Shown one piece after another: positions 1 to 64,000 of a DNA stretch of 64,000 nucleotides. Origin of the DNA: Amphiscolops sp. MND2022. Its lineage: Eukaryota. The translations under genes and the position numbers were made by a program. The notes beneath the pieces are model-generated. The model was not told the origin of the DNA. It ran no database searches and worked only from the letters and a program-made list of their open reading frames with translations. Each line of letters opens with the position of its first letter. Position 1 is the first letter of the stretch. The DNA lies in NCBI GenBank assembly GCA_964187785.1, contig OZ076412.1, forward strand, positions 12,152,001-12,216,000, written 5' to 3'.

Positions 1-112
1 TGTGAAAAAGAATTGTTGAAAATTGTATCAGCTGGGAACGAACAGGCATTGTCGCATCGCAAACGTTGGTGAAAAACGGATCCAATGGAAGTTTAATCCT
101 CCCAGTGGCCTT
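1..112 (+). pseudogene. Degenerate BEL/Pao integrase fragment
   Basis: Frameshifted EKELLKIV...LVKNG/IQWKFNPPSG resembles the Pao integrase segment GIxWKFNPPxAP. Confidence 0.45.
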
Positions 113-895
113 GCTTTATAGGGATCAAATTTCCGAATTCGAACGGAATGAGGTCGACTTCTTCGGTCGAAGTACACAGGACGAACGAACTGAGATCAAA
201 TTTGGTAGAACACGTCGGGTCGAAATTTGTTGTCCCATTTCTCGAATCGAAACAGAATTAGATGCGAGCAGAAATAAGAATATAAAGGCAAGAAATCGAT
301 CCGAGACGGTCGCTTTATTCCGGAAATTTTCGCAATTCGACACGTTTCAATCTATCTAGTTCCGGACTTTTCACTGGTCGACCCGAGGACGTCCCCTTGT
401 TTTCGACCTGAGGGATTCGATCCGTATCCGCGCACCCCTCCTAGTGCTCCCTAACACGGATGTTTTAAGTCTTCTACGCGATGCTTAGGAACCGCCGTGT
501 AACCGATGAGTTTCAGGCGACAAAGTTTTGTTTAGTCGAGCAGAGTTTTAACTCCGGTCCACTTGAACCTGTAATTTCAGACGCCAAAAATTTGGTTGCT
601 CCGACCCCTAACCACTTTCTATTGGAAACCGAGGGTTCCACAATGAGCCTATATTGATCACCGTAAGCGTTACGTCCGAGCTCAAACTAATTCCGATGCT
701 ATTTTGGAAACCTTGGTTAAGAGAGGCTCACGGCAATAAAATCGAATTTTGACACGTCGAATGAATAATGTAGATGAATAACGTCGAATGAATAGCGTAG
801 AATTTAGTCGAACATATTTGAGTCGAATTCTTGTCGAATTTGGTCGAATTAAATTTTAGGTTCAAAAAATATTTTAGATACTCTTCCCCATCTAA

Positions 896-1185
896 TATGG
901 GGTCGTATACTGTGTATGCACGCTCATCCTCACCATCGCAAAGACCAGCTCCCACTACGATCGCTTCGCGATCTCCGTTCCCGCTAGGTCTTCGCTCCTG
1001 TTCGACCACGCTTAGCAAGATGGGAACATGAGCGGCCCCAAGGGGCCGCTCATGTCCTCACCTTGCTAAGCGTGGTCGAACAGGAGCGAAGACCTAGCGG
1101 GAACGAAGATCGCGAAGCGATCGTAGTGGGAGCTGGTCTTTGCGACAGTGAGGGCGAGCGTGCATACACCGCATATGCCCCACAT
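896..1185. repeat. Long palindrome: two head-to-head copies of a repeat terminus (about 144-bp arms, 2-nt loop at 1040-1041)
   Basis: CATGAGCGGCCCC-AA-GGGGCCGCTCATG at the centre, with arms complementary apart from scattered mismatches; third copy at about 1843-2000. Confidence 0.9.
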
Positions 1186-2016
1186 TATGATATTTCCGGG
1201 AGTTGAGATATTTATTCCTTGAGTTGGCCTAATTTTGTGGTCACTTGGCTTAAAATTTTTAAGCCAAATGACTCGACGAAAAATTTAAGCCAAATGGTAT
1301 TAAGCCAAGTGACTGGTAACCTTAAATAAAACCTTCAATAAGTTAATTGAATAAACCCTTCAATGTACCGCATTTGTTTTATTATATTTAACGAAAGATA
1401 TTCAGCATCTAATCAATATATATGTAGCAATTGCATTCGTGAAAAGACTTTTTGCATGAAACACAATGAAAATATTTTTCGAATACTATTGTTTCGCTAT
1501 CTCGAAATCGTATTTAATTTTGTTCATGTCAGTTTATTCACTTCAGTTTGTCAATTCGTTCCACGTTTTCACCTTGATTTTGGTTGGATAACCGGGATTG
1601 AGTTGAACCCACTTTTACGTTGCTACTGTTCTTTGCAAATTCAGAACTTTTCAATCTTTCCACAAAATCAGCATAATCATTTGAGTAGTATTCATTCGGG
1701 TAGGGATAATTTGGCTAGTTTTCGACTCGTTTGGTTAGATTTTTCCTACCCAAATGATTATGCCCAACTCGGATCGATAGTTAAACATGTCATATCAAGC
1801 ACCCCTCGGATATGTCCCCATTTCGTCTAGTGCCCCATGGCTCCTTGGGGCCGCTTATGTTCCCATCTTGCGAAGCGAGATCGAACAGGAGCAAAGAACT
1901 AGCGGGAACGGAGATCGCGAAGCGATCGTAGTTGGAGCTGGTCTTTGCGACGGTGAGGTCGAGTGTGCATACACTGCGCATGCCCCACATTATGATATTT
2001 CGTGGATTGGAGACCG

Positions 2017-2080
2017 CCATTTTGAAATCAGAAATTGGCCATTTTGAAATCAGAAATTGGCCATTTTGAAATCAGAAATT
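2017..2080 (+). repeat. Tandem repeat, 3 x 22 bp (CCATTTTGAAATCAGAAATTGG)
   Basis: Direct reading. Confidence 0.95.
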
Positions 2081-2544
2081 CGTCGCAGACCACGGGTGTG
2101 TATCTTCTCCCCCAACATGATGATACACATGGCACTTGATTGATGATGAAGATCCATGATATCTGATAGAGAAAAAAAATCAGAAATACAACTTTTCGTT
2201 TTCCGTTAAATCTCGATTTTCCAATAAAATTGGTCTCAGGCGTTTTTTTTCAAGTTTAGAAGGGCAGCTCATTTGGTGAGGAAAAAACTACCCAAATGAT
2301 CTCATCCCAAAAACCTACCACCCAAATGATTCCTACCGAAGATGAGGTGGGACCGTTTTATCTATAATCCTTTCACTAGCTTCTATGAAGTAGCGACTAT
2401 ATAACATCAGCTTAGCGTGTTTCAAATGGCACGAACGCCTTTGATCTAATTTTTCAGGTCTGAAAGAATTAGATCTGGATTTTAGACCTAAATTTCAGTT
2501 CTAATTCGATCTGAAGGACTTAGTTCTAATATTTGTTTAATGAC

Positions 2545-2637
2545 TCGGTCGCTTCGCTCCCTTCGCCAAGTAGCAACACTGAGGCATGGTGATATGGCAC
2601 GTCGATTCGCTCCTGCTTTTAGGGCATTGGGGGTATC
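2545..2637 (+). repeat. Dispersed repeat (TCGGTCGCTTCGCTCCCTTCGCCAAGTAGCAAC...), second copy at 62442-62532
   Basis: Two about 90-bp similar copies 60 kb apart; class unknown. Confidence 0.8.
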
Positions 2638-3369
2638 TTTGTATTCTAATTTATAGGCCTTTACATTTGACTTAATGGATTTGGTCTCTTCGTTCAGTTT
2701 TTTTGAGCTAAATGGTGACTAGATTTACTAAATGGAATAACAAGTAACTCGAATAGTCAAGTTACTAAAATAGTGGATGGAGATCGTGGGCATTTGGTAG
2801 ATTTCGGTGAAAAACTAACACGTTATGATTTTCCTCCCCCATTATATGTGGGCGGAAAATGATAACGACGATACGTCATCTGAGAGTGATGGAGGAAAAC
2901 TTGACTTGCGTCATTGCCGCCATATCAAAACTATCTGATGTGAACTGCAATCGGATAACGTTGGAGGAACTCCAATGCTTTACTGAAGTCAAACTTTGGG
3001 GAAGAGGAGACTGAGCCCGGAACCAAAGAAAAGCCAGAAAAAAACAACTGGACCAAACGCTGGTAATACCCTATTTTGAAGATCGGAACTTTGCTTACCG
3101 TCTGTCGAGAATGAAAGAAAACTATTCACCAAACCTTTTTGTTGACATAATAAATGTGGATACCCAAAAATCAATTAGCGAAAACGACTGAAAAATAGCA
3201 GAGGACTGAAAATGTGGTATTTTTACTCAGATAATGATAAATGATGGATATCTGATGATATATGATATTACTTTTGATATATGACGGACTGGAAGAAATT
3301 CAAAAATTGTCCATTTGTTGCTAATTCAGGTTCCTAACCGTGGTCTTTCCTTTACGAATCTGCTGATGC

Positions 3370-6183
3370 GTGTGTGTCTGTGGAATTAGTTAGCGCCCAA
3401 AAGTGTTCTTTTGGCAAGCGCTACCGACAAGGCGGGTTCTTCAGACAGGAGTTCTAGGCGGGGTTCTGTTGTGCCGAAAAAATCTTGGCGGCACGCTGCT
3501 GTAGATTGGCAATTCATCCAGTGCTCCAAAATTGTGTTCTTCATGGCACTTGGGGCGGTTGGGATCTACGTTTTCGTTCATGAGGTGGGAATAGGTTTTC
3601 AAATGGTGGTAGTGTCCTGCTCTTAGTTGTGCTAGCAAGGTAGCGTCTTTTCGATGACTTATTTGTTCTTCATCTCTTTTTTCCGAGTACCCAGCTTAGG
3701 TCCCTTTAGTTCGGTGGTGGGACGGCGCGGGATCCCTGAAGGACGGTTGATACATGCTAGGGCGGCTTTCAGGTTGATACTTTCGGGTTGTTCTGTTGTG
3801 AGTTTAGAACCATTTTTTGCTTCTTCGTCTGCAATTTCATTTTCCTTCAGTTCAGAATTTCCTGGTACCCACTGGACCCAGATCGATTTTCGGCTCCAGT
3901 TTTTCGGTGTATCGGGTTTGTGATTTCAGTGCTGTACAGAGGCATTGGCTGTCTGTGCAGATGAATGTTTCTTTATCGTGGGGATGGTGTTTTTCAAGGA
4001 TTTCTAGGAACGACTGGAGGGCTGCCTTTTCTTCGTCGTAGGATGAAGTGAATCCTGCCTCGTTTTCTGATTATTTTGATAACTTCTGGGGTGGAGGCGC
4101 TACCCCTGGAGAAAATGGCTGCGTACCCTCCGTCTGTTATACCGGCAGTGGCTGGTCCGTCTGTGTAGATAGTCAATTAGCAATTGAAAGAGTCAAGGTA
4201 CTATATAACTTCGTTTGAAGTTACGCTCTTGTTTCTCCGTTAACTGTGGCGTTGACGTGCTAATTGTTGGAGCTCAGCCATGGCGCGAGGTTAGCTTGCA
4301 TTGATTGGTCTTGGATTCAGTATGGCAATTGGGGGGTTTTGTTGAGTTCCTCTGATTGCCTTCGCCAACTGCTTCTTTTAAGTCTGTTGGGTGCTGGCTT
4401 GTACAAAATTTTAATGCGAGGATGATCGGGTGAGTTTCTTGATGTTTTTTGATATGATGAAGCTCTGAGTGTGGTAGCTACTTATGCCGCTTTCTATCTG
4501 CAGTGCATCGATTGCAGTGGAGCTGCGTAATCGAGGACGCTTCTCTGGGTGGCGATGTATATTTTCCGGAGTCTTTTTTTGCCAGCCCCAGTCACGGGTT
4601 GCTACAGCTGTATTAAGTTCGTGCGTTTGGACAAATTTTGAGAGACTTCCTCGGCGTGGGGTGCGGAAGTGAGACCACTATCCATTTCAACACCTAGGAA
4701 CTTTGGAGTAGGGTTGAAGGGCATGGCCTCATCATTCAGTCTCAGTATTTGTTTCCATCTGGCTTCAATGGTCCAGAAGGCAAAGAAGGTGACTTCGCAT
4801 TTTGTTTGGTTTAGGTTGAGCTTGATTTTTCTGCTCCATTCAGCCACGTGATCGTTGGCTTTCTGGACTCTTTCTACGGCTTTTCTTCATTGTTGTCACA
4901 TGACCAAACTGGTCTCCTACGAAAAGGGCGTGTTCTATGGGTAGGTTTTTTGTTACTTCGTCAATGAAAAGGTGGAACAATATGGGCGCTAGCACAGATC
5001 CTTGGGGAACGCCTTGTTTTATTTTCCGACTCCTGCTCATTGCTGAGCCATATAACATATTACTTGGCGGTTATTCAGGAAAGCGGTATTTCATCTGATG
5101 CATTTCGCTGGGATTCTTTTCTGATAGTATGATCAACAGTCTTTCTTACCATACTCTATCAAAGGCTTTCGATAATCGAAGAGAGCCATGGCTGTTCTCT
5201 TTAGCGTTTTCTCTTGAAAACTGTCGTCAATGGCTTGGACCAGACGTTATCAGGTCTTCACAGCATGGGTTTTTCCTACCTCCGCACTGGGCATTGCTCA
5301 AGAGTCTATTTATTTCAACGATGTGGATGAGTCTGGTGGCGGTCATTCTATCATTGTTTGACTAAGCATGAAGTTAGGCTGACATGTCTGTATGAGGATA
5401 TTTCAGATGAGGATTTGCCCGTTTTAGCAGGGGAATGATTGTGGATTCTTTTATTCTTGGGGGCATACTCCTTGATGCCAGGAAAGGTTGAACAGCGCTA
5501 ACATTTCTCTTGCTTTCGGTCCGAAGGCTTTAATGAACGCGGGTGTTATTTAATCGGGACCAGCTGCTCCATTTTTTCTCATGCTTCTGATTGCTTTGTT
5601 GAGTTAGCCGACTGTGAAGCTTTGTGTGCTGCTGTTATCAACAGATGGCGCGTTCACAATCTTTTTTGAAAGTCTGTTTTTGTTACGCTCTTAGCATGGC
5701 CTCGTTTGGTTGGGAAGGTGGTGTTGTGTTTCCGAGGAAATGAAAGACACGCCAAAGCTTGCTGGGGTCAGTGCTGAACTGTTTCTTCAATGAAAGATCT
5801 CTAGCTGCGTTGTCTTTCCGTCTCAATTTCTTGATGTACTTTTTGGCATAATTCTATCCATTCTTTGCAGTGCGTGCGTACCATCCTTCTAAGCTTGTTT
5901 CGTTGTTTGATTAGACTTTTCATAGCCGGAGTTAAGTGGCTCTTTGTTTTCTTGGCCCTGGTTGTTCGGGGACCGTTTGTTTCGCTGCGCTGATGACCGC
6001 TTCTTGAAAATTCGTAATTCTCTTGATGGTGCTGTTTTCTGTACTTTCTACCTTCTCCTCTGATAGCTCACTAAAGGCAGATAGGTTAGCGTTTTTCTTC
6101 CATCGCGGTGATCTCTGAAGAAGCTTCATTGTTTTGCATTTACAGAGGAGTGTGGTTGTTGACGGCAAGTGGTCTGAGCCTCC
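3370..6183 (-). mobile_element. Degraded I/Ingi-group non-LTR retrotransposon (end of APE endonuclease, RT, RNase H, C-terminal Cys/His region)
   Basis: GGSDHLP (APE end), GVPQGSVLAPILF, PKFLGVEMDSGL, IYTDG (RNase H) and QLRAGHYHHL...PKCHEE motifs across frameshifted ORFs; 3' end AACTAATTCCACAGACACACAC. Confidence 0.88.
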
Positions 6184-6440
6184 TGTTGAAGCTACAAAAA
6201 TACGTTTCCAATTTTAAACAATGATGATTTCGAGCATGTTAATCATATTTCATATACACGTCAGCTTTCAAATTGAATCATGATTAGTTCTCTTGTTTAT
6301 GCTATTACTGACTTTTTTGTTGTTGATTAAATCAATTCAGCTGCTTCTGAATAGAAAACATTTCAGTTCTAAAAAAGATGGTTTTGATAATAATCTCTTA
6401 CTCTCCCACAATAAAATCAAGCTATCAAAGATAAGCAACA
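6184..6440 (+). repeat. 5' LTR of BEL/Pao element (257 bp)
   Basis: TGTTGAAGCT...AAGCAACA, contains AATAAA, followed by TTTGGTACCTGTCGACCCGGG (PBS-like). Confidence 0.95.
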
Positions 6441-6648
6441 TTTGGTACCTGTCGACCCGGGAAAAATCAGTTATTACTCACTTTTTTGTTGTTGATTAAA
6501 TCATTTCAGCTGCTTCTGAATAGAAAACATTTCAGTTCTAAAAAAGATTGTTTTGATAATAATCTCTTACTCTCCCACAATAAAATCAAGCTATCAACGA
6601 TAAGCAACATTTGGTACCTATCGACCCGGGAAAAATCAGCGGAGCAGC

Positions 6649-8144
6649 ATGTCGTCAACCTACGAGAGGAAGACGCTTGAACAGTTGAAACGTTCCCGCT
6701 CAGCAATTCTTGGTGTGACCACCAAATTAGAAACCAAGCTTAGACCCTATTTGGATAAAGCTAAAGAAGATATTACGGCTGATGACCTCAGCTATCTTCG
6801 TACAAGTGAAAGACAATTGGAAACAAGATTCGAAGATGCAGGCGCTCTAAATTCTGCAGCATTAGAACGTACTCCAGATACAGATTCAGATCTGGAAAAG
6901 GAAATTGAAGACGCTGAAGATTTCGAGAACAAAATCGGAACATAACTTGAACGAATTAGCAGTTTTTTGGAACAATTTGAAGTTTCTGATTCTGCTGTGA
7001 CAGCTGCAATCAATGCATCACCTACATCCAGCTCTTCTACAACAGGAAATTTGAAAATGCCCAAATTTGATCTTCCGAAATTCAAAGGTCACTACAAAGA
7101 CTGGACTCCATTTTACGAACAGTTCATGGCTTCAGTGGATAGCAGCACAACAATTGTAGATATTCAGAAGTTCAACTATCTCAAAGCAGCTCTCAGTTGT
7201 GAAGCTCTACAATTAGTTTCGCACTTGCCATTATCCAACTCCAATTACATAATTGCTTTGAAATCCTCGATGGACCGTTACGATAACGAGCGACTGACAG
7301 TCAATTCCCATTTAGACGCAATACTTCAGTTGCAGCCTTTGAGTGGTGAGTCAGCTTCACAACTTCGACAACTTCTCGTAAGTTTTGAAGAAAATTTAAT
7401 GGCAATTGAAGCGCTTGAAGTAAACACGAAAAATAGTGACTTCATTTGGGTACGAATTTTATCCGAGAAGCTAGATCAGGAATCTAGACGCCAGTGGGAA
7501 CTAGATTATCCTGGGAAAAAGTTGCAAACACTTCAGCAATTGGAAGATTTCATAAACAAACGTGTTCAAGCTTTAAAGGCTTCGAGTTCAGTTACAACCA
7601 CTCGTAAAGTTAATAAATCTACCAATTACAACAAATTCGGAAGAAATCAAAAGATTGAATCGAAGATTTCCCAAAACTACAAGACTACATCTGAAAGATG
7701 TCATTGCTGTTCAGAAAACCACAAAATCTTTGCTTGTAAGAAGTTCGCTTCACTCAACATTAAAGACAGAAAAATCTAATTTATTCGTCCAAACTATGTT
7801 TCAATTGTTTATGCCGTGGGCACTTAACGAAAGACTGCAAATCGAAGATTTCCCAAAACTACAAGACTACATCTGAAAGATGTCATTGCTGTTCAGAAAA
7901 CCACAAAATCTTTGCTTGTAAGAAGTTCGCTTCACTCAACATTAAAGACAGAAAAAATCTAATTTATTCGTCCAAACTATGTTTCAAATGTTTATGCCGT
8001 GGGCACTTAACGAAAGACTGCAAATCGAAACATACTTGCAAAAAGTGTCAAGGTAAACATAACTCAATACTTCACACAGATTCATCTCAAATTGGGGAAG
8101 TTTCAGGATCAGTTATAGTGAACCAAGCACTTACCTTTTCGGTT
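6649..8144 (+). pseudogene. First (duplicated) BEL/Pao gag copy, disrupted
   Basis: Same protein as 8937-10040, with a premature TAA near 6943, a frameshift near 7780, an internal 182-bp duplication, and truncation at the duplication junction. Confidence 0.9.
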
Positions 8145-8640
8145 TCTTAGCATGGCCTCGTTTGGTTGGGAAGGTTGTGTTGTGTTTCCGAGGAAATGAA
8201 AGACACGCCAAAGCTTGCTGGGGTCAGTGCTGAACTGTTTCTTCAATGAAAGATCTCTAGCTGCGTTGTCTTTCCGTCTCAATTTCTTGACGTACTTTTT
8301 GGCATAATTCTATCCATTCTTTGCAGTGCGTGCGTACCATCCTTCTAAGCTTGTTTTGTTGTTTGATTAGACTTTTCATAGCCGGAGTTAAGTGGCTCTT
8401 TGTTTTCTTGGCCCTGGTTGTTCGGGGGACCGTTTGTTTCGCTGCGCTGATGACCGCTTCTTGAAAATTCGTAATTCTCTTGATGGTGCTGTTTTCTGTA
8501 CTTTCTACCTTCTCCTCTGATAGCTCGCTAAAGGCAGATAGGTTAGCGTTTTTCTTCCATCGCGGTAATCTCTGAAGAAGCTTCATTGTTTTGCATTTAC
8601 AGAGGAGTGTGGTTGTTAACTGCAAGTGGTCTGAGCCTCC
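8145..8640 (-). repeat. Duplicated fragment of the I/Ingi-group LINE (copy of 5689-6183)
   Basis: Near-identical sequence; ORF 8257-8625 parallels ORF 5932-6168. Confidence 0.92.
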
Positions 8641-8897
8641 TGTTGAAGCTACAAAAATACGTTTCCAATATTAAACAATGATGATTTCGAGCATGTTAAT
8701 CATATTTCATATACACGTCAGCTTTCAAATTGAATCATGATTAGTTCACATGTTTATGCTATTACTCACTTTTTTGTTGTTGATTAAATCAATTCAGCTG
8801 CTTCTGAATAGAAAACATTTCAGTTCTAAAAAAGATTGTTTTGATAATAATCTCTTACTCTCCCACAATAAAATCAAGCTATCAACGATAAGCAACA
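8641..8897 (+). repeat. Second (duplicated) 5' LTR
   Basis: Near-identical to 6184-6440, preceded by the same LINE flank (...GAGCCTCC) and followed by PBS and gag. Confidence 0.95.
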
Positions 8898-8936
8898 TTT
8901 GGTACCTATCGACCCGGGAAAAATCAGCGGAGCAGC

Positions 8937-10223
8937 ATGTCGTCAACCTACGAGAGGAAGACGCTTGAACAGTTGAAACGTTCCCGCTCAGCAATTCTTG
9001 GTGTGACCACCAAATTAGAAACCAAGCTTAGACCCTATTTGGATAAATCTAAAGAAGATATTACGGCTGATGACCTCAGCTATCTTCGTACAAGTGAAAG
9101 ACAATTGGAAACAAGATTCGAAGATGCAGGCGCTCTAAATTCTGCAGCATTAGAACGTACTCCAGATACAGATTCAGATCTGGAAAAGGAAATTGAAGAC
9201 GCTGAAGATTTCGAGAACAAAATCGGAACACAACTTGAACGAATTAGCAGCTTTTTGGAACAATTTGAAGTTTCTGATTCTGCTGTGACAGCTGCAATCA
9301 ATGCATCACTTACATCCAGCTCTTCTACAACAGGAAATTTGAAAATGCCCAAATTTGATCTTCCGAAATTCAAAGGTCACTACAAAGACTGGACTCCATT
9401 TTACGAACAGTTCATGGCTTCAGTGGATAGCAGCACAACAATTGCAGATATTCAGAAGTTCAACTATCTCAAAGCAGCTCTCAGTTGTGAAGCTCTACAA
9501 TTAGTTTCGCACTTGCCATTATCCAACTCCAATTACATAATTGCTTTGAAATCCTCGATGGACCGTTACGATAACGAGCGACTGACAGTCAATTCCCATT
9601 TAGACGCAATACTTCAGTTGCAGCCTTTGAGTGGTGAGTCAGCTTCACAACTTCGACAACTTCTCGTAAGTTTTGAAGAAAATTTAATAGCAATTGAAGC
9701 GCTTGAAGTAAACACGAAAAATAGTGACTTCATTTGGGTACGAATTTTATCCGAGAAGCTAGATCAGGAATCTAGACGCCAGTGGGAACTAGATTATCTT
9801 GGGAAAAAGTTGCAAACACTTCAGCAATTGGAAGATTTCATAAACAAACGTGTTCAAGCTTTAGAGGCTTCGAGTTCAGTTACAACCACTCGTAAAGTTA
9901 ATAACTCTACCAATTACAACAAATTCCGAAGAAATCAAAAGATTGAATCGAAGATTTCTCAAAACTACAAGACTACATCTGAAAGATGTCATTGCTGTTC
10001 AGAAAACCACAAAATCTTTGCTTGTAAGAAGTTCGCTTGACTCAACATTAAAAACAGAAAAAATCTAGTTTATTCGTCCAAACTATGTTTCAATTGTTTA
10101 TGCCGTGGGCACTTAACGAAAGACTGCAAATCGAAACATACTTGCAAAAAGTGTCAAGGTAAACATAACTCAAAACTTCACACAGATTCATCTCAAATTG
10201 GGGAAGTTTCAGGATCAGTTATA
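8937..10223 (+). pseudogene. BEL/Pao gag (DUF1759-like region plus three Cys/His knuckles) with in-frame TGA at 10038-10040
   Basis: LPKFKGHYKDWTPFYEQF...QKFNYLKAAL motif; CHCCSENHKIFAC, CFNCLCRGHLTKDC and CKKCQGKHNSKLH knuckles. The frame runs on into pol after the stop; the other copy has TCA at this codon. Confidence 0.92.
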
Positions 10224-11966
10224 GTGAACCAAGCACTTACCTTTTCGGCTTCTGGCATCATACCAACAGCTTTGGTACCAATTGAGGATGATTCCTCCAA
10301 TATAACGAATTGCCGAGCTTTGATTGACAGTGGCTCCCAGCTCAGTTTAATTTCTGAATCAGCAGTGCAACGAATGCATTTAAAACGACAGAAACGATCA
10401 CATACAGTTAACGGTATTGGGATTGTTTCTAAAACCTATAACTCGGGAAGTGTGAGTTTGTGTCTCAAACCAAAGAATGGAATGAATGTCATAAAAGTCC
10501 ACGCATTAATTCTTCCTAGCCTTACACAACTCCTACCAAATTGCTCATTTGACGTTGAATCACAGTTTCATATGCGAACTGTTGAATTAACGGATCCTTC
10601 TTTTAATGACTCCAGTGCAATAGAATTAATCTTGGGATCAGATGTAGCAGAAGAAATCATTTTGGACGGAAAATTCACGGAAACCAATGGATTGCATTTC
10701 CGTAACACAGTTTTCAGTTGGATTGTTTCAGGAAAGCAACCAAATCAAAGTTGCACAATTGCAAATACTTCACTCTGTATCAATGACATATTTGATCCGA
10801 AAAAGTTTTGGGAAATGGAAGGAGTACCAATCGCCAATAAGAATAGTGCTGAGGAAATTGCTTGTGAAAAACATTACCAAGAAACTACCATTGTGCAAAA
10901 CAACAGATTTGTTGTCGAAATGCCGTTCAAATCTGATGCTACACCTTTAGGTGATACTTTCGTCCAGGCTAAAAGAAGATTTTTTTATTTGGAGAAGCGT
11001 CTTGAAGCTAATCCTGCTTTGAAGAAAAGTTATTCAGATTTCATTCATGAGTTCCAAGACTTGAATCATCTTGAAGCAGTACCTAACGAGGAACTCGTCA
11101 AAAAAGACTCTAAAATGAACTTCTTACCTCATCATTGCGTACACAAAGAAGATTCCACCACGACTAAACATCGAGTTGTATTCGATGGATCAGCGAAATC
11201 GAGTACTGGTGTTTCACTGAATGGATCTCTAATGGTAGGACCAACAGTCCAAGAAGATTTGTTTTCCATTTTCATCAGATTTCGTTTCCATAAAGTTGGG
11301 CTCTCAGCAGACATTGCTAAAATGTTTCGACAAATTGCTCTGGAATCAGTTGCAAAAGATTTTCACCGCATCCTTTGGCGAGATTCAATCACAGATTCAA
11401 TACAGCAGTTTCGAATGACTAGAGTGACGTATGGAATAGCATCATCAGCTTTTCACTCCACGCGGTCAGTAGAAGAAGTTGGTAATCGCTGTATTGATGA
11501 CTTGCTTGCAAAAACTATCAAACACGATTTCTACGTTGATGACTACCTTTCTGGTGCCAATTCTGTCGAAGAAGCGCAAATCAAAGTTACAAAAATTTAT
11601 GAAAAACTCAAAGAGTATGGATTTGAACTTCGCAAATCGTCTAGTCATCGTCAAATCACCTCTTCATTGCCTGAAAATTTGCGAGAAAATCCAGACAAAG
11701 AGAAATTCATGGACGAAAACTACAAAATCAAGACCTTGGGTGTGTCTTGGAAACCTAATTCTGATTCTTTTTATTTCTACTCGAGTGTTTGTTCGAATGA
11801 CAAAATCACAAAGCGTAAATTACTCTCAGAAACAGCCAAGCTCTTGGATCCAGTTGGTTGGCTAGCACCAGTAGTAATCAAATTCAAAGTAATTATGCGG
11901 AACTTTGGATTCAAGGAGTGGGATGGGATGATGTACTTCCAACAGAGCTTCAAAACGAGTGGATAG
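10224..11966 (+). pseudogene. BEL/Pao pol part 1: aspartic protease and reverse transcriptase
   Basis: RALIDSGSQLS protease motif; LPHHCVHK, RVVFDGSAK, SLNGSLMVGP, ADIAKMFRQI, VTYGIASSAF and FYVDDYL Pao-type RT motifs; frameshift near the 3' end. Confidence 0.95.
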
Positions 11967-11980
11967 AAATCTAGTCCGAT

Positions 11981-14083
11981 TTGAACAATTTGATCAGCTT
12001 ACAGTTACAACGGTGCATTGTTCCAACTGAGAAAAGTGACAAGGTTCAACTACATTTGTTTACAGACGCTTGCGAAGTAGCCTTTGCCGCAGTTATTTAC
12101 ATGCGAATAACAGACTCTTCGGGAAAAATTTTCACTAACTTGGTTTCCAGCAAAACACGATTTGCTCCCAATAAAACAATTTCCGTACCACGTCTCGTGT
12201 TGTGTGGAGCACATCTTGGAAGCGAACTTCTAACAAAAAATAAGGACGTATTGGAACTGTCTACTTTCCCTCAGCCTGAAATATATGGCTGGACGGACTC
12301 TACGATTGTGTTACAGCGGTTAGCACAACTTCCACGAACATGGACAAGTTTTGTTGACAATCGTATATCCGAAATTCAACAAATTTTTCCTCGGGCAAAC
12401 TGGAATCATGTCAAGTCAAATTCCAATCCGGCTGATTGTGCATCACGCGGGACTCTTGTCAAAGATCTCATAGACACAAGTTTGTGGTGGCACGGTCCTG
12501 ATTGGCTCTCTCAACCCGAAAGCACCTGGCCACAGCCTTCTTCAACGGTGAATGAAGAAAACAAGCAACAGATCGAGTCGGAGAAAAAACACAAAAGATT
12601 CGAGACTGTTGCAAGTGCAGTAATTGCACCTCAGCCCTGGATAGACATCAGCCGTTACAGTAGCCTCTGGAAACTTCAACGCATCATAGCGACGATCATC
12701 AAGGCTTCTCATCTCTTCAAAGATGTCTCCAAAGAAGTTTCAGTTACACCTCAACTTTTAAACCAAGCAAAACTCATCCTTTTGAGACAACATCAAGCAC
12801 AGTATTACGCCACAGACTTGGCAGTATTAACGACAGGCAAAGAATTTCCTCGCAACAGCAAAATTCTAAATCTCTCTCCTTTTCTCGACGAAGACACTGG
12901 AACCATACGGGTTGGCGGTCGTTTAGCACAAAGTCAGATACATCACGATCAGAAGTTTCCCTATCTTGTCCATTCTGACTCACATCTGGCCATTCTCATT
13001 CTTCGCTATTTTCATGAAGCTACCCTTCATGGCGGGGGGCAGCTGACGCTCAACAGCAGAGGCAAGAACTTGGGCAACAGAGTCATCAAAAACTGGGTGA
13101 AGTGCAGTAGATTCAATGGTGATGTACCTGTGCAGATAATGGCAGACTTGCCCAGTGAATGTTTGGATGCTGGTACTCCTTTCATAAATACTGGTGTTGA
13201 TTTTGCCGGACCTATTGTGACGAAACCTAACTGCAAAAACTACATAGCAATTTTTGTTTGTTTTGCAACGAAGGCAGTTCACATAGAAGTGGTGACGGAT
13301 TTGTCCAAAGATTCCTGTATACTGGCTTCAAAACGATTCATATCCAGACGTGGATTGCCGGAGCAACTATTCAGCGACAATGGATCGAACTTCATTGGAG
13401 CTAGAAATGATTTGATGAAAGTCAGAGCCATTCTCAGCAAGGATTCGGGCGGCAATTCTGTCACAGACTTCGCCATTCAAAAAGGCATTCAATGGGTGAC
13501 AATACCACCTCGAGCACCTCATTTTGGAGGCCTCTGGGAAGCGGCTGTGGAGTCCATGAAGCGACATCTGAGACGCAGTGTTGGTACCCAGATTCTGTCA
13601 TTCGAAGAACTCAATACATACCTCATCCAAATAGAGGCGATTCTGAATTCTCGGCCAATCACTTCGATGTCAAATGACCCAAACTATTTGAGACCACTCA
13701 CACCTGCTCATTTTCTTCTGGGAAGATCAATGAATGACATACCGGAGTCGAACCACAGTGTTGACGATGACAATCTTCACATGCAAACGAGACATCGATT
13801 GCTTGAGAAGATGAAGTTTTCTTTCTGGAAATCGTGGCATCGCGACTATCTGGTCACCCTGCAAATACGCAAAAAATGGCTTTCCAATGGACCAACATTT
13901 GCAGTTGGAGACCTGGTTTGGATTGCAGAGGATAATCAACGACCTTTACAATGGAAACTAGGCAGAATCACCGAGTTGTACTCAGGAAATGACAGTCTCA
14001 ATCGTGTTGCCAAAGTAATCACGGATACAGGAATGTTAGTACGACCTGTTGTAAAGCTTAGTAAGCTTCCCGTTGATCCTTAA
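11981..14083 (+). pseudogene. BEL/Pao pol part 2: RNase H, integrase and C-terminal DUF5641-like region
   Basis: LHLFTDACEVAFAAV, WTDSTIVL, SNPADCASRG, GVDFAGP, FSDNGSNF, PHFGGLWEAAV, FWKSWHRDYL and WKLGRITELY motifs. Confidence 0.95.
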
Positions 14084-15195
14084 TTGCCAGCAAATCACTC
14101 GCAGCTCAATTAGAAAGAAAAACATTTTGCAAAAAAAAATATTTTTTTTGGAACTCGAAAACTCTGACGCTTTTGGGATGACAAAACTAATCCCAAAAAT
14201 TGATGACCCATGGCATTGACCTATAAAATGCACCAATCGCTTCGAGGATGTTGCCTCCATAACGCCTTGGAAGCAGAATGTCCAATATCGCCCCTAAAGT
14301 GCGAAAAAATCGTCTTACCCTGATAGTGTCTGTTCTTACAATTGTTAACTTCAAGATTTTCGTTACTTTCTTAGTCACAATCCACTGATTACTTCTGGAT
14401 CTCTCAACCCTTGTTTGCATACATTCCAGGGCTAGCTTAGAGCAATTATGAATCCATTAAAGCTACATATTGAGAATTTCTCCCTTATTTTAATGATTTA
14501 CACTCATTTTCCACAACTTTGTTATTGAATGCCGACTGTCATTCCAGTGCCAAAACTTAGTGACGCTAGCGAAATTTGCCTATGGATATTCAAGAGGGCC
14601 AATACAGCTCTGTTATCAACGCCTTGGAGTTACAATTTCAATTTACTGCGAAAACAATCATTTTTCTTTATTTTTATTGAAAATTTTCACATCTAGTTGG
14701 TTCGATTGATGTGATGTTTTTCTAGTGCCAAAATACGCTCGACACTACACCAGCCGTATAAAAGGGTTTATTCGACTCCTAATAGTCTTGCCTACAACTT
14801 CTTGGAGCGGGATTTTCGCTTTTTGTCATTTATTTTCTTTTATTGACAAATAAACATACTCGAATTCACCACAGATTTAGCTGATAAATTATATAACAGA
14901 GAAGATACAGAAACAAAACTAACCAACAGAGAACCAGTTACAAACCTCACTCATTGGCATTTTCTGTTATTCTGTTCATATGGGGCAACAACTCGGGCTC
15001 AGAGATTTCCTCAAGAAATTTGATGATAAGATTTAATGATTTTCGTCATTTTTCAAGTATTTCTCACTTTTACACAAAGTGTTTGTCGCATGAATCGGCA
15101 AACAACCCCTGGATACGTGATTTACGATATTCTTATCAACAATTTGTATGCATTATATTATCTCTGGAATGTTACAGAAATTTTTGTGTCTTGCA

Positions 15196-17257
15196 TCAGT
15201 TGGCGAAACTTTCACTGAGTACGGAGAGCTCAAAAACCCTTGGGAAGACAGACAAAGGATACTCCAGGAGTTCCACTTCACTCAATGGAGTCAAATTCGG
15301 AGCATTCATCGCATCCTTAGCAGCCTTCCCAAAGTTAGCTAATCGTCTGTTCTTTTTACGACATTTGTATTGATTTCGTGGATTGCTATGACGAAGAAAC
15401 TTATTCAAATCGTAGTCAACAGCTTGAAAGGCCTCACAATGTTCCAAAACATCGCGCCGAAAGAAGAAAGGCCACACAGTTGGCTCTTCACTATTGAACA
15501 AACCAGTGGGTTCTCAAGCCTAAGGAACTGAGCAGCCTTCCATTGTTGCAAAGCAACTCTCCATTCCCTATCCTCGAGAAGTTTCACCAGCTGATCCAAC
15601 CCATAGCGATCAAGCCACTGCCTGATGAAACCTTTACCAGCGCCACTGCTGAATTGTCCAAAAACACGATTAGCTCTTTCTTGATCGTTAACATTAATAC
15701 CCTCCCAGCCATGCACAAGAGCCCATCGGACGGTCCCATCTGTATTCAAAGATCGCCCAGTGAGTACACAATGAGCATAGCAAGGAGGTTGAATGATGAC
15801 GTCTCCGGGCTCAGCGAAGTGATACCGCAAATCCCGTATCAACTTTCGTTCTCTCCTGCTGTATAACGTTTTTGGCTCAAATCATAGTCTGTACAAGTGA
15901 TTGAAAGATTGTACGCTCATAAGGAACTGAGAAGAGGCAATAGTGGACGCAAAAATCCAAATCTTGCGACCGGATTCCAATTTCGCTATACTTTCACTTC
16001 CTCCCCATTCAGTATATGCACAAGTAAACCAAGGGCCTTTGGTAGCTAAAAGAGCCTTGGAACGAATTTTAATGTATTTCGGATCGAGACAACTTATAAA
16101 CTTGTCGGGCAGTTCAAAGGAAAACGTCAAACAACCCTTGAAGCCAGGATTATCAGTGCCTACACTCCAACGATGAACAGTGGCTTTTGCTGCTGCCTTG
16201 AGAGAGAGAGAGAAAGACGATTAATTACTATACCTTATAAAAAAGAAACAACTTATTTGGTACAGTATGCGTAGTAATTAAAATGAAATTAAAATAAAGT
16301 AGCACTTTTGAACTATTGGAGAAGTTGGAAGCCGCGCCAAATATGGTTTTTATAAAAAGTTGGACAATCTTTGTAAAGTTGTATCATGTGTTCTTTGATA
16401 AGTTTCTTCCATTTTTCTCTCTTGTATTTGATTGTTCTCAGTTCAGTGGGTAAGGAAGTCCAACTTCTCACACAGGTATAAAAGTAAGATCCATGAAGAA
16501 ACTTACTGGAACCAGGCTCTTTCAATATAATTTTTTTGTTTCTTTCATTAATTCGAAAACTCATTCAAGATGATTCTGAAAAGCTGACCTTTCGTTTTTG
16601 AGAATCGAATATAATAAGTCAAATGATTTCAAGTCAATTCTTTCATACTTAAAATTTCTTCAGATATTCTCAAAGAGGTTGAGCATTTGTTTCTAGATCT
16701 GTAGAACACGGTTCTAAGAGCCCAATTCAGTTGTTTCTCTAAAGAAAGTAAAAGAGCACTACTGATGTCCGTTAAAAGAAGGTTACAATATTCAAAATGA
16801 CTTAGGACAAGAGCATGAAGCAGCACTTTTAAACATTTTTTGGGTAGGTTGTTGCTTATTGTTTGAATTGCTTTTATGCCAAGGGCCATTTTTTTAAGCA
16901 CACTTTTAACTTGATATTCGAAAGTTAGTTTATTGTCGATGATAATGTCTAAATACTTTACTTGAACGAGGAAAACAATGCGCCTTCGTTCCACGCTAAC
17001 TTTGCCTTCCCAGTCGAATTACAGAGGTTGTTTGCCTCAGGACCCCGAACAACAAGTGGCTGCATTGGGAAATTACCCACCCAGTTGCTCACAGAAACAA
17101 CTAGAATAGGAAGAAGCCCCCTCCTCCTCCACGGCAGACCACCTTGCTGCTCAGCAATCCTGAAAATACTCTCAACTTTTTTTTCATTTTCGATCATGCT
17201 ACTATGAGGTAACTCCTCGCCTCCGCCTCCTTCAACCCCTGAACATTCTATATTCAT
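15196..17257 (-). pseudogene. Antisense intronless cargo ORF with a JmjC (KDM2/KDM7-like 2OG-Fe(II) dioxygenase) domain, about 430 aa reconstructed; disrupted by a LINE insertion (16201-16960), TGA at 15882-15884 and a probable frameshift near 15500
   Basis: Segments 17257-16961, 16196-15885 and 15881-15405 join in one frame. Motifs KGPWFTCA(Y)TEWGGSESIAKLESGRKIWIF and YHFAEPGDVIIQPPCYAHCVLT match JmjC beta-strand motifs (HxD/E...K...H). Confidence 0.8.
16201..16960 (-). mobile_element. 5'-truncated CR1/L2-group LINE fragment (C-terminal RT region, 3' UTR, (CT)n tail) inserted in the BEL cargo ORF
   Basis: VKYLDIIIDNKLTF...LVLSHFEYCN...LEKQLNWALR and FYTCVRSWTSLP motifs typical of CR1/L2 RT C-termini; CTTGA at both junctions (16197-16201, 16961-16965). 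Confidence 0.82.
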
Positions 17258-17306
17258 TTCTGAAAATATTAAAGCATCTGACGCAGGTCCTTCAAGGCGG
17301 GCGGAA

Positions 17307-17562
17307 TGTTGAAGCTACAAAAATACGTTTCCAATTTTGAACAATGATGATTTCGAGCATGTTAATCATATTTCATATACACGTCAGCTTTCAAATTGAA
17401 TCATGATTTGTTCACATGTTTATGCTATTACTCACTTTTTTGTTGTTGATTAAATCAATTCAGCTGCTTCTGAATAGAAAACATTTCAGTTCTAAAAAAG
17501 ATTGTTTTGATAATAATCTCTTGCTCTCCCACAATAAAATCAAGCTATCAACATAAGCAACA
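17307..17562 (+). repeat. 3' LTR of BEL/Pao element (256 bp)
   Basis: Near-identical to the 5' LTRs; preceded by AAGGCGGGCGGAA (PPT-like, 17294-17306) and followed by TSD CCTCC. Confidence 0.95.
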
Positions 17563-17960
17563 CCTCCAATGTCTTCGTTTGTGGTCCACTGTATTCACTG
17601 TTTGTCCACTGGAAGACGTCTGGGTGCTCTCGTTGCCAGTGGCTCCGTTGATTCTGGTTGCTGAGCCATTGTTGGCGCAGTATAGGTTGCTGTCCGATAG
17701 CCACTCTTCTATCCGTTCTCCTCTATCTGGTGGTTGCAACATCTGATGCTGCGTATCAAGCTTACGTATTCAGACCTACCATCAAACGGAGTAGTCACCT
17801 GTTTCATTTGTTGCAGAAGTTGGACCATATGTCTTATTCTCCCAAGTGTTTGCGGGGGAAAATAAGGAACAAGCTTCAAATAACCATTGTATCTACATCG
17901 TCTACGGTGGAATTGGGGGGGGGGCTTTGTAAGAAACAAGGTGTATCTGGGTGGAAGTAA
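17563..17960 (-). mobile_element. Upstream endonuclease portion of the same I/Ingi-group LINE, on the far side of the BEL insertion
   Basis: QPPDRGERIEEWLSDSNLYCANNGSATRIN is APE-like and leads into GGSDHLP once the BEL element and one TSD are removed. The 5' boundary is approximate. Confidence 0.8.
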
Positions 17961-18540
17961 GAAACATGGTCCCTGAAGTTTCTGTGTTACCGATGAAAGC
18001 ATCTGTCCCCTATTTACCCCTTCCATCATTGTGTCGAAAACAGTTGTTTGTTCTAATTTCCTTTAAAAATGAAAGACGAAATCAAGGAGAGCATTTTGAA
18101 TGTTTCAGATGCACTAATACACTAAGGACTCCACATTGTGAAGCTGGTGTCTGAACTGCTCTTTCTAATTGCCTTTTTTCAGAATACTCCTATTAAAAAT
18201 GAGATTTTTCCAATTAGCTCTTCCCATTGAGCAAATAATTGTCAAATGATTCTTCGGTTGTAATGTTTAGTGCGCCAATTGCTACTGTATCAGTGACATA
18301 AGAGCATTTTGAGTTGATCTTTCCTAAAGCTATACATCTTGCTGTGACCGTAAAATACTGTGATTTGCAAAATATTGGGCATGGATTTGGTCACTGGGTC
18401 TGCAATGGATCGGGGCCTGAGTTTAGCTGGAATATCTAATGGTTTTTGGACCTTTTCAGAATGATTTTGCTTTTACGTTATCATTTTGTCCCCATGTAGT
18501 GCCGGTGATTTCCACGTCAACAGAAAGACAATAGATTATA

Positions 18541-63928
<45,388 letters not shown>

Positions 63929-64000
63929 GTTAGTAGACTGCAGCCCCCATTGAAGCCGCCAGTGAATTAGGTTTCGCCGAAAACCACGCTTATCGCTTGT

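What the first reader, a model, noticed from the sequence alone, without database searches (positions are those of the whole stretch)
15196..17257. BEL/Pao LTR retrotransposon carrying an antisense JmjC (KDM2/KDM7-like histone demethylase fold) cargo gene
Seen: between the pol stop (14083) and the 3' LTR (17307), inside the TSD-bounded element, three minus-strand ORF pieces join in one frame after removing the LINE insertion and reading through one TGA. The reconstruction is MNIECSG...ALFSSFK|AAAKATVHRWSVGTDNPGFKGCLTFSFELPDK...KGPWFTCAYTEWGGSESIAKLESGRKIWIFAST...RL*FEPK...YHFAEPGDVIIQPPCYAHCVLTG..., about 430 aa with the probable frameshifted tail, and has no introns. Established knowledge (KDM2A sequence recalled from memory): FTCAYTEWGGSESIAKLESGRKIW aligns without gaps to [24 protein letters not shown], keeping the 17-residue spacing from the first Fe ligand to the 2OG-binding Lys. 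EPGDVIIQPPCYAHCVLT matches KQGYTFVIPSGWIHAVYT, including the distal His. KDM2/KDM7 enzymes remove H3K36me2, H3K9me2 or H3K27me2. Inference: the family captured a JmjC gene through an RNA intermediate and may use it against chromatin silencing, analogous to transposon-borne TET/JBP, AlkB-like or VANC anti-silencing factors. I know of no described JmjC-bearing BEL/Pao element but could not search the literature.
Basis: partly seen in the sequence, partly recalled or inferred. Interest (0 to 1): 0.93.

Follow-up and report, generated by a model that had tools for sequence, protein, structure and literature searches.

The report
Retrotransposon-borne antisense JmjC oxygenase gene
A BEL/Pao jumping gene in this animal genome carries, backwards between its polymerase gene and its right-hand repeat, a conserved gene for an iron-dependent JmjC enzyme (the class that includes histone demethylases); the copy in this window is broken, but hundreds of relatives, many of them intact, sit in two different superfamilies of jumping gene.

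Summary
Observation confirmed. Window 15196-17257 (minus strand) holds a decayed copy of a 433-codon gene. It lies inside a BEL/Pao LTR retrotransposon with LTRs at 8641-8897 and 17307-17562 and a CCTCC target-site duplication.

Defects of this copy:
- a 764-bp repeat insertion
- a Tyr in place of the first iron-binding His
- one TGA stop
- a 4-nt deletion

Evidence from sister copies and diverged families in the same genome:
- They keep intact 432-433-aa ORFs.
- These carry T-x-x-H-x-E ... K(+17) ... H.
- dN/dS is 0.17-0.2.

An AlphaFold model (pLDDT 93) matches only JmjC oxygenases: Foldseek E 1e-9, and VIA Z 14.9 to KDM7A/PHF2/PHF8. JMJD5, TYW5 and FIH tie with these.

Pfam does not recognise the window family. 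No public source names any member.

The gene always lies antisense, downstream of pol. In BEL/Pao elements its ATG sits about 50 nt from the 3' LTR. Distant homologues hold the same slot in Ty3/gypsy-type elements. The gene tree shows the gene was exchanged between the two superfamilies.

A recent capture of a host KDM2/7 mRNA is not supported. An anti-silencing demethylase role is plausible but untested. I found no published report. The scan had already noted this gene on other DNA of this genome.

The parts
5689..8147 (+). Tandem duplicate of flank + 5' LTR + start of gag (equals 8145-10253); holds an extra LTR copy at 6184-6440
   Evidence: Self-BLAST, 98-99% identity. Real duplication or assembly artefact not resolved.
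8636..8640 (.). Target-site duplication CCTCC, left
   Evidence: Direct reading
8641..8897 (+). 5' LTR (TGTTGAAG...AAGCAACA)
   Evidence: 98% identical to 17307-17562
8937..10040 (+). gag ORF (DUF1759)
   Evidence: Pfam E 5e-32
10224..11966 (+). pol part 1: aspartic protease, RT, start of Peptidase_A17
   Evidence: Pfam RVT_1, RVP, Peptidase_A17
11981..14083 (+). pol part 2: Peptidase_A17 C-part, integrase (rve), DUF5641; stop at 14081-14083
   Evidence: Pfam; ORF list
14084..15195 (.). Spacer between the pol stop and the JmjC stop. It holds the presumed 3' UTR of the antisense gene, with a candidate ATTAAA on the minus strand at 15037-15032.
   Evidence: Conserved with L031 at 95.8%; the poly(A) signal is a reading only
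15196..15501 (-). JmjC gene, C-terminal tail in a shifted frame (4-nt deletion near 15494). It holds the conserved basic motif RKKNRRLAN and an acidic/hydrophobic end.
   Evidence: the motif is conserved across clades
15408..15881 (-). JmjC gene, piece with the distal iron ligand (PGDVIIQPPCYAHCVLTG) and the following helices
15882..15884 (-). In-frame TGA (Leu205 in the intact sister copy)
15885..16201 (-). JmjC gene, piece with the first metal motif. It reads T-C-A-Y-T-E here (Tyr at 16016-16014) but T-C-A-H-I-E in intact copies. The 2OG-binding Lys lies in SGRKIW.
16202..16965 (.). 764-bp insertion of a dispersed repeat (probably the 3' end of a non-LTR element), absent from sister copies
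   Evidence: no Pfam hit
16966..17257 (-). JmjC gene, N-terminal piece; ATG at 17257-17255
17286..17306 (+). Polypurine-tract-like stretch (..AAGGCGGGCGGAA) next to the 3' LTR. On the minus strand it is the 5' leader of the JmjC gene.
   Evidence: Direct reading; conserved in three diverged families and in L066
17307..17562 (+). 3' LTR. Its minus strand carries a candidate antisense promoter: TGACGT + TATATGAAA at 17386-17371, 122 nt upstream of the ATG.
   Evidence: A similar TGACGTATACAAAT occurs in the diverged family L032. Conserved blocks are in A4. Promoter function is inferred, not shown.
17563..17567 (.). Target-site duplication CCTCC, right

Best explanation
The stretch is a dead copy of an accessory gene that belongs to the retrotransposon itself.

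Shown:
- BEL/Pao elements of this genome have the layout 5'LTR-gag-PR-RT-RH-IN, then about 1.1 kb of spacer, then a 433-codon gene on the opposite strand. Its ATG lies about 50 nt inside the 3' LTR, just past the polypurine tract.
- The gene encodes a divergent single-domain JmjC (double-stranded beta-helix) Fe(II)/2-oxoglutarate oxygenase. A helical, basic C-terminal tail follows the domain.
- The metal and 2OG ligands (T-x-x-H-x-E, K at +17, distal H) are conserved across a deep family.
- The gene is under purifying selection.
- It is a movable module. Homologues occupy the same antisense post-pol slot in Ty3/gypsy-type elements, and the gene has been swapped between the two superfamilies.

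Inferred:
- The gene is transcribed as its own unit from an antisense TATA-type promoter in the 3' LTR. Its mRNA ends in the spacer.
- The protein is an active oxygenase (my estimate about 0.75).
- It works in trans in the nucleus.
- Its most likely job (about 0.35-0.4) is to remove repressive lysine methylation, such as H3K9 or H3K27, and so delay heterochromatic silencing of the element.
For: Element and position:
- Element identity, LTRs and target-site duplication.
- Intact 432-433-aa ORFs in sister copies and in a family only 51-53% identical.
- Full elements with the same layout: L032 (LTR pair 99.7% identical), L031 (98.8%) and L036 (98.8%).

Fold and motifs:
- AlphaFold model with pLDDT 93.1 and pTM 0.88.
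- Foldseek against PDB: 427 hits at E<=1e-3. Every one of the 50 listed is a JmjC protein; best E 1.4e-9.
- AFDB Swiss-Prot search gives the same picture.
- VIA-align Z 14.9-14.4 to ceKDM7A, KDM7A, PHF2 and PHF8.
- ESM Atlas by shape and by features returns only JmjC clusters.
- The family profile puts PHF8/KDM7 first in PDB, with T/H/acid/K/H aligned.
- 9 of 71 relatives touch Pfam JmjC, best E 1.4e-5.
- H-x-E, K and H are invariant or nearly so over 32-71 sequences down to 16-20% identity.

Selection and abundance:
- dN/dS is 0.17 at dS 0.20 between subfamilies and about 0.2 between families.
- The genome holds 944 candidate matches. 119 were scored, all at E<1e-37, and 85 of them have no stop inside the match.

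Other carriers and exchange:
- Ty3/gypsy-type carriers: L037, L071 (LTR pair 100% identical) and L069.
- The two clades are homologous along the whole protein: hhalign probability 99.9%, E 6e-32.
- Exchange between superfamilies: a 100/100 split, with an AU test rejecting a single BEL-borne clade at p 2e-8.
- L066 has the same PPT/LTR junction as the window family.

Promoter lead:
- Conserved antisense LTR blocks and a TATA-like motif.
Against: - No RNA run is on record, so transcription, start site and strand are unproven.
- No enzymatic data exist.
- Pfam and single-sequence PDB searches miss the window family. The best profile E-value to a solved JmjC is only 0.15.
- The structural neighbours tie between lysine demethylases and JmjC hydroxylases, so the substrate is open.
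- No reader or DNA-binding domain is recognised that could aim the enzyme at the element.
- The window copy itself is non-functional.
Confidence: 0.8

Rival explanations
1. The enzyme is a JmjC hydroxylase or other oxygenase rather than a histone lysine demethylase. It would modify a host or element protein (as FIH, JMJD5, JMJD6 and JMJD7 do) or an RNA base (as TYW5 does on tRNA), for example to tune translation, capsid or integrase function, or primer tRNA.
For: - Foldseek ranks TYW5 and FIH first.
- VIA Z for JMJD5 (14.4), TYW5 (14.1) and FIH (14.1) ties with the KDM7 group.
- The architecture is JmjC-only plus C-terminal helices, with no PHD, Tudor or JmjN domain. From my knowledge of the family, this is typical of JmjC hydroxylases.
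Against: - The only sequence-level neighbours are PHF8/KDM7.
- The top VIA rows and an Atlas shape row are KDM7/PHF-type.
- From memory, the Glu ligand (H-x-E) is typical of the KDM4/5/6 demethylases.
Confidence: 0.3
2. One reading: this BEL/Pao family recently captured a processed mRNA of a host KDM2/KDM7 gene.
For: - The ORF is intronless in this family.
- The best profile hits are PHF8/KDM7.
Against: - Identity to any solved JmjC is 10-15%.
- The gene is present in many BEL/Pao families that differ by about 50% in protein. It is also present in Ty3/gypsy-type elements at 25-30% identity, always in the same slot.
- Relatives occur in other samples, including ocean metagenomes.
- No source names any member as a host gene.
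- An old element-borne lineage fits better than a recent capture.
Confidence: 0.04
3. The protein acts without catalysis, as a scaffold that displaces silencing factors (as reported for fission-yeast Epe1).
For: Papers listed describe Epe1 as a JmjC-family anti-silencing factor with non-enzymatic functions, for example PMC7192584. I read the titles and abstracts only.
Against: The iron and 2OG ligands are invariant or nearly so across the whole family, down to 16-20% identity. This argues for selection on catalysis.
Confidence: 0.05
4. This is a host gene family that merely lies near, or is often hit by, retrotransposon insertions, or a chance ORF.
For: One relative (P0015, L070) is not next to a recognisable pol.
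Against: - The ORF lies inside LTR pairs with a target-site duplication.
- It keeps a fixed distance of 42-52 nt from the LTR in four families.
- It is copied together with the element hundreds of times.
- dN/dS is well below 1.
Confidence: 0.02

Closest known systems
KDM7/PHF8/PHF2 and KDM2A JmjC lysine demethylases
   Same: - JmjC fold: VIA Z 14.0-14.9 over 220-250 residues.
- Aligned T-x-x-H, acidic ligand, Lys at +17 and distal His.
   Different: - Only 11-15% identity.
- Glu instead of Asp as the acidic ligand.
- No PHD, CXXC, F-box or JHD modules.
- Encoded by a retrotransposon.
- Substrate unknown.
JmjC-only hydroxylases (TYW5, FIH, JMJD5, JMJD6, JMJD7)
   Same: - Best Foldseek E-values, 1e-9 to 1e-7.
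- Compact architecture: JmjC domain plus C-terminal helices.
   Different: - No sequence-level match.
- Those are host housekeeping enzymes.
- Dimerisation and substrate were not tested here.
Antisense accessory ORFs between pol and the 3' LTR in plant Ty3/gypsy elements (Retand, Grande, RIRE2; PMC11963269)
   Same: - Same slot and same orientation.
- Present in most copies of the lineage.
- Proposed regulatory role.
   Different: - Those encode TRP28 or other non-enzymatic domains of unknown function, in plants.
- Here the host is an animal, the carriers are BEL/Pao and Ty3/gypsy-type elements, and the product is a JmjC oxygenase.
Orchid Ty3/gypsy elements carrying an AlkB m6A RNA demethylase (PMC9289625)
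   Same: An LTR retrotransposon that carries an Fe(II)/2OG dioxygenase able to erase a methyl mark.
   Different: - AlkB class, not JmjC.
- A recent acquisition in one plant lineage.
- RNA substrate shown in vitro.
Enzymatic ORF3s shared between diverse retroelements in bdelloid rotifers (PMC5408684)
   Same: Accessory enzymatic ORFs acquired repeatedly and shared between unrelated retroelement types.
   Different: Those are GDSL esterase, DEDDy nuclease and dUTPase. No JmjC is reported there.
Retroviral antisense genes driven from the 3' LTR (HTLV HBZ/APH-2, as summarised in PMC11963269)
   Same: A gene on the minus strand, next to the 3' LTR, with its own transcription unit.
   Different: Those are small regulatory proteins, not enzymes. 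The promoter is inferred here, not shown.
Transposon-borne anti-silencing factors (VANC of VANDAL elements, PMC5735166; TET/JBP genes in fungal KDZ transposons, from memory)
   Same: The concept of a mobile element carrying a factor that reverses epigenetic silencing.
   Different: - Those are DNA transposons of plants and fungi.
- The protein families are different.
- Function here is untested.

Membership tests
JmjC / cupin Fe(II)-2OG oxygenase superfamily | Double-stranded beta-helix JmjC fold | tested here: met
   Model pLDDT 93.1. All listed Foldseek, VIA and Atlas neighbours are JmjC proteins.
JmjC / cupin Fe(II)-2OG oxygenase superfamily | H-x-D/E ... H metal triad | tested here: met
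   H-I-E and A-H-C-V are present in intact copies and nearly invariant across 71 relatives. In the window copy the first His is Tyr, so that copy fails.
JmjC / cupin Fe(II)-2OG oxygenase superfamily | 2OG-binding Thr (-3 from His) and Lys (+17) | tested here: met
   These residues align to the corresponding T and K of PHF8 in the profile search and are nearly invariant.
JmjC / cupin Fe(II)-2OG oxygenase superfamily | Match to Pfam PF02373 at its curated threshold | tested here: inconclusive
   No hit for the window pieces or for intact copies of this family. 9 of 71 relatives match at E<=1, best 1.4e-5.
JmjC / cupin Fe(II)-2OG oxygenase superfamily | 2OG-dependent oxidation activity | not testable with these tools
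   Needs a biochemical assay.
KDM2/KDM7 (JHDM1/PHF) histone demethylase subfamily | Closest structural and sequence neighbour is KDM2/7, clearly above other JmjC groups | tested here: inconclusive
   KDM2/7 members are the top rows, but within 1 Z unit of JMJD5, TYW5 and FIH. The profile E-value is only 0.15.
KDM2/KDM7 (JHDM1/PHF) histone demethylase subfamily | H-x-D acidic ligand, as seen in PHF8 | tested here: not met
   The family has H-x-E where PHF8 has H-I-D in the printed alignment.
KDM2/KDM7 (JHDM1/PHF) histone demethylase subfamily | Accessory modules (PHD, CXXC, F-box/LRR, JHD) | tested here: not met
   No Pfam domain in the 432-433-aa proteins.
KDM2/KDM7 (JHDM1/PHF) histone demethylase subfamily | Demethylation of H3K36me2, H3K9me2 or H3K27me2 | not testable with these tools
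   Needs peptide or nucleosome assays.
BEL/Pao LTR retrotransposons | LTR pair with a target-site duplication | tested here: met
   257-bp LTRs 98% identical; CCTCC duplication.
BEL/Pao LTR retrotransposons | gag DUF1759, Peptidase_A17, RT, integrase with DUF5641, in the order PR-RT-IN | tested here: met
   Pfam.
LTR retrotransposons with antisense accessory ORFs (plant Retand/Grande type) | Conserved antisense ORF between pol and the 3' LTR | tested here: met
LTR retrotransposons with antisense accessory ORFs (plant Retand/Grande type) | TRP28 (PF04195) domain in the antisense ORF | tested here: not met
   No such Pfam hit.

The most novel reading that the evidence does not exclude
Animal LTR retrotransposons of two superfamilies (BEL/Pao and Ty3/gypsy-type) share a portable antisense gene cassette for a JmjC demethylase. 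The enzyme would erase repressive histone methylation laid down by the host's transposon-silencing pathway. That would make it the first transposon-encoded chromatin eraser known in animals, traded between unrelated elements as a counter-defence module.
Probability: 0.35. Interest if true: 0.92.

Novelty: new variant of a known kind. Interest (0 to 1): 0.8.

Why it matters
Mobile elements that fight epigenetic silencing with their own proteins are known from a few plant and fungal DNA transposons. One plant retrotransposon lineage carries an RNA demethylase.

Here an enzyme of the histone-demethylase fold is a standing, selected part of animal LTR retrotransposons. It is present in hundreds of copies, and it has been exchanged between superfamilies. 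If it acts on chromatin, it gives a directly testable case of a retroelement editing the host's silencing marks.

Even if its substrate is something else, it defines an unannotated and widespread JmjC clade. No member carries a name in the protein collections searched here.

It also shows that the antisense slot next to the 3' LTR, known from plant elements and from HTLV-type retroviruses, is used in animal retrotransposons as well.

Tried and rejected
- Pfam on the window pieces and on intact copies gave no JmjC hit.
- phmmer of an intact copy against PDB sequences gave only a chance TPR hit.
- The first AlphaFold model, built from 10 sequences, was poor (pLDDT 54). Its weak Foldseek hits were nevertheless all JmjC. 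It was replaced by the 71-sequence model.
- The clade-B profile alone found no JmjC in PDB sequences.
- RNA evidence: two run searches found no run on record as RNA. One small run of unknown type covers the LTR and the 5' half of the gene far more than pol. I do not count this as expression evidence.
- Source names and organism could not be obtained: no source names any member, and run and organism names are coded.
- Six literature searches found no report of a JmjC gene in an LTR retrotransposon. The library lacks most subscription journals and Repbase Reports, so this is not proof of absence.
All searches and models used natural copies.
- Rejected readings: chance ORF, one-off retrocopy, and a host gene lying beside elements (see the rival explanations).
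Full report
**1. The observation**

It also holds the shifted tail at 15196-15501. Translating 15196-16310 in the third frame gives one continuous reading across a single TGA.

Self-comparison of the window places 257-bp LTRs at 8641-8897 and 17307-17562, 98% identical. Both are flanked by CCTCC. A tandem duplication (5689-8147 = 8145-10253) repeats the left flank, the LTR and the start of gag.

The plus-strand ORFs between the LTRs carry DUF1759, aspartic protease, RVT_1, Peptidase_A17, rve and DUF5641. This is the BEL/Pao set.

**2. The gene belongs to the family, not to one copy**

A DNA search of the window's own 1.07-Gb assembly with the ORF found 11 copies at 90-96% identity, one at 83%, and families at 66-72%. 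Several copies have an uninterrupted frame:
- L003 and L009: 433 aa from the first Met.
- L002: 449 aa.
- L004: 415 aa.
- L021-L025, a diverged family: 432 aa, 51-53% identical in protein.

In the intact copies the first metal motif reads T-C-A-H-I-E. The window copy has Tyr there.

Against L003, the window copy shows the following:
- a 764-bp insertion at 16202-16965
- H161Y
- Leu205 changed to TGA
- a 4-nt deletion near 15494
- two 3-nt indels
- 25 amino-acid changes

The inserted 764 bp is itself a dispersed repeat.

**3. Position in the element**

Ten-kb stretches around other copies show the same layout.
- L032 has 333-bp LTRs that are 99.7% identical, one 1762-codon gag-pol frame, and the JmjC frame on the other strand. 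Its ATG lies 52 nt from the inner edge of the 3' LTR.
- L031 has an LTR pair 98.8% identical, with the ATG 49 nt from the LTR.
- The window has 49 nt.
- A related element in another assembly (L036) has 42 nt.

The short leader contains the polypurine tract of the element. It is conserved in three families and in L066.

On the gene's strand, the LTR carries TGACGT followed by TATATGAAA, 122 nt upstream of the ATG. The diverged family has TGACGTATACAAAT. I read this as a candidate antisense promoter. It is an inference.

**4. What the protein is**

Sequence-only tools miss it. A word-indexed search found only 9 relatives, none of them named.

An exhaustive profile search found 156 clusters at E<=1e-3. 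Across 32-71 of them, at identities down to 16-20%, the following residues are invariant or nearly so:
- W-F-T-x-G-H-I-E
- G-x-K-L-W, placing the Lys 17 residues after the His
- Q-P-x-x-x-A-H-x-V-L-T

Nine of 71 members touch Pfam JmjC, best E 1.4e-5. The family profile puts PHF8 and KDM7 first among PDB sequences (E 0.15). The alignment runs from the T-x-x-H motif to the distal His.

With the 71-sequence alignment, AlphaFold gives pLDDT 93.1 and pTM 0.88. The fold searches then agree:
- Foldseek finds 427 PDB chains at E<=1e-3. All 50 listed are JmjC proteins: TYW5 at 1.4e-9, then FIH, ceKDM7A, JMJD5, JMJD6, JMJD7 and JARID1B.
- Swiss-Prot models give the same result.
- VIA-align gives Z 14.9 for ceKDM7A, 14.8 for KDM7A, 14.7 for PHF2, 14.4 for PHF8 and JMJD5, 14.1 for TYW5 and FIH, and 14.0 for KDM2A.
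- The ESM Atlas agrees both by shape and by language-model features.

So the JmjC fold is firm. The KDM2/7 preference is slight. The acidic ligand is Glu, where PHF8 has Asp. No further domain is recognised.

A basic motif (RKKNRRLAN) near the C-terminus is conserved even between the two deep clades. It may be a nuclear import signal, but I have not tested that.

**5. Selection**

- Between two subfamilies at dS 0.20, dN/dS is 0.17.
- Between families it is about 0.2, with saturated dS.
- Within the window's family it is 0.24-0.5, as expected when dead copies are mixed in.

**6. Abundance and other carriers**

The profile finds 944 candidate places in this genome. 119 were scored, all at E<1e-37, and 85 of them have no stop inside the match.

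Flanks of 30 of these places fall into three groups:
- Clade-A genes lie tail-to-tail with a BEL/Pao integrase.
- Clade-B genes lie head-to-head with a 749-870-aa ORF that has no Pfam hit.
- Two loci (L066, L068) have a BEL/Pao integrase next to a clade-B gene.

In full elements from a closely related assembly, the clade-B gene sits antisense between a Ty3/gypsy-type pol (RVT_1, RT_RNaseH, Integrase_H2C2, rve) and that extra ORF, inside LTR pairs that are 99.7% and 100% identical (L037, L071).

A contig from another sample has a Ty3/gypsy-type pol with a clade-A-side gene in the same antisense slot (L069). Short contigs from ocean and other metagenomes also carry members.

The two clades are homologous along the whole protein (hhalign probability 99.9%, E 6e-32).

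In the gene tree the central split has 100/100 support and does not follow the carrier's superfamily. Holding all BEL-borne genes together costs 66 log-likelihood units (AU p 2e-8). One caveat applies: the group was named after I had seen a first tree. I conclude that the gene has moved between superfamilies while keeping its slot.

**7. How it most likely works**

Shown: a selected, element-borne gene in antisense orientation, with a JmjC fold and complete catalytic residues.

Inferred: its own transcription unit starting in the 3' LTR, enzymatic activity, and nuclear action in trans.

The antisense placement lets the gene be expressed apart from gag-pol and travel with the genomic RNA.

The substrate is open:
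- I give about 0.35-0.4 to removal of repressive histone lysine methylation, which would be anti-silencing.
- I give about 0.3 to a hydroxylase-type role on a protein or an RNA.

No RNA data were available.

**8. Comparison with what is known**

The closest described arrangements are:
- the plant antisense ORFs between pol and the 3' LTR (PMC11963269)
- the orchid Ty3/gypsy AlkB gene (PMC9289625)
- the rotifer ORF3s shared between retroelement types (PMC5408684)

None of these involves JmjC. Six searches of the held literature found no report of a JmjC gene in an LTR retrotransposon.

**9. Earlier notes of this scan**

A look-up shows that the same gene was noted on other pieces of this genome. 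Follow-up agents there reached the same reading, including the presence in two kinds of element. I treated those notes as leads. Everything above rests on my own calls.

**10. Verdict**

- The recent-capture story is not supported.
- The anti-silencing function is untested.
- The window copy is a pseudogene, but the family it belongs to is of high interest.

Noticed in passing
window 5689-10253: A 2.46-kb tandem duplication repeats the left flank, the 5' LTR and the first 1.4 kb of gag (5689-8147 = 8145-10253, 98-99% identical). The upstream LTR copy also has an internal duplication of about 169 bp (6303-6470 / 6472-6639). This could be a real rearrangement or an assembly artefact.
   Followed up: partly
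window 16202-16965: The 764-bp insert in the JmjC pseudogene is a dispersed repeat. It has at least 293 candidate copies, and 40 scored copies are 92-97% identical and nearly all full length. It looks like a young, uniform family. Two minus-strand ORF pieces have no Pfam hit.
   Followed up: partly
L037:6989-9235 (-), L071:6556-9168 (-): The Ty3/gypsy-type carriers have a further 749-870-aa sense ORF between the JmjC gene and the 3' LTR, head-to-head with the JmjC gene. Pfam finds nothing. The position suggests an env-like gene. Relatives are common in the window's genome (L052, L059, L062, L063, L067).
   Followed up: partly
L070:2264-16861: One JmjC relative (P0015, 39% identical) is not next to any pol. 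It sits between two 5-kb direct repeats (99% identical) that hold PIF1-helicase pieces, with a period of about 9.5 kb. It may be a different kind of carrier or a tandem array.
   Followed up: no
G000 places listed, e.g. C9:17573334 / 17587429; C11:37101245 / 37113945 / 37126663; C7:50850380 / 50862039: A large group of 336-codon open frames matches only profile positions 10-229. Many occur in pairs or triplets 11-14 kb apart on the same strand, as if elements stood in tandem arrays. Their carriers could not be fetched.
   Followed up: no
L032:900-5900, run X1: A small public run of unrecorded type covers the LTR and the first half of the JmjC ORF (depth 15-97, contigs without mismatches) but hardly covers pol (0-2). 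The three large DNA runs cover all parts alike. If X1 is an RNA library, this would hint at antisense expression.
   Followed up: partly
C-terminus of the JmjC proteins, e.g. window 15199-15380 (-), L021:2250-2424: After the basic RKKNRRLAN motif comes a conserved Ser/Asp/Glu-rich run followed by a hydrophobic Pro-Leu/Val-x-Val patch. It may be a short docking motif. Function unknown.
   Followed up: no
L066 and L068 (G000:C1120:95657-99544; C11:7349389-7353276): Two loci on different contigs are 99.6% identical over all 3.9 kb. They combine a BEL/Pao integrase with a clade-B JmjC gene and the same polypurine/LTR junction as the window family.
   Followed up: partly
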